Below are positions 1-64,000 of a stretch of 64,000 bases of DNA, one piece after another; the first letter of the stretch is position 1, and each line of letters begins with the position of its first letter. Origin of the DNA: Bdellovibrionales bacterium (GTDB lineage: Bacteria > Bdellovibrionota > Bdellovibrionia > Bdellovibrionales > UBA1609). The notes beneath the pieces were generated by a model. That model saw only the letters and a program-made list of their open reading frames with translations. It was not told the origin of the DNA and did not search any database. The stretch is from contig CBDHDF010000007.1 of NCBI GenBank assembly GCA_965261545.1, positions 384,001 through 448,000 of the forward strand. The letters are read 5' to 3'. A program made the position numbers and the translations under genes.

Positions 1-1171
1 GTACAGTGACGAAATCAAATATTCATCATCCAACGGATGCATCCCTTTTATATGACTGCATAAGAGTTACAGAAAGAGAATTTAAAAAAGTTCGTAAAAA
101 TGTCATGAAAGATTTTTGGCGACTTATTTCAAGAGAAGATCTTAAGAGAGCAAAAACCTTGCTTTACAAAATTAATAATTCCAAAAATGATGCGGAAAGA
201 CTACCTTGCTATAAGGAGCTTTTAAAAATCGCTACCAAATTGAACAAAGGATTACCTGATACCATCAGAAAGATAAAAAAAGAACAAAAATGTGTGAAGA
301 TGAATGCTTTGAAAAAGAGTCTAAAACAGTTAGAAAATGTTGCCTTCTACCTGGAAAAAATCATCTTTCAAACTCAAAAAAGAGTTATTGAGGGGAAAAA
401 AGTATCTTCTGAAAAAAAGGTCCTATCCATCTTTGAACCGCATACAGACATTATTGTAAAGGGGCAAAGAGAAGTCGAGTTTGGGCATAAAATCTTTTTG
501 ACCTCAGGGCAAAGCAACATGATTTTAGATTGTCAGATCCCTGATGGCAACCCCGCAGACTCTGATATGTTTTTAAAAGTTATGAATTCAGTGACACAAA
601 CCTATGGGGCTTGCCCTGTAAAAGTAAGTGCAGATGGTGGGTTTGCTTCAAAAGAAAATCTTGAAGAGGCCAAAGAGATGGGGGCTAAAGATGTTTGCTT
701 CCCAGAAAAAAAAGGAATGAAAATATTAAAGATGGTTAAAAGTGCTTGGGTCTTTAAAAATCTTCTCAATTGGAGAGCCGGAATAGAGGCTGTTATTTCA
801 TTCCTTAAGAGATGTTTTGGTATGAGAGTTGCTTACTGGAAAGGGCATGATGGTTTTAAGAGGTATGTAAAGAATGCCGTTTGTGCCTATAATTTTGTTG
901 TCTTGGCAAGACATGAATTATCAACTGTCACCTAAATTTATCCATTAGGAATAACAGCAATGGACCAGGTCGAAGGTGCTAAAATCTTCCAAAGGTAGGG
1001 GTGCGTCTTCAAATCGAAAAAACTAGGGCGCAAGTCGCTTAAAGACCTTTTTCCCCTTAATCTGTAGAGTTTGTGTGGCAAATCTCCAACTCTCACTCCC
1101 CCATTGAGGCATTGGGAGGCTCAATGGGGAGTGTCAGAGAACAAAAAATGGGCCTTTCTGGACAGAAACTA
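1..1171 (+). mobile_element. ISNCY/IS5-like insertion sequence, left part outside window
   Basis: Transposase 6..935 followed by end motif TTTCTGGACAGAAACTA (1155-1171), similar to TTTCGCGACAGCGACTA at the end of the related element at 15840-17854. Confidence 0.7.
6..935 (+). CDS. DDE transposase, ISNCY/IS5-like (5'-partial)
   Basis: Motifs TVTKSNIHHPTDASLL, SIFEPHTDIIVKG, EFGHK, ADGGF, RAGIEAVISFLK; frame open at window edge. Confidence 0.85.
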   Translation: MTKSNIHHPTDASLLYDCIRVTEREFKKVRKNVMKDFWRLISREDLKRAKTLLYKINNSKNDAERLPCYKELLKIATKLNKGLPDTIRKIKKEQKCVKMNALKKSLKQLENVAFYLEKIIFQTQKRVIEGKKVSSEKKVLSIFEPHTDIIVKGQREVEFGHKIFLTSGQSNMILDCQIPDGNPADSDMFLKVMNSVTQTYGACPVKVSADGGFASKENLEEAKEMGAKDVCFPEKKGMKILKMVKSAWVFKNLLNWRAGIEAVISFLKRCFGMRVAYWKGHDGFKRYVKNAVCAYNFVVLARHELSTVT

Positions 1172-1320
1172 TATAGCTCAAGCCTTGTTTGTTCATATTC
1201 TTTATGTTTTCTTGACTATAAAACCCTTTGTCCATCACTAAAATATCAAGATTTAACTTATATCTACCCACAAGATCTGTTACATTCCTCAGTGTCGTTA
1301 CATCCGTAATACTGCCAGGG
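1167..1320 (-). pseudogene. Inverted IS1634 transposase fragment; intron-less copy of the group II intron target
   Basis: Reverse complement nearly identical to about 3637-3777 joined directly to 5651-5663 (AAACAAGGCTT|GAGCTATATAGTT). Confidence 0.9.
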
Positions 1321-1321
1321 T

Positions 1322-1390
1322 CAATGCCGTTTCCTTAAGAAAAATCTCTTGAAATTATTAGATAAATCGACAAGAATAAGACTTGTTTTA
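1322..1390 (+). mobile_element. Possible IS4-family terminal stub truncated by IS256
   Basis: CAATGCCGTTTCCTTAAG resembles the IS4 IR TAATGCCGATCAGTTAAG and starts where the IS1634 fragment homology stops; no partner end seen. Confidence 0.4.
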
Positions 1391-1463
1391 GAGCCTGTAA
1401 ACTATTTTGTGTAACTGCCGAATCATATTAGGATGAACTATCATCCTGAAAGGAGAAGGCAGA

Positions 1464-2666
1464 ATGGATATCAAGACAATAGGCAAGGAACTAGCGAAGA
1501 ACGTCAAGACCCAAAAGGATTTATCCGACATAACGGGTCAACTGATGAAGGTTGTTTTAGAGACGGCCCTTAATGCGGAAATGGACGATCACCTAGGTTA
1601 TGAGAGGCATGAGAAGTCTGAGACCCGCAAATCCAACACTCGCAATGGTTACAGTAGAAAGACCATAAAGGGAGAGAAAGGCGAGGTGGAGCTTCAGGTC
1701 CCCCGTGACCGAAGTGCCTCCTTTGAACCTCAAGTCATTCCCAAGGGTAAGACTCGTCTTGAGGGCTTTGAAGACAGTATCCTGACCCTCTATGCGAGGG
1801 GAATGACGACCAGGGATATTCAAGGAGCTATCAAAGACCTCTACCATGGTGCAGAGATATCCCACTCAGTGATAGCCAACGTGACGGATGCTGTTATTGA
1901 TGAAGTTACGGCTTGGCAGAACCGCCCCTTGGATAGCACTTACCCTATCGTATTTTTGGACTGTATCGTGGTGAAGGTCCATCAAGACAAGAGAGTTATT
2001 AATAAGGCGATTTACCTAGCTCTTGGTATTACAGAGGAGGGTCAGAAAGACTTGTTGGGCCTATGGATTTCTGAAAATGAGGGTTCAAAGTTTTGGTTGA
2101 GTGTTTTGACTGAGCTGCAAAATCGAGGGTTGAAAGATGTATTTATATTTTCTGTAGATGGTCTTACAGGTTTTCCTCAAGCCATTTCAGCGGCTTTTCC
2201 CAAGTCTAAAGTGCAACTGTGCATTGTCCATATGGTCCGCAATTCCCTTCGCTATGTTCCTTCCAAGGATATGAAAGCTGTCGCCCAAGACCTCAAGTCC
2301 ATTTATGGCTCTACGACTCTGACAGAAGCTGAAAAGGCCCTTGAGGAATTTTGTACCAAGTGGTCTTCAAAGTATCCTAATATTGAAAAGTCTTGGCGTA
2401 GGAATTGGGACAATCTCATCACTATTTTCGATTATCCGGATGAAATCAGAAAGATTTTTTATACCACAAACGCCATAGAGTCGTTAAATAGCGTGATCCG
2501 CAAGGCGATCAGAAATCGTAAGATATTTCCCAGTGATCGGTCGGCTTTAAAAGTTGTATATTTAGCGATAAAAATGGCCTCTAAGCGATGGACACGACCA
2601 TTACACAACTGGAAGCCAGCCATGAACAGGTTTGCCATTGAATACGGTGACCGTTTTGACAACTAA
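1464..2666 (+). CDS. IS256-family (Mutator) transposase
   Basis: RNGY, VPRDR..FEP, YPIVFLD, DGLTGF, QLCIVH, YTTNAIES motifs; AGGAG RBS. Confidence 0.95.
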   Translation: MDIKTIGKELAKNVKTQKDLSDITGQLMKVVLETALNAEMDDHLGYERHEKSETRKSNTRNGYSRKTIKGEKGEVELQVPRDRSASFEPQVIPKGKTRLEGFEDSILTLYARGMTTRDIQGAIKDLYHGAEISHSVIANVTDAVIDEVTAWQNRPLDSTYPIVFLDCIVVKVHQDKRVINKAIYLALGITEEGQKDLLGLWISENEGSKFWLSVLTELQNRGLKDVFIFSVDGLTGFPQAISAAFPKSKVQLCIVHMVRNSLRYVPSKDMKAVAQDLKSIYGSTTLTEAEKALEEFCTKWSSKYPNIEKSWRRNWDNLITIFDYPDEIRKIFYTTNAIESLNSVIRKAIRNRKIFPSDRSALKVVYLAIKMASKRWTRPLHNWKPAMNRFAIEYGDRFDN

Positions 2667-2760
2667 GTTTTTTAATAAGGTCCACCACCTGCCTTATAAG
2701 GGGGCTTAAAAGCCCCTCTAAGGCGTTGACAGAAGTACTGGAATACCGAGACTATGGTTA

Positions 2761-2953
2761 GGGTAATATAGTATGGGAACCTAAATACATGCCCTCTTGG
2801 TGCAGATTTGGGTTTCCATTTTTTTTCATATTTCATCCCAATTCTGGTATTTCTCGAATATCCTAAGTTAAAAAAAATAAAAAAAAGGGGGTAATATAGT
2901 ATGGGAACCTAAACACATGAACCCTTTGATGAGATTGGAATTTCCATTTTTTT
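2761..2953 (+). repeat. Two ~65-nt direct repeats (2761-2826, 2889-2953), each a hairpin plus T-tract
   Basis: Both begin GGGTAATATAGTATGGGAACCTAAA(T/C)ACATG and end TTTCCATTTTTTT; middles differ; period 128 bp. Confidence 0.85.
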
Positions 2954-3777
2954 GAGAGAGCCATTGCTGATTTTTTTTCAACCAAGATGATAATTATTTA
3001 TTTGAGTTCTTTCCAGTTCTGATATGATCCCATTACGGCTCCATAATACAATCAAAAGTCCAGAGTAACTAAAGAGGCCATTATATAGACCAGCGAAGAT
3101 GTCCACCTCCCCATTAACTTATAATGCATTGTGACTGACAAAATCGCTTGAAGGAAAAAATGTCAATTATACATTGACGAATAATATGGGACTGTGCTTT
3201 TTACCAGGAGTGGAGCCACATAAGTGGCTTTAAGATTTAAGAAAAAAATTGCAGTTACACAATTATTTTTACAGTCCCTTGTCATGTTTTAAGATTATAA
3301 AGAAAGAGCCTTATTATTTTTATAAGTATTGGTGTGAAGAGTCTTACGTTTCCAAAGAAATTTCTATGGGATCTACCAAAACTAGTAGACTTTTACACTC
3401 TATTGGTCAAGACGAGAAAAAGATAGATATTTTTTTTACAAATTGGATAAAAGATCTTAAATCTACTGGCTCTATCCTATTTGATATTACATCTATTTCT
3501 TCTTATGGCTCCAAAAATGAATTTTTGGAGCGAGGTTACAATAGAGATGGCGAAAATTTAGAACAAGTAAATTTGGGTTTGATTGCAGAGCTTCCAGCAC
3601 TAATTCAATAGGCTTACCTTTAGCTTACAGGGTATACCCTGGCAGTATTACGGATGTAACGACACTGAGAAATGTAACAGACCTTGTGGGTAGATATAAA
3701 TTAAATCTTGATATTTTAGTGATGGACAAAGGATTTTATAGTCAAGAAAACATAAAGAATATGAACAAACAAGGCTT

Positions 3778-5650
3778 ATTGGGTAGAAGGGCCGGTTACC
3801 CGACCCAACCCCCGTTCCCACCCATCGTGCCCAATTAAGGCAATAGGCGGACGATAACTCTACTCACTCAACTATATCAATACAGTTTGTGTACTATGCG
3901 AACCCTTGGTGGAGGAAAGTTAGCAAGGAACCTGTTAAACTTATTCCAATCAAAAGATCTTCGCTGACTACGTCTGTTCATCCATTTGAAGAAAATCCTA
4001 ATGGCGTAGTGAAAGAAATTCTTCACTCCTTTGTAATTATCGGAGACAGCATAGTACTGGGCGTGTCCTCTGAGCTTCTTGCAAAACCTCTCCCACAGCT
4101 CGCACAATGTACCTCTGTGACGGTTGGCTCGGCACCACTCTTTGACTACCTGTAGCTTCTTCCTTATTCTACGTCCATTGGATTTAATCTTGGGCAGTAT
4201 GCGCCCTCTGCGTTTACTTATGTAGAAGGTGAAACCTAAGAAGTCGAAGGTACCTTGCTTCTCACCTCGTCGAGCCTTGGCTTTAGAAAAGGTGATACGC
4301 TTGGTTTTCTCTACATTCATCTTAAGGGAAAACCTCTCGGTTCGTCCTTGGAGTGATCTGTAAACCTTCTCAGCATCCTCCTGAAGTTCACAGCAGAATA
4401 TGATGTCATCGCAGTAGCGATACATTTCCACTTGTCCTCTCGTGTACTTCTTGACTGCACCTTTGAACCAAATGTCAAAGGCGTAGTGTGCAAAGATATT
4501 CGAAAGGACGGGGCTGACACATGAGCCTTGAGGTGTACCCTCATCGGTCATCCTGAGCTCCCCATCAGACAAAACTCCAGCCTTCAGCATTCTCACAATA
4601 TACCTTATGAATCTTTCATCCGTGATTTTCATCTTGAGTATGGACACTAATTTCTTATGGTCGATAGAACCAAAGTAATTTTCTAAATCCAAATCAATGA
4701 TATAGCCCACTTTCCCATGATAGAGATGCTGGTAGCACTGCCTGATGGCAGTGTGACAGCCTACTCCTCGACGGAATCCAAATGAACAGTCTTGGAAAAT
4801 CGGTTCATAGATGGCTTCGAGAATTTTACTGAACATACGCTGGACCATCTTATCCTCTAGGTTGCTGATCCCCAGTGGCCTGAACTGGCCGTTGTCTTTG
4901 GGAATGAGCACTTCTCTGACCGGGGAGGGGCAGTAGGTCATAGTTTTCATGCGAAGAATTAGATTATCTATATTCTTGGCAAGGTCTTGCCTATACTCCT
5001 CCTTGGTCACTCGATCTATTCCCACGGCCTTCCTCTCATCCAACTCGTGGAAACATCTGGTGAGTGACTCCCTGTTCACGTGAGGCATAAGCCCCATGAA
5101 AACCATCTCGGGATTCTTACCAGATAGTTGAGCTACCTTCTTCAGTTTCGTTTCCGTAATATTATTGGACTTTGTCTCTCCCACTTACGTTTCCCTTCCA
5201 AAGTTAAAATTACCTGAATCCCTTCCCTCCACGGTCATTACTCGCTTCATCAGTACTATGGATTCGCTGACTCCCCCACAGCTATTTCACCATCCTTGCT
5301 GTTTAGGCTTGTTTGGCAATACCCCATCCTAGGGAACTATGAGGGTCTCCCACGTTCACAAATACATCTTCAAGAAGTGCCGTGCTCTCAGACCCCGGCG
5401 GTGCCACCCTGTTCTCCTCAGTTAGAGCAGAATGATGTTGTCTTCCACCTTACTCACAGTGTCGACCACCACACATGGAATACTTTCGAGGCTCAATCAC
5501 TTCAACCTTGCGGCTTACGGCCCTTCTTTCTTGCTATCTACGCTTAACTCATGTCATTACCTCCTTGAGCCCAAGACTCGCTGCGAGGTGTGCTGAGGCA
5601 CTTCCTCGTGTGGACTTTCACCACCGATGTATTTGCGCTTCGTGGCGCAC
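3778..5650 (-). mobile_element. Group II intron, 1873 nt, antisense to the host IS1634 gene
   Basis: 5' end GTGCG at 5650; 3' end DV/DVI ending CTTCTACCCAAT at 3778; both boundaries confirmed by the empty allele at 1167-1320. Confidence 0.93.
3877..5184 (-). CDS. ltrA: Group II intron reverse transcriptase/maturase, no endonuclease domain
   Basis: RPLGI..EDK, SFGFR, GTPQG..SPVLSN, YCDD, FDFLGF, X-domain WMNRRSQRRS. Confidence 0.93.
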   Translation of the reverse strand: MGETKSNNITETKLKKVAQLSGKNPEMVFMGLMPHVNRESLTRCFHELDERKAVGIDRVTKEEYRQDLAKNIDNLILRMKTMTYCPSPVREVLIPKDNGQFRPLGISNLEDKMVQRMFSKILEAIYEPIFQDCSFGFRRGVGCHTAIRQCYQHLYHGKVGYIIDLDLENYFGSIDHKKLVSILKMKITDERFIRYIVRMLKAGVLSDGELRMTDEGTPQGSCVSPVLSNIFAHYAFDIWFKGAVKKYTRGQVEMYRYCDDIIFCCELQEDAEKVYRSLQGRTERFSLKMNVEKTKRITFSKAKARRGEKQGTFDFLGFTFYISKRRGRILPKIKSNGRRIRKKLQVVKEWCRANRHRGTLCELWERFCKKLRGHAQYYAVSDNYKGVKNFFHYAIRIFFKWMNRRSQRRSFDWNKFNRFLANFPPPRVRIVHKLY

Positions 5651-6874
5651 GAGCTATATAGTTCCTATGAGCTTCAGCACTCAGAAATCTAAAGAAATTT
5701 TATTTGACTTGCATGACAAGTTATTATCTCCTGGATCATTATTTGCTTTCTATGAGCAAGTATACTCCTACTCTAAGAAAGAAATAGAAATTGGAAGTGA
5801 AAGTTGTATGGCTCATGTTTTTTTAGAAGGTAAGAGGCGGTCTGATCAGGAGTCTATTTTTATAAGAAAGATATCAGATTTAGAAAATCTGTAACTATTC
5901 AGGGGGTGCCGCATTAATTCGAACAATTTTTTTAAAAAAAGTATAAAAATTCTTGACAAGTTTTTGAAGCAAACGACCTCTTTCATTTGTTCTTTATCGA
6001 ATATGTTCCTACATATGGCTTAAACTCTCTGAGAGCCATAGTATTGAAAGATTGTGAAACATAGGTCGCGGGGGGCACTTCTCATTCCTTTTGCTTCTTA
6101 GAACGAATCCTAGTGCATTTTTTTTTAATGAAAAAAAGGCATGTTAATATTTTCATAAGGTAAGTATGAAAATAGAAAATATTGACGTGTCTTCAGCCAT
6201 AAATAAAATCAGGAAGCTTCTTAAGAAAGAGAAGTCCCTTTCTCCCGCTTTTATTGTGGCCATTGAGTTGTTGATCAAAATCATCACTATTCTAGTAAAT
6301 CAAAAAAAATTAAATAGTCAAAACAGTAGTATTGCCCCTTCTCAAGATCCGAATGGCCCTAAAAAGAAACCTAAGGAAGAAACTGGTAAGAAGCCAGGAG
6401 GACAACCCGGACACGAAGGAGCTACTTTAAAACCCGTGGATACTCCAGACAAGGTGGAGTTCATTTCTATTAATAAAGAGGAACTTCCTCCAGGTGATTA
6501 CATTTCTTCTGGAGTTGAAAAGCGTCAAGTATTTGAGGTAGACCTTTCTGTGCATGTCACGGAGTATCAAGGAGAAATCCTCGAAGACCAAGATGGGAAT
6601 CAGTGGGTTGCAGGTTTTCCAGAAGGAATCAATAACCCAACTCAATATGGCCCTTCTGTGAAAGCTCACTCAGTTTATATGTCCCAGTTTCAGTTAATCC
6701 CTCATCTTCGAGTCGCAAGTTACTTTAATCAATGGGGTCTATCACTTGCTGGATCTACGGTACACAATTTTAACAAATCTGCCTTTGATGTTAGCTGACA
6801 ATTAAAATGCCCCACCGTCGCCAATGAAAAGTGGCCACTTTTCAGAGGAGGACCTATGGTGATTTTTGGCATTG

Positions 6875-6985
6875 TCAACCGAGACGCATATAATCAATTG
6901 ATATTACTCATAAAAAGGCTCCGAGCTGATCAACCGAGACGCATATAATCAATTGATATTACTCATAAAAAGGCTCCGAGCTGAT
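6875..6985. repeat. Exact 55-bp tandem duplication in IS21 leader
   Basis: TCAACCGAGACG...GGCTCCGAGCTGA at 6875-6929 and 6930-6984. Confidence 0.9.
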
Positions 6986-7410
6986 AAGAACTCCTTTTGG
7001 GTTCTTGTCGACCTGGAAAGGGGCTCCGTGTTGGAGAGTCCTTCCATGACAGCCTATTCAGGTTCCATATTTCTCATTTGTAGACTGTTTCTGGATTTCA
7101 ATGAGGTTAAATATATAGTCAAGAAAAGCCTGTTTAGGCTGTGCCCATTTTCTAAAGTATTTAAATTCCACAAGATTCCAACATTTGCCTCAATTTTCAT
7201 GGAATTTCTTTCTGAAGACAGGCTTCCCTTAAAGCCGTCGCCAATTAAAATGTCCCACTTTCAATATGGAGGTTGTCGCCAATGAAAAGTGACCAATCTT
7301 CAGGGAGTGTTCAAATACTAGACAATGAAGTCTCTTCTTCTGATATAGATACTAAGCTCACAGAGTCCCTCCCTTTTGCAACTCAAAAGGTTAGCAATGA
7401 GGAGGATCTT

Positions 7411-8877
7411 ATGATTAGTCAATACACTTTCGGCCGCATTCGTGACCTGAGTCACAGTGGTAAAAATAAGACAGAAATATCTCGTGAATTAGGGATCAAT
7501 CGTAAGACGGTGCGCAAGTACTGTGAGTCCAACACCCCACCGAAGTACAAGGCGAGGTCCAAAAGAACTCGCCCAGATCCCCTTAATGGATATATGGATC
7601 GGGTGAAGTACTTTTTGAAGTTGAACCCAAGTAACACCGCCCGTGAAATATATGAGCTATTAGTTGAGGAGGGTTATCGTGGGAGTGAGAGAACGGTTCA
7701 GAGAAGAGTTTGTGAGATTCTTGGTTCTCGCCCCAAGGAGCGTTTTTTCAGCCAAAGATATGATCCTGGAGAACAGGCTCAGTTTGATTTTAAGGAGAAG
7801 GTTGCTTTACCATTTGCCGATGGTGTTCAGATCGTTCATCTCCATTTTGGAACATTGCCTTGTAGTGGCACCTGTTGGGTTCGTGCCTACCCCTTTCTTG
7901 TCTATGAGTGTTTCATCGATGGGGTGCATGCTTTTTTTGAAAAGATAGGTGGGATGAGTGCGAACATCCGTATTGATAATTTATCTCCCTGTGTGAAGAA
8001 AGTTCTTAAAGGAAATCAGCGAATTTACACCCAATCTTTTGATCGAGCCATCCAATACTATGGATTTAAGGTTCTTCCCTGCCGCGCAGGGAAGGGCTCT
8101 GACAAGGGAGATGTGGAGCGTGATATTCGAACCTTCAGTTCTCGGATAAAAAATATTGTTAGAAACAAAGGAATTGTTTTTAAAGACTGGGATCATTTGA
8201 ATCAGTTTTTAGAGTCTTATATGGATCAGCATCAGAGTGACTCCACCAAATCTCGCTTTGAGGAGGAGGCCAAAGTTCTTAAGCCTTTGCCTCCACGAGA
8301 TGAAGATATTCTCTGTAAGGTGAATATTTGTCAAAGTAATGGTTATGGGACTTTGAGAATAGGTAAAACCACATATTCCATACCTGATGAGGTGATCCAA
8401 TCTCCCTGTAAAACCGTACAGGGTCCCTATCATGTCACGATCTATCGTGCAGGAGGGAAGCAAGAAATTGTCGCTCGCCATCAAAGAAAACCTGATGGGG
8501 AGCATAGTCTTCTTCTTGAACATATCCTTCCCTCTTTAGTTCGTAAGCCGCAAGCCATGGTAAGATGGGCTCACCGATCCATTCTTTTTCCAACAAATGT
8601 GTTTGAAAATTTTTATCAATACCTCAAGCAACAAGATTCAAGCCGTGCCGAGCATGAATATTTAAGAGTTATCAACTTGATTCAGCATGTGAGTTGGCAG
8701 GACTTATCTACAGCCATGGAGCTTCAATTAGAAAGTCGTGAGATTTTCGACTTTAAATCCATAAAAGATTTGCTCTTAGGCAATCCCACCAAAATTAATT
8801 TGAATGACCAACAAAAACCACTTCAACCTAGATTGTCTCAATATGACAGTCTTGTTCCAAACATAGGAGGTTCTTAA
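7411..8877 (+). CDS. istA: IS21 transposase IstA
   Basis: HTH EISRELGINRKTVRKY, PGEQAQFDF, IDN, KGDVER; start placed at ATG after GAGGAGG. Confidence 0.92.
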   Translation: MISQYTFGRIRDLSHSGKNKTEISRELGINRKTVRKYCESNTPPKYKARSKRTRPDPLNGYMDRVKYFLKLNPSNTAREIYELLVEEGYRGSERTVQRRVCEILGSRPKERFFSQRYDPGEQAQFDFKEKVALPFADGVQIVHLHFGTLPCSGTCWVRAYPFLVYECFIDGVHAFFEKIGGMSANIRIDNLSPCVKKVLKGNQRIYTQSFDRAIQYYGFKVLPCRAGKGSDKGDVERDIRTFSSRIKNIVRNKGIVFKDWDHLNQFLESYMDQHQSDSTKSRFEEEAKVLKPLPPRDEDILCKVNICQSNGYGTLRIGKTTYSIPDEVIQSPCKTVQGPYHVTIYRAGGKQEIVARHQRKPDGEHSLLLEHILPSLVRKPQAMVRWAHRSILFPTNVFENFYQYLKQQDSSRAEHEYLRVINLIQHVSWQDLSTAMELQLESREIFDFKSIKDLLLGNPTKINLNDQQKPLQPRLSQYDSLVPNIGGS

Positions 8878-9659
8878 TGAATCACGAAGAACTTATAGGT
8901 TCTCTTAAAAAACTCCGACTTCCAGCGATGGCGGATGAATATGTTGCAACGGCTAGAGTTGCCGAAAAAACAAAAAAGACGTATGAACAGTATTTAGGTA
9001 TACTCGTTCAAAATGAGCTTGCTGACAAGCATTCCCAGAGAGTGAAAAGATTGCTTAAGGGGGCCAAGCTTCCTCAACTTAAATCACTCCAAACTTATAA
9101 CTTCCAGAAAAGAACGGGAGTGACAGCTCAGCAAATTAATTGGATGGCAGAGGGAGAGTGGGTCAGAAAAGCCTGTAATGTTGTGTTTTACGGAAGCTTT
9201 GGAATGGGGAAAAGTCATTTGGCCATGTCCCTAGTTCGTTCACTCTGTGAACAAGGCTATCGATGTTTATGGGTCACCACTCATGAACTTATTGAAACAA
9301 TGCGTGAAAGCAAGAAAGAACTCTCATTGAATGCTCTTTTTAAGAAATTAGACCGTTTTGATCTTATTGCTTGTGATGAACTTGGCTATACAGCTTCCTG
9401 CACAGAGGGGGCAGATCTTTTCTTTCAATTCATATCTCAGCGATATGAAAGGAAAAGTCTCATGATCACTACAAACTTAACATACTCTGAATGGGATAAG
9501 GTGTTTCTTAACCCTATTACCACCGCTGCTGCTGTTGATCGAATCATTCACAACTGTGAAACCCTCAACATTGAAGGAAAAGAAAGTTGGAGAACCGAAT
9601 CGGCAAAAGCCAAGTCTAAACAGAGCAAAGAGGAAAGTTCAACCAAAGAAGTTCATTAG
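8877..9659 (+). CDS. istB: IS21 helper AAA+ ATPase IstB
   Basis: Walker A GSFGMGKSH, Walker B LIACDELG, ITTN, AAAVDRIIH; TAATG coupling to istA. Confidence 0.95.
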   Translation: MNHEELIGSLKKLRLPAMADEYVATARVAEKTKKTYEQYLGILVQNELADKHSQRVKRLLKGAKLPQLKSLQTYNFQKRTGVTAQQINWMAEGEWVRKACNVVFYGSFGMGKSHLAMSLVRSLCEQGYRCLWVTTHELIETMRESKKELSLNALFKKLDRFDLIACDELGYTASCTEGADLFFQFISQRYERKSLMITTNLTYSEWDKVFLNPITTAAAVDRIIHNCETLNIEGKESWRTESAKAKSKQSKEESSTKEVH

Positions 9660-9685
9660 AGATCCCCACTTTTGGGGAAGGAACT

Positions 9686-9784
9686 CGCCAGTTATCCACA
9701 AAATTTATCCACAGCAGCACTGCGTTGCTAGACATCGGGGTCACAGCCGCAGTGTCGCCATGGATAAATTTATGGATAACTGGC
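9686..9784 (+). other. Palindromic structured element with DnaA-box motifs in IS21 3' region
   Basis: GTTATCCACAAAATTTATCCA...TGGATAAATTTATGGATAAC stem; homologous to 22233-22330 on the opposite strand. Confidence 0.75.
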
Positions 9785-11511
9785 TTTTACCGTACTATTT
9801 ACTCGTCACTCTTGCGGAGCTTTAGACATTAGCTGCGCCAAGGAATCCTGAAAAATACTCCATTTACCTCTGCCATAGGGCTGAAGGATGCATTTGGGGT
9901 CATGCCAAAAGTGGTGGGCAGAAAATCATTCCTCAGAATCTTGTGGCATAGTCCGAGTTAAATGATGAGCAAAATAAAGACACTTGACTAAACTCTGAAC
10001 GAAGAATAACTAAATCAGTACATCATCAACTGGCCGTTTTTCATTGGCGACGGCTTCTAAAAATGGCCAATTTTAATTGGCGCCTAACATTTGAGGCTCT
10101 GGAAGCTTTTGAGGAGTGGGCAAAGGAAACTCTTCTGAACTCACCTTTGATTCATGCTGACGAAACTGGAGTGAATGTTAATGGGAAGAGGCTGTGGTTT
10201 CACCTCTTGTCCAATGATACTGTGGTTCTCTATCAGGTGGACGAAAAAAGAGGCGCAGAGGCTATGGATCGCATGGGAATTCTTCCAAAATACACAGGGA
10301 TTGTTTGTCATGACCATTGGAAACCTTATTATACATATACTTCCTGCATTCATGCCCTTTGCAATGCGCACCATTTAAGGGAGCTTCAAAGAGCTTGGGA
10401 GCAAGATGATCAAAAATGGGCAAAAGAAATGAAGTCTCTTTTAGAGACAATAAACAAAGAGGTGCACGATACGCAGAACCAATGCCTTTCACAAGACCGA
10501 ATTGAATATTACAAAGAGAAATATCGAAATATTCTCTTCGAAGGGGAAAAGGAATCTCCATTAATGGAGAGGACAGAGAAAAAAAAGAAGGGAAAGGTTA
10601 AACAATCCAAATCTAGAAATTTACTAGATCGACTGAGAAACTTTGAAGATGATACCTTGCTATTTATGAAGGACCCCATAGTTCCATTTACGAATAATAT
10701 AGCAGAAAATGATCTGAGAATGACCAAAGTTCAGCAGAAAATATCTGGGTGCTTTCGTTCGTTGATGGGAGCCAAGACATTTTGTAGAAACCGAAGCTTT
10801 CTCCTGACTTGCCAGAAAAATGGCATAGAACCTAAAGATGCTCTAAATATGCTATTTCAAGGAAAACTTCCCTCATTTATGACTCGAATTCGCCCACCCC
10901 CTGAATAGTTACAAAATTTTTCAAGTAAGGATGATGCATCTCTTTATTTGAAAGAGACATTAAAAACTAAGAAAAATTTTTTTTCATTGAGGAATCCGAG
11001 AATAAATTTGTAATTGAGAGAAACCTCAATGTTTTTCGAGATGAGATGATAAAGATGGGCTGCTTGATTCTCATCACTAATAACATTCAAATGGATCGGG
11101 ATGAAATTTTAAGATTATATAGAAGAAAAGATTGTGTAGAAAAGGTTTTTCGTGCTTTTAAGCATGACATAGATGAGAAAAGAAATAGGACACATTCGTT
11201 GATCGCAATGAGAGGAAGTATTTTCATTAATTTTATCTCTTTAATTTTGATTACATGGGTTGATCATGTGATGAAGAAAAATGAGCTATACAAAAAAATG
11301 ACAAAAGCCGAACTTTATAAGATATTAGACCGTCTCAAGTTGTATGAGCTAGCCACAGGCACTCCCATACTTGGTGAAGTGTCAAAAAAGCAAAAAGATA
11401 TTTTTAAGGCGTTCAATGTAAGTACAAATATTAATCCCAGCCGTCGCTTCACAATGTCAGGACCTTAGGCCAGAATCCTTGTTACCATTTTTGTAGAATT
11501 CAGCTTTCTTA

Positions 11512-12342
11512 ATGGCACTTTCAGACAGGTTAAAAAATAAATCAAAGGATGAAAAAATTGATGTTCAGAGACTACGTCGGCAAATAGCTTTTGATCGTTT
11601 ACTTGCCAGATTATTTCATATAGAGCCAAGCCCTTGGGTTCTGAAGGGTGGATACGCAATGGAGCTTAGGGTAAGTCATCCCAGGGCGACCAAAGACATC
11701 GATTTAGCAGTAAGAACAGGTTTTTTTGAAGCACCCCCTTCTGAATCCCTCAATATGACAATTCTAAAAGAGCTCAGAACAAGAGGCAGCGAAGATTTGA
11801 ATGATTTTTTTATATTTCAGATTTCTGATCCAATAATGGACTTGGAAGCGGCTCCATATGGAGGAGCAAGGTTTTCAGTTGAAGCTTTGGTGGATGGCCG
11901 TTTATTTTCAAAGCTTCACTTGGATGTGGGTCTTGGTGATGATCTGATTGAACCTGTAGATATAGTGATTGGTGAAGATTGGTTGGGCTTTGCCGGTCTT
12001 CATACAAAAGGGATTCCCACATTATCAGTAAACCAACAGTTTGCGGAAAAGTTGCATGCTTACACTCTGCCAAGAGGAGGAAGAAGGAACTCTCGTGTCA
12101 AAGATCTTATTGATATGACCCTACTACTCAGATCAGGAAAGTTAAAAAAAGAAAAGGTTATAGAAGCCATTGAGAGAACATTTAAGAGAAGAGTGACCCA
12201 TGAAATCCCCCATAAGTTGTTGTCGCCGCCAGATGAGTGGAGAGAGCCGTTTTCAAAGTTAGCCAGAGATTGCGAGTTGGTTTTAAGTTCAGAGGATGCC
12301 TTTAGAGAGCTTAACTTGTATTTTTTAACCCTTTTTACTTGA
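11512..12342 (+). CDS. AbiEii/AbiGii-like nucleotidyltransferase toxin (type IV TA), orphan, probably N-terminally clipped
   Basis: RLRRQIAFDRLLARL, VLKGGYAM, RATKDIDL, AEKLHAY, SRVKDLID; no antitoxin upstream. Confidence 0.85.
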   Translation: MALSDRLKNKSKDEKIDVQRLRRQIAFDRLLARLFHIEPSPWVLKGGYAMELRVSHPRATKDIDLAVRTGFFEAPPSESLNMTILKELRTRGSEDLNDFFIFQISDPIMDLEAAPYGGARFSVEALVDGRLFSKLHLDVGLGDDLIEPVDIVIGEDWLGFAGLHTKGIPTLSVNQQFAEKLHAYTLPRGGRRNSRVKDLIDMTLLLRSGKLKKEKVIEAIERTFKRRVTHEIPHKLLSPPDEWREPFSKLARDCELVLSSEDAFRELNLYFLTLFT

Positions 12343-12440
12343 CTTGGATGGCATACTTATAGTACTTGAATTCGTGGTCGTTTTTATACACAACACTCCT
12401 TCTTTTTTATTTTTCTGATGTAACTACATGTTTCCCCCTT

Positions 12441-12514
12441 ATCCCGAGGCCCCGTCCTCTCACAGAACTGTGCATACGGGTCCGTACACAGCTCCTCATG
12501 CTAATCGAACCCAT
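12441..12514 (-). ncRNA. Remnant 3' end of a second group II intron (short domain V)
   Basis: Minus strand GAGCTGTGT-ACG-GACC-CGT-AT-GCACAGTTC then TGTGAGAGG: 9-bp stem, AGC triad, 2-nt bulge. Confidence 0.6.
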
Positions 12515-12546
12515 TGTTAGGCGCCAATTAAAATTGGCGCCTAACA
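12515..12546. mobile_element. 32-bp palindrome made of two IS21 right ends
   Basis: TGTTAGGCGCCAATT-AA-AATTGGCGCCTAACA; arms identical to the IS21 end at 10075-10089. Confidence 0.85.
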
Positions 12547-12850
12547 CAAGGTGAATGGGCATATCTTCATTATGCCACTTCGCTTGGATCAGAGTTTTCG
12601 AGAGATAATCTTACTCTCAGATGGAAAACTTCTCCGATATGTTTTGAAAGTTTATCTGTACTCCATTTTTGTCTATTTGCCACAAAATCGGAGACCGCTT
12701 GAATGGAAAGGCCAGATTTTTCAGAAAAGCTTTGAAGCCCCATTGCTTTGATCGTTTCACGAAGAGCTGTATCCACAGCAAGCCCTTCTGCTTCAACGAT
12801 GTTTAATAAGTAGCTTTTGGCGTACTCAGGGTTTTCAAATTTCTTAGCTA

Positions 12851-14749
12851 CCTGAAATCCCTAAAAGTTGTAACTAGGTTTAATGTATTGCGTTAACTTT
12901 CCTCTCTTCCTATGGAATTGGCTGCTGTCAACGGTTTGAGAGGTTTAATAGTATTAATATATTTAATATGATTCATAAGAATTTGCTGCGAAAGGTCCTC
13001 TTCGTCTCCATTGGATAGATGAGGCATAGTGGTAGCCACAGCCACCGTCACATTTGAAACAGATAAAAAACATCATTTTGTCTTGGGAAGCCCATCTATT
13101 TGGAAGGCTGAAAAAATATCCTTTTGTTTTTTAGACAGCTCTCCAAGCATCAGATCACCTGTAGCTAATTCATAAAATTTTAATCGGTCCATCATTTTGT
13201 AAATTTCTATTTTAGACATTTTTTTATATAACTTCTTATCTTTCATAACAGTATCAATATGTGAAATTAAAATTAAAGAGAGAAAATTAATAAAGATGCT
13301 TCCCCTCATATTCATGAGAGAATGAACTCGACTTCTCCTTCCATTAATATCATGCTTGAATGAGAAAAATACTTTCTCAATGATATCTTTGTTTCGATAT
13401 AAACTCAATATATCTGTTTTCTTTAAATCATGACTATTTGTAATTAATATCATAATACCCAGCGTAGAAGATTCTTCATTAATATTTTCTTCATTTAAAG
13501 AAATCTTAAATGGAGTGCAATCAGAGATATTGAGAAACCTTTTTTTATTTCCTAAAGTTTCTTTCATATAGGAACTAGCTTGTTCTTCTGATTTCAAATC
13601 TTTCTCAAGAAAGAGTTTCATAAAATCAAGCAACTCTTTCATTAACACAGATTCCTCATAAACCCTTCTTTCTTTGTCTAAGAAAATATGAGCCGTACAA
13701 TCAAATCCTCCGATTTTTATTGATTCTTTGCAATGCGAATAAATTTCCTCATTAAAAGTAAAAGAGCATGATGGAGATTTTATTTTCTCATTTAAAGCCA
13801 CAGCAAGCTCTCTTGAGAGTTTTGTTCTAAAACTCATGGGTATCAAATACTTCAATTCCTTACGATGCAGTCCCTTAATATTTTCTACACTAGAAAAACC
13901 CTTATCCATAACTAAACAATCTAAATCTAATTTATAACTTGTTATGATCTCAATAATATTCGATAAAGTTTTGACATCCGGTATACTTCCAGGATAGATT
14001 CTGTACGCTATAGGCGTATGAGTTTTATTGTCTTCAGATTTCCTACTTATCAGACCTAAGTTTATCTGTTCGAGATTCTCTCCATCTCTGTTGTAACCTT
14101 TCTCTAAAAATTCATTATTCATAGAGTAGGAAGAAAAGGATGTGATGTCAAACATTACCGTACCAGAACCCTTCACTTGACTTATCCATTCGCTAAAGAA
14201 AGATTCTATCTTTTTTTGATCTCTCCCAAGATCACATAAGAGATTGCTTATTTTTTGTGACGACATAAAATTTTTCTTTGAAACATAAGCTTCTTGACAC
14301 CACATATCGTAAAGATAAAAGGGCTCTCTTTTGATTATTTTAAAAAAAACTAAATGCAAATAATGTTCGTAATTATCTGGATAAATTTTAGACAATGTTT
14401 TTAGAAGATTTAGTTGTTCGCATATTTTCTCTAAGAAAAATAAGGCTCCCACATTATAGGAGCCTATGGGAATCTTTTTTCTTTTGGTCTTAATTTGACC
14501 TGTAAACTCATCCTTTCTTCCAAGGTAGATGCGTTTTTGCCTGGCCTGCTTTTTTTCCTTGTCCCAAAAGCTTTCAACTTTATAGACATAGGTTTTTCCC
14601 TTATTTTTTTGCTCAAAAGTGTATGACATCGTTAATATTGTAACTATGCTTTTGAAGAGATGACAATCTCTTAATCAAAGTGAAGGCCTTCTCAGACAAT
14701 AATCAGGACTTAAGCCCTACACCTAGTTACAACTTTTAGGGATTTCAGG
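12851..14749 (-). mobile_element. IS1634-family element B, intact
   Basis: Perfect 29-bp IRs CCTGAAATCCCTAAAAGTTGTAACTAGGT; 6-bp target duplication TAGCTA (12845-12850, 14750-14755). Confidence 0.95.
13073..14629 (-). CDS. IS1634-family transposase
   Basis: YVY..ESFWDKEKKQARQKR.YLG, FDITSFSSY, GYNRDGE, MDKGF, YRNKDIIEK. Confidence 0.92.
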   Translation of the reverse strand: MSYTFEQKNKGKTYVYKVESFWDKEKKQARQKRIYLGRKDEFTGQIKTKRKKIPIGSYNVGALFFLEKICEQLNLLKTLSKIYPDNYEHYLHLVFFKIIKREPFYLYDMWCQEAYVSKKNFMSSQKISNLLCDLGRDQKKIESFFSEWISQVKGSGTVMFDITSFSSYSMNNEFLEKGYNRDGENLEQINLGLISRKSEDNKTHTPIAYRIYPGSIPDVKTLSNIIEIITSYKLDLDCLVMDKGFSSVENIKGLHRKELKYLIPMSFRTKLSRELAVALNEKIKSPSCSFTFNEEIYSHCKESIKIGGFDCTAHIFLDKERRVYEESVLMKELLDFMKLFLEKDLKSEEQASSYMKETLGNKKRFLNISDCTPFKISLNEENINEESSTLGIMILITNSHDLKKTDILSLYRNKDIIEKVFFSFKHDINGRRSRVHSLMNMRGSIFINFLSLILISHIDTVMKDKKLYKKMSKIEIYKMMDRLKFYELATGDLMLGELSKKQKDIFSAFQIDGLPKTK

Positions 14750-14772
14750 TAGCTAATACTTCATCATAGCTT

Positions 14773-14949
14773 TTACTTCTGTTTGCCATAATAACTCCAA
14801 TACTCCATGGCTTTTTTTATGTCTCTACTTTGTGTTCTTTTGTTTCCACCAATTAGGAGAAGAATGAGTTGGTCACCACCCTCTCCAAAATACACTCTCC
14901 CAGAAGCATGTGGGATCTTAATTTCAAAAACACCATCCTTTAAATTTTT
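14773..14949 (-). pseudogene. RelE/ParE-superfamily toxin (addiction-module killer type), C-terminal half only
   Basis: KNLKDGVFEIKI..GRVYFG...LILLLIGGNKRTQSRDIKKA; 5' half replaced by the element at 14950-15216. Confidence 0.8.
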
Positions 14950-15216
14950 CATAGTGGTCCCTTTAATTGGTCCTAGAAATCGAACCATTTTGAAACAAAA
15001 CATCTCAAGTCGCTGAAATAACATGTGAAAAATGAGTGAAAATTGTCAACTTTCTACTCAAGTTATCAGGACCTTAATCCGATATTGTATAGGAGGTTGA
15101 CAATGAAATGTAAAAATTGTGGATCAGAAAACACCATAAAGAAGTCCAGCTAGTTTAGCAACTCTCTTTTCGTCACTTTCTCATTTTGAATAGGACCAAT
15201 TAAAGGGACCACTATG
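14950..15216 (+). mobile_element. Internally deleted IS1-like element (MITE)
   Basis: Perfect 26-bp IRs CATAGTGGTCCCTTTAATTGGTCCTA / TAGGACCAATTAAAGGGACCACTATG; AGGAGG plus MKCKNCGSENTIKK zinc-ribbon stub near 15103. Confidence 0.75.
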
Positions 15217-15259
15217 CTTTAATTTGAAGAAGATCATAGTCTGGGAAGATTAAATTTGA

Positions 15260-15604
15260 ATGGCGAATTCTAAAAACAAAAGCTCGAAGATGTCGAAGCC
15301 CGGCTTTATTCCACAGAAGTTAAAACCATGGATTGAAGCCCGGAAGCAATTCCACTTGTCGCATGCGCAGATTCAGATGGCCCGAGAACTCGGTATGAAC
15401 CCTAAAAAATTGGGAGGTATGGCAAACCACAAGCAGGAGCCATGGAAGGTGCCGTTGCCTCAGTACATTGAGCATCTTTACCAAAAGCAATTCGGTAAGG
15501 ATACTCCTGACGACGTGCGCCCCATCGAAACTAAAGTGGTTGATAAACGCAAAAAGACGGAGGCAAAGAAGAGAATAAAAAGTTCAAAACGTGAAGACGT
15601 ATAA
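15260..15604 (+). CDS. Conserved-looking basic hypothetical protein
   Basis: WIEARKQFHLSHAQIQMARELGMNPKKLG..NHKQEPWK.PLP motif; 114-aa ORF. Confidence 0.75.
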   Translation: MANSKNKSSKMSKPGFIPQKLKPWIEARKQFHLSHAQIQMARELGMNPKKLGGMANHKQEPWKVPLPQYIEHLYQKQFGKDTPDDVRPIETKVVDKRKKTEAKKRIKSSKREDV

Positions 15605-15622
15605 CATGTCATTCAAGTTGAC
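15599..15622 (+). other. Possible left half of an integron attC site
   Basis: Stop codon lies within GTATAAC, then a 5-nt spacer and ATTCAAGTTGAC, resembling R''-spacer-L''; complementary half not found. Confidence 0.35.
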
Positions 15623-15650
15623 ACTATGTTGAGGCAGGAGCGACGCCTAT

Positions 15651-15738
15651 GGGCTTGTCCAAAAATAAGTTGAACAATTCTAAGTTTTAAGTCGAAGATA
15701 AAAGATTTAAACTGTCCAATTTATTTATGGACAAGCCC
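15651..15738. mobile_element. 88-bp MITE with IS5-family-like ends
   Basis: 26-bp imperfect IRs GGGCTTGTCCA(A/T)AAATAA..; TAT duplicated on both sides. Confidence 0.8.
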
Positions 15739-15868
15739 TATGAACCTCAATGTTCACATTATTTTTATCCATACATAAAATAAAAATGAAAATGAAATAT
15801 CCTAGTTGTTCAAGTTATTTGGTTAAGAGCCCTTAGTTAGTCGCTGTCGCGAAATTAAAAAGGGCCGT

Positions 15869-17356
15869 TTATGTGCCCTCATTTGGACTTGGGCTCTGAA
15901 GTAGCCTCTTTTTAACTTTCCCTTGTTCTACCCACCCTTGAAGCTTGGAGTTGGCATCGTCACCGCTAAATTTCTCATAATTTGGTGCAGATTGAACCCC
16001 ATGGTCGAGCGATACCCCGAAGCCAGTGTGGCCCCATCCCCTTTCATCTTGCTTCTTGCTAATCCAAAGTTTTTGACATGCCCTATGAGAGGTTCGACCC
16101 CCGACCTGCGATTGTATAATTCTTCTTTCTGGGGGGCTTCGACCTGTTCTTTTACGTTGGCAGGTCTTTGAATTCCATCTGCATTTCCCACAACATCTTT
16201 GACGAGATTGACGTTGGCTTGTGAATAATACCCCTTGTCTGTTGTAACTGACTCTAAAATATCTTCGCCAAATATTTTTTGATGTTCTTCCAATATAGCT
16301 GGCAATGACTCCTTGTCGTCCATTCTCACAGAAGTGCAAGTATAGGGAACAATAAAATTTCCACCAATCCGCCCGACTTGGAAGACCCTCCCAAACTCCT
16401 TGTCTTTGCCTAACTTCCCCTTTTTGATACAGGCGACCGCACACAATTTGAAGGCAAGGATTTTGCCAGGCTTGATGGTGTGAGTTCTTACAAAATGGGC
16501 CACGTCCAAAAGGTATCTCCAAGCCTTGTCTCTCACTTCTGTGACGGCTTCTCGGTGGTTCCAAGGAAGACTCGCTAGAGCCTGTGGAGAAAGATTTTCT
16601 GCAAACCTTATAAAGGCTTTTAACTCTGACTTTACAAGACTGTGAAGGTCTGAAAATACCTCCCTCTTCTTCTCTAATACACAATTTTTGGCTAGAAAAA
16701 AATACTTTCGAGCGGCCTTGATGATGGCTTTGATATCTATGGTTATACCCGATGGTAAGTAGGTCTTCTGCTTTTCTTGAAGATACGAAAGAATTTTGTA
16801 ACACTTCTGAGCCAACTTTTTCAAAAGACTGGCATCGGAGGGATAAGCCATATTGGCTTCCTGAACGGTCGAATCGACATCCAAATGAGAGGCGTCTGCA
16901 AACCCCAGGGATTGAGCCAAGCGAAGAATATAATCTCCTATTTCTTTGTGAGTCTCTTCCGTCAGTCGATTGCGAAATTTTTCTATTTTCGTATGATCGG
17001 GACAACACCATTTTTTGAGGATATTTAGACCACAAAAAAGCTGATAACTGGCCGTTTCTTTTATCCGTTGCTCCACCCCTCGATCCGTGAGTTTGAATAG
17101 AACCTGAAGCAGCAGCACGGCTAGATGAACTCTTAAAAAGAGCTTTCTTCCTAGCCACCAAAAACCCTTTGCAGTCGTGGCTTTTAAGTCGGGCATGACC
17201 AGACACGACAGATAGCTCCAATCGACGTGGTTGGCCAGTTGAATCAGAGGATCGGATTCTGTGACGATAATAGATACCTTGGCAGGGTGGACCTTGGTTT
17301 CGAGGCCTTCTGGGCATAAACTCATAGCGATAATCCTTTATCATGAGGTGAAACAT
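15869..17356 (-). CDS. Candidate overprinted ORF in an alternative frame of the transposase
   Basis: Stop-free for 510 codons (15869..17401) with in-frame ATGs at 17356, 17344 and 17317; no recognisable motif. Confidence 0.4.
   Translation of the reverse strand: MFHLMIKDYRYEFMPRRPRNQGPPCQGIYYRHRIRSSDSTGQPRRLELSVVSGHARLKSHDCKGFLVARKKALFKSSSSRAAASGSIQTHGSRGGATDKRNGQLSAFLWSKYPQKMVLSRSYENRKISQSTDGRDSQRNRRLYSSLGSIPGVCRRLSFGCRFDRSGSQYGLSLRCQSFEKVGSEVLQNSFVSSRKAEDLLTIGYNHRYQSHHQGRSKVFFSSQKLCIREEEGGIFRPSQSCKVRVKSLYKVCRKSFSTGSSESSLEPPRSRHRSERQGLEIPFGRGPFCKNSHHQAWQNPCLQIVCGRLYQKGEVRQRQGVWEGLPSRADWWKFYCSLYLHFCENGRQGVIASYIGRTSKNIWRRYFRVSYNRQGVLFTSQRQSRQRCCGKCRWNSKTCQRKRTGRSPPERRIIQSQVGGRTSHRACQKLWISKKQDERGWGHTGFGVSLDHGVQSAPNYEKFSGDDANSKLQGWVEQGKVKKRLLQSPSPNEGT
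15928..17325 (-). CDS. DDE transposase, ISNCY/IS5-like
   Basis: PDHTKIEKFRNRL, DSTVQEANMAYPSDASLL, KEFGR, TDKGY, RSGVEPLIGHVK. Confidence 0.9.
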   Translation of the reverse strand: MSLCPEGLETKVHPAKVSIIVTESDPLIQLANHVDWSYLSCLVMPDLKATTAKGFWWLGRKLFLRVHLAVLLLQVLFKLTDRGVEQRIKETASYQLFCGLNILKKWCCPDHTKIEKFRNRLTEETHKEIGDYILRLAQSLGFADASHLDVDSTVQEANMAYPSDASLLKKLAQKCYKILSYLQEKQKTYLPSGITIDIKAIIKAARKYFFLAKNCVLEKKREVFSDLHSLVKSELKAFIRFAENLSPQALASLPWNHREAVTEVRDKAWRYLLDVAHFVRTHTIKPGKILAFKLCAVACIKKGKLGKDKEFGRVFQVGRIGGNFIVPYTCTSVRMDDKESLPAILEEHQKIFGEDILESVTTDKGYYSQANVNLVKDVVGNADGIQRPANVKEQVEAPQKEELYNRRSGVEPLIGHVKNFGLARSKMKGDGATLASGYRSTMGFNLHQIMRNLAVTMPTPSFKGG

Positions 17357-17381
17357 GGTAATAAGGTTAACAGGAGGCCCA

Positions 17382-17822
17382 ATGAAAAAGAAGCAAATCA
17401 TTCAACCAAGAAGGAAAGAACTTGAAAAGGCTATTAGTGATTTTTGTGACCAATATATAAACGATGAGTATAAAAACCTCTGTCACGGTGTAGTAGCAAG
17501 AATGTCTCGAAAAAGACAAGTCCCTTACATGACAGGAAGAGTAGAAATTTGGGCTGCGGGGATTATTCATGCCATTGGGAGAATTAACTTTCTTTATGAT
17601 AGCAAGACGTCACCATATGTTTCCATGGATGAGATTGTTGAGCACTTCAACACATCAAAAAGGACAGTGGGGCCAAAAGCAAAAATCATCATGGATATGT
17701 GTAAAATGAACCATTTTGACCCAGAATTCTCTACTCGCTATCTTCAGGAGAGGAGTCCATTTAAAAATCTTATGCAAATTGAAAATTATATTTATCAAAA
17801 AGACCACCTTGAAGCTGAATGA
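17382..17822 (+). CDS. DUF6398-like protein, IS passenger
   Basis: FCDQYINDEY, RKRQVP..G...WAAGIIHAIG.INFLYD, FDPEF; GGAGG RBS; lies inside the IRs. Confidence 0.7.
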   Translation: MKKKQIIQPRRKELEKAISDFCDQYINDEYKNLCHGVVARMSRKRQVPYMTGRVEIWAAGIIHAIGRINFLYDSKTSPYVSMDEIVEHFNTSKRTVGPKAKIIMDMCKMNHFDPEFSTRYLQERSPFKNLMQIENYIYQKDHLEAE

Positions 17823-18020
17823 TGGATTTCTTAAGTCTATTTCGCGACAGCGACTAGTTAAAGAGATAGTTATTGTTCAAATATAACTATTGCGATTCCA
17901 CCCTTTTTAAAGTGACTGTGTAGAATATTGAAAGTCATGTCTTTAGCTCCTAGGCTATCTGTCCAGCAGCGCAAAGTCACAGAATCTCCTGATTCGTTCA
18001 TTTGAATACGGTCAATGAGG

Positions 18021-18285
18021 TGGACCCCAATGTCAGACTGAAAAACTTGATTTTTAAGCTACACCACAGCGCATAAAGAAGCCCCGTGTTAATGTGTTAA
18101 ATCCACCTCTCCCATATGCACCTGATAAGGGGTGCAATCCTGAAGAGACTGGTGTGGCCTTTTATTATTATAAAAATTAAAATACGTTTTAAAACCTTTG
18201 TTGGCTTGAACCATTGATTTGTCTTGATAGCCTTTCAAGTAAACCTCTTCGTACTTAACAGACCGCCAAAGCCGCTCGATCATGA
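18021..18285 (-). pseudogene. IS3-family remnant (transposase C-terminus and right end)
   Basis: IERLWRSVKYEEVYL...YNNKRPHQSL..TP; minus-strand end TTGGGGTCCA. Confidence 0.85.
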
Positions 18286-18294
18286 TGTTTGCAA

Positions 18295-18390
18295 AATTTC
18301 ACCTAGTTTGACCCACCCAATTTCACCTAGTTTGACCCACCCGATTTCACGAAGTTTGACCCACTGAATTTCACCAAACATTGACCCACT
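18295..18390. repeat. Four ~24-bp tandem repeats (IS21 left-end transposase sites)
   Basis: ATTTCAC(CTAG/GAAG/CAAAC)..TTGACCCAC x4. Confidence 0.85.
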
Positions 18391-18441
18391 TAGATCTTCA
18401 TAGATATTCTTTCTGCGCTACGCATTAACGAGGAGGTGTCT

Positions 18442-19966
18442 ATGGGCAAACAAGGTAAGAAAAAAGGAGCAAGAATGATCAACAATATTAAGAAATACAT
18501 AGAGCTTGGACTCAGTTCGAGACAAATAGCTCGAGCTATGGGTGTTAGTCGGAACACTGTGAAGAAGTATGTGAAGGATAGTCCCGGAGGCCCTAACAGC
18601 CGCTCAAAGGGGTCGCATGGGCCCTACCAAGCCCCATGGTCATCCAAGGTGAATTGGACAGATGTTCGCCTCAAGCAAAGCCTAGGGACTCAATTGGCTC
18701 ATTACTGGGAGCGACATATTCAGTCCGAGATTGACGGTGTGAGTTATCTTTCTTTTTGGAGAGAGTTTCGTCGGAGGCACCCAAGTATAAAGCTTGATAT
18801 GCACCAGACATTCACCCCTGGTGAACGGAGCCCGGAGTGAGTTTGACTATAAGGGAAAAGACTCTTGTTTTGGCTATACAGATGCCAAGACTGGGGAGTT
18901 CATCCCATGTCGATTATTTGGAATGATACTTCCATCGAGTCAGTTTTTCTTTCCATGCGCCACATTAACAGAGCAGCGGGAAGATGTTTTTTCCTCCATA
19001 GCTTCTGGTTTTGAGTTTTTTGGTGGTGTGACCGGAACCATTGCTTTTGATAACGCAAAGGTTCAAGTGACAAGAGCTGATACTTATGACCCCGATATTA
19101 ACTCTGAGTTTCACCTCTTGTGTGATCACTACAATGTGGCTCCTTTGGCGATGAGGCCATCTCGCCCCAAAGACAAGAGTCTTATCGAAAATACCCTTGG
19201 AGTCTTTTGGCGCTGGTCTTGGCCCCAGATAAGAGAGCGGCAAATGTATTCTCTAGCAGACATCAACGCTGAGTTGAAGCATTTGGCAGCTATTTTCAAT
19301 GATCGTATTCAAAAAAAGTATGGGTTGAGTCGTCGACAGAAGTTTGAATCTTTTGAGAAGTCAAAATTGAATCCTCTTCCTGAAAGACGCTATGAGAGTG
19401 GATTCTGGAAGCATTCCAAGGTTCATCCGGATTGTCACATTCAATATAACTACAATTTTTACTCTGTTCCTTATAAGCATCGCGGCAAGAAGTTAGATAT
19501 TCGTATTAGCCAACAATGCTTGGAGGTTTATTCAGAATTAGAGCGGGTGGCGATACATCACATCCCCCAGGGAAGTCGAGGGCGCTACTTTACGACAAAA
19601 TCTCATCTCCCTGAGTCCCACCGGGCCATTTTAGAGCAAACGCCACAAAATGTACTTAAAGAGGCATCAAGCCTTGGAGAAAGCATTCACAAAGTTGCCG
19701 AGCGGCTTATCAAAGAGCCTCGCCATCCGCTTATGTATCTTCGTCGTGTTCAGGGGATACTCAATCTAAGAAAACGGTATTCAACAGCTTCTTTGGAGCA
19801 GGCTTGCTCATTTTTTGTAGATGCAGCTTTAAGTGACATTAGGGTTCGTGGAGTTGAGAAAGTCATTTCAGCAAAAAGTCATCGAAAAGAGGAGCCAAGA
19901 GTCTGCCGTCAACCTAATGAAAATTTAAGAGGTTCAGAGCACTGGGAGAATGCTTGCCGCCACTAA
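18442..19966 (+). pseudogene. istA: IstA frameshifted by a 7-bp insertion at 18831-18837
   Basis: HTH in 18436..18840 and DDE core in 18794..19966; deleting CCCGGAG restores PGERSEFDY. Confidence 0.88.
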
Positions 19967-20047
19967 TCACATAGCCCCGGTGGGTGGTTCTCAACCACCT
20001 AACGGGTCATTTTGACCTCCATAAGAGAGGTCGTATAGGAGAAGAAA

Positions 20048-20211
20048 ATGATTAAACAAACAGAAAATTTATTAGAGATATTAAAAATGAGGGGAGTTTT
20101 AGCAACCTTGAGCCAGAGGCTCAAAGAAGCTGAGGAGCAGGATCTTGGTTACGAGGACTTTCTAAATGTCATCTTTGAGGACGAAAAAATCCATCGTGAA
20201 AATCAGAAGGT
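20048..20211 (+). pseudogene. istB: IstB N-terminal fragment
   Basis: LKMRG...L.YEDFL....EDE...RE pattern directly after istA; interrupted at an IS end. Confidence 0.75.
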
Positions 20212-20924
20212 CCCGAGTTTGACAGCAGCATCTGCGTCAAACGAATGATATTAAAGGATTAACGCATATAGTTGTATTTTGTTTATCCACACTTGTGGGC
20301 ATTAAGGATTCTGGGAGGGATGGGGACGCCTGCGGCTTTAAATAAGGAGTTGGCATTGCCAGTGATATCTGTGCGGGTCCAAATGACTTGATCACGAATT
20401 TTAACAGGGATAGCCCTAACTTCCTTGAGTTCCCTCATGGCCTCTACAACAGTTAAAGGTCGCTCTTTAACATGACCAATGCCTATGGCTGGGCTTTTTA
20501 GGTTCATCTTCTTATCTCTTAAACATTTTGTAAGGTGAGCCTCACAAAGATAAGTTAAAAAGCATAGAGTTAAATGTCCAATAATCCTCTGGTCTGTCCA
20601 ATGGAAAACAGGACGTGTTTTCAAAGTCCCTTTTAACTCACCAAAAGCATCTTCAATTTTCCACAATTCTTTGTAGTTGATAATAATCTCATCTGCCGTC
20701 AAGTCTTTGACATTTGTAAGGACGGCAAAAAAACCATCAATTTTTTGGGTATATCCGAGTTTCTCAACAGAAAATGGGCCTAATTTCGACGTCGCAGAAT
20801 TACCGCATTAAAAACCAAGAAAATAATTCAATTTCCATGATTTATCCCCCTCATTACTTTACCCATAACAAAACCATGGTTTAATCTCTTAATTTACTTA
20901 TTGGAAAATAATACAGGAGATGCC

Positions 20925-22166
20925 ATGGTCTTGAATAAGTTTATTATAAAGATGTTGAAATTATCATTCTTAAAAGTGACTTGGGTTAAATTTAAAAATC
21001 GAAATCAAGAACTTCACTTAGGGGTTAAACCCCATAAGAATGGCTGCCGCTGTCCTCATTGTGGACGCCGCTGTAAGATACTTAGATGCTTAGAAGAAAG
21101 AGTGTGGCGAGATATCGTCGTGTGCGGTACCCCCATTTATTTCCATTATTCTCCGAAGGAAGTTCTGTGTCCCACTCATGGTCGTATTATGGAGAGAATT
21201 CCTTGGGCCGACCACTTCAGTCGAGTCACCTATCGTCTGGAACTAACAATTCTGACCCTGACCAAGCAGATGACCCAAAAAGCCGTTTCAGAGCTTGTCA
21301 AGATACCCACATCCACCTTATCTGATCTTATTCATCGAATCATCCACAGGGAACGAGATGGTCACAAAATTCGTGGTTTGGAGGTCATTGGAGTCGATGA
21401 AATTTCTTATGCTAAGGGAAGGAAGTTTATTACCTTGATTTACGACATGAAGAAAGGCTGTGTCGTTTGGATTGGAAAAGGTAAGGGTAAGGAGACAATA
21501 GACTCCTTTTTTACAAAGGAACTCAGCCAATATCAGCGAGACAAAATTAGAGTGGCTTGTTGTGATATGGCTCAAGGCTACATCTCCTCTATCAAGGAGC
21601 ATTGTAAGAATGCTACTCTCGTTTTGGACAAATTTCACATTATTCAATCCCTCAACAGGGCTGTGGATGAGGTGAGAAAAGAAATTTGGAGAGATGCCTG
21701 CAAGAAGGACAGAAAGGCTATTAAGGGAACTCGCTGGTTGATAGCCTACAGTTCATCCTCTCGTAGTAAGGCCCAAACTCGTAAAATTAACCTCATGGAG
21801 AAATCTAACAATAAAATATTCAGAGCATGGCTGCTTAAAGATAATTTTGAGCATTTCTGGGATTATGTGAGTCCAGGTCATGCTGCGAATTTTCTGAATG
21901 CCTGGATCACTCGTGCCTTAAGATCACGCATTGATTCTATGAAAAAGTTTGCCTTGATGCTCAGGAAGCACCAAGAAAATATTCTTTCCTTCATTAAAGA
22001 TCCTGTCACAAATGCCAAGGCTGAGGGAATCAATCGCCTTCTAAAGATCATAAAAAATCGGGCTTCAGGATTTAAGAACCTACAGGGTTTTGAGAATATG
22101 ATTTACTTGTGTGCTGGGGATTTGGATATTGTTGGAAGTTTCCCCAAGCGTTTTTGTACATTATAG
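20925..22166 (+). CDS. ISL3-family transposase
   Basis: CPHCG zinc finger, IGVDE, CCDM, DKFH, TNAKAEGIN. Confidence 0.93.
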   Translation: MVLNKFIIKMLKLSFLKVTWVKFKNRNQELHLGVKPHKNGCRCPHCGRRCKILRCLEERVWRDIVVCGTPIYFHYSPKEVLCPTHGRIMERIPWADHFSRVTYRLELTILTLTKQMTQKAVSELVKIPTSTLSDLIHRIIHRERDGHKIRGLEVIGVDEISYAKGRKFITLIYDMKKGCVVWIGKGKGKETIDSFFTKELSQYQRDKIRVACCDMAQGYISSIKEHCKNATLVLDKFHIIQSLNRAVDEVRKEIWRDACKKDRKAIKGTRWLIAYSSSSRSKAQTRKINLMEKSNNKIFRAWLLKDNFEHFWDYVSPGHAANFLNAWITRALRSRIDSMKKFALMLRKHQENILSFIKDPVTNAKAEGINRLLKIIKNRASGFKNLQGFENMIYLCAGDLDIVGSFPKRFCTL

Positions 22167-22232
22167 TTTTTATTGTCGATCAACATTTCTTTTTCCAATT
22201 CACCTCCCCATACTAACTCCGCCAAGATGAGT

Positions 22233-22330
22233 CAGTTATCCACAGACTCATCCATGGCGACGCTGCGGCTATGGCCCTCGGAGCCACAATAAAGCAGCGC
22301 TGCTGTGGGTGAGTCTTGTGGATAACGGCG
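22233..22330 (-). other. Palindromic structured element with DnaA-box motifs in ISL3 3' region
   Basis: TTATCCACA 22236-22244 and TGTGGATAA 22317-22325 close a long stem; homologous to 9686-9784. Confidence 0.75.
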
Positions 22331-23952
22331 GCTCTCCACACAAGTGATTTGGTAGCCCTGTCCTCCGTGTTTTTATGTACAAATCTTAGGAATAACCTGT
22401 ACATCCAGTTTTTAGCTATTTCCCTAGGGAATTTGGACTTTAAGCTCCGAGAAACTCGGATATAGCCAATTTTTTCATCTAATTCTATTTGTTCTGCATT
22501 TAATTCAGGTTTTTTATTTTTGTCGTCAGCCATCTTTACATATTTCTTATAACCTTTATTGGAAACAAAAGTACTAGACTGAACACCTTTAGAAGATAGT
22601 TTTCCTTCGATCTTTTCAAGAAGGGATTCTCTAGATTTTTTATCCCTCTCTGCTCTTTTCCTAGACCAAGTCACAATACATCTATGCCCCCCATGGTCTG
22701 TTTCGTAAACAGCAAGCTCATTCTCATATACCCAGCTAAAACGATTTAAATCATAGACCTCTTGTTTCTTTTCTTTTTTTAAAGATCCAAGCTTCATACC
22801 AACAATAAACTCGCTTTGATCCTCACTGAGTTTGTCAGTATTAGCCTTTGATAAAAGCCCCCTATCAGCCACAAAAATGAAACGGCGTACATTAAACTTT
22901 TTTCTCATTTTATCAACAATATCTGAAAGCGTCTTGCCTTCAAAAGTATTACCAGGGAAAACCTCAAAACCTAAAGGGATGCCATCCCGATTCACCAACA
23001 AACCAAAGACAACTTGGGTGCAGTCTGATCGTCTCTCTTTACTATAGCCAAATTGACGAAGTTTCCCTAAGTCTGTTCTTGTACTCTCGAAGCGTAAGGT
23101 TGTTAAATCATACAACACAATGTCTACTTGGAAATTAAATAAATCTCGCCCCACCCAATAAAGCGAGTTCTCTATTTCATCCTTATGGGAGGCAAGTAAG
23201 TCCATAGACCGATAAATATGCTGGAGACTCAAATCACCCTTAATCATGTCTGGGTAAAAAGATTTTTGCCAATACTCAAAAACCTTTAACTTGGAACTAG
23301 GAGCAATAAATCGGATGGCAACTAAGGTAAAAATCACCTTACATAAATCAAATTGAACTTTCTCATGAGAATCTTTTATGTCTTTGAGGGTCTTATTGAT
23401 ACCCAGTTGATCAAACAACTTTTGTAAAATCAGCAAGGGACCCAAAATGAAAGTCTCTTCGATGTAAAGCTCCTTAGCCAATTGACTCACAGTGAGAAGC
23501 TCTCGGTGGCGGGATACGGCCTGCGCCAAACTATTAATCTTATCCTCTCCTCCTTCTCCAGCCTTACCTAAGGACATGAGCATGCGTTTTTTGGATTTGC
23601 CTTTTTCTCTGTAGGACTCCACAAGGTGGTAGTAGCACTGACCTTTTGAGTTTTTAGTCGTTTGGATGTACATGAGGATATTTTCTACATATTTCTATGA
23701 TATATCAATATTTAAAACGATAAAATCCTATTTTGTTTTCTACACTTTTTTTACGTCAATTTTAATTTTTCCAGCAGCTACCATTATATTTCAGTACAAC
23801 CCCAATTTCTGGAAATTTCGCATTTTAACGCAGATGCTGCTGTCAAACTCGGGATGTAGTAGATACATGTATCTTCGAGTATTGACAAGGGGGGCAAGAA
23901 TCATTTATCGCATATGGCAACGGACGAGATGTTCGAGTTCTAAATATTCAAG

Positions 23953-24870
23953 GTGTTCGAAATATTGAAACTTTGGCGATCTGCACAATACTGTATTCTT
24001 ACTTGGTTTTTACGGGCACTTGCCTGGTGTCCTCCCATCTGGCACGTTCCCATGGGGAGATGTCTTGGAGCCTTGGCTCAATGCCTCGCCGTACGTCGAC
24101 GACAAATTGTCGCCATCAATCTAGCTCACTGCTTTCCCGAACTCAGCCCTGAAGAGCGTAAGTCCCTTCTCCAAAAACATTTTTTCTCCCTAGGGCTTGC
24201 TCTCATTGAAACCGCCATGGCCTGGTATGCCCCAGCCTCCTTTTTACGAAAGTGGGTGGATATTGAGGGAGGTGAGCATCTTCATGCCGCCATGGCCAAG
24301 GGAAAGGGGGTTCTTCTTTTAGCCGGTCACTTTACAACCCTGGAAATATGTGGAGCTCGCCTTGGCCTAGAATTTTCTTTTATAGACTGCATGTACCGCT
24401 CCCATAAAAACCCATGGATGGAGCAAACCATGCAAAGGCGAGGGCGTTTTGGAGTCCATCTTATTGACAACAAGAATGTACGAAAACTCCTCCATCGCCT
24501 CAAGTCCAATCGAGCTATATGGTATGCCCCTGACCAGGACAGGGGCCTTCACAATCCATCCGTCTTTGCCCCCTTCTTTCAACGGCCCACAGCCACTCTC
24601 ACAGCCACTTCTCGCATTGCCAAGGCCAGCGGAGCCCCTGTCCTCCCTTTTCGAATGGAACGAAGCCCTCTCGGCAACAGATGCTTCTATCGGGCCATCA
24701 TTGAGCCTCCACTCCCCCACTTTCCAAGTGGTGATGATTTGGTCGACGCCACACAGGTCAACAAAGTCATTGAAGGATGGGTGCGCCAGTGTCCCGAACA
24801 GTACTTTTGGGTGCACCGCCGATTCAAAACCTCACCCCCAGGAGAACCTAGTTTATACGGCCATCTGTGA
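23953..24870 (+). CDS. lpxL: Lipid A late acyltransferase (LpxL/HtrB family)
   Basis: INLAHCFPE, GKGVLLLAGHFTTLE, WYAPDQD, PEQYFWVHRRFK. Confidence 0.9.
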   Translation: MFEILKLWRSAQYCILTWFLRALAWCPPIWHVPMGRCLGALAQCLAVRRRQIVAINLAHCFPELSPEERKSLLQKHFFSLGLALIETAMAWYAPASFLRKWVDIEGGEHLHAAMAKGKGVLLLAGHFTTLEICGARLGLEFSFIDCMYRSHKNPWMEQTMQRRGRFGVHLIDNKNVRKLLHRLKSNRAIWYAPDQDRGLHNPSVFAPFFQRPTATLTATSRIAKASGAPVLPFRMERSPLGNRCFYRAIIEPPLPHFPSGDDLVDATQVNKVIEGWVRQCPEQYFWVHRRFKTSPPGEPSLYGHL

Positions 24871-25060
24871 GTTCAGGCGACTTGATGTGGCCTACCATCG
24901 TATGGACCTCATAAATAAACGAGACCAATTCGAGCAATGCTGCTTAATTGTAATGGTAGGGCTAAAAGTATTGATTTGTTCACCATAACTCAGTAGAATG
25001 TAATTAATTCCTGCTTTTAATTTAAGCTCTTAATTTAAAATTTAACTAGAGGAGTATAAA

Positions 25061-26326
25061 ATGAACAAAGCTATTGTTTCTTTTTTGATGGTATTTCTGA
25101 TGGCCACCACTATTGTTATTTATCAAAATTGTGATTCCTCTTTGCCTCCTTCAGACACCAACGAGAGATTAAGCATGACTAAGAATAAGATTCGCTTCAC
25201 CAACGCACCACAAATTGACCTTCCATCGAATACGCTGCAAGGTTCTGGAACCTGCTCTTTCACCAGCGAAGATGATGACGCCGGTCATCTCACTTGGACC
25301 GTTGCAATGACTTCTTGTCCCGTTTGCACTCCCTACACTTTTATCGAAAAAAATGGCTGTGACGATGGAACTTTTAGCCACGCAAGGCCTCTTCCTCTAT
25401 CTATACATGCAGATTCAGCGCAAGATACCTACACAGTTAAGGTGGCCCTCACTAACAGCACCGCAAAATCCCCCATTCAACACACTCTCAACGCTGTGAT
25501 CACAGGGTCTCCCACTCCCCCAGGACCAACTCCCCCAGGACCAACTCCCCCAGGACCAACTCCCCCAGGGCCAACTCCCCCAGGACCAACTCCCCCAGGG
25601 CCAACTCCCCCAGGACCAACTCCCCCAGGGCCAACTCCCCCAGGACCAACTCCCCCAGGGCCAACAACTCCATCTATCACCAAAAACTTACCAACGGCAC
25701 AACTCACAGCCATAGCAGGCTCCAATATCCCCATGAACATCACGGTTTCAGGCAGTGGTAGCTATAGATATCAATGGTTTGTGAATGGGGCCCCTGTCTC
25801 TGGAGCCACTAAAAATAATCTACGCCTCAACCCCATTCAACTCACAGATGCCGGCCGATACCATGTGGTCGTCACTCTTCCTAACGGAAAAACTCTCACA
25901 TCCAAGGCCCGTCCCATCAAGGTGGTAGAATATCGTTGGGTGAATACGACAGACTCTAAAACGACAAAATACAGTCACATTAACAAAAATCATCGACAGG
26001 TCTGCGAGGCAGATAATTCTAGCATCGCCACGGAGGACCAAGGTTATGGGATTTGTGCCAGTGGAGAAAACAGACCCCGCCAAGGAACCAACTACCTAAG
26101 GATCAGCTATAAATTCGGAACCTCGGGCGCAAATCAAAGAGGAGGAAATACTATTGCCACCTATTCATATGATGTCTCATGCAACAAGGCAGGCTGTACC
26201 ACCGGCCAAGGATACGCCTGTTGGTATAACCAAGTCATCAATGGTCGCCAGCACAACCAACGCCGTGACAATGACAAAACAGACCGTGTGGTGGCCTATC
26301 TATGCCGAAGAGTTCAGACCCCTTAA
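25061..26326 (+). CDS. Secreted/lipoprotein with Pro-rich linker, Ig-like domain and Cys-rich C-terminus
   Basis: Signal peptide ending IYQNC, (PTPPG)10, YRYQW..NG....GAT...L......DAGRY Ig motif; GAGGAG RBS. Confidence 0.8.
   Translation: MNKAIVSFLMVFLMATTIVIYQNCDSSLPPSDTNERLSMTKNKIRFTNAPQIDLPSNTLQGSGTCSFTSEDDDAGHLTWTVAMTSCPVCTPYTFIEKNGCDDGTFSHARPLPLSIHADSAQDTYTVKVALTNSTAKSPIQHTLNAVITGSPTPPGPTPPGPTPPGPTPPGPTPPGPTPPGPTPPGPTPPGPTPPGPTPPGPTTPSITKNLPTAQLTAIAGSNIPMNITVSGSGSYRYQWFVNGAPVSGATKNNLRLNPIQLTDAGRYHVVVTLPNGKTLTSKARPIKVVEYRWVNTTDSKTTKYSHINKNHRQVCEADNSSIATEDQGYGICASGENRPRQGTNYLRISYKFGTSGANQRGGNTIATYSYDVSCNKAGCTTGQGYACWYNQVINGRQHNQRRDNDKTDRVVAYLCRRVQTP
25511..25665. repeat. 15-bp coding tandem repeat x10 (PTPPG)
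   Basis: CCAACTCCCCCAGG(A/G) units. Confidence 0.97.
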
Positions 26327-26356
26327 TGACGCCGATAATCTGATGCTAATGCTGCG

Positions 26357-28909
26357 ATGGTCTTGAGTTTAAAGAAGAGAAAGAGCCAAGATTTACAGGC
26401 GCCTAAACCTCCTCGTCCATGTCACCTATTCTTTCTCTTGGCCGGATTGTCAGGTTCTTGTGGCTTAGCCTATGAAATCATTTACTCACGACTTTTTTCA
26501 AACTACTTTGGTGATACCTTTTTGGTTAGTGGCATTATTCTTTCCTCTGTTTTCATGGGTATTTCCTTTGGAGCCTGGAAAAGTGGCCAATTTATAAATC
26601 GGCTTGCTTATATTGAATATGGTATCGGTCTTTATGCCTTTTGCGTGCCCACTCTTTTCTCCTTCTATGGTTTTTATATCTCCGATTTCGGTGGAAGTTT
26701 GACACTCAAGATTTACCAACTTGTTGTGCTTCTCTTTATCCCAAGCTTTCTTATTGGCAGCTGCGTGCCATTATTTTCTCAGTATATCCACACTTTTGGC
26801 CGCCACAAAAATTTTGCATTTGCAGCTGTCTATGCCACCTATAACTTTGGAGCTTTTCTAAGCGTCATAGCCATAGAGTTCATCCTACTCCGCCAATGGG
26901 GGATTTTATGGACCTCCTATTTCATTGGGATCATCAATATCTTTATTGGCACCACTCTATGGTTGTCAAAAAATCAAGTAAAGCTTGAAGTTTTTCAAAA
27001 ACGACATTTTCATCGTCCTGTGGCTATCAGCTTATTCTTGGCGAGCTTTGCTAGCGGTATTTTTCAACTATATGTATTGCAAATATCATCTCACATTTTT
27101 GGTCCTCTTCACGAAAACCTTGCTATTATCTTGCTATCGGCAATACTCGGAATTGTCATAGGGTCTCTACTCGCCAAGAACAAAACTGGATATATCCAAA
27201 AAACTCTTTCCTTAGAAATATCTCTGATTGCAAGTGCCTTTGCTTGCTTGCTTTTCTTACTCCTTTTGTCTTCTTTTATATCCACGGCTTTTTCAGTCTT
27301 GCACATCTCCTATCTAAAAGAATGGCCATTGATCACAAAGACTTTGTTGCTAACAATCTATCCTCTCCCTTTATTTATAACCTTTGGAACATGGTTGCCC
27401 CTGGTGGTAAAATATCATAAAAATCACGTTGATATCTCTGGTTCAGCTCTTGCTTTATCTAGCCTCGCCAATGGATTAGGGATGCTCTTTATGTTTCTCC
27501 TTCTGTATCGTTATTTAACCCTTCTACAAATCGGTATTTTTATTTTTGCTCTACTAACTCTCAGCTACTTGATTTTAAATCAAAACCAAAAAAATCATCC
27601 AAGAAAAAGTCCAAAGCATAGTACAAAAAATAGTCCAAAGAATCCAAGGAATAGAAGGAATAGTCAGATAAATTTTGCAAGAGTGATTCAATGCTTTTTT
27701 ATCGCCGGGGTTTTCATCCCAGGTATTTTCTATCTCTGGCCCCAAAAAACTCTGCTTCTTGGTGAAATGGCCTTATACAAATATAAATCACTTGAAATGA
27801 TAAAGGAAAACTTTAAAGAAGTTATTTTCTACAAATCTTTTGATCAGAATGCATCTATTATTTCATTTAAAGATGGTAAAAAAATGCTTATACTCAATGG
27901 CTATCATAGCCTAACATTTCATCCTCCTTATAGTAAAACAGTTCTCCACGAGATGATCGTTGGCGCTTCCCCTGTTCTTTTTAGCCAAGACACAAAACAG
28001 GCCCTCGTATTCGGCCTCGGGTCTGGCATCACGGCCGGCGCAACAGCCAAGCTGTACGACTCTACAAAGGTTGTTGAAATTAATCCTGCTATGCTAAATA
28101 TCCCTCAGCATTTTAAAGAAGAAAATCAAAATATTATAGCGGACAAAAACGTAGATATCGCCCTAGAAGATGGCATTTCTACTTTGTTGAATGAAAATAA
28201 GTTCTACGATGCCATTATCAACACAGTCACAAGCCCTAAATACTATTCATCAAGTAAGCTCTACACCCAAGAATTCTATCAAATTGTCCTATCCCGACTC
28301 AAAAAAGGGGGTGTTTACTCAAGCTATTTTTCTTTAAACGCATCTCCAGGTGGCATTAGTGTTATGTTGAACACATTGGAATCCACTTTTGATAAATGTC
28401 GTTATTTTATTTTATTCACTGGGTACTTTAATGTCGTATGTGGAATGAACACAGCCACCCACCCCTCCACCCATCGGGGTTCTGGGTTGTCCTATATGCC
28501 ACCAGAAATCATCATGGAACGCACAAGAAGGTCCTATTTAATGAAGCAATTTCGTAAATTTAAATTTCAAGATGATTTGCATAAGACGATGCGCGCCCTG
28601 GAAATTGATTTGAGTGATAATTTCTTCCAAAGATCTTTACCAGATATAAACACACTCAATTTACCCCTACTAGAATTTATGTATCAATCACCTTTTAAAG
28701 TCAATGTAGACGCTGAAAAAATAATAGATGCAATTACGAAGAACATTGAATTTCGACAAACGAGAGATTCTTCTGATTCCAATGGTTCCGAATGGAAATA
28801 CGCCTGCCGCACAATGCAGAATATGAGCACCACCCACTTCTCCCAAGCTATTCCAGCACCTTTTGAAGAATTCGACTGCCGAGATTCTTCCATGCAAGGG
28901 GGCGAATAG
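26357..28909 (+). CDS. Multi-pass membrane protein fused to a spermidine-synthase-like SAM-binding domain
   Basis: SGSCGLAYEII..R...FG, many TM segments, ALVFGLGSGITAG, VVEIN, EDG, LYTQEFY..V..RLK.GG. Confidence 0.8.
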   Translation: MVLSLKKRKSQDLQAPKPPRPCHLFFLLAGLSGSCGLAYEIIYSRLFSNYFGDTFLVSGIILSSVFMGISFGAWKSGQFINRLAYIEYGIGLYAFCVPTLFSFYGFYISDFGGSLTLKIYQLVVLLFIPSFLIGSCVPLFSQYIHTFGRHKNFAFAAVYATYNFGAFLSVIAIEFILLRQWGILWTSYFIGIINIFIGTTLWLSKNQVKLEVFQKRHFHRPVAISLFLASFASGIFQLYVLQISSHIFGPLHENLAIILLSAILGIVIGSLLAKNKTGYIQKTLSLEISLIASAFACLLFLLLLSSFISTAFSVLHISYLKEWPLITKTLLLTIYPLPLFITFGTWLPLVVKYHKNHVDISGSALALSSLANGLGMLFMFLLLYRYLTLLQIGIFIFALLTLSYLILNQNQKNHPRKSPKHSTKNSPKNPRNRRNSQINFARVIQCFFIAGVFIPGIFYLWPQKTLLLGEMALYKYKSLEMIKENFKEVIFYKSFDQNASIISFKDGKKMLILNGYHSLTFHPPYSKTVLHEMIVGASPVLFSQDTKQALVFGLGSGITAGATAKLYDSTKVVEINPAMLNIPQHFKEENQNIIADKNVDIALEDGISTLLNENKFYDAIINTVTSPKYYSSSKLYTQEFYQIVLSRLKKGGVYSSYFSLNASPGGISVMLNTLESTFDKCRYFILFTGYFNVVCGMNTATHPSTHRGSGLSYMPPEIIMERTRRSYLMKQFRKFKFQDDLHKTMRALEIDLSDNFFQRSLPDINTLNLPLLEFMYQSPFKVNVDAEKIIDAITKNIEFRQTRDSSDSNGSEWKYACRTMQNMSTTHFSQAIPAPFEEFDCRDSSMQGGE

Positions 28910-29025
28910 GGAAGAAATCCCCAAAGTAAACATAAGAATAAGCTGGGGCATGGGACAAAAGTCTAGTGGTGGTTATAAAGGTTTGCCAATAGGTGGAGCA
29001 ATCAGGTTAGAATGTAGCTACTCCC

Positions 29026-29970
29026 ATGAAAACCATTCTGACGCTCTTTTTAGTTACTTTTTTCTTAACAGCTCTGTGGACTGTCATACCTCAAGAAGGA
29101 TTTGCCCAAAGTAGCAAAAAAAGGGAAAAGAAATCTTGGAAGTCAGCTCAACTCAAAAATGAATCTCCTGTGTATGAAGCTCCCAACTTTGATGCTCCAG
29201 TGAAGGTATTTTTAAGCAAAGGAAAAAAAATTCGTTATTTACCAAAGCGATATAAGGGCCCCGGTGGATTTGGTTTCTTCTATAAAATCACACTACGTCG
29301 AGGTGAATATGGATATATTGTTGAAGATGACATTGATATCTCCAAAGCAAAAACTTCAAAAAAAAAATCCAATGATTCCAATAACTCCAATAAAAAGTCT
29401 TTTTCTTTCCTAGAGGGGAACCCTTTCTCAAAGCCCTCCTTTAGTGAGGAGGAAAACATGGACTTTGATTCCTCCATATATCTTTCGAGGTATATAGGTC
29501 TCACCTATAATTCAATAAACTACTCAGAGATTATCAATCATCAAAAAAGGTCTACCTTCTCCCAATTTTATGGTTTGAAGCTGTCGGGCCCAGAAGTTCT
29601 TATCGGTGCCCCCTTGGATCTCAACCTAATGACACTTTTCTCCCCCCCCCGTTCATATCGATATTTTACAACAAAGGCCACAGGGTTTACATTGATTGCA
29701 GATCTTATATTTATGCTCCCAATGGCTGAGTGGAACAACTTCATGATTTACTATGGAATAGGTCCTCTCCTCACTTACACTCGCTACAATTTAGTCCCCC
29801 ATGGAAATCAAAAAAAAGGGCGGTACGAAGAAATTCGCTTAGGAGCCTCTTTTCCACTTGGCTTGGCTTTTAGATTTAAGCATAAATTCCTTCTCAAGGC
29901 TGAGGTAAAGTACTATGCTGAAAGCCAAAAATACTTGGGCTTTCAACTGGGTTTGCAATACGCCTACTAA
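29026..29970 (+). CDS. Exported protein, SH3-like N-terminus and probable outer-membrane beta-barrel
   Basis: Signal peptide, VYEAPNFDAPV...FYKI.....GYI, amphipathic strands, terminal LGLQYAY. Confidence 0.65.
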   Translation: MKTILTLFLVTFFLTALWTVIPQEGFAQSSKKREKKSWKSAQLKNESPVYEAPNFDAPVKVFLSKGKKIRYLPKRYKGPGGFGFFYKITLRRGEYGYIVEDDIDISKAKTSKKKSNDSNNSNKKSFSFLEGNPFSKPSFSEEENMDFDSSIYLSRYIGLTYNSINYSEIINHQKRSTFSQFYGLKLSGPEVLIGAPLDLNLMTLFSPPRSYRYFTTKATGFTLIADLIFMLPMAEWNNFMIYYGIGPLLTYTRYNLVPHGNQKKGRYEEIRLGASFPLGLAFRFKHKFLLKAEVKYYAESQKYLGFQLGLQYAY

Positions 29971-30104
29971 TAAAGTACTACTAACTCAAGTGAATGAGGG
30001 GCACCCATCATGGAGGAGCAAGGCTGGCTTCTCCACCACACCCATAAATCTCTTCATGGGAAGAGTTCGAGTATAACACTAAGCGTAAAATAACTCGAGG
30101 GAAT

Positions 30105-32129
30105 ATGAACTCTGAAAACATGAACATTGAAGTCTTATCCCAAGAAGTTGTGAATCAGATTGCTGCTGGAGAGGTCATCGAACGCCCTTCTCACCTTGTG
30201 AAGGAACTGGTGGAAAACAGCCTCGATGCGGGAGCCACTGAAATTGAGATTGAATTTGCCTTCGGTGGCAAACAAGTGAGGGTTCACGACAATGGCAAGG
30301 GAATTTCAAAAAAAGACCTACCTTTAGCTCTCATCAGGCATGCGACAAGTAAGATTCGTTGTTTCCCAGATATATGGTCTTTGAATAGCTATGGCTTCCG
30401 TGGGGAGGCTTTAGCAAGTATTGCCGCTGTTTCCAAGGTGAAATTGTCCTCAAAAACTGATCTCCAGGAAACCGCTTATCAACTGGATTCACATTTCGGA
30501 AAATTTGAAGAGCCTGTGGCCATTGGTGGTGAGTTGGGAACAACCATTGGAATCAGTGACCTTTTTGCCAATATTCCCGCAAGGCTCAAATTTTTAAAGT
30601 CTGAAACCGCTGAGGGAACTCAAATCAAAAATGTTTTAAAAGCCATGGCCATGGCCTACCCCCATGTAAACTTCCGTGTGCGTCAAAATGGAAAGCTCCT
30701 TTTTTATTGGCCCACCTGTGAAGATAGAAAAACCCGGGTTCAGCAGGTTCTTGAGCAAGAGGACATGTATTTGGGACAGGGGTACTCGGGAGGAATTCAA
30801 GCTGAAGCCGTGGTGTCAAGCCCTAACAACACGGCGAAAACCCGAAGGCAAATGTGGATGTTTGCCCAAAATAGGTGGGTTCAAGATAGCAGTATACAGG
30901 CAGCCACCATGGATGCTTACCGAAGCCTTCTCATGCATGGAGAATATCCCATTGCCGCCGTTTGGGTGACTTGCAATCCCGATGAGGTGGATGTAAATAT
31001 TCACCCCACAAAGTCACAGGTGAAGTTCCGCCAGCCTTCGGATAGTTTTAAATCCGTTTTAAGAGCTGTGCGTGGTTGCCTTGAAAAAGCTCCCTGGCTC
31101 CATAAGAGCTTGGGTCAGAATTTGGGACTGAAAAAAGACTTCTCACAGAAAAATCTCTCACAAGAAGAGAAGACAGGCGAAGTCTCTCAACAAGTTTGGG
31201 GTTACGGTTTGAAGTCTTCCGATTTCAACAAAACCCAATTTCAGCAAAAAAGTTTTGATTGGGTGAAGCCTCCTCCAAGTGACAGCAGTGATCACAGTAA
31301 CAGTCGTGACAGCAGTGACAGTCGTGATAGTGATGTCCCTAGATCACCTGATATGCCAATGCTTATACCTATAGTGAAACCTCCTCCAAGTGACAGTGAT
31401 TCCTGTCACTATGGCGGAGAAGTAAGAGAATCTTTCCAAGAATATATTCCCACTCAAACTGAAACTAAAGCTCAAGCTCAAACTCAACCTAAGACTCAAA
31501 CTAAGGCTCAAGCTGAAACCAAGATTCAATCAGAATGCCAAAACCGCTGGTCACATTTACAGATATTAGGCCAAGCGGACCTCACCTATATTGTGACTCA
31601 ATCTGATGGATCCATTTTATTTGTGGACCAGCATGCAGCCCACGAACGGGTGGCCTATGAAAGACTGATGAAATCTTGGTCCATGGGAAACTTTGAAGTG
31701 CAACAATTCCTTCTACCAGAAACCATTTCACTCAGTGAAGACCTTGTCCAAACCATTATTGAAATCAAAGACGAGTTGCTAAATATGGGCTTGTCTGTGG
31801 AGGCAACAGGACCACAAGAAATTAGTGTGACCTCCAGTCCTAGCATCGTCAAACCGGGAGCTTTGCCCAAGGTTTTTGAACAACTGGCTTCAGAAAAGCT
31901 AGAAAAAGGTGGAAGCTTTGCCTTTGAAAAGTATGTGAGAGACATTTTTGCCACCATGGCTTGTCACTCGGTCATTCGAGCGGGGCAAGCCTTAAGTCAT
32001 GAAGAAATGGCAAGCTTATTGGTTCAAATGGATGAATTTCCTCTTTCGAGTTTTTGTCCCCATGGACGTCCCGTCTATGTGGAGTACCCCTTTTCTCAAC
32101 TGGAAAAAGACTTCGGTCGAGTGGTCTAG
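30105..32129 (+). CDS. mutL: DNA mismatch repair protein MutL
   Basis: NQIAAGEVIERP, GFRGEALASI, DVNIHPTK, DQHAAHER, CPHGRP. Confidence 0.98.
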   Translation: MNSENMNIEVLSQEVVNQIAAGEVIERPSHLVKELVENSLDAGATEIEIEFAFGGKQVRVHDNGKGISKKDLPLALIRHATSKIRCFPDIWSLNSYGFRGEALASIAAVSKVKLSSKTDLQETAYQLDSHFGKFEEPVAIGGELGTTIGISDLFANIPARLKFLKSETAEGTQIKNVLKAMAMAYPHVNFRVRQNGKLLFYWPTCEDRKTRVQQVLEQEDMYLGQGYSGGIQAEAVVSSPNNTAKTRRQMWMFAQNRWVQDSSIQAATMDAYRSLLMHGEYPIAAVWVTCNPDEVDVNIHPTKSQVKFRQPSDSFKSVLRAVRGCLEKAPWLHKSLGQNLGLKKDFSQKNLSQEEKTGEVSQQVWGYGLKSSDFNKTQFQQKSFDWVKPPPSDSSDHSNSRDSSDSRDSDVPRSPDMPMLIPIVKPPPSDSDSCHYGGEVRESFQEYIPTQTETKAQAQTQPKTQTKAQAETKIQSECQNRWSHLQILGQADLTYIVTQSDGSILFVDQHAAHERVAYERLMKSWSMGNFEVQQFLLPETISLSEDLVQTIIEIKDELLNMGLSVEATGPQEISVTSSPSIVKPGALPKVFEQLASEKLEKGGSFAFEKYVRDIFATMACHSVIRAGQALSHEEMASLLVQMDEFPLSSFCPHGRPVYVEYPFSQLEKDFGRVV

Positions 32130-32133
32130 TTTC

Positions 32134-33057
32134 ATGGCGTCTTCTTTCCCCTTTCTTTTCATCATGGGCCCCACAGGGGTGGGAAAATCAGAGTTGGCCC
32201 ACTTGGCGGCTCAAAGAGAAAAGGGAGAAATTGTCAACTGCGACAGTCTCCAGTGCTACCAGGGCTTGGATATTGGAACAGCAAAGCCCTCCTCCACAGA
32301 AAGAAAGCCCATTCCCCACCACCTTTTTGACATTGTTGAGCTTGGGGGACAGTTAACAGCCGGAGATTACAGAAGAAAGGTCTTGTCTCTCTGGAAAGAG
32401 CCTCCCCAAGCCCCTCTTTTCTTTGTGGGGGGAAGTGGATTTTATTTTCAAGCCCTAGAAAAGGGTATGTATGAAGTCCCCGAAATCCCCGAGAACATTC
32501 GCCGTGAACTCTCCTACCAAGATGATTTGCCATCCCTTTATGAAGAACTCAAAAGAAAGGACCCCCAGACGGCTCAGAAAATAAAAACCCATGATCGCTA
32601 CCGAATTTTGAGAGCCTTAGGTGTGATTCGAGCCAGCGGCAAGACTCTCACTGAAATTCGCTATGAGTTTGCACAAAAAAGAAAAACACAACTTGTGCCT
32701 GTGATGAAAATAGGTTTAACTATGGAGCGAAATTTTCTGCGCAAAAGAATTCTTCAAAGAACTCAACAAATGCTAAACCAAGGTCTTGTTGAAGAAACAG
32801 AGAGTTTAATGAAAAAAGGCTATAGTCACTGGCCTCCCTTAAACAGTGTGGGTTACAAAGAATGTCAGAACTTCTTAAAAGGGCAGGCTTCTCAAAACGA
32901 ACTCCTGGAGAGTATTGTGACAAAAACCATGCAGTTAGCAAAACGACAAATGACATGGTTTCGCAAAGACCTCAATGTAAGATGGTATAAGAGACAAGAG
33001 GTGGAAAACTGGAAGGAGCCTCTTCAGTGGATTCACAAAGCTCTTGAAGTGAATTGA
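32134..33057 (+). CDS. miaA: tRNA dimethylallyltransferase
   Basis: GPTGVGKS, DSLQCY.GLDIGTAKP, VGGSGFY, AKRQMTWF; start placed after the mutL stop. Confidence 0.97.
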   Translation: MASSFPFLFIMGPTGVGKSELAHLAAQREKGEIVNCDSLQCYQGLDIGTAKPSSTERKPIPHHLFDIVELGGQLTAGDYRRKVLSLWKEPPQAPLFFVGGSGFYFQALEKGMYEVPEIPENIRRELSYQDDLPSLYEELKRKDPQTAQKIKTHDRYRILRALGVIRASGKTLTEIRYEFAQKRKTQLVPVMKIGLTMERNFLRKRILQRTQQMLNQGLVEETESLMKKGYSHWPPLNSVGYKECQNFLKGQASQNELLESIVTKTMQLAKRQMTWFRKDLNVRWYKRQEVENWKEPLQWIHKALEVN

Positions 33058-33080
33058 CCGCCACCTCTTATCTCCATATA

Positions 33081-33147
33081 TCTGTAGTGTCTAAATGCTC
33101 TGTAGTGTCTGAATGCTCTGTAGTATCTGAATGCTCTATAGTGTCTG
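33081..33147. repeat. 18-bp intergenic tandem repeat, about 3.7 copies
   Basis: TCTGTAGTGTCT(A/G)AATGC units. Confidence 0.9.
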
Positions 33148-33192
33148 TAGAATACCTTTGGAAACTCTTTGGAGGAAAAGCCGGTGAAAGTC

Positions 33193-34095
33193 ATGAGAAA
33201 TATAACAAGTATGACGGGGTATGGAGCATGGCATTTTTCCACGGAGCACTTGGAATCCCATGTAAGAGTGCGCACAGTGAATGGACGCTTCTTAGAGATT
33301 CGCTTCCACCTGCCCAAGGAGTACTTGGCCTTTGAGTCAGAGCTTAGAAAAATGACCACCTCATATATTCAAAGGGGGAGTGTAGATATCCACATTCAAC
33401 GCAAAAAAATCAACCCATCGAACTCTCTATGTTTTGTCGCTTCTCCTCAGTTAGCCAAGAGTTGGCTCAAAGCCTGCCAGTATTTATCAGAAGAGTTAGG
33501 CATAGAAGTCGGTGAAATCACGGTGAAAGATATGGTGGGAATTGTCGATGTCATCCACTACGATGGATCATTAACCTCTGCAGTGGACTCCGAAGAAAAA
33601 AAACTTCTTTTTCTTGCCACTCAAAGGGCCTTGGAAAACTGCCAGAAAGAAAGAGAGCGAGAAGGTCAGGCTTTAAAAACAGAACTCCTAGAGCAACAAA
33701 AACATTTAAGCCATTTGATCAAATCCATGGATGACTTGCACGAAGAAGCCAATAGGGGGCTCAAAAAAAAATTTGATGAGAAGTTTAGTCAGTTAACAGC
33801 CTTTTATGAAAAGGGCTTGGACCCCCAGAGGTTGGCCCAGGAAGTGGCTCTTCATATTGAAAAAACGGATATTAATGAAGAACTATGGCGATTGAGGGAA
33901 CACATTAAGAATTTTAGAGAAATACTTAATAACTCTGGTGTTTTTGGAAAGAAACTCGATTTTTATGCCCAGGAATTGCTGCGAGAGACCAACACCATTG
34001 GGTCTAAGTCTCAATTGACACAGTTGACTCATCTGGTTGTAGACGCTAAGACTGTCATAGAGAAAATGAGGGAACAAGTGCAAAATATAGAATAG
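33193..34095 (+). CDS. yicC: YicC/YloC family endoribonuclease
   Basis: SMTGYG, VN.RFLE, DINEEL.RL..H, GKKLDFYAQELLRETNTIGSK, REQVQNIE. Confidence 0.95.
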   Translation: MRNITSMTGYGAWHFSTEHLESHVRVRTVNGRFLEIRFHLPKEYLAFESELRKMTTSYIQRGSVDIHIQRKKINPSNSLCFVASPQLAKSWLKACQYLSEELGIEVGEITVKDMVGIVDVIHYDGSLTSAVDSEEKKLLFLATQRALENCQKEREREGQALKTELLEQQKHLSHLIKSMDDLHEEANRGLKKKFDEKFSQLTAFYEKGLDPQRLAQEVALHIEKTDINEELWRLREHIKNFREILNNSGVFGKKLDFYAQELLRETNTIGSKSQLTQLTHLVVDAKTVIEKMREQVQNIE

Positions 34096-34191
34096 AGTCG
34101 CCAATGAAGAGTGAGCCCTAGAATGAAGGTGAATTGTCAATGGGGCACCATGAATCATCAAATCATCCATGAACTGTGACATGAGTTGTCA

Positions 34192-34767
34192 ATGAATCGT
34201 CGTAGGAAAATATTTATTGTGGTTGGTCCTAGTGGAGTGGGTAAATCCACTCTCGTCGAGCAAGTCGTTAAAGAGCTGGACCAGCTCTACGATGTGGTGA
34301 CTTGCACCACTCGCCCCATGAGAGCTGGAGAGCAAGAGGGCTCTCCCTATTTTTTTGTCACCCAAGAAGAATTTGAGGCGAAAAAAAGTAAAGGGTACTT
34401 TGTGGAGTTTGCCAAGGTGCATAATCATTGGTACGGAACCCCCAGGCCAGAGATCGAGAAAGCTTGGGAAAAGGGTTTGGCTGTGATTATGGATGTGGAC
34501 ATTCAGGGGGCCGATTCACTTAAAAAAAAGTATCCCCAAGCTGTGACATTGTTTATTCGTCCTCCCTCCATAGAATTGCTAAGCCAGAGAGTGAGGGAGA
34601 GAGATGGTCTAAGCCTCAAGGAGGATGACCTCCAGATACGGATGAAAAATGCCATTCAAGAACTCGATCGAGCCTCAGATTTTGACTACCAATTTGTCAA
34701 TGAGAACTTTGAGATTTCCTATGCTAGATTTAAAAAAATCATTGAAGATCATTTGGTTTTTGACTAA
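34192..34767 (+). CDS. gmk: Guanylate kinase
   Basis: GPSGVGKST, TTRPMRAGE..G..YFF, YGT, DVDIQGA. Confidence 0.97.
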   Translation: MNRRRKIFIVVGPSGVGKSTLVEQVVKELDQLYDVVTCTTRPMRAGEQEGSPYFFVTQEEFEAKKSKGYFVEFAKVHNHWYGTPRPEIEKAWEKGLAVIMDVDIQGADSLKKKYPQAVTLFIRPPSIELLSQRVRERDGLSLKEDDLQIRMKNAIQELDRASDFDYQFVNENFEISYARFKKIIEDHLVFD

Positions 34768-34925
34768 AGTATTGTGTCTACCTCGCTTAAAACTCGACTT
34801 AGACTTTTTAAAGACTTTTTAAAAAGATTTTTTACTTTTTTAAAAGATGTTTTAAAATATTTTTTTAAGATTTTTTTAAGATTTTACTTAATGAAAAATT
34901 CTACCCAGAAACAACGGGAGGCCCT

Positions 34926-35168
34926 GTGGCTCGTATTACAGTTGAAGATTGTCTAGATAAGGTCAACAACCGCTTTGCACTTGTTTTGCTTGTTTCAAAG
35001 CGAGTGAAACAGCTTATTAAGGGATCCCCTTCCACCATGAATATAAAAGACAACAAACATGTTGTCAGTTCCCTGCGTGAAGTGGCCACAGGTTCTGTTT
35101 ACTACGATATTGAAGAGGATTCGCAGGGGTCCGCCGACAAACAAATTCAAAATGACTTAAATTTCTAA
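34926..35168 (+). CDS. rpoZ: RNA polymerase omega subunit
   Basis: [16 protein letters not shown]; position between gmk and spoT. Confidence 0.96.
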
Positions 35169-35221
35169 GGGAAGACTCTTGGGGGGGAGACTTGTATGAA
35201 AAATAAGCCCAAGGGAGTTCA

Positions 35222-37453
35222 ATGAGCCTCATATCGAAGGTAAGGTTGGGAGAGCACACCGCCAGCTCCATTGAGCAGCTCATTGAAGATATGGCAAACG
35301 ATTACAGTAAAAGTGAAAAAGACATTGTGCGACAAGCCTATGCCTTTTCGGAAAAAGCTCATGAAGGACAAATCCGCCGAAGCGGTGAGCCCTATATCCA
35401 GCATCCCCTAGGGGTCTCATCGATACTCGTGGACTTAAGACTAGACACCGCAACAGTGGTGACAGGTCTTCTCCATGACACCATTGAAGACACTGAAGTC
35501 ACTCTTGAGCAAGTCACTAAGCAATTTGGAGAAGTTGTTAGCTCCCTTGTGGATGGTGTCACAAAAATCTCCCAAATGCGCTTTCGAAACACCCATGAAA
35601 AACAGGGAGAAAATATTCGCAAAATGATTGTGGCTATGGGCAAGGACGTGCGAGTGGTCCTCGTTAAACTTGCAGATCGCCTGCACAATATGCGCACACT
35701 GAATCATATGCCCTACAAAAAACAAAGCACCATTGCCAAGGAAACCTTGGATATCTACGCCCCTCTTGCCAGTCGCCTGGGCATCAGTTCCCTTAAAATC
35801 GAGTTGGAAGATTTGGGCTTTCGCTATTCTATGCCAAGCCACTACTACGAACTGGCCCAAAAAATTGATAAAAAGCGCAGGGATCGAGAAAAATATATCG
35901 ACGAAGTCCGAAAGATTCTCTCCAATGAAATTGGCATGCGTACAAAATTTAGATTTGAAGCCCAGGGCAGGCCCAAGCACCTCTACTCTATTTTTAAGAA
36001 AATGCAAATACGCCATGTGGACTACGACCAGGTTTACGACATTCTCGCCTTTCGCATTTGCACGGAAAGTATTCCAGGCTGTTACGAGATTCTGGGAATT
36101 GTACACTCTCTTTGGAAACCCATTCCAGGTCGATTTAAGGATTTTATTGCCATGCCCAAGGCCAATAACTACCAAAGTCTTCACACCACGGTGATAGGGC
36201 CAGGAGGTGAGCGCATTGAAGTTCAAATTCGCACCTACGAAATGCACCGAGTGGCTGAGTGGGGAATTGCAGCCCATTGGAATTATAAAGAAGAGACCCT
36301 CGGAAGCTCTACTGGCAAAGAGGCCATTGATAAATTTAATTGGCTTCGCGAATTGGTCAGCCTGCACCAGCAAACCAATAACTCGGATGAGTTCTTAGAG
36401 GATATTAAAACCGATCTCATGGAGTCAGAAGTTTATGTATTCACTCCCAAGGGAGAAGTCAAAGAATTCCCCGACGGAGCGACTCCCATTGATTTTGCCT
36501 ACTCCATTCATACGGATATTGGCCACACGGTGATGGCAGCAAGAGTCAACGGTAAAATTATTTCCCTTCGCTATCAACTCAAAAACGGTGACACTGTAGA
36601 CATTATCACATCTAAGAACCAATCTCCCTCCAAAGATTGGTTGAAGTACTGTGTCACCTCTAAGGCCAAAAGTAAGATCCGAGCCCATGTCAAAGTAGAG
36701 CAACGGGAACGAGCCCACAAACTTGGTATGGAGTTATTGGAAAAATCCTTTAGAAACCACGGCCTCAACGCTCAAAAGCAGTTAAGGGGGCCTCGCTATG
36801 AAAAATTTCTCAAAGATATCGGTTGCTACCAAGTGGATGATCTCTATGTGCGCGTGGGGTACGGGAAAACGGCTCCAAGGCAAGTTGTGGAAGCCATCCT
36901 CCCCGATCAAAAGGATGACGATAAAACATTGGAAGAAAGCAGTTCATTTATGGAAAGAGCCTTTAAAGTGGCCGCAAACCGCAAAAGGAAAAGCTCTTCC
37001 CTCATTCGCGTGGGAGGCATGGATGAAATACTCGTGCATTATGCCAAATGTTGCAATCCCATACCTGGTGACCCCATCATTGGTTTTATCACCCTTGGTC
37101 GCGGAGTGACCATCCATGGGCTGAACTGCCCAGGGGCCTACGAACTTGATCAAGCACGGCGAATAGATGTGGAGTGGAGCCATGGAAAATCCTCCGAAAC
37201 TGTTGGAAGAATGGTGAGAGTTCGCTTAGTCAGTCATGATATTCCTGGACTTTTAAAGAACATGACAGATACTTTTGTCTCCTGTGGTGTAAATATTCAC
37301 AATGCTCAAATTCGTACAACAAGAGATAAAAAAGCCATTTGCCTCTTTGATGTGGATATTCGCGACACCTCCCACCTCGAAGATGTCATGCAGGCCCTCC
37401 AAAAAATCAAGGGAGTCATTAGCGTCTCAAGATCCAACTCTCGAAGTCATTAG
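35222..37453 (+). CDS. spoT: Bifunctional (p)ppGpp synthetase/hydrolase
   Basis: H.GQ.R.SGEPY..HP, LHD, VKLADRLHNMRT, YQSLHTT, TGS and ACT domains. Confidence 0.96.
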   Translation: MSLISKVRLGEHTASSIEQLIEDMANDYSKSEKDIVRQAYAFSEKAHEGQIRRSGEPYIQHPLGVSSILVDLRLDTATVVTGLLHDTIEDTEVTLEQVTKQFGEVVSSLVDGVTKISQMRFRNTHEKQGENIRKMIVAMGKDVRVVLVKLADRLHNMRTLNHMPYKKQSTIAKETLDIYAPLASRLGISSLKIELEDLGFRYSMPSHYYELAQKIDKKRRDREKYIDEVRKILSNEIGMRTKFRFEAQGRPKHLYSIFKKMQIRHVDYDQVYDILAFRICTESIPGCYEILGIVHSLWKPIPGRFKDFIAMPKANNYQSLHTTVIGPGGERIEVQIRTYEMHRVAEWGIAAHWNYKEETLGSSTGKEAIDKFNWLRELVSLHQQTNNSDEFLEDIKTDLMESEVYVFTPKGEVKEFPDGATPIDFAYSIHTDIGHTVMAARVNGKIISLRYQLKNGDTVDIITSKNQSPSKDWLKYCVTSKAKSKIRAHVKVEQRERAHKLGMELLEKSFRNHGLNAQKQLRGPRYEKFLKDIGCYQVDDLYVRVGYGKTAPRQVVEAILPDQKDDDKTLEESSSFMERAFKVAANRKRKSSSLIRVGGMDEILVHYAKCCNPIPGDPIIGFITLGRGVTIHGLNCPGAYELDQARRIDVEWSHGKSSETVGRMVRVRLVSHDIPGLLKNMTDTFVSCGVNIHNAQIRTTRDKKAICLFDVDIRDTSHLEDVMQALQKIKGVISVSRSNSRSH

Positions 37454-39213
37454 TCACCCTCAAGAGTTTCAAGGCCACCATCATTAATGGTCCAACCTCG
37501 CTCTCTCAGGGCGGTTCGCGCCTCCGTGGCACTGCTGTTGTATTTTGAATTACCCCCGTGCAATGGAACATCATCCTGTTGTGAGGTGAGATGAATTCGA
37601 TTGAGCAGGCCGCTATACAACTTTGTGGAAAGAGTCACATCCCTGAATATATCTCTCATAGCAGTGACATGACGGAAGTCCCATTGAGTCATCTCGGGTT
37701 GAGCCGCTTGCGCTTGAATAAACATAAAGTTCATGTTTCTGACGCCGGATGTATCCCAACGGCTGACATCGGGATTGGCGACCACTGTATAGGCAAATAC
37801 ACTATTCATGTTTGTAACGTTGGATGTATCCCAACGACTGACATCGGGATTGGCAACCGCTGCTTCGAAAAACATATTATTCATGTTTGTAACGTTGGAT
37901 GTATCCCAACGACTGACATCGGGGTTGGCGCCCAATGCTTCTGCAAACATACTACTCATGTTTGTAACACTGGATGTATCCCAGCGACTAAGATCGGGAT
38001 TGATGGCCTCTGTTTCTGAAAACATATAACTCATGTTTGTGACACTGGATGTATCCCAATCACTGATATCGAGATTGATGATCTCCGAGACTACAAACAT
38101 GTTGTTCATGTCTGTGACATTAGAAACATTTCCCCCACTCAGTTCTTTGAGGTTAATACAATCAATAAAGGCTTTCTCTAAACTTTTCCATCCCACATCC
38201 CCCAAATCTTTTACAGATATGAATTGAGACGCATGCGTAGTGGCATAGTCGTCGAAATTCCACGCTTCAAGAGTTCCTGAAATGGTGACAGTGTAATCTC
38301 CAGCTTCGACGTAGGTATGAGTGATATCACTGTCATCGTGGGCGGTGACTTCACTGGAGGAACCATCCCCCCAATCCACCTGAAAATTATAATTATACCC
38401 TGGAGGCAAAGGAAGGGCAATCGCTTCGTTGTTGCTAGAAATTCTCCAGACCGAGATAAAGAAAGAAAAACCCCCATCATTAATAGTCCAACCCCGCTCC
38501 TTTAAATTTTGTCGGACACTTTCAGCCCGACTGTCATACTTAAAACCACCCACATTTAAGGTGAAATTTTCCTGGGTGGAGGTTTCAAAGAGTCGATGGA
38601 GTAGGGTATTATAAACCCTTGTGGGAAGAGTGACTTCACTAAACGCTTCATCCATCTCTGTGACAAGGGCGAAGTTCCATCCACTGAAATCAATATTTTT
38701 GATGGAAGTCGCCCCTTTAAACATACGATTCATCTTTGTCATACGAGACACATTGCCCCCAAGAACTTCACGGAGATTACGACAGCCCTCAAAGGCTCCC
38801 TCTAAATTCTTCCATCCCACACTTCCTAAGTCTGTCACAGAAATAAGTTTGTCTTTGCTTCCACCGTTGTTAAAAGACCAAGCTTCAAGCACCCCTGAGA
38901 TAGTGAGGGTGTACTCTCCAGCCTTTGCATAGGTATGGGTGATATCACTATCATCATGGACTGTGATTTCATTGGAGGAACCATCACCCCAATCCACTTG
39001 GAAATTATATTTATATCCTGAACGCAAGGGAAGAGTAATGGACTCGTTGTCGTTGTCAAGGCGATACACAGAGATAAAGGGGGAGGGAGGTGTTTCTTCG
39101 GAAGAGCCACCTTGCCTCTTGCCATCATCCCTACATCCCAAGAAACTCATTATGGCAAAGCAAACGATGAATAGAAATAGAGTCCATTTTTTAAAAATTT
39201 GTAACTGAGCCAA
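37450..39213 (-). CDS. DUF285/BspA-like repeat surface lipoprotein, two modules
   Basis: Lipobox FLGC, two VDWGDG PKD-like domains, 25-aa WDTSxVTNMxxMF repeats, GWTINDGG caps; AAGGAG before TTG. Confidence 0.88.
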   Translation of the reverse strand: MAQLQIFKKWTLFLFIVCFAIMSFLGCRDDGKRQGGSSEETPPSPFISVYRLDNDNESITLPLRSGYKYNFQVDWGDGSSNEITVHDDSDITHTYAKAGEYTLTISGVLEAWSFNNGGSKDKLISVTDLGSVGWKNLEGAFEGCRNLREVLGGNVSRMTKMNRMFKGATSIKNIDFSGWNFALVTEMDEAFSEVTLPTRVYNTLLHRLFETSTQENFTLNVGGFKYDSRAESVRQNLKERGWTINDGGFSFFISVWRISSNNEAIALPLPPGYNYNFQVDWGDGSSSEVTAHDDSDITHTYVEAGDYTVTISGTLEAWNFDDYATTHASQFISVKDLGDVGWKSLEKAFIDCINLKELSGGNVSNVTDMNNMFVVSEIINLDISDWDTSSVTNMSYMFSETEAINPDLSRWDTSSVTNMSSMFAEALGANPDVSRWDTSNVTNMNNMFFEAAVANPDVSRWDTSNVTNMNSVFAYTVVANPDVSRWDTSGVRNMNFMFIQAQAAQPEMTQWDFRHVTAMRDIFRDVTLSTKLYSGLLNRIHLTSQQDDVPLHGGNSKYNSSATEARTALRERGWTINDGGLETLEGD

Positions 39214-39319
39214 AACTTACTCCTTAGTACATCAATAACATTAGTACATCAATAACAATAGAACAGAAAGGTTAAAAGAGGAATTAAATATTCTTGTTGA
39301 TCTATATCTTGTGATCTTA

Positions 39320-39397
39320 AAGGTGGAAAAATGGACTTTTGTTTCGCTGAGAACTCTCCTAGAGCCAGTTGACCTGTAGTTAATTCATAAAATTTTA
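39320..39397 (-). pseudogene. IS1634 transposase C-terminal scar
   Basis: LKFYELTTGQLALGEFSAKQKSIF versus LKFYELATGDLMLGELSKKQKDIF in 13073..14629. Confidence 0.75.
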
Positions 39398-39530
39398 ATG
39401 TATTCGGTCTCAACTTCCATCCACAATCACACTCACAGGCATAGGACAAAAACACAACCTATGGGCAGTTACACATGAAAATTTATAATAGTTATAATAG
39501 TTCCTATATCACTACAATTTGGAGATAATT

Positions 39531-41171
39531 ATGAAAGCATCTGATTTATTTGTTAAAGCCTTGGAAAATGAAGGTGTACGCTATATATTTGGAGTTCCAG
39601 GTGAAGAAAACCTCGACTTCTTAGAATCCCTTCGTACCTCAAAAATCAAACTGATTCTCACAAGACATGAGCAAGGGGCTGGCTTTATGGCAGCCACCTA
39701 TGGACGATTGACGGGAAAGGTAGGTGTTTGTCTGGCCACCCTAGGGCCAGGAGCCACCAACCTGGTGACCGCCGCCGCTTACGCCCAACTGGGTGGCATG
39801 CCCATGATGATGATTACGGGACAAAAACCTGTGAAAAAAAGCAAACAGGGACAATTTCAAATTCTCGATGTCGTTGAGATGATGAAACCCATTTCAAAAT
39901 TTACCAAGCAAATTGTGAATGGCAACACCATTGCTGTCAATGTGAGAGAGGCTGTGCGATTGGCTCAAGAAGAACGTCCAGGAGCTGTTCATATTGAGCT
40001 GCCAGAGGATATTGCCGCCGAGGAAGCTGACACTCTCCCCTTTGCCGTTCACTCCAGCAAGAGACCCAACTCCCATGACAAGGCTATTTCCCGGGCCGTT
40101 GAAATGATCCATGAATCAAAAATGCCTCTTCTTCTCATTGGGGCCGCCGCCAATCGCCACAGAACAAGTCAAGCCCTCACTGAGTTTGTGGAACGCACCC
40201 AAATTCATTTTTTTAATACTCAAATGGGCAAAGGCGTGGTGGATGAACGCCACCCCTTATTCCTGGGGACAGCAGCCCTTTCTGACCACGACTATTTGCA
40301 CATGGCCATTGAAAGAGCCGACCTCATTATCAATGTGGGCCACGACGTGGTTGAAAAGCCTCCCTTTTTTATGGAAGTCGGTGGAACCAAGGTCATTCAT
40401 ATCAATTATTTTTCAGCCAAAGTCGACGATGTCTACTTTCCTCAACTGGAAGTGACAGGGGATATTGCCAGCACCATTGAGGCTTTAAGCCAAAAAGTCG
40501 AGGGAGTGCAAAAGAGAGATTCAAGTTTTTATAAAAGAATTAAAAAGGCCGTAGAAAATTATGTCGATGACCAATGCAGCAACGATCGTTTCCCTATTAT
40601 CCCCCAATACTTAGTGGCCCAAATTCGAAAGGCCATGCCTGAGGATGGGATCATTGCCCTGGACAATGGCGTTTACAAAATATGGTTTGCTCGAAATTAT
40701 AAAGCCTATCTCCCCAATACAGTTTTGTTGGACAATGCCCTTGCCAGCATGGGAGCAGGGCTGCCCTCGGCCATGGGGGCCAAGTTGGTCCACCCCGATC
40801 GCAAGGTCATGGCCATTTGTGGTGATGGTGGTTTTATGATGAACTCCCAAGAACTGGAAACCTCTGTTCGCTTGAAGCAAGATTTAGTGGTGGTTATTTT
40901 GCGCGACAATGCCTATGGCATGATTAAGTGGAAACAAGCGGGGTCTGGCTTTAAAAATTTTGGCCTCGACTATGGAAACCCCGACTTTGTTCAATACGCC
41001 AATGCCTATGGAGCCAAGGGCTATCGTGTGGAAAGCTCTCTCCACCTCACACAGGTTTTGGAAGAATGCATTCAGAGCAAAGGCCTCCACGTCATTGAAG
41101 TGCCCGTGGATTACTCAGAAAATGAGAAAGTTTTGATTGATGAATTAAAAGCCAAAACAAGTATTTTGTAA
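39531..41171 (+). CDS. Acetolactate synthase large-subunit-like ThDP enzyme
   Basis: FGVPGEENLD, TRHEQGAGFMA, TLGPGATN, GDGGFMMNSQE. Confidence 0.93.
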   Translation: MKASDLFVKALENEGVRYIFGVPGEENLDFLESLRTSKIKLILTRHEQGAGFMAATYGRLTGKVGVCLATLGPGATNLVTAAAYAQLGGMPMMMITGQKPVKKSKQGQFQILDVVEMMKPISKFTKQIVNGNTIAVNVREAVRLAQEERPGAVHIELPEDIAAEEADTLPFAVHSSKRPNSHDKAISRAVEMIHESKMPLLLIGAAANRHRTSQALTEFVERTQIHFFNTQMGKGVVDERHPLFLGTAALSDHDYLHMAIERADLIINVGHDVVEKPPFFMEVGGTKVIHINYFSAKVDDVYFPQLEVTGDIASTIEALSQKVEGVQKRDSSFYKRIKKAVENYVDDQCSNDRFPIIPQYLVAQIRKAMPEDGIIALDNGVYKIWFARNYKAYLPNTVLLDNALASMGAGLPSAMGAKLVHPDRKVMAICGDGGFMMNSQELETSVRLKQDLVVVILRDNAYGMIKWKQAGSGFKNFGLDYGNPDFVQYANAYGAKGYRVESSLHLTQVLEECIQSKGLHVIEVPVDYSENEKVLIDELKAKTSIL

Positions 41172-41281
41172 CATTTTGTAGCAAGTATTTTATAGTACCT
41201 TGCAGTAAGCATCTTGTAACTTATAAAAATCTATTTTGTAAAAACCTATCAACCTATCATCTATAAGGAAACAGCAAGACC

Positions 41282-42670
41282 GTGCCTCAAATAAAAGTTC
41301 TCTCCCCCTATGACCAAAGCCACCTTCGCTCCTTTGATTTGATGGATGCCAATGAGATCGAAAAAAAACTCTCCACAGCCTACGCTCTCACCCGTGGGTC
41401 TCCCCTACCCACTCCCAAGAGAATTGAAATTTTAGAAAAAGCGGCCCACCTCATTGAGTCAAAGGCTGAGGAATACGCCATGACAGTGGCCCAAGAGGGA
41501 GGAAAGCCCCTTGTGGATGCCAGAGTTGAAATCGCAAGAGCGGCCCAAGGCACCCGAGAAGCTGCCACCTCCATAGCCCACATGGTAGGGCGACGTATTC
41601 CCATGGGCTTGAACAACTCTTCTCTCCATCGCCTGGCCTACACACAAAGGGAGCCCATAGGAGTGGTCGTTTCTGTAAGTGCTTTCAACCATCCCTTTAA
41701 CCTGATTGTTCATCAGGTTATGCCCGCCGTAGCAGTGGGCTCCCCCGTTATTGTTAAGCCAGCTTTGAGCACTCCTATTTCCTGCACCCAAGTCCTCAAG
41801 GTTCTTTACGAAGCGGGACTCCCGGAGGAATGGGCCCAACTAGCTCTTTGCGATAATGATGTCTCTGAAAAACTCGTCACAGATCCCCGAGTGGCTTTTT
41901 TTTCTTTTATCGGTTCATCCAAAGTCGGCTGGACTTTGCGATCAAAATTAGCACCTGGAACAAGGTGTGCCCTAGAGCATGGGGGAGCCGCCCCTGTCAT
42001 CTTTGATGAAGACGCAGATATCCAATCCGCCCTCCCCCTTTTGGTCAAAGGAGGATTTTACCACGCCGGTCAGGTTTGTGTTTCTGTGCAAAGGGTGTTT
42101 GTCCATAAAAAAATTGTGGACGAAGTGGCAGAGGGCCTTGTACGTCTCACTCAAAAACTCTCTGTGGGAGACCCCTCTGAGGAAAAAACAGAGGTGGGAC
42201 CCCTTATACTCGAAAGAGAGGTGGACCGGGTCGCCACATGGGTTCAGGAGGCCAAGGACCAAGGGGCACAAATCTTGTGCGGAGGTGAAAAGCGAGGCAA
42301 CACTTGTTTTGCCCCCACTATTTTATTAAATCCCAGCCAAAAATCTCAGGTTTCCCAGAAAGAAATCTTTGGACCTGTCATCAATATTTACTCCTACGAC
42401 CACCGTAGGGAAGCCATTGAGTGGGCCAATTCCCTCCCCTTTTCTTTTCAAGCCTCTGTGTTTACGAAAAGTCTTGATGTGGCGCTAGATACGATTCATA
42501 GACTTGAGGCCGCTGCCGTTATGGTTAATGACCATACGGCCTTTCGAGTGGATTGGATGCCATTTGCAGGCCATAAGCAATCGGGACTTGGCGTGGGTGG
42601 GATTGCCCCCACCATGGAAGAAATGACTCAAGAAAAACTTGTGATTTATAAATCCAACTTTCTTGCATAA
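41282..42670 (+). CDS. Aldehyde dehydrogenase
   Basis: FNHPFNL, FIGS, LEHGG, GQVCVS, EIFGPV. Confidence 0.95.
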   Translation: MPQIKVLSPYDQSHLRSFDLMDANEIEKKLSTAYALTRGSPLPTPKRIEILEKAAHLIESKAEEYAMTVAQEGGKPLVDARVEIARAAQGTREAATSIAHMVGRRIPMGLNNSSLHRLAYTQREPIGVVVSVSAFNHPFNLIVHQVMPAVAVGSPVIVKPALSTPISCTQVLKVLYEAGLPEEWAQLALCDNDVSEKLVTDPRVAFFSFIGSSKVGWTLRSKLAPGTRCALEHGGAAPVIFDEDADIQSALPLLVKGGFYHAGQVCVSVQRVFVHKKIVDEVAEGLVRLTQKLSVGDPSEEKTEVGPLILEREVDRVATWVQEAKDQGAQILCGGEKRGNTCFAPTILLNPSQKSQVSQKEIFGPVINIYSYDHRREAIEWANSLPFSFQASVFTKSLDVALDTIHRLEAAAVMVNDHTAFRVDWMPFAGHKQSGLGVGGIAPTMEEMTQEKLVIYKSNFLA

Positions 42671-42753
42671 ATTTCTTGCATAAAAACGACAGACAGTGCG
42701 TACATCCACGTATTGGCATTGACTAAGGAGGTGTAAAAAAATAACTTTTCTGT

Positions 42754-45123
42754 ATGACATCAACTTTCCTAGTAAAAACAAGTGAAAAAAATAAAAGTTA
42801 TTTATTTACACCTCCTAAGAGGATTTGGAACTTACTGAAAGGAATATCGAAGTTGGTAAGACGAAACCATTTACCTAATTTGATCTCAACTCATTTCAAA
42901 AATAAAAAACATTTTGGTTTTTCTCTTATTGCTATGATGGTGTCTCTCTTTATTATGGGATTTTCTATGGCAGCTCTGATGACGCTAATGGTTCGTCAAG
43001 AAAAAGGAGGAATCGCTTTAAGTCAAAAATTTGACAGCACTCGCTTACAACAAAGTTTGTTGAGCACAATGATGAATTCTGACATATGCACTTGTCACTT
43101 TACTGCCAGTTCAAATTTCCCATTGACTTTAGATACACAGCAATTCGTGGATATTCCAATGCACTCCATTCGGAGCCACTGTGATTTTTCATCCCAAGAT
43201 AATATTCTTGCGAAGGCTGAAACCCTTATACCTGGTAGCAACTTACTGGTGAATACAATCCGGGTGACAAATATTAAATTTACAGGAATATCCAATCGAT
43301 ACTCAGGGAGTCTCAATGTAGAATACAATCAAGAAAATTTGTCTTACCCAATGGAGGCCTCTTCCATTCCTCTTATTTTAATAGTGGACTCAGAGTCAGG
43401 AACCGATGTTGCTCGTCCTATTAAGTCTTGTTGGAAGGCTAATGAAAGCAATCAAGAGATTGAAATCAGCGATAGTGAAAAGGTCCAAAATTTCAACAGA
43501 TTTTATAACGGTTGCATGTTTTTGGATTACTCTTCCGGTGAAGAAAGCGGTGGGCGAACTTTAGTGGGTTGTAATGGCACTGCAAATAATCATCACCCCC
43601 CACATAGTACGGCTTTGGGCTATCAGGCGGGAAAAAACTCATCAAATAGCGGAGACAATACCTATTTAGGTTATCTAGCTGGATCCGCACACTCTGGAAA
43701 TCAAAGCACTTTTGCAGGAAGATATTCAGGGTCGGAGGGTAGGGATGGTTCGGCAAGTACAGCGATTGGTTACCAATCAGGAACGTATTCAGGAAATAGA
43801 AACGTTGCTGTGGGGACGTATGCAGGAGCGCACTCTCAGGGAAATGAAAATGTTTTTATAGGAGCCTCGGTGGGGGGACATGGGCAGGGAAGTCGGAGTG
43901 TGGCTTTGGGTTCTCGGGCGGCGTTAAATATTTCTAATGATAACGTGGTCTTAGGCTCTATAGCTTTGCAAAATGAGGATGAAGGTGCCAATGTTGCAAT
44001 TGGCTACAGGGCTGGTTCGAATTTTGTAAAATATGGTCAGATTTTGATAGGTCACGCTGCTGGTACCCATGCCAGAGGAGATAGAAATATTTTTCTAGGC
44101 TATCAGGCAGGAAATCATAATAACAGTGATACATCTACAAATGATAATATTCTTATGGGTTCCATAGCTCGCTCCCCTAAGAATGGTGATGGTAATCTCT
44201 TTCTAGGGTCCCGAATAGCGTCACCATCGCATGCTCAAGAAAATACATTCGTGGGATCTGAGATCAACTATTACGCAAGGAGGGACGTGAAATACAACAC
44301 AATAGTGGGTGAAAGGACCTCCCGGCATTGGGAGGGTGGTGAAAAAAATGTGATGATAGGTTCCTATGTAGCTTATACATCTTATATTACAAGAGAGGAA
44401 AATTTTAGAAATGTAATTTTGGGTTCGAAGGCTGTATTGTTCAGCGATCTTAGAAATGATAGTATTTACATAGGTCATATGGTCGCGTCTAATAGGAATA
44501 ATCAACTTCGTCATTCTGAGCTCATTTTTGGAATCAAAGATAAGAGATGGTTGACAGGGGATATTTCTTCAACAGGTAATCTCTTTATCAATGGTCAACA
44601 AGTGGCTCTCACAAGTTCCAGAGAGATAAAGAAAAATATTTACCCCATAAAGAATATTAAAAAATATGTTGATGGCATCATACAAGCGCCTTTGTTTACC
44701 TATCATTATAAAGATAAGAGTATGCAACCTCAAAAGACTCGTATGGGATTTATATCTGAAGAACTTCCTGAGTATTTACAGATAAAGAAAAAAGGGCAAC
44801 TTTCTCATCCCGACTGGCCAAGTATTTATGGTTCTTTTTGGGCAAGTATCCAATATATTTATGGTATGTTGCAAAGACTCAAGAAATCCTTCTCTATGAA
44901 TACAAAAAAAATGGTCAGTAATATAAGACATTTCCATGATATACAAAATAGATTTATAGAAGACACAATGGCTTCAAAAAAAGATCTTTTAAAGATAAGA
45001 AATCAGCTCTCTCAGTCATCTCAAGATCTTAAAGCTGCCAAGCTAGAGCTTAGAGAGCTAAAAGCAGGTATAAAGGAAAAATGGAAAGACATCGAAAACA
45101 AATTTCCTCTCAAGAGGGATTGA
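42754..45123 (+). CDS. Prepilin-type N-terminus + Gly-rich fibre repeats + peptidase S74-type chaperone (paralogue 1)
   Basis: KNKKHFG|FSLIAMMVSLF, CTCHF, [IL]GYQAG repeats, SSREIKKNI..YHYK..GFISEELP..DW, coiled-coil tail; true start may be downstream. Confidence 0.8.
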   Translation: MTSTFLVKTSEKNKSYLFTPPKRIWNLLKGISKLVRRNHLPNLISTHFKNKKHFGFSLIAMMVSLFIMGFSMAALMTLMVRQEKGGIALSQKFDSTRLQQSLLSTMMNSDICTCHFTASSNFPLTLDTQQFVDIPMHSIRSHCDFSSQDNILAKAETLIPGSNLLVNTIRVTNIKFTGISNRYSGSLNVEYNQENLSYPMEASSIPLILIVDSESGTDVARPIKSCWKANESNQEIEISDSEKVQNFNRFYNGCMFLDYSSGEESGGRTLVGCNGTANNHHPPHSTALGYQAGKNSSNSGDNTYLGYLAGSAHSGNQSTFAGRYSGSEGRDGSASTAIGYQSGTYSGNRNVAVGTYAGAHSQGNENVFIGASVGGHGQGSRSVALGSRAALNISNDNVVLGSIALQNEDEGANVAIGYRAGSNFVKYGQILIGHAAGTHARGDRNIFLGYQAGNHNNSDTSTNDNILMGSIARSPKNGDGNLFLGSRIASPSHAQENTFVGSEINYYARRDVKYNTIVGERTSRHWEGGEKNVMIGSYVAYTSYITREENFRNVILGSKAVLFSDLRNDSIYIGHMVASNRNNQLRHSELIFGIKDKRWLTGDISSTGNLFINGQQVALTSSREIKKNIYPIKNIKKYVDGIIQAPLFTYHYKDKSMQPQKTRMGFISEELPEYLQIKKKGQLSHPDWPSIYGSFWASIQYIYGMLQRLKKSFSMNTKKMVSNIRHFHDIQNRFIEDTMASKKDLLKIRNQLSQSSQDLKAAKLELRELKAGIKEKWKDIENKFPLKRD

Positions 45124-47312
45124 CTCTTATATCTTCATTGATCGCTGTGGTTATGATTGGTATGACCTCACTTTCTTTGGTATCTATGCAAGTATATCAA
45201 AAAAAGAAAATCTTGATTTTAAAACAGAAGCTTGTCCATATTGGTTTGAAGTCCTTTATTACAAAGGTTTTTTATAGCGGTGCTTGCTCTTGCCATTTTG
45301 ATGATGAAATCAATACCGAGGCCCCCGATGGAAGTCTCTTCTTAAATATGTCAAATACGAATGCATTAGAAAGTATCTCTTTGGAGTCCATAAGAACAGG
45401 GTGCCACTTTGATGGTAATAGAAATATAATTGTAAAAACCAATAGGGAAGTGGATTCTAGTGGAGGACTCGTTGTGAAGAGTATTGTCGTTAAAGACCTC
45501 GTGGCTACAGGAACCTCCGATGCATATTCTGGAAATCTTGTCATAAGTTATACAGAGCCCAGTCAAAAGTTTCTTTTAAAGCCTATTTCTATACCTCTCA
45601 CTTTATCCATTGATACAAGTTCGGGAACTCCAGAGGCTAGACCCATTCAATCTTGTTGGCAAAGGGAAGACGGTAATAATAGTGGTGCTGAAGAAATTGA
45701 AAACAATAGTTTCTCATCGAATAATATGAATTGTGCTCAAGTAACAAGAAGTTCCCACGTTCATAGTGAAAGTAGCCTTTTGAGTTGTGGGGCACAAAAC
45801 CAAGAGAGGAAAACAGGAATAGGATTTAGTGTGGGGGATGCCAACCCTACAGACAACACCAATAATACTACTTATTTGGGACATGCATCTGGTCAATCCG
45901 CATCTTTTAGTGAAGGAGTTTTTTTAGGCTATAAGGCGGGTCGAAGTCTTTCTGGTCTTTATAATACTGCCATTGGTTATCTTGCTGGCAAAAGTACACA
46001 GACTGGAAATCGTAATAATGTGTTGCTAGGGGTGAATATAGGGAATTCTTCCAAGACATCGGAAAGTACTGTAATAGGAACTTATGCAGGGCAATCATCG
46101 ACTAATTCTGCTGTTTTTGTTGGAACAAAAGCCGGTCAACATGTTCGAGAAGGAATCCTTATAGGCCACGAAGCAGGACTGTCACGGTATGGTATTCAGT
46201 CGTCAGATATCCTTATAGGAAACAAAGTAGGAAGATATACCCCGTCTTACGGGCAAAATCTGGTGATTGGTCATCAGGCAGCCATGAGGGGCAATCTTGT
46301 AAGGGCTGTTGGAATCGGTAAGTCCGCTGGCAGTGAAGGCATTAGTAGTTCTATCGTGGTAGGATTTCAGGCAGGCCAAAGAAATAAAAAACACCAAAAC
46401 TCTTTTTTGGGAGGACAATCGGGTGCTAACGTCAGAGATGGAAATTGGAATAGTTTTATTGGTTTCCAATCGGGATTTAACAAGAGGTCTGGAAATAGTT
46501 CTACCTACATTGGGACCTTTGCAGGGTTCAATGACCGATATACCTATGAAAATCTCTGCTTAGGATGGAAGTCTTGTTACCAAATCGCGGGGAATCATAA
46601 TACCATGTTGGGTGCTGGCTCTGGACAGAGTAACCTTGGAGCCCGTAATATATTTATTGGTCATGGAGTGGGTTCTTTACAATCTCATCGTTATCTTAAT
46701 GACACATTCATGATCGGAACTGAAAACCATCAAGAATGGCTGCGTGGAGAAATATCATCAGTTTCAACACTTCTTTTAAATGGCACCCCTATAACCATTC
46801 AAAGTTCGAGAGCTTTGAAGAAAAACATATCTTCTACGAAGAGTCTTAAAAAGTATTTTCAACTTATACTTGAAACTCCTCTTTTCACTTACCAATATAA
46901 AGACCCAAATCTTCAATCTGATAAGGTACGCATGGGTATTATTTCTGAAGAACTTCCTGATGATTTGCAAATTAAAAGAAAGGGAAAACTCTCTCAGCCA
47001 GATTGGCCAAGTATTTATGGAATTTTTGCAGCTAGTATCAAATGGATTTACAACTCTACATTGAATTTGGAAAAAAGTATGTCCACAAAAATGATAACCT
47101 TTGTGGATTTATTGACATCTCTTAAAAATGATATGAAGAGGATGCGAAAAAGGCGTGATAAATGGGTAAAAAATTCTTATGAAACAAAGAGGAGCATCAA
47201 GCAATCTCAAGAGAATATAAGAAAAATAAGAGATGAAATAAAACATGTAAAATCTAATACAGAAAAAAAATTAGGAGAACTTATGGATGATTCACTAATT
47301 ATGGATCCATGA
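45081..47312 (+). CDS. Prepilin-type N-terminus + fibre repeats + S74-type chaperone (paralogue 2)
   Basis: SQEG|LTLISSLIAVV, CSCHF, IGxxAG repeats, SSRALKKNI..YQYK..GIISEELP..DW. Confidence 0.8.
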   Translation: MERHRKQISSQEGLTLISSLIAVVMIGMTSLSLVSMQVYQKKKILILKQKLVHIGLKSFITKVFYSGACSCHFDDEINTEAPDGSLFLNMSNTNALESISLESIRTGCHFDGNRNIIVKTNREVDSSGGLVVKSIVVKDLVATGTSDAYSGNLVISYTEPSQKFLLKPISIPLTLSIDTSSGTPEARPIQSCWQREDGNNSGAEEIENNSFSSNNMNCAQVTRSSHVHSESSLLSCGAQNQERKTGIGFSVGDANPTDNTNNTTYLGHASGQSASFSEGVFLGYKAGRSLSGLYNTAIGYLAGKSTQTGNRNNVLLGVNIGNSSKTSESTVIGTYAGQSSTNSAVFVGTKAGQHVREGILIGHEAGLSRYGIQSSDILIGNKVGRYTPSYGQNLVIGHQAAMRGNLVRAVGIGKSAGSEGISSSIVVGFQAGQRNKKHQNSFLGGQSGANVRDGNWNSFIGFQSGFNKRSGNSSTYIGTFAGFNDRYTYENLCLGWKSCYQIAGNHNTMLGAGSGQSNLGARNIFIGHGVGSLQSHRYLNDTFMIGTENHQEWLRGEISSVSTLLLNGTPITIQSSRALKKNISSTKSLKKYFQLILETPLFTYQYKDPNLQSDKVRMGIISEELPDDLQIKRKGKLSQPDWPSIYGIFAASIKWIYNSTLNLEKSMSTKMITFVDLLTSLKNDMKRMRKRRDKWVKNSYETKRSIKQSQENIRKIRDEIKHVKSNTEKKLGELMDDSLIMDP

Positions 47313-49639
47313 TAAGGAAAAATATGAATTTAGTAGACACTAAAAGTACCAACAAGAGCATCAACAAGAATATTTGTGGAAGTTATGGTTTTGCCATACC
47401 TTCGATTCTTCTGTCTATTTCTATGATGAGCATATCTATGTTGTCTTTCTTATCCAAAGTCAATATGGGGAATCAAGAGTCTGAGTATTTATCTCATCAA
47501 ACTCAAAGGCAGAGTATTGAGTTCGCTGTCAAGAAAATCATAGAGTCGAATATATGCACTTGTCACTTTGATTCAACACAAAATACAAACATTTCTTCTG
47601 CATCATTAAAAATTAATACCATATCCTTAGAGGATATTCCACTTGAAGCTATAAGAACCGGTTGTGACTTTAATTCGGCCGATAATATTTTAATTCAAGA
47701 GGGGGAGTCCCTAGAAGATGGTTTGGTGATTGATACAATCAAAGTGTCCAATATGAGCCCCAAAGAGGGAAGCAATAAAGTTGTTTTGGGAGATATTATT
47801 ATTGGGTATACAAGCGAAGGCAACACAAGAAATCTCCACCCCTCTGCAATCCCTGTATCTTTTACCATTGATCCAAACTCAGGGTCTAATGAAAGTCGAC
47901 CTATCAAAGAGTGTAAGGTTCCTGACGACGACAACGATGATGAATCAAGTCCATCAGGATTTCCATGTTATTTTGCAGATACAGAGACCGATTGGAGGGG
48001 GCGAACTCTTTTCGGTTGTGGAATATCCATAAATGAGAATCAATCTCGGTTTACAACATCTTTTGGATTTGGGGCTGGGAAGTCTTCAGGTTCTTCTAAC
48101 TCGAACATGGGAAATACTTATTTTGGGTACGAAGCGGGGATGAATCATCAAAGTTCCGAGAGCACAATGATAGGTTATAGAGCGGGAAAAATGTCTGTGA
48201 ACTTAAAGCGTAGCAATCTTATTGGGTATCAAGCTGGAGGAAATGTCATTTCGGGACAGGATCTTCATTTCATTGGAGCCGAGGCCGGTCTAGAAACATT
48301 GAGGGGAAATAGCAATATTTTTATAGGAGCTTCAGCAGGAAGACAGAACCTGGTAGGAAATAAAAATATTTTCTTGGGTTATGAGGCTGGTCGAAATGGA
48401 ACTACTACGCATGAAAATATTTTTATAGGCTATAGAGCGGGGTTTTCAAACACAAAAAATCGAAATGTTTTTATTGGTTCCCAGGCAGGAGAAGCCAATG
48501 TCTTAGGGGAAGATTCTGTGGTTATTGGTTATCGTGCGGGCTATAAAAATCCGCTTATAAACAAGAGTGTTTTTGTGGGAACTTTGTCGGGAAGTGAGAG
48601 TAATGGAGGTGACCGCTCTGTATTCATAGGCTATTCATCTGGCCAAAAGAACGAAGGAAATTATAATACATTTATAGGAAATTACACTGGAGTGGAAAAT
48701 ACGGATGGTGAAGAGAATGTTTTTGTAGGACACAGATCCGGTGAATCCAATAGCAGTGGATCAAAGAATACATTTCTTGGATATTTAGCAGGACACAATA
48801 ACATATCAGGGCTCAGCAATACTGCCATAGGCTGGAAAGCTGGCTATAACAATACCACGGGGAGTTTTAATACCATGATTGGATATCGTGCGGGATATTA
48901 TAGCACAGGAAGTCATAATATATTTATAGGTACAAATGCAGGTGATGATGAAGTATCTTATAGCAATACAAATTCTAAATTTGTTCTGGGCAATACAGAT
49001 GCAAAAAATTGGCTCAAGGGAGACATGACTCCCACTGGAAATCTCTATGTCAATGATCAGCAAGTTGTGATGGCAAGTTCAAGATTTTTAAAGAAAAATA
49101 TTCATCCCGTTGTCCAATTTAGAAAATATTTGAATGACCTCTTAAAAACTCCTCTTTTTACATATCAATATAAAAGCCCGAGAAATCAACCCCACAAAAC
49201 CCGTATAGGGGTTATATCTGAAGAACTTCCTCAAAACTTAAAAATTCAGACGAAGAGTGGACTCCCCCATCCCGATTGGCCCACCGTATATGGTTCTTTT
49301 TGGGCGAGCCTCAAAGCCCTCCATGAAATCAAGAAAGAATTGAAAGAACAATTTCTATCAAAATATAAAGGCTTTTTATCTGAACTTCAATCCATAAAAA
49401 AGAAGCAGCTTCAAGCAATTAAGATATGGACCCATCACAAAAAAGAAATCGCCTCCACAAAGTCTCAATTGCGTCAGATTCATCTCGAAATAGAGCAAAT
49501 TCAAAGAGAGATTTTAAAAATCACAAAGAAGTTTGATGAAGATTGGAAAAATTTGGCGGTAAGACTCTCACCCCCTTCGACGCTATCACCATCACCTCTA
49601 AACCCTCCTACTTCTGACTTGCATCACATCCATCAGTGA
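47309..49639 (+). CDS. Prepilin-type N-terminus + fibre repeats + S74-type chaperone (paralogue 3)
   Basis: SYG|FAIPSILLSI, CTCHF, regular NxFIGYxAG repeats, SSRFLKKNI..YQYK..GVISEELP..DW. Confidence 0.8.
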   Translation: MIRKNMNLVDTKSTNKSINKNICGSYGFAIPSILLSISMMSISMLSFLSKVNMGNQESEYLSHQTQRQSIEFAVKKIIESNICTCHFDSTQNTNISSASLKINTISLEDIPLEAIRTGCDFNSADNILIQEGESLEDGLVIDTIKVSNMSPKEGSNKVVLGDIIIGYTSEGNTRNLHPSAIPVSFTIDPNSGSNESRPIKECKVPDDDNDDESSPSGFPCYFADTETDWRGRTLFGCGISINENQSRFTTSFGFGAGKSSGSSNSNMGNTYFGYEAGMNHQSSESTMIGYRAGKMSVNLKRSNLIGYQAGGNVISGQDLHFIGAEAGLETLRGNSNIFIGASAGRQNLVGNKNIFLGYEAGRNGTTTHENIFIGYRAGFSNTKNRNVFIGSQAGEANVLGEDSVVIGYRAGYKNPLINKSVFVGTLSGSESNGGDRSVFIGYSSGQKNEGNYNTFIGNYTGVENTDGEENVFVGHRSGESNSSGSKNTFLGYLAGHNNISGLSNTAIGWKAGYNNTTGSFNTMIGYRAGYYSTGSHNIFIGTNAGDDEVSYSNTNSKFVLGNTDAKNWLKGDMTPTGNLYVNDQQVVMASSRFLKKNIHPVVQFRKYLNDLLKTPLFTYQYKSPRNQPHKTRIGVISEELPQNLKIQTKSGLPHPDWPTVYGSFWASLKALHEIKKELKEQFLSKYKGFLSELQSIKKKQLQAIKIWTHHKKEIASTKSQLRQIHLEIEQIQREILKITKKFDEDWKNLAVRLSPPSTLSPSPLNPPTSDLHHIHQ

Positions 49640-49661
49640 TGGGTCCCATCGTGTAGTCCCA

Positions 49662-52600
49662 TCAGTGATGGCCTCCATCGCGAATGATCCAGCCCCCTCC
49701 TTCTTGACTCACTAAGTTGGCCCGTGCTGATACGGCACTGGAGTTGTATTGCAATGTGCTCACATCGATAACTTTCTGGATGCTGGTGCTTGTGGGTGCT
49801 CTCTCATCAAAGCTGATTAAAAACTTTGAGTAACTTTCAATGGAAAGTCCCGATGAGAAAAAGAGATTATGGACATTCGTGACATTTGAAAAATCCCACC
49901 TACTTGTGTCTGGGATAGCTTGGGCGGCATAGGAAAAGGCCAGGGACATATCTGTGACACTGGAAGTATCCCAACGACTTGTGTCTGGAGTGGCGACTTG
50001 GGTACCATAAAATAGACCTTTCATATTGGTCACACTGGAGGTGTCCCAATCACTTGTATCTGGGTTCACTTTAAAGGCATAGGAAAACATAAAGGACATA
50101 TTGGTGACATTGGAAGTGTCCCAGCCACTTGTCTCTGGGGTGGCTTTGCGAGCCTCATAAAACATATGCGACATATTGGTCACACCTGATGTGTTTCCCC
50201 CAAAAACACCTTCGAGATTGGAATTGTCTTTAAAGGCTTTAGAGAGATCTTTCCAGCCCATATTTCCGAGGTTGCTCACCTTTAGCAAATTTCTTCTTGA
50301 GGATGAATCATTTTGGAATCCCTCACAAAGGCCCTTGATCGTGACCTTATATTCTCCATGACTTTCGTATTGATGCACCTTATCGGAATCATTAAAAGAT
50401 GTCACCTCACTCGTATTTCCATCTCCCCAATCCACGGTAAAGTTATAATTTAATGATGAACCTGGCTTAAGAGGGAGGGTGAGGGAACGATTACCTAGGA
50501 TTCTCCACTTTGTGATAAAGTAATTAAGGTCGTTAACAATCGATGTATTTATTTGGGCTCGTCCTCCATCCTGACTTGCCTCAATGAAAACCTGTGGGGA
50601 AGATATGTTTTGTAAGTTAAAAATTCCTGAAAATATGTTGCTCTCTGTGCAAGATAGAGATTTTTCCACATTTGGTTTTCCAACAATCACCTGGACAGTT
50701 CCAAGGTTTGCATTGCAAGTTCCATGGACTCTGTAGTTTGCTGCATTGGCTGAAGAAAGAGGATCCATGGATGCGGTATCTATGCTCAACCATGGCACAT
50801 TAATACCAACACTCAAAGATTGACTGTCCACTCCTCCATCCATAATGGACCAACCAGAACTTCTCAAGTTGTGATGGGCCAATAAGGCATGCAAGCTGTA
50901 TTGCAATGTCCCTACATCGATCACTTTCTTAATACTATTGCTTGTAGGTATTCTTTCATTGAATCCTATTAAAAAGTCTGAATAACCCTCCACAGATAAA
51001 CCTGACTCCGAAAAAATACGCTCGATATGGGTCACATTTCGAAAATCCCAAAGGCTTGTATCTGGATCCGCTAGAGTCGCATATTCAAACATGCTATTCA
51101 TCTTTGTAACATGAGGAGTCTTCCAACCACTGGTATTTGGGTCCGCTTGACGGGCATTAAAAAACATATTTGACATATCTGTGACGCTGGAAGTGTCCCA
51201 ACCACTGGTGTTTGGGTCCGCTTGAGCAGCATAAGAAAACATACCTTTCATATTGGTGACACTCGAAGTGTTCCAAGCACTCGTATTTGGATTGGCTCGG
51301 GGAGTGCTAGAAAACATATTTGACATATCTGTAACGCTGGAAGTGTCCCATCCACTGGTATCTGGAGTGGCTTGGGCGGCACGGTAAAACATACCTTTCA
51401 TATTGGTGACACTCGAAGTGTTCCAACCACTGGTATCTAGAACAACCTGACGAGCTTCATAAAACATATTTGACATATTGGTCACACCGGATGTGTTGCC
51501 TCCAGTCAATTGTGTGAGATAATTATTGCCTTGAAAAGCCTGGGATAAATCTTTCCATCCCACACTTCCAAGATTGACAACCTTAATGAGAAAATTATTT
51601 GAAGCAGATGAATCATTCTGAAACCCCTCACAAAGGCCTTTGATAGCGATCTTGTATTTTCCGCCCCTTGTATATCTATGCACTTTATCGGAATCTTCAA
51701 AGGATGTGATGTGACTAACAGCTGTGTTATCCCCCCAGTCCACGATGAAATTGTAGTTCAACCCCGCATCTGATTTCAAGGGAAGTGTGAATTGGTGATT
51801 ACTTGGAAACTGCCACTCTGTGACAAAGCGCTCATTGAGTTCACTGACAAAAGAGGAATTGGCCACGGCACTCACCCCATCCTGACTAACGCTTACAGTG
51901 GCCGATTCAGAAGAGATGTTCCATAAATCAAAACTTCCTGAGAATGTATTGTCTGCAGCACAGGGTACATCTTTCTGAACATTGGGTTCTCCAACAACGA
52001 CTCTAACAACTCCAAGATTTGCATTGCAAGTACCGCTAATTGTGTAGGAATTCGCATTGTATACAGTGATGGGCTGGACCTGAGAATGGAGACTCAACCA
52101 TGGTATAGTCTTGATATCTAGGGCGTCATGACTTAAACCTCCATCTGTGATTCTCCACCCTTTTTGCTTGAGGCGATGGCGAGCTGGCGCCGCACTGTAG
52201 TTGTATTTGACTGTGCCCACATGGATGGACTTATTGAAGCTTGTACTTCTAGGTGGTTTTGCATCCAGCCTTATTAAAAATTTTGAATAATTGGACATGG
52301 ATAAACTGGATGATCGAAACAGGTTATCAAAGTTCTTATTTTCAACAAGACCATTGATGACATTTGTAAAATTCCAACCACTTGTATCTGGATCCGCTTT
52401 TAGGGCACCCCCAAACATATGATCCATGTGGGTGACCTTGGAGGTATCCCAGCCACTGGTATCTGGAGTCGCCTGTAGAGCCCCCGTAAACATATGCTCC
52501 ATATGAATCACCTTGGAGGTATCCCAACCACTGGTATCTGGAGTCGCTTGAGAGGCAGCATAAAACATACCTGACATATCGTTGACGCCGGAAGTATCCC

Positions 52601-53654
52601 AACCACTCGTATCTGGCGTCACGTAATGAGAGTTATTAAACATACTATTCATCTTGGTCACACGGGATGTATTCCCCCCAAAAACCTTGGTGAGAGAGGA
52701 ATTGCTTTGAAAAGCATGGGATAAATCTTTCCACCCCATATTTCCAAGATTGACAACCTTAAATAGATAACCACTTAAAGGTGATACGTTATTTTGAAAC
52801 CCCTCACAAAGTCCCGTTATTGTAATCGTATACTCTCCAGCTTTTTTATACCTATGCGCTTTATCGAGATCTTCAAATGATGTGATGTGACTCACAGACG
52901 TTCTATCTCCCCAATCCACAGTGAAATTATACTTTAACCCCCTATTTGACTTGAGAGGCAGAGTGAATTGAAAATTTTCTGGAAAATTCCATTTTGTGAC
53001 AAAGCGTTTGATATTGTTAGCAATAGAAGAGCTTCTTACAACTGTTGCTCTCTTATTTCCATATTGACCGGTCTCATATTGAGTGACGGCAATGGTAACA
53101 GGATGAGAAGATATATTTTGCACATCAAAGGTTCCTGAAAATGTATTGTTTTCTGCACAGGGTAAAGTTTTTTGTGCATCCGGTTTGCCAATAACAACTC
53201 TGACATTACCGAGGTTCGACTTACAAGTTCCATAAATGGTGTAAGCCCCTGCATTGGATAGAGAAATATCGGGCAATAAAGAACTAATACTCAATGCTAT
53301 TGGATCTGTTGTATCTTCCTTGCTAGATCCCTCAGAGCTGATAACACCACAGTTCAAATTGTTTGTTCCCTCGGATTCTTGTGGTTCTAAAGACTGTGCA
53401 TACCTCTTCCACTGCAAACATATAGGCTCTCCAGCACAATCTTCATCACTTGGTCTTGGTACTTCTGATATAGCTCCACTTGAACTTTCTAAGCCAGAAG
53501 AAGAGTCAGAAGAAGAACCAGAGGAAGAGTCAGCAACACTTGGAAAAGAAAAAAGGAAGGCGGAGACAATAAATAATAGTTTAAATAATTTGAATAATTT
53601 TATTGTATACAACAATTTTATATTTATATTTATATTTATAATATTTATATTCAT
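49662..53654 (-). CDS. Modular DUF285/BspA-like surface protein, three modules
   Basis: Signal peptide, then 3x [Cys-paired Ig-like, VDWGD PKD-like, WDTS repeats, GWxIxDGG cap]; GAGGAGG RBS. Confidence 0.88.
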   Translation of the reverse strand: MNINIINININIKLLYTIKLFKLFKLLFIVSAFLFSFPSVADSSSGSSSDSSSGLESSSGAISEVPRPSDEDCAGEPICLQWKRYAQSLEPQESEGTNNLNCGVISSEGSSKEDTTDPIALSISSLLPDISLSNAGAYTIYGTCKSNLGNVRVVIGKPDAQKTLPCAENNTFSGTFDVQNISSHPVTIAVTQYETGQYGNKRATVVRSSSIANNIKRFVTKWNFPENFQFTLPLKSNRGLKYNFTVDWGDRTSVSHITSFEDLDKAHRYKKAGEYTITITGLCEGFQNNVSPLSGYLFKVVNLGNMGWKDLSHAFQSNSSLTKVFGGNTSRVTKMNSMFNNSHYVTPDTSGWDTSGVNDMSGMFYAASQATPDTSGWDTSKVIHMEHMFTGALQATPDTSGWDTSKVTHMDHMFGGALKADPDTSGWNFTNVINGLVENKNFDNLFRSSSLSMSNYSKFLIRLDAKPPRSTSFNKSIHVGTVKYNYSAAPARHRLKQKGWRITDGGLSHDALDIKTIPWLSLHSQVQPITVYNANSYTISGTCNANLGVVRVVVGEPNVQKDVPCAADNTFSGSFDLWNISSESATVSVSQDGVSAVANSSFVSELNERFVTEWQFPSNHQFTLPLKSDAGLNYNFIVDWGDNTAVSHITSFEDSDKVHRYTRGGKYKIAIKGLCEGFQNDSSASNNFLIKVVNLGSVGWKDLSQAFQGNNYLTQLTGGNTSGVTNMSNMFYEARQVVLDTSGWNTSSVTNMKGMFYRAAQATPDTSGWDTSSVTDMSNMFSSTPRANPNTSAWNTSSVTNMKGMFSYAAQADPNTSGWDTSSVTDMSNMFFNARQADPNTSGWKTPHVTKMNSMFEYATLADPDTSLWDFRNVTHIERIFSESGLSVEGYSDFLIGFNERIPTSNSIKKVIDVGTLQYSLHALLAHHNLRSSGWSIMDGGVDSQSLSVGINVPWLSIDTASMDPLSSANAANYRVHGTCNANLGTVQVIVGKPNVEKSLSCTESNIFSGIFNLQNISSPQVFIEASQDGGRAQINTSIVNDLNYFITKWRILGNRSLTLPLKPGSSLNYNFTVDWGDGNTSEVTSFNDSDKVHQYESHGEYKVTIKGLCEGFQNDSSSRRNLLKVSNLGNMGWKDLSKAFKDNSNLEGVFGGNTSGVTNMSHMFYEARKATPETSGWDTSNVTNMSFMFSYAFKVNPDTSDWDTSSVTNMKGLFYGTQVATPDTSRWDTSSVTDMSLAFSYAAQAIPDTSRWDFSNVTNVHNLFFSSGLSIESYSKFLISFDERAPTSTSIQKVIDVSTLQYNSSAVSARANLVSQEGGGWIIRDGGHH

Positions 53655-53733
53655 CTTACAACCTCCTCATTTATTCTCATTTGACAAAGCAACTTCTTAC
53701 CACCTTCATTTCCCCAAAAACATCTGAAATGAC

Positions 53734-56700
53734 TCACTTCAACCCCCCATCTGTGATGGACCAACCTTGATTCACTAAATTCTTCCTTGCCAAGGTCGCA
53801 CTGGAATTGTACTGCAGTGAACCCACATCAATAATTTTTTTAATTTTAGTGCTTATGGGTGATCCTTGATTGAATCTGATTAAAAATTTTGAATAATTGT
53901 CAGTGGATAAACCCGATGATGAAAAAATAGAAGTGAGATTGATGGCATTTCGAAATTCCCAAGCGGACACATCTGGATTGGCTTGACTAGCACCTTTAAA
54001 AACTTCTTTCATCTTTGTCACACGAGAAGTATTCCACCTTTCAGTATTCGGTTTGGCTTTAGTGGCATTATAAAACATACGTGATATATTGGTGAGTGAG
54101 TAAGTATTCCAAACTGTATATGGGTTGGCTTGGGTGGCATGGGCAAACATATATGACATATCTTTAACGCTGAAAGTATTCCAACGATAGGTCGCTGGAG
54201 TGGCTTCATAAGCTTCATAAAACATATATGACATATTGGTGACATTGGAAGTATTCCAAGCACGGGTATCCGGCTTGGCCTTCCAGGACCCCTTAAACAT
54301 GGCCTCCATGCTTTTGACATTGGAGGTGTCCCAACCACTGGTATCTGGGACGGCCTTTCTAGAAGCATAAAACATATAGCTCATGTTCTTGACCCTAGAG
54401 GTATTTCCCCCAAGAACTTTGGTGAGAAACACATTCTTTGAAAAGGCATAGGACAGATTCTCCCAGCCCATATCTCCAAGATTGATCACCTCCCTTAGAT
54501 ACAAAGAGGAATGTATGTTACTCTGAAGTCCCTCACACCTACCTGTAATGGTAATTATATAATCTCCAGCCTCAGAATAGACGTGCTTCTTGTCGGCATC
54601 ACCAAAAGATGTCACTCTACTGGCAACGCTTCCATCTCCCCAGTCTACGGTAAAATCATAATCGATTCCTGTTTTCTTCTTAAGAGGAAGAACAAGACGG
54701 TGCCCTGCTGGGATTTTCCATTTTGTGACAAAGCGATTGATTCCATTGGCAACAGAGGCATTGTCCACAATGAAGCCGCCCTTTTGACTAAGATGGATCT
54801 TTGCAGGGTGAGAAGATACATTTTCTAGATCAAGGGCTCCTGAAAATGTGTTGTCTCTCCTACAAGGTAAATTTTTCTCCACATTGGGCTCCCCAACAAC
54901 AACTTTGACAGGTCCAGAATTGGAATGGCAAGTTCCATGGATGGGGTAAGTTCCAGCGTTGGCCAGAGTTATGGTAAGTGGTTCATTGACTTTCAACCAC
55001 GATATGTCGAGGCTTGGTAGCCTGCTGTTTAAGCCTCCATCAGTGATAGTCCAACCCTTAGCTATTAAACTGGCACGAGCCGATACAGCACTGGAACTAT
55101 ATTTCAACGAACCTACATTCACCTTTTTTTGAGCACTGACGCTTGTAGGTGTCTTCTCATTGAGTCTTATGAGAAATCTTGAATAATTCTCAATAGATAA
55201 ACCTGACTTACCAGAGAGATAACTAAACATCCTTTCAATGGAGTGCCACGTGACATTGGTAAAATCCCAGTCCCTTGTATCTGGATCCGTTTGCGGAGCA
55301 TACACAAACATATAATTCATAGAGACCACCTTGGAAACATCCCAGCCCCTTGTATCCACGGTAGCTTGAGTGGCACCATAAAACATATTTTCCATACTCG
55401 TCACATTGGATGTATTCCCTCCAGAAACTTTTGTGAGATTGCGATTTTCGTAAAAAGCCCTAGATAAGTCTTTCCACCCCATATCCCCAAGGTTGACAAC
55501 CTCATTGAGATAGGGTCCGGAGTTCACTCCAAGAACACGATTGTTATTATGAAACCCCTCGCAAAGACCCGTGATTGTGATCGTATACTGCCTGGCTTCC
55601 GCATATGTATGCACCTTGTCGGTATCATTAAAAGATGTCACTCTACTGACAGAGCTTCCATCTCCCCAATCCACCTTGAAGTCATAATTGAGTCCTGAGT
55701 GTGATTTAAGGGGAAGAGTGAATCGATAATTGGCCGGAAAAGTCCATTTTGTTATAAAACGCTTCATCTTATTTGCAATGGATAAGTTATCTAAGACAGG
55801 TCCTCTCCTCTGACGTATTCTCACTCTGATGGGATGGGAAGATATATTTCGTACATCAAAATTCCCTGAAAAAGTGTTGTCTGCTAAACAAGGTAAATCT
55901 TTTTCCACATTTGGCTCTCCCACAACAACCCTGACAGCCCCAAAATCTTCATTGCAGAGTCCACTGATTGTGTAGGCCCCCGCATTGGCGAAGACAAGGG
56001 GAGAATGTGGTGTATCCATCGTCAGCAATGGTCTACCGAGATACTCTATTCGACCTAATACACCCCCATCGACAATGGTCCAACCTTTAGATACCAAACG
56101 AGCACGAGCCGACACAGCGCTGGAGTTGTACTGCAACCTATTTACATTGATCTCTTTTTGAATGTTAGGATTCCTTGGTGGTTTTCTATCGAGGCTTATT
56201 AAAAATTTTGAATAATGATCAACAGACAAACCTGATAACAAAAACAAACTCTTGAGACTGTTGTAACGATTGTCAATATTAGAATCGGGAACATAGGTGA
56301 CATTTGTAAAATCCCATCCACCTGTATCTGGGTTGGCTTGGCTGGCACCATAAAATAAACCTATCATATTGGTGACCTTGGAAGTATCCCAACCACTTGT
56401 ATTTGGGTTGGCTTGACGAGCTTTATGAAACATATTTAACATATTGGTCACATTGGAAGTATTCCATTGGCTTGTATCTGAATTTGCTTGAGAAGCATAA
56501 AAGAACATACCTCCCATATTGGTGACTTTGGAAGTATCCCAACCACTTGTATTTGGGTTCGCTCGGAAAGCATTCTCAAACATACTTTTCATGTTTGTGA
56601 CGCTGGACGTATTCCAATCACTTGTGTCGGGATTTGCTTGACGGGTATAGGCAAACATACTTTCCATGTTTGTGACACTGGAGGTATCCCAATCACTTGT

Positions 56701-59700
56701 GTCAGGGTTCGCTCGGAAAGCATTCTTAAACATACTTTTCATGTTTGTGACACTGGAAGTATTCCAATCACTTGTCTCGGGATTTGCTTGAGGGGTATAG
56801 GCAAACATACCTTCCATATTTTTAACCTTGGAAGTGTCCCAGCCACTTATGTCTGGTGTGACTTTGTTAGAATCATAAAACATATGACTCATATTGGTGA
56901 CACCCGATGTATTTCCTTTGTTGAGAAAGGTCTCAAGCTTATCATTATTTTCAAAAGCACGAGATAGATCTTTCCACTGCATACTTCCAAGGTTGGAAAC
57001 CTCTAGTAGATAGTTATTTGAAGGTGACGAATTATTTTGAAATCCCTCAGAGAGACCCTTCATCGTGATTGTATACTCTCCAGCATCAGTATATGTATGA
57101 GTCTTGTCCACATCATCAAAAGATGTAACTTTGCTGGTGTTTCCATCTCCCCACTCCACAATAAAATTATAATTGAGTCCTGTATCTGATTTAAGAGGAA
57201 GAATGAATTTATAATTAGATGGGAAAGACCATTTTGTTATAAAGTATTCCCTGCCTTCATTGGAGATAGAAGCACTTTTCACAGTACGTCCCTCACTCTG
57301 ACTGACTTGAATATTGGTGGGATTGGAAGATATGCTCTGTAGGTCAAAAGTGACTGAGAATGTATTCTCCACTCCACAAAATACATCCTTTTGTATATTT
57401 GGCTCCCCAACAACAACTTTGACAATTTCAGGGTTTGAGTTACAAGTTCCACTGACTGTGTAAGCCCCTATATTTAAAAATCCGATCGGAGCGAGTTCAT
57501 CCATTTTCAACCACGGAGCATCGAGACCTGGCCATGGATCAGTGGACAAGCCTCCATCCGTGATAACCCAACCCTTAGCGATTAAGCTGTTGCGAGCTGA
57601 GAAAGCAGCGGAGTGGAACTTTACACCAACATGAATACGTTTATGATGAATGGATTTTTTAGGTATCTTTTCGTTGAGTCTTATAAGAAATCTTGAATAA
57701 TTTTCTATAGATAAACCTGAATTGTGAGATAGATTTCCAAACATATCTCCAAGTTGAGTGATTTTTTTAAAATCCCAATGACGGGTATCTGGATTGGCTT
57801 GGGAGGCTCCAAAAAACATATTTCTCATACTGGTCACATTGGCAGTCTCCCAACCGCTTGTATCTGGCATGGCCTTGCTGGCACCATAAAACATATTTTC
57901 CATATGTGTAACACCTGATGTATTTCCTCCAGAAACTCTTCCGAGGTTATTATTACCTTGAAAGGCATAGGATAGGTCCTTCCATCCCATATCTCCGAGT
58001 TTGACCACCTCCCTGAGATACCCTTTGGAGCTCAGTCTATGAACTTCATTATTTTGGAATCCTTCACAAACCCCCTTGATCGTGACCGTATATTCTCCAG
58101 CCTTTGCATATGTATGGACTTTGTCGCTATCACTAAAAGATGTGATTTCACTGGTTCCTCCATCCCCCCAATCCACAATAAAATTATAATTGAGCCCTGC
58201 ATCTGGTTTAAGTGGAAGAACGAATCGATAGTTTTTCGGAAAATTCCATTTTGTGATAAAGTGTTCGATTGTATTCGCAACAGAGGTACTTCTTACTGTA
58301 TGGCCTCCCTCCTGACTGACTTCGATCATGACAGGATTGGAAAAGAGGTCTTTTAAATCAAAGACCCCTACAAATGTGTTGTCCCCTCTGCAAGGTAAAT
58401 ATTTTGCTATATTTGGCTTAATAAAGACTCTAACGCCTCTAGGATTTGAGTTACAAGTTCCACGGATGGTGTAGGCTCTGGCATTTTCTGAAGTGATGAC
58501 GGCCAATGGCATATCAATTTTTAACCAAGGCACGCCAAGGCTTGGCAATTGACTGTTCAAACCTCCATCAATGATGGTCCACCCCTTAGTTACTAAGCTT
58601 TTCCGGGCCAATCCAGCACTGGATTGGTACTGTAAAGAGCCTACGTCAATCTTTTTCTGAACGTTGGTGCTTGTAGGCGCCTTGTTATTAAGTCTTATAA
58701 GAAATTTTGAATAACTTTCAATGGATAAACCTGATATAGCTGGTCTATTTCCAAACATTTTTGCGATAGAATTTGAGGAGGTGAGGTTTGTAAAATTCCA
58801 GCCACTTGTACCTGGACTTGCGCTCGTGGCATAAATAAACATATGGCCCATGTCGGTCACATTGGAAGTATCCCAACCCCTTGTATCTGGAACCACTCGC
58901 TCTGCATTGTAAAACATATACTTCATGTCCGTCACATGGGATGTATTTCCACCGAAAAATTTGGTGAGATTATCGTTATCTCGAAAAGCGTAGGATAGAT
59001 CTTTCCATCCCATATCTCCAAGGTTCATCACCTCATATAGATTTCTTCCAGAACTCACCCAAGAAAGATTATTGTCATTCTGAAATCCCTCGCAAACCCC
59101 CTTGATCGTGACCTTATACTCTCCGGCGTCAGCATATGTATGCACCTTATCGAGGTCATCAAAAGATGTAATTCTACTGACAGGGCTTCCATCTCCCCAG
59201 TTCACAGTAAAATTATATTTGAGCCCTGAACCTTTCTTAATAGGCAGAGTGAATCGATAATTGGCCGAAAAATGCCACTTTGTTATAAAATGATCCATCT
59301 TATTTGCAATGGATGAATTCTCTACAGCGGAACCACCCTTCTGACTTGCCCGAACGATCACAGGATGGGAGGACACATTGCGCACATCAAAAATCCCTGA
59401 AAACGTATTATTTGATGAGCAAGGCAAATCTTTCTCCACATTTGGTTCTCCCACAACAACCCTGACAACTCCAAGACTTCCATTGCAAGTTCCACTAATG
59501 GCATAGTCCTTTGCATTGGAAGAAACAATGGCAAATGGCGGCGTATCAATCGTCAGCCACGGCACATTGAAACTCAACACTTGGCTGTCCAAGCCCCCAT
59601 CGAGGATCGTCCAGCCTTTAGTTATTAAGCTTTGCCGGGCCAACACGGCACTGGAGTTGTATTGCAACCTATGCACATTGATTTCTTTCTGAATTCGAGA

Positions 59701-62700
59701 GTCCCTAGGTGTGCTGGCATCAAGACTTATTAAAAATTTTGAATAATGATCAACAGACAAACCTGATAATAAAAATAAACTCTTGAGGCTATTGTAGCGA
59801 TTTTCAATATCGGAATTGAGAACATAATTGACATTCGTAAATTTCCAACGACTTGTATCTGGATTGGCCTGACCAGCACCATAAAACACACCTATCATAT
59901 TGGTCACATTGGAAGTATTCCAAAGGCTTATGTTAGGAGCCGCTTGGAGGGCACCATGAAACAGATTTTCCATATTGGTGACCTTAGAAGTATCCCATTG
60001 GCTTGTGTCTGGGTTAGCTTGAGAGGCATAAAAGAACATCTCTTTCATATTGGTCACGCTGGCTGTATTCCACCGACTCGTATCTGGGTTCGCTCGATTG
60101 GTATAAGCAAACATACCTTCCATATTGGTCACGCTGGAAGTATTCCAGCCACTGGTGTCTGGATTGGTCCGACGAGTATTTCTAAATGTATCTTTCATAT
60201 TGGTGACCTTAGAAGTATTCCATCTACTGGTATTTGGGGCCGCATTAGAAAAGAAAAACATACTTTCCATATTGATCACATTGGAAGTGTCCCAACCCCT
60301 TGTATCTGGCTTCGCTGCCAAGGTATTATAAAACATTTGCTTCATATTAGTCACCTTGGATGTATTTCCTCCAAGAATTTTTGTAAGATAACGATTATTC
60401 TTAAAAGCATACGACAGATCTTTCCACCCCATACTTCCAAGGTTGACAACCTCCTTGAGCTTGTCTCCAGAGTCAATCCAGGAAGATCATTGTTATTTTC
60501 GAACCCCTCACAAGTTCCATGAATCGTGACTGTATAGGATCCAGCATCTCGATATGTATGTACCTTATTGGAATCAGCAAAAGATGTGACTTGGCTGGAA
60601 GAACTCCCATCTCCCCAGTCCACAGTAAAATTATATTGAAGCCCTGGCCCTTTCTTGAGAGGAAGGGTGAATCGATAATTGGATGAAAAGGTCCATTTTG
60701 TTACAAAACGGTCTATGTTATTGGCAATAGATACATCATCCTTTACGACGGGACCTCCACCTTGGCTTGCACTGACGATGACGGGATGGGAGGATACGTT
60801 TCGTATATCAATGCTCCCTAAAAATGTGTTGTCTGAGGAACAAACGAAATCCTTTTGAACATTTGGCTCTCCCACAACAACACTGACAACTCCAAGACTT
60901 CCGTTGCAAGTTCCACTGATGATGTAAGCTTCTGCATTGGAAGAGACAATGGGAATCGACGACTTGTCAATGGTCAGCAATGACAGATTGGAATTCAACA
61001 CTTGGGGTTGGGTATCCAAACCGCCATCCACAATGACCCATCCCTTACTTTTTAATTTGGAGCGGGCTGATGCAGCACTGGAGTTGTATTGCAACCAACC
61101 CACATTGATTTCTTTCTGAATACGAGAGTCCCTAGGTGGTCTTGCATTGAGGCTTATTAAAAATTTTGAGTAGTTATCAATAGACAGGTCTGATTTTAAA
61201 AATAGACTCTTGAGACTATTGTAACGATTTTCAACACCAAGATCGGAATAGATAACACTTGTAAAGTCCCAGCCACTCGTGTCTGGGTTGGCTTGAGGAG
61301 CGCTATAAAACATACCTATCATATTGACCACATTGGCAGTTTTCCATCGACTCGTATCTGGGTTGGCTTGAGCGGCATAAAAAAACATGCCTTCCATACT
61401 GATGACATTGGAAGTGTCCCATCCCCTTGTATTTGGATTTGCTTGACGAGCACTCTTAAACATATTAAACATATTTGTGACATTGGAGGTGTTCCATCCA
61501 CTCGTATCTGGATTGGCCTGACCAGTATAGGCAAACATATGATTCATATCTGTGACCTTGGAAGTATTCCAGTTACTGGTATTTGGGGTGGCTTTCCTGG
61601 CACTTTTAAACATACTTGCCATATTCGTAACACTGGAGGTATTCCACTTACTTGTCTCTGGATTTGCGAAAGAGGCATAAAAGAACATACCCTCCATATC
61701 TGTGATCTTGGAAGTATCCCAAGCCCTTGTATCTGGTTTCGCTTTGAGCGCACCATAAAACATGTGTTTCATGTTAGTGACCTTGGATGTATTCCCTCCA
61801 AAAACTTTTTTGAGATTATGATTATTTTTAAAAGCATAAGATAAATCTTTCCACCCCATATCTCCAAGGCTGGTAACCTCCCTGAGCTTGCCCCCAGAAT
61901 TAATTTCAGGAAGATCATTGTTGTTTTCGAACCCCTCACAAGTCCCTTCGATCACAATCGTGTAGTTTCCAGCACTCGCATAGGTATGCACCTTGTCGGT
62001 ATCATCAAAAGATGTGATTTCACTGGACGAATTATCTCCCCAATCCACAGTAAAATTATAATCCAGCCCTGAGCCTTTCTTAATAGGCAGAGTGAATCGA
62101 TAATTGGACGAAAAAACCCATTTTGTTACAAAACGGTTTATCTTATTAGCCATGGATGAAGTCTTTGAAATAACACCTCCATTTTGACTGACACTGATAT
62201 TGATTGGATGAGAGGATATATTTCGTAAATTAAAATCCAAGAAAAACGTGTTGTCTCGCTTACAAGCTGTATTTCTTTGTATATTTGGCTCTCCCACAAC
62301 AATTCGAACCACTCCCAATTTGGCATTGCAAGTTCCACTGATCCCATAAGTAGCTGCATTGGAGGACTGAATGGAAACTGGTGGCGTATCAATAGACAAT
62401 AATGGTATATTTTGATCCACCCCTTGGCTGTCCAAGCCTCCATCAATGATGATCCAACCCTTAGCTATTAAGCTGGCACGAGCCGATACAGCACTGGCAT
62501 TGTATTGCAAAAAACCCACGTTGATTTCTTTTTGAGTCTTAGAATTCGTAGGTGAATTTGCATTGAGGCTTATTAAGAATTTTGAATAATTATCAATAGA
62601 CAAGCTCGACAATAAAAATAAACTTTTGAGACTATTGTAGCGACTTTCCATATCTCTAGTGGTGTTATAGGTCACACTTGTAAAGTCCCAGCCACTTGTA

Positions 62701-63788
62701 TCTGGATTGGCTTGATTGGCACCATAAAATAGGCCTATCATATTGATGATATTGGAAGTCCTCCAATGACGTGTCTCCGGATTTGCTCGGAGGGCTAGGT
62801 AAAACATTTGTTGCATATTAGTTACATTGGAAGTATCCCAACCACTTGTATTTGGATGGACTCGATCAGCTCCCGAAAACATATACCCCATATTGGTAAC
62901 ATTTGATGTATTTCCTCCAAGAAATTTTGTAAGATTATCATTATCTTGAAAAGCATAAGATAGATCTTTCCACCCCATATTTCCTAGATTCATAACCTCA
63001 TATAGAAGATTTTTTGAAGATGAATTATTTTGAAATCCCTCACAAACACCTGTGATTGTGACTATATATTTTCCAAACTTTTTGTATGTATGCACCTTAT
63101 CGAGATCATCAAAAGAAGTCACTTCACTGGTGCTTCCATCTCCCCAGTCTACAGTAAAATTATAGTCTAATGATGAACCTGATTTAAGTGGAAGGGTGAA
63201 TTGATAATTAGATGGAAATTTCCATTTTGTAACAAACTGATTGATATCATTAGAAATAGAAGAATTTGTAACTGAGGCTGTAAGACTCCCCTCCTGACTC
63301 AATTGATGCTGAGTGACCGTCACTGTAACGGGATGAGAATATACATTTTGTACATTGAGACTCCCTGAAAATGTGTTGTTTTGTGCACAAGGAATATCTT
63401 TCTGCACATTCGGCTTTCCAATAATGATGCTAACAACTCCGAAACTTGCGTTGCAAGTTCCACTGACAGTGTAGACCCCTGCATTGGATGAAGAAATGGA
63501 GGGTAAAGGCCCATCAACAGTCAGTTTGGGTGCTCTGCACATATTGGTTTTCTTCTTTTCCAAAAAAATTGCATACTGTTTCCAACTTGAGCACCTTGAA
63601 CTTCCGCTGCAATTCTGTGGCCTACTAACTTCACTTGAACCTAAGTTTGCATTTGCATTTGCATTTGCATTTGAAACTGTATTTGAATAGGCAGAATATG
63701 TGCATATATAGGATGAAACCAGTAAAAGAAAAACAAAGATATTTAACCGTCTAAACAATGTTATTATATACGATATTTTCGTATTCAT
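53734..63788 (-). pseudogene. Giant DUF285/BspA-like surface protein (about 3350 aa, eight modules) split by a 1-bp frameshift near 60477
   Basis: ORFs 60351..63788 and 53734..60432 are collinear; adding one base gives DLPGIDSGDKLKEVVNLGSMGW, matching DLPEINSGGKLREVTSLGDMGW in the previous module. Confidence 0.85.
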
Positions 63789-63894
63789 TTTACATCACCC
63801 TCCCTTTAACTTGACAATCGCATTGACCATTATTAATATTAATTATATCTAGAAATAAAGAAAAATCAAAAATATTCTAAGAGTCATCTCACAT

Positions 63895-64000
63895 CAGGAA
63901 TAGTAGCTGCTCATTCCTTGGATAAGATACGAGGCACCAAGGCGGCGGCGACTGGAGGCGTACTTTGGGTACGTTGAAAGGAGCCACCGCCGCAGGTAAC
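63895..64000. other. GC-rich structured element cut by the window edge
   Basis: GCGGCGGCGACT...CGTAC-TTTGG-GTACG...AGCCACCGCCGC nested hairpin in AT-rich context. Confidence 0.35.

Follow-up and report, generated by a model that had tools for sequence, protein, structure and literature searches.

A transposase gene held free of stops in its -1 frame, with a candidate arrest-peptide motif ahead of the catalytic glutamate

When a long bacterial ORF lies nested in another gene on the same strand, it is usually put down to faulty annotation. A short described case in a transposase gene is that of IS1414, a member of the IS256 family. Like the frame reported here, its astA gene lies in the -1 frame of the transposase gene; it comprises 38 codons and encodes a passenger toxin peptide, for which the accessible part of the source describes no regulatory role (PMC12585946). 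The overlapping genes ins5B and ins5C within the IS5 transposase gene do affect transposition, but, unlike our frame, they lie on the opposite strand and encode small proteins, and no arrest motif is mentioned in the portion of the source available to us (PMC11677980). Frameshifting in IS911 and the IS3 family likewise throttles transposase translation, with a pause linked to co-translational binding in cis (PMC5009743), and in IS91 the upstream orf121 both permits and restrains tnpA (bioRxiv 10.1101/2025.01.24.634351). According to the accessible sections of these two sources, the pause in IS911 and IS91 falls on the transposase-making ribosome itself and the ORFs overlap partly, whereas in the element described here a single intact ORF encodes the transposase, and the putative pause signal is placed in the other frame.

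With respect to its proposed operation, the frame resembles the RAPP-like arrest peptides (SecM, ApdA/ApdP, the RQH family and CruR; PMC10987492, PMC12992588, PMC9426467), with which, as far as the available parts of these papers show, it shares the motif set, i.e. RAPP, RGPP, RAGP, RASP, RSPP and QAPP, along with QGPP, HGPP and TGPP as listed RAPP-like forms, as well as the low conservation upstream of the motif. In the members described there, a short ORF precedes the separate gene that it controls and has its motif close to the C-terminus, in most cases together with a localization signal; the element's ORF, in contrast, has around 490 codons, extends over a whole gene and continues for 55-90 or more codons beyond the motif (86 in the window). 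By its architecture it falls outside this class, akin as it may be to a RAPP-type arrest peptide in operation. Our literature search, which took in few subscription papers and did not extend to ISfinder, returned neither a full-length nested ORF nor an arrest motif in a transposase gene, and the accessible parts of PMC3196728 and PMC8788219 held nothing further on the nested frame; a nested stalling frame in a transposase is apparently undescribed.

The frame is part of an insertion sequence in the window, i.e. the whole stretch of 64,000 nucleotides that was analysed (Table 1). The 6-bp flanks match at five insertions of this element in the host genome, which, together with the 16-bp repeats, shows that it moved recently; two more full-length copies (99.95-100 % identity), two copies split by later insertions and several fragments are also present. 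Its transposase is a single 465-aa ORF with all three catalytic residues, not split over two partly overlapping ORFs as in the IS1 and IS3 type. The putative catalytic triad, D151, D363 and E411, is invariant across 40 close and seven distant homologues. The best-scoring NCBIfam models for the transposase are those of IS5 and ISNCY, both below their cut-offs, i.e. 174.3 bits for NF033578 (IS5_1; cut-off 275) and 141.3 bits for NF033593 (ISNCY; cut-off 325), while one relative with an open frame (L207, identical to L025) passes the cut-off of NF033578. Residues 403-418 fit the signature Y-(2)-R-(3)-E-(6)-K. The target duplication in the IS5 subgroup is usually 4 bp, as opposed to 6 bp here, so that we call the transposase IS5/ISNCY-like and name no subgroup.

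Table 1. Features of the insertion sequence and its nested reading frame (positions refer to the window)
Feature	Position	Strand	Remarks
Insertion sequence	15840..17854		2015 bp; 16-bp perfect inverted repeats at both ends and 6-bp target duplication
Terminal inverted repeat downstream of transposase	15840..15855		
Terminal inverted repeat upstream of transposase	17839..17854		
Target-site duplication TAGTTA	15834..15839	+	Second copy at 17855-17860
DDE transposase, 465 aa (DUF772 and DDE_Tnp_1)	15928..17325	-	Pfam
Putative catalytic residues	D151 (codon at 16875), D363 (16239), E411 (16095)	-	
Shine-Dalgarno-like AAAGGA of transposase	17334..17339	-	Within the first codons of the nested ORF; duplex energy -5.4 kcal/mol
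Nested -1-frame ORF	15869..17356	-	Open back to 17401; stop 59 nt past the transposase stop
RSPP arrest-type motif, -1 frame	16130..16141	-	Its first Pro precedes the codon of the catalytic Glu by 14 codons
Transposase codons 408-432	16030..16104	-	Family-level feature: A-rich, C-poor free sites, little RNA structure, slow synonymous change
Passenger gene DUF6398	17355..17822	+	Pfam E 1.5e-38; divergent from transposase

Over the transposase gene the -1 frame, i.e. transposase codon positions 3-1-2, belongs to a stop-free stretch of 510 codons on the minus strand (15869-17401), which, as the initial annotation of this DNA had stated, starts before and ends after the transposase and remains inside the ends of the element. 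Across the transposase this frame has no stop at all, compared with 32 in the +1 frame and 22, 23 and 25 in the antisense frames. When synonymous codons were shuffled within the gene 100,000 times, the -1 frame had 28.0 stops on average and never fewer than 13. The absence of T-ending codons from stop-creating pairs, which had drawn attention to the gene, likewise holds: a synonymous T would produce a stop at 95 sites, none of which has T, as against 124 of 266 comparable safe sites. Other long ORFs of the window, among them the remaining transposases, retain their -1 stops, so that the trait is indeed peculiar to this transposase there. In the host genome, 1666 ORFs have a length of 300 aa or above; only six of them have less than one stop per 100 codons in this frame, all six being copies of the same transposase. 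The sole genome copy with a -1 stop (C7:362143, the base matching position 16855 of the window) is severed from its upstream end by other sequence, a single anecdote that fits purifying selection through transposition.

An origin by chance, base composition or a codon-pair artefact has in its favour that GC-rich members of the family are expected to show only 8-12 stops. This reading is refuted by the shuffles, none of which had fewer than 13 stops, and by the family distribution, since AT-rich members are open too (e.g. no stop versus 27 expected) and the trait is bimodal in the family and unique in the host genome; we regard its probability as negligible.

For the family, we compiled 143 distinct transposase genes whose alignment covered more than 350 residues, shorter or broken ones being left out. 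In the -1 frame, 44 of these have no stop (8-28 expected each) and another six a single one; 15 show partial depletion, and 78 come close to expectation. The open frame is a trait of the family: the stop-free members reach down to 25 % identity, with five at 24-27 %. Named records of open members come from Bdellovibrionota, Myxococcota and Pseudomonadota. Closed members fall mainly into one large clade that includes Legionella elements. Partly depleted members are placed among or next to the open ones, as decay would give. A FastTree tree, which raised long-branch warnings, implies at least nine changes of the open state, which may reflect either one origin followed by losses or several gains. 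Statistics below are based on sets dereplicated at 85 % identity (38 open, 53 closed and 11 decayed elements, cut down further where full length was required), in which kin are still non-independent.

The initial annotation further proposed that selection keeps open an Arg/Ser/Gln-rich protein or a frameshift product. Selection on the open frame is strongly supported, a conserved second protein over most of its length is not: the frame is kept stop-free while most of its amino acids drift. Conserved amino acids in the second frame would freeze synonymous sites of the transposase, and these sites are not frozen, which argues against a conserved protein over most of the frame. Specifically, synonymous transposase sites that alter the nested amino acid diverge equally fast whether the element is open or closed, and identity at safe 4-fold sites is alike in open and closed pairs, i.e. 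0.302 and 0.310 at 60-70 % amino acid identity, 0.376 and 0.345 at 70-80 %, and 0.583 and 0.567 at 80-90 %. The direct dual-frame tests, run on 12 disjoint pairs, gave opposite signs. Purifying selection on nested amino acids left no signal over codons 1-390; it may act in codons 391-455, where the usable sites are few, and is seen only for the Pro-Pro motif described below. Pfam and NCBIfam searches gave no match for the nested protein, and a homologue search with a single nested protein gave one match only, P0003, a chimera of both frames. AlphaFold, run on 32 aligned products, predicted an unfolded chain (pLDDT 34, pTM 0.14), an outcome that a shallow alignment can also produce. Transposase-associated clusters in the ESM Atlas (0.94-0.95) were set aside, as a wrong frame can yield such matches.

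Alternatively, the frame could encode a basic, disordered protein acting in trans, e.g. a nucleic-acid-binding inhibitor, whose function would reside in its charge and a short C-terminal segment including the Pro-Pro. The products are basic and hydrophilic, with a pI of 9.3-11.7 in 38 of them, and over codons 391-450 synonymous change in open elements is around two thirds of that expected (46 observed versus 68 expected and 47 versus 74), but not clearly reduced in closed ones (155 versus 140 and 124 versus 142). C-T changes silent in both frames are also slightly faster than those altering the second frame (34/115 versus 252/1130). The A-C comparison, however, is reversed (21/187 versus 67/430), the composition biases are largely common to closed elements, and there is neither a family match nor a fold. 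Moreover, at the conserved positions 439-441 the base stays the same although the amino acid varies, which points to a signal in the nucleotides. We consider a protein of this kind improbable.

A scan of all dipeptides in all 20-codon windows identified Pro-Pro at codons 390-409 as the top outlier, present in 30 of 31 open elements (3.9 expected) and in none of 47 closed ones. Under a stricter null preserving codon families, all of 36 open elements had Pro-Pro or RAGP, where 6.6 were expected, as did two of 53 closed ones, where the expectation was 3.8. The codon window was picked after the data had been seen, and kin are non-independent. Arrest motifs named in the literature occur at this site in 30 of 36 open elements (1.4 expected), none of the 53 closed and one of 11 decayed elements. 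There was no motif excess elsewhere in the -1 frame (5 versus 4.6), and none in the +1 frame. Of the 42 open elements that reach the region, 17 have QGPP, ten RAPP, five RGPP and three CGPP, with RSPP (the window), RAGP, AGPP, QAPP, EGPP, KDPP and NGPP found once each; L025 and the fragment L022 are open without the motif. In a distant clade of around 25 % identity, six of eight members carry RAGP and one of eight RASP. The motif precedes the catalytic Glu by 6, 9, 10, 11, 12 or 14 codons, and, since it overlies different transposase residues and registers but is always in the -1 frame, it is the peptide rather than the DNA that appears to be conserved. Database proteins called in the -1 frame and spanning the site contain Pro-Pro or RAGP in 49 of 60 cases, versus 18 of 264 background windows, with the reservation that the search profile contained the motif and two matches represent a locus already counted. 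The enrichment of other dipeptides, i.e. KK, KQ, KS, VC and VY, probably stems from a null in which the serine codon families were mixed; the retest was confined to Pro-Pro/RAGP. A second, VemP-like RxxxWKxxN motif after the Pro-Pro was rejected, as Trp was not enriched (6 versus 4.4). The motif was absent from the initial annotation; in the window it reads RSPP (16141-16130), at a position conserved across the family.

In the parts of the literature available, RAGP (SecM), RAPP (ApdA and ApdP), RGPP and QAPP are given as demonstrated arrest cores, with RASP, RSPP, HGPP, TGPP and QGPP classed as RAPP-like (PMC10987492). Arrest at RAPP and RGPP withstands EF-P, RSPP is partly arrest-permissive, and RAPP-like motifs, RSPP among them, are under-represented in proteomes (PMC12992588). 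On the other hand, the majority of RAPP-like 4-mers from ordinary proteins failed to cause arrest, upstream residues being needed, and for QGPP the same accessible parts list the form as RAPP-like and give no demonstration of arrest (PMC10987492, PMC12992588); the Arg is irreplaceable in ApcA, ApdA and ApdP (PMC12992588). Because the core alone often fails and because of this requirement for Arg, stalling is here a prediction, which is weakest for QGPP and the other forms that lack Arg. EF-P was found in the host genome; no Smr domain was detected in it (96.8 % complete).

A -1-frame start codon is located 16-40 nt ahead of the transposase start in 31 of 33 open elements, compared with 5 of 11 decayed and 8 of 48 closed ones, a comparison that partly includes openness near the start. 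A Shine-Dalgarno sequence of -3.5 kcal/mol or better accompanies only 13 of the 31 upstream starts, and none was seen for the ATG at 17356, the probable nested start in the window (495 aa, 31 nt before the transposase start). Given the start position among homologues, this ATG is likelier than the one at 17401, which is antisense within the DUF6398 passenger gene. By eye, the N-termini from the probable starts look hydrophilic and unconserved, with no conserved N-terminal signal apparent. At the other end, codons 410 onward contain one stop versus 78.1 expected in 28 elements open over codons 1-390, and the frame extends at least 44 nt beyond the transposase stop in 26 of these 28, compared with 12 of 28 for each other frame. 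From the transposase stop to the element end there are mostly 85-135 nt in open and decayed elements, and 20-35 nt in most closed elements with a located end.

It is quite likely that the frame works through the ribosome that translates it rather than through its product, either by slowing transposase synthesis or by accompanying the transcript, two readings that are not exclusive. As for the former, we consider it moderately likely that the -1 frame is a nested arrest peptide, i.e. a ribosome-stalling ORF over the whole transposase gene that brakes transposase synthesis in cis. Judging from the sequence, ribosomes would start 16-40 nt upstream and cross the ribosome-binding site of the transposase, so that the two starts would compete. 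After around 400 codons such a ribosome is predicted to pause or arrest at the RAPP-like motif just before the catalytic Glu codon, and transposase ribosomes loaded later may queue behind it, their chains comprising the N-terminal domain but still without the catalytic Glu. Full-length enzyme would then come mainly from ribosomes ahead of the blocker on a fresh transcript, or from those finishing after its release, which would lower the yield per mRNA and bias synthesis to early rounds near the element's own DNA, i.e. towards cis preference. The pause would probably be transient and released ribosomes would run on to the end, since the frame continues beyond the motif and for no less than 44 nt after the transposase has ended. 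IS911 provides a precedent for a pause that helps co-translational binding in cis, according to the available part of that source (PMC5009743). Against such a brake, the upstream constraint that known arrest peptides need was not seen (1.05 for codons 361-390), the openness after the motif is unneeded by a pure roadblock, 78 of the 143 relatives do without an open frame, and the motif of the window is only partly permissive while the commonest form in the family is QGPP.

The openness after the motif and beyond the transposase stop would be better accommodated if ribosomes in the -1 frame shielded the mRNA from Rho inside the transposase gene, the pause timing or shielding transcription near the 3' end, and full-length mRNA were promoted in this way; a stalled ribosome in CruR serves as a precedent in the accessible text of PMC9426467. 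In addition, free sites after the motif are poor in C (0.14 versus 0.27) and rich in A (0.40 versus 0.22) in open elements only, and the host has a Rho_N match. However, 28 of 33 open elements provide the transposase with a Shine-Dalgarno sequence of its own, and the ribosomes that translate it could therefore cover the mRNA themselves. A stall would leave the downstream RNA naked. In single-sequence folding of 20 open and 20 closed elements, the RNA after the motif was also less structured than expected (z +1.0), and Rho would load more readily on such RNA. Furthermore, closed relatives occur in Legionella, which has Rho. Taken as the main role of the frame, this shielding is possible but rather doubtful.

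Programmed frameshifting, e.g. as a +1 slip at the Pro codons or as a -1 slip of queued transposase ribosomes, would give a hybrid without the catalytic Glu. It is common in IS elements, as stated in the part of PMC5009743 available to us; a -1 hybrid would require an open downstream frame, and chimeric database proteins such as P0003 exist. These chimeras are equally explicable as indel-damaged copies, though, the downstream RNA is under-structured, and inspection by eye of the alignment of codons 392-450 showed no shared slippery site. An upstream start combined with 400 open codons is also more than frameshifting needs, and we regard it as a very unlikely explanation. Of the two possibilities raised initially, a frameshift product leaves the upstream start and the end-to-end openness unexplained, and a role in regulating transposition is the best reading.

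If the brake on transposase synthesis in cis is correct, arrest peptides would gain a new architecture and cis preference a new basis; it would also show that a nested ORF of great length can be conserved in bacteria because it is translated and not for its product. There is an even chance, in our estimation, that insertion sequences of a widespread class control their transposase through a block to ribosome traffic set in another frame of the gene, with trailing ribosomes holding almost complete, inactive transposase beside the element's DNA. The nested frame persists between transposases whose identity falls to 25 %, and its closed and decayed relatives serve as natural controls; changes silent in the transposase could be used to test how IS elements limit their transposase and favour action in cis, and equally whether translating an overlapping frame is a function in itself. 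RAPP-like motifs, which proteomes avoid, would also be extended to hidden frames that are invisible to proteome-based searches, and other mobile genes may merit the same scan.

With regard to the remaining parts of the element, the DUF6398 passenger is also carried by its other copies, and its likelier start is at 17382, after AGGAGG. A promoter scan was at chance level (4 versus 3.4). No homologue was found in a phage search, while a plasmid search returned a 38 % match from Legionella and distant IS5-like matches. Contigs of three of the five listed runs showed the presence of the element only. The host probably belongs to Bdellovibrionota, since at a locus of the same phylum (L213) the transposase has the same N-terminus as in L126, a Bacteriovoraceae-type record.

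Among the homologous transposase genes whose -1 frame is open (e.g. L073 and L128), the third-position bases of codons 437-441 are conserved despite differing second-frame amino acids, and this pattern suggests a nucleotide signal about 100 nt downstream of the arrest-type motif, i.e. the Pro-Pro or RAGP of the -1 frame. The transposase of the window matches this pattern poorly.

One homologous locus (L025, also numbered L207; G078:C55), whose score exceeds the NCBIfam IS5 cut-off, has a fully open -1 frame (0 stops vs 28 expected), in which no recognised arrest motif was found. This locus may use a different stall sequence, or may represent an independent case.

In the databases, the nested frame is sometimes called as a gene by gene callers in place of the transposase (P0121-P0128); the resulting entries are hypothetical proteins with orphan status, 330-530 aa in length, and a number of these are chimeras.

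The genome of the window also harbours an IS copy with four differences (L005, G000:C7:362143-363770), one of which creates a stop in the -1 frame while being silent in the transposase. This copy ends abruptly at the point equivalent to window position 17467. Both the variant and the breakpoint recur in a single depth-3 contig of sequencing run X5, which also bears a 24-nt loose end resembling a cDNA-kit adapter; this contig was left out of the evidence.

Upstream of the transposase, only about 30-56 bp separate its start from that of the DUF6398 passenger gene (see table), whereas the close relatives L046 and L047 carry, in place of this arrangement, their inverted repeat around 110-120 nt upstream of the transposase start. 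At the 3' ends of seven homologous elements (L137, L060, L069, L074, L077, L079 and L092), a common short palindromic, REP-like sequence lies immediately inside the right inverted repeat.

Features within and around the IS
Feature	Window position	Strand	Remark
Imperfect palindrome, 38-nt arms	15651-15738		About 100 bp beyond the IS end
DUF6398 passenger gene	17355-17822	+	Within the IS, divergent from the transposase
Three repeats, 24-nt spacing	18296-18375		Preceding the IS21-like transposase
IS21-like transposase	18436-19966		Divided between two frames
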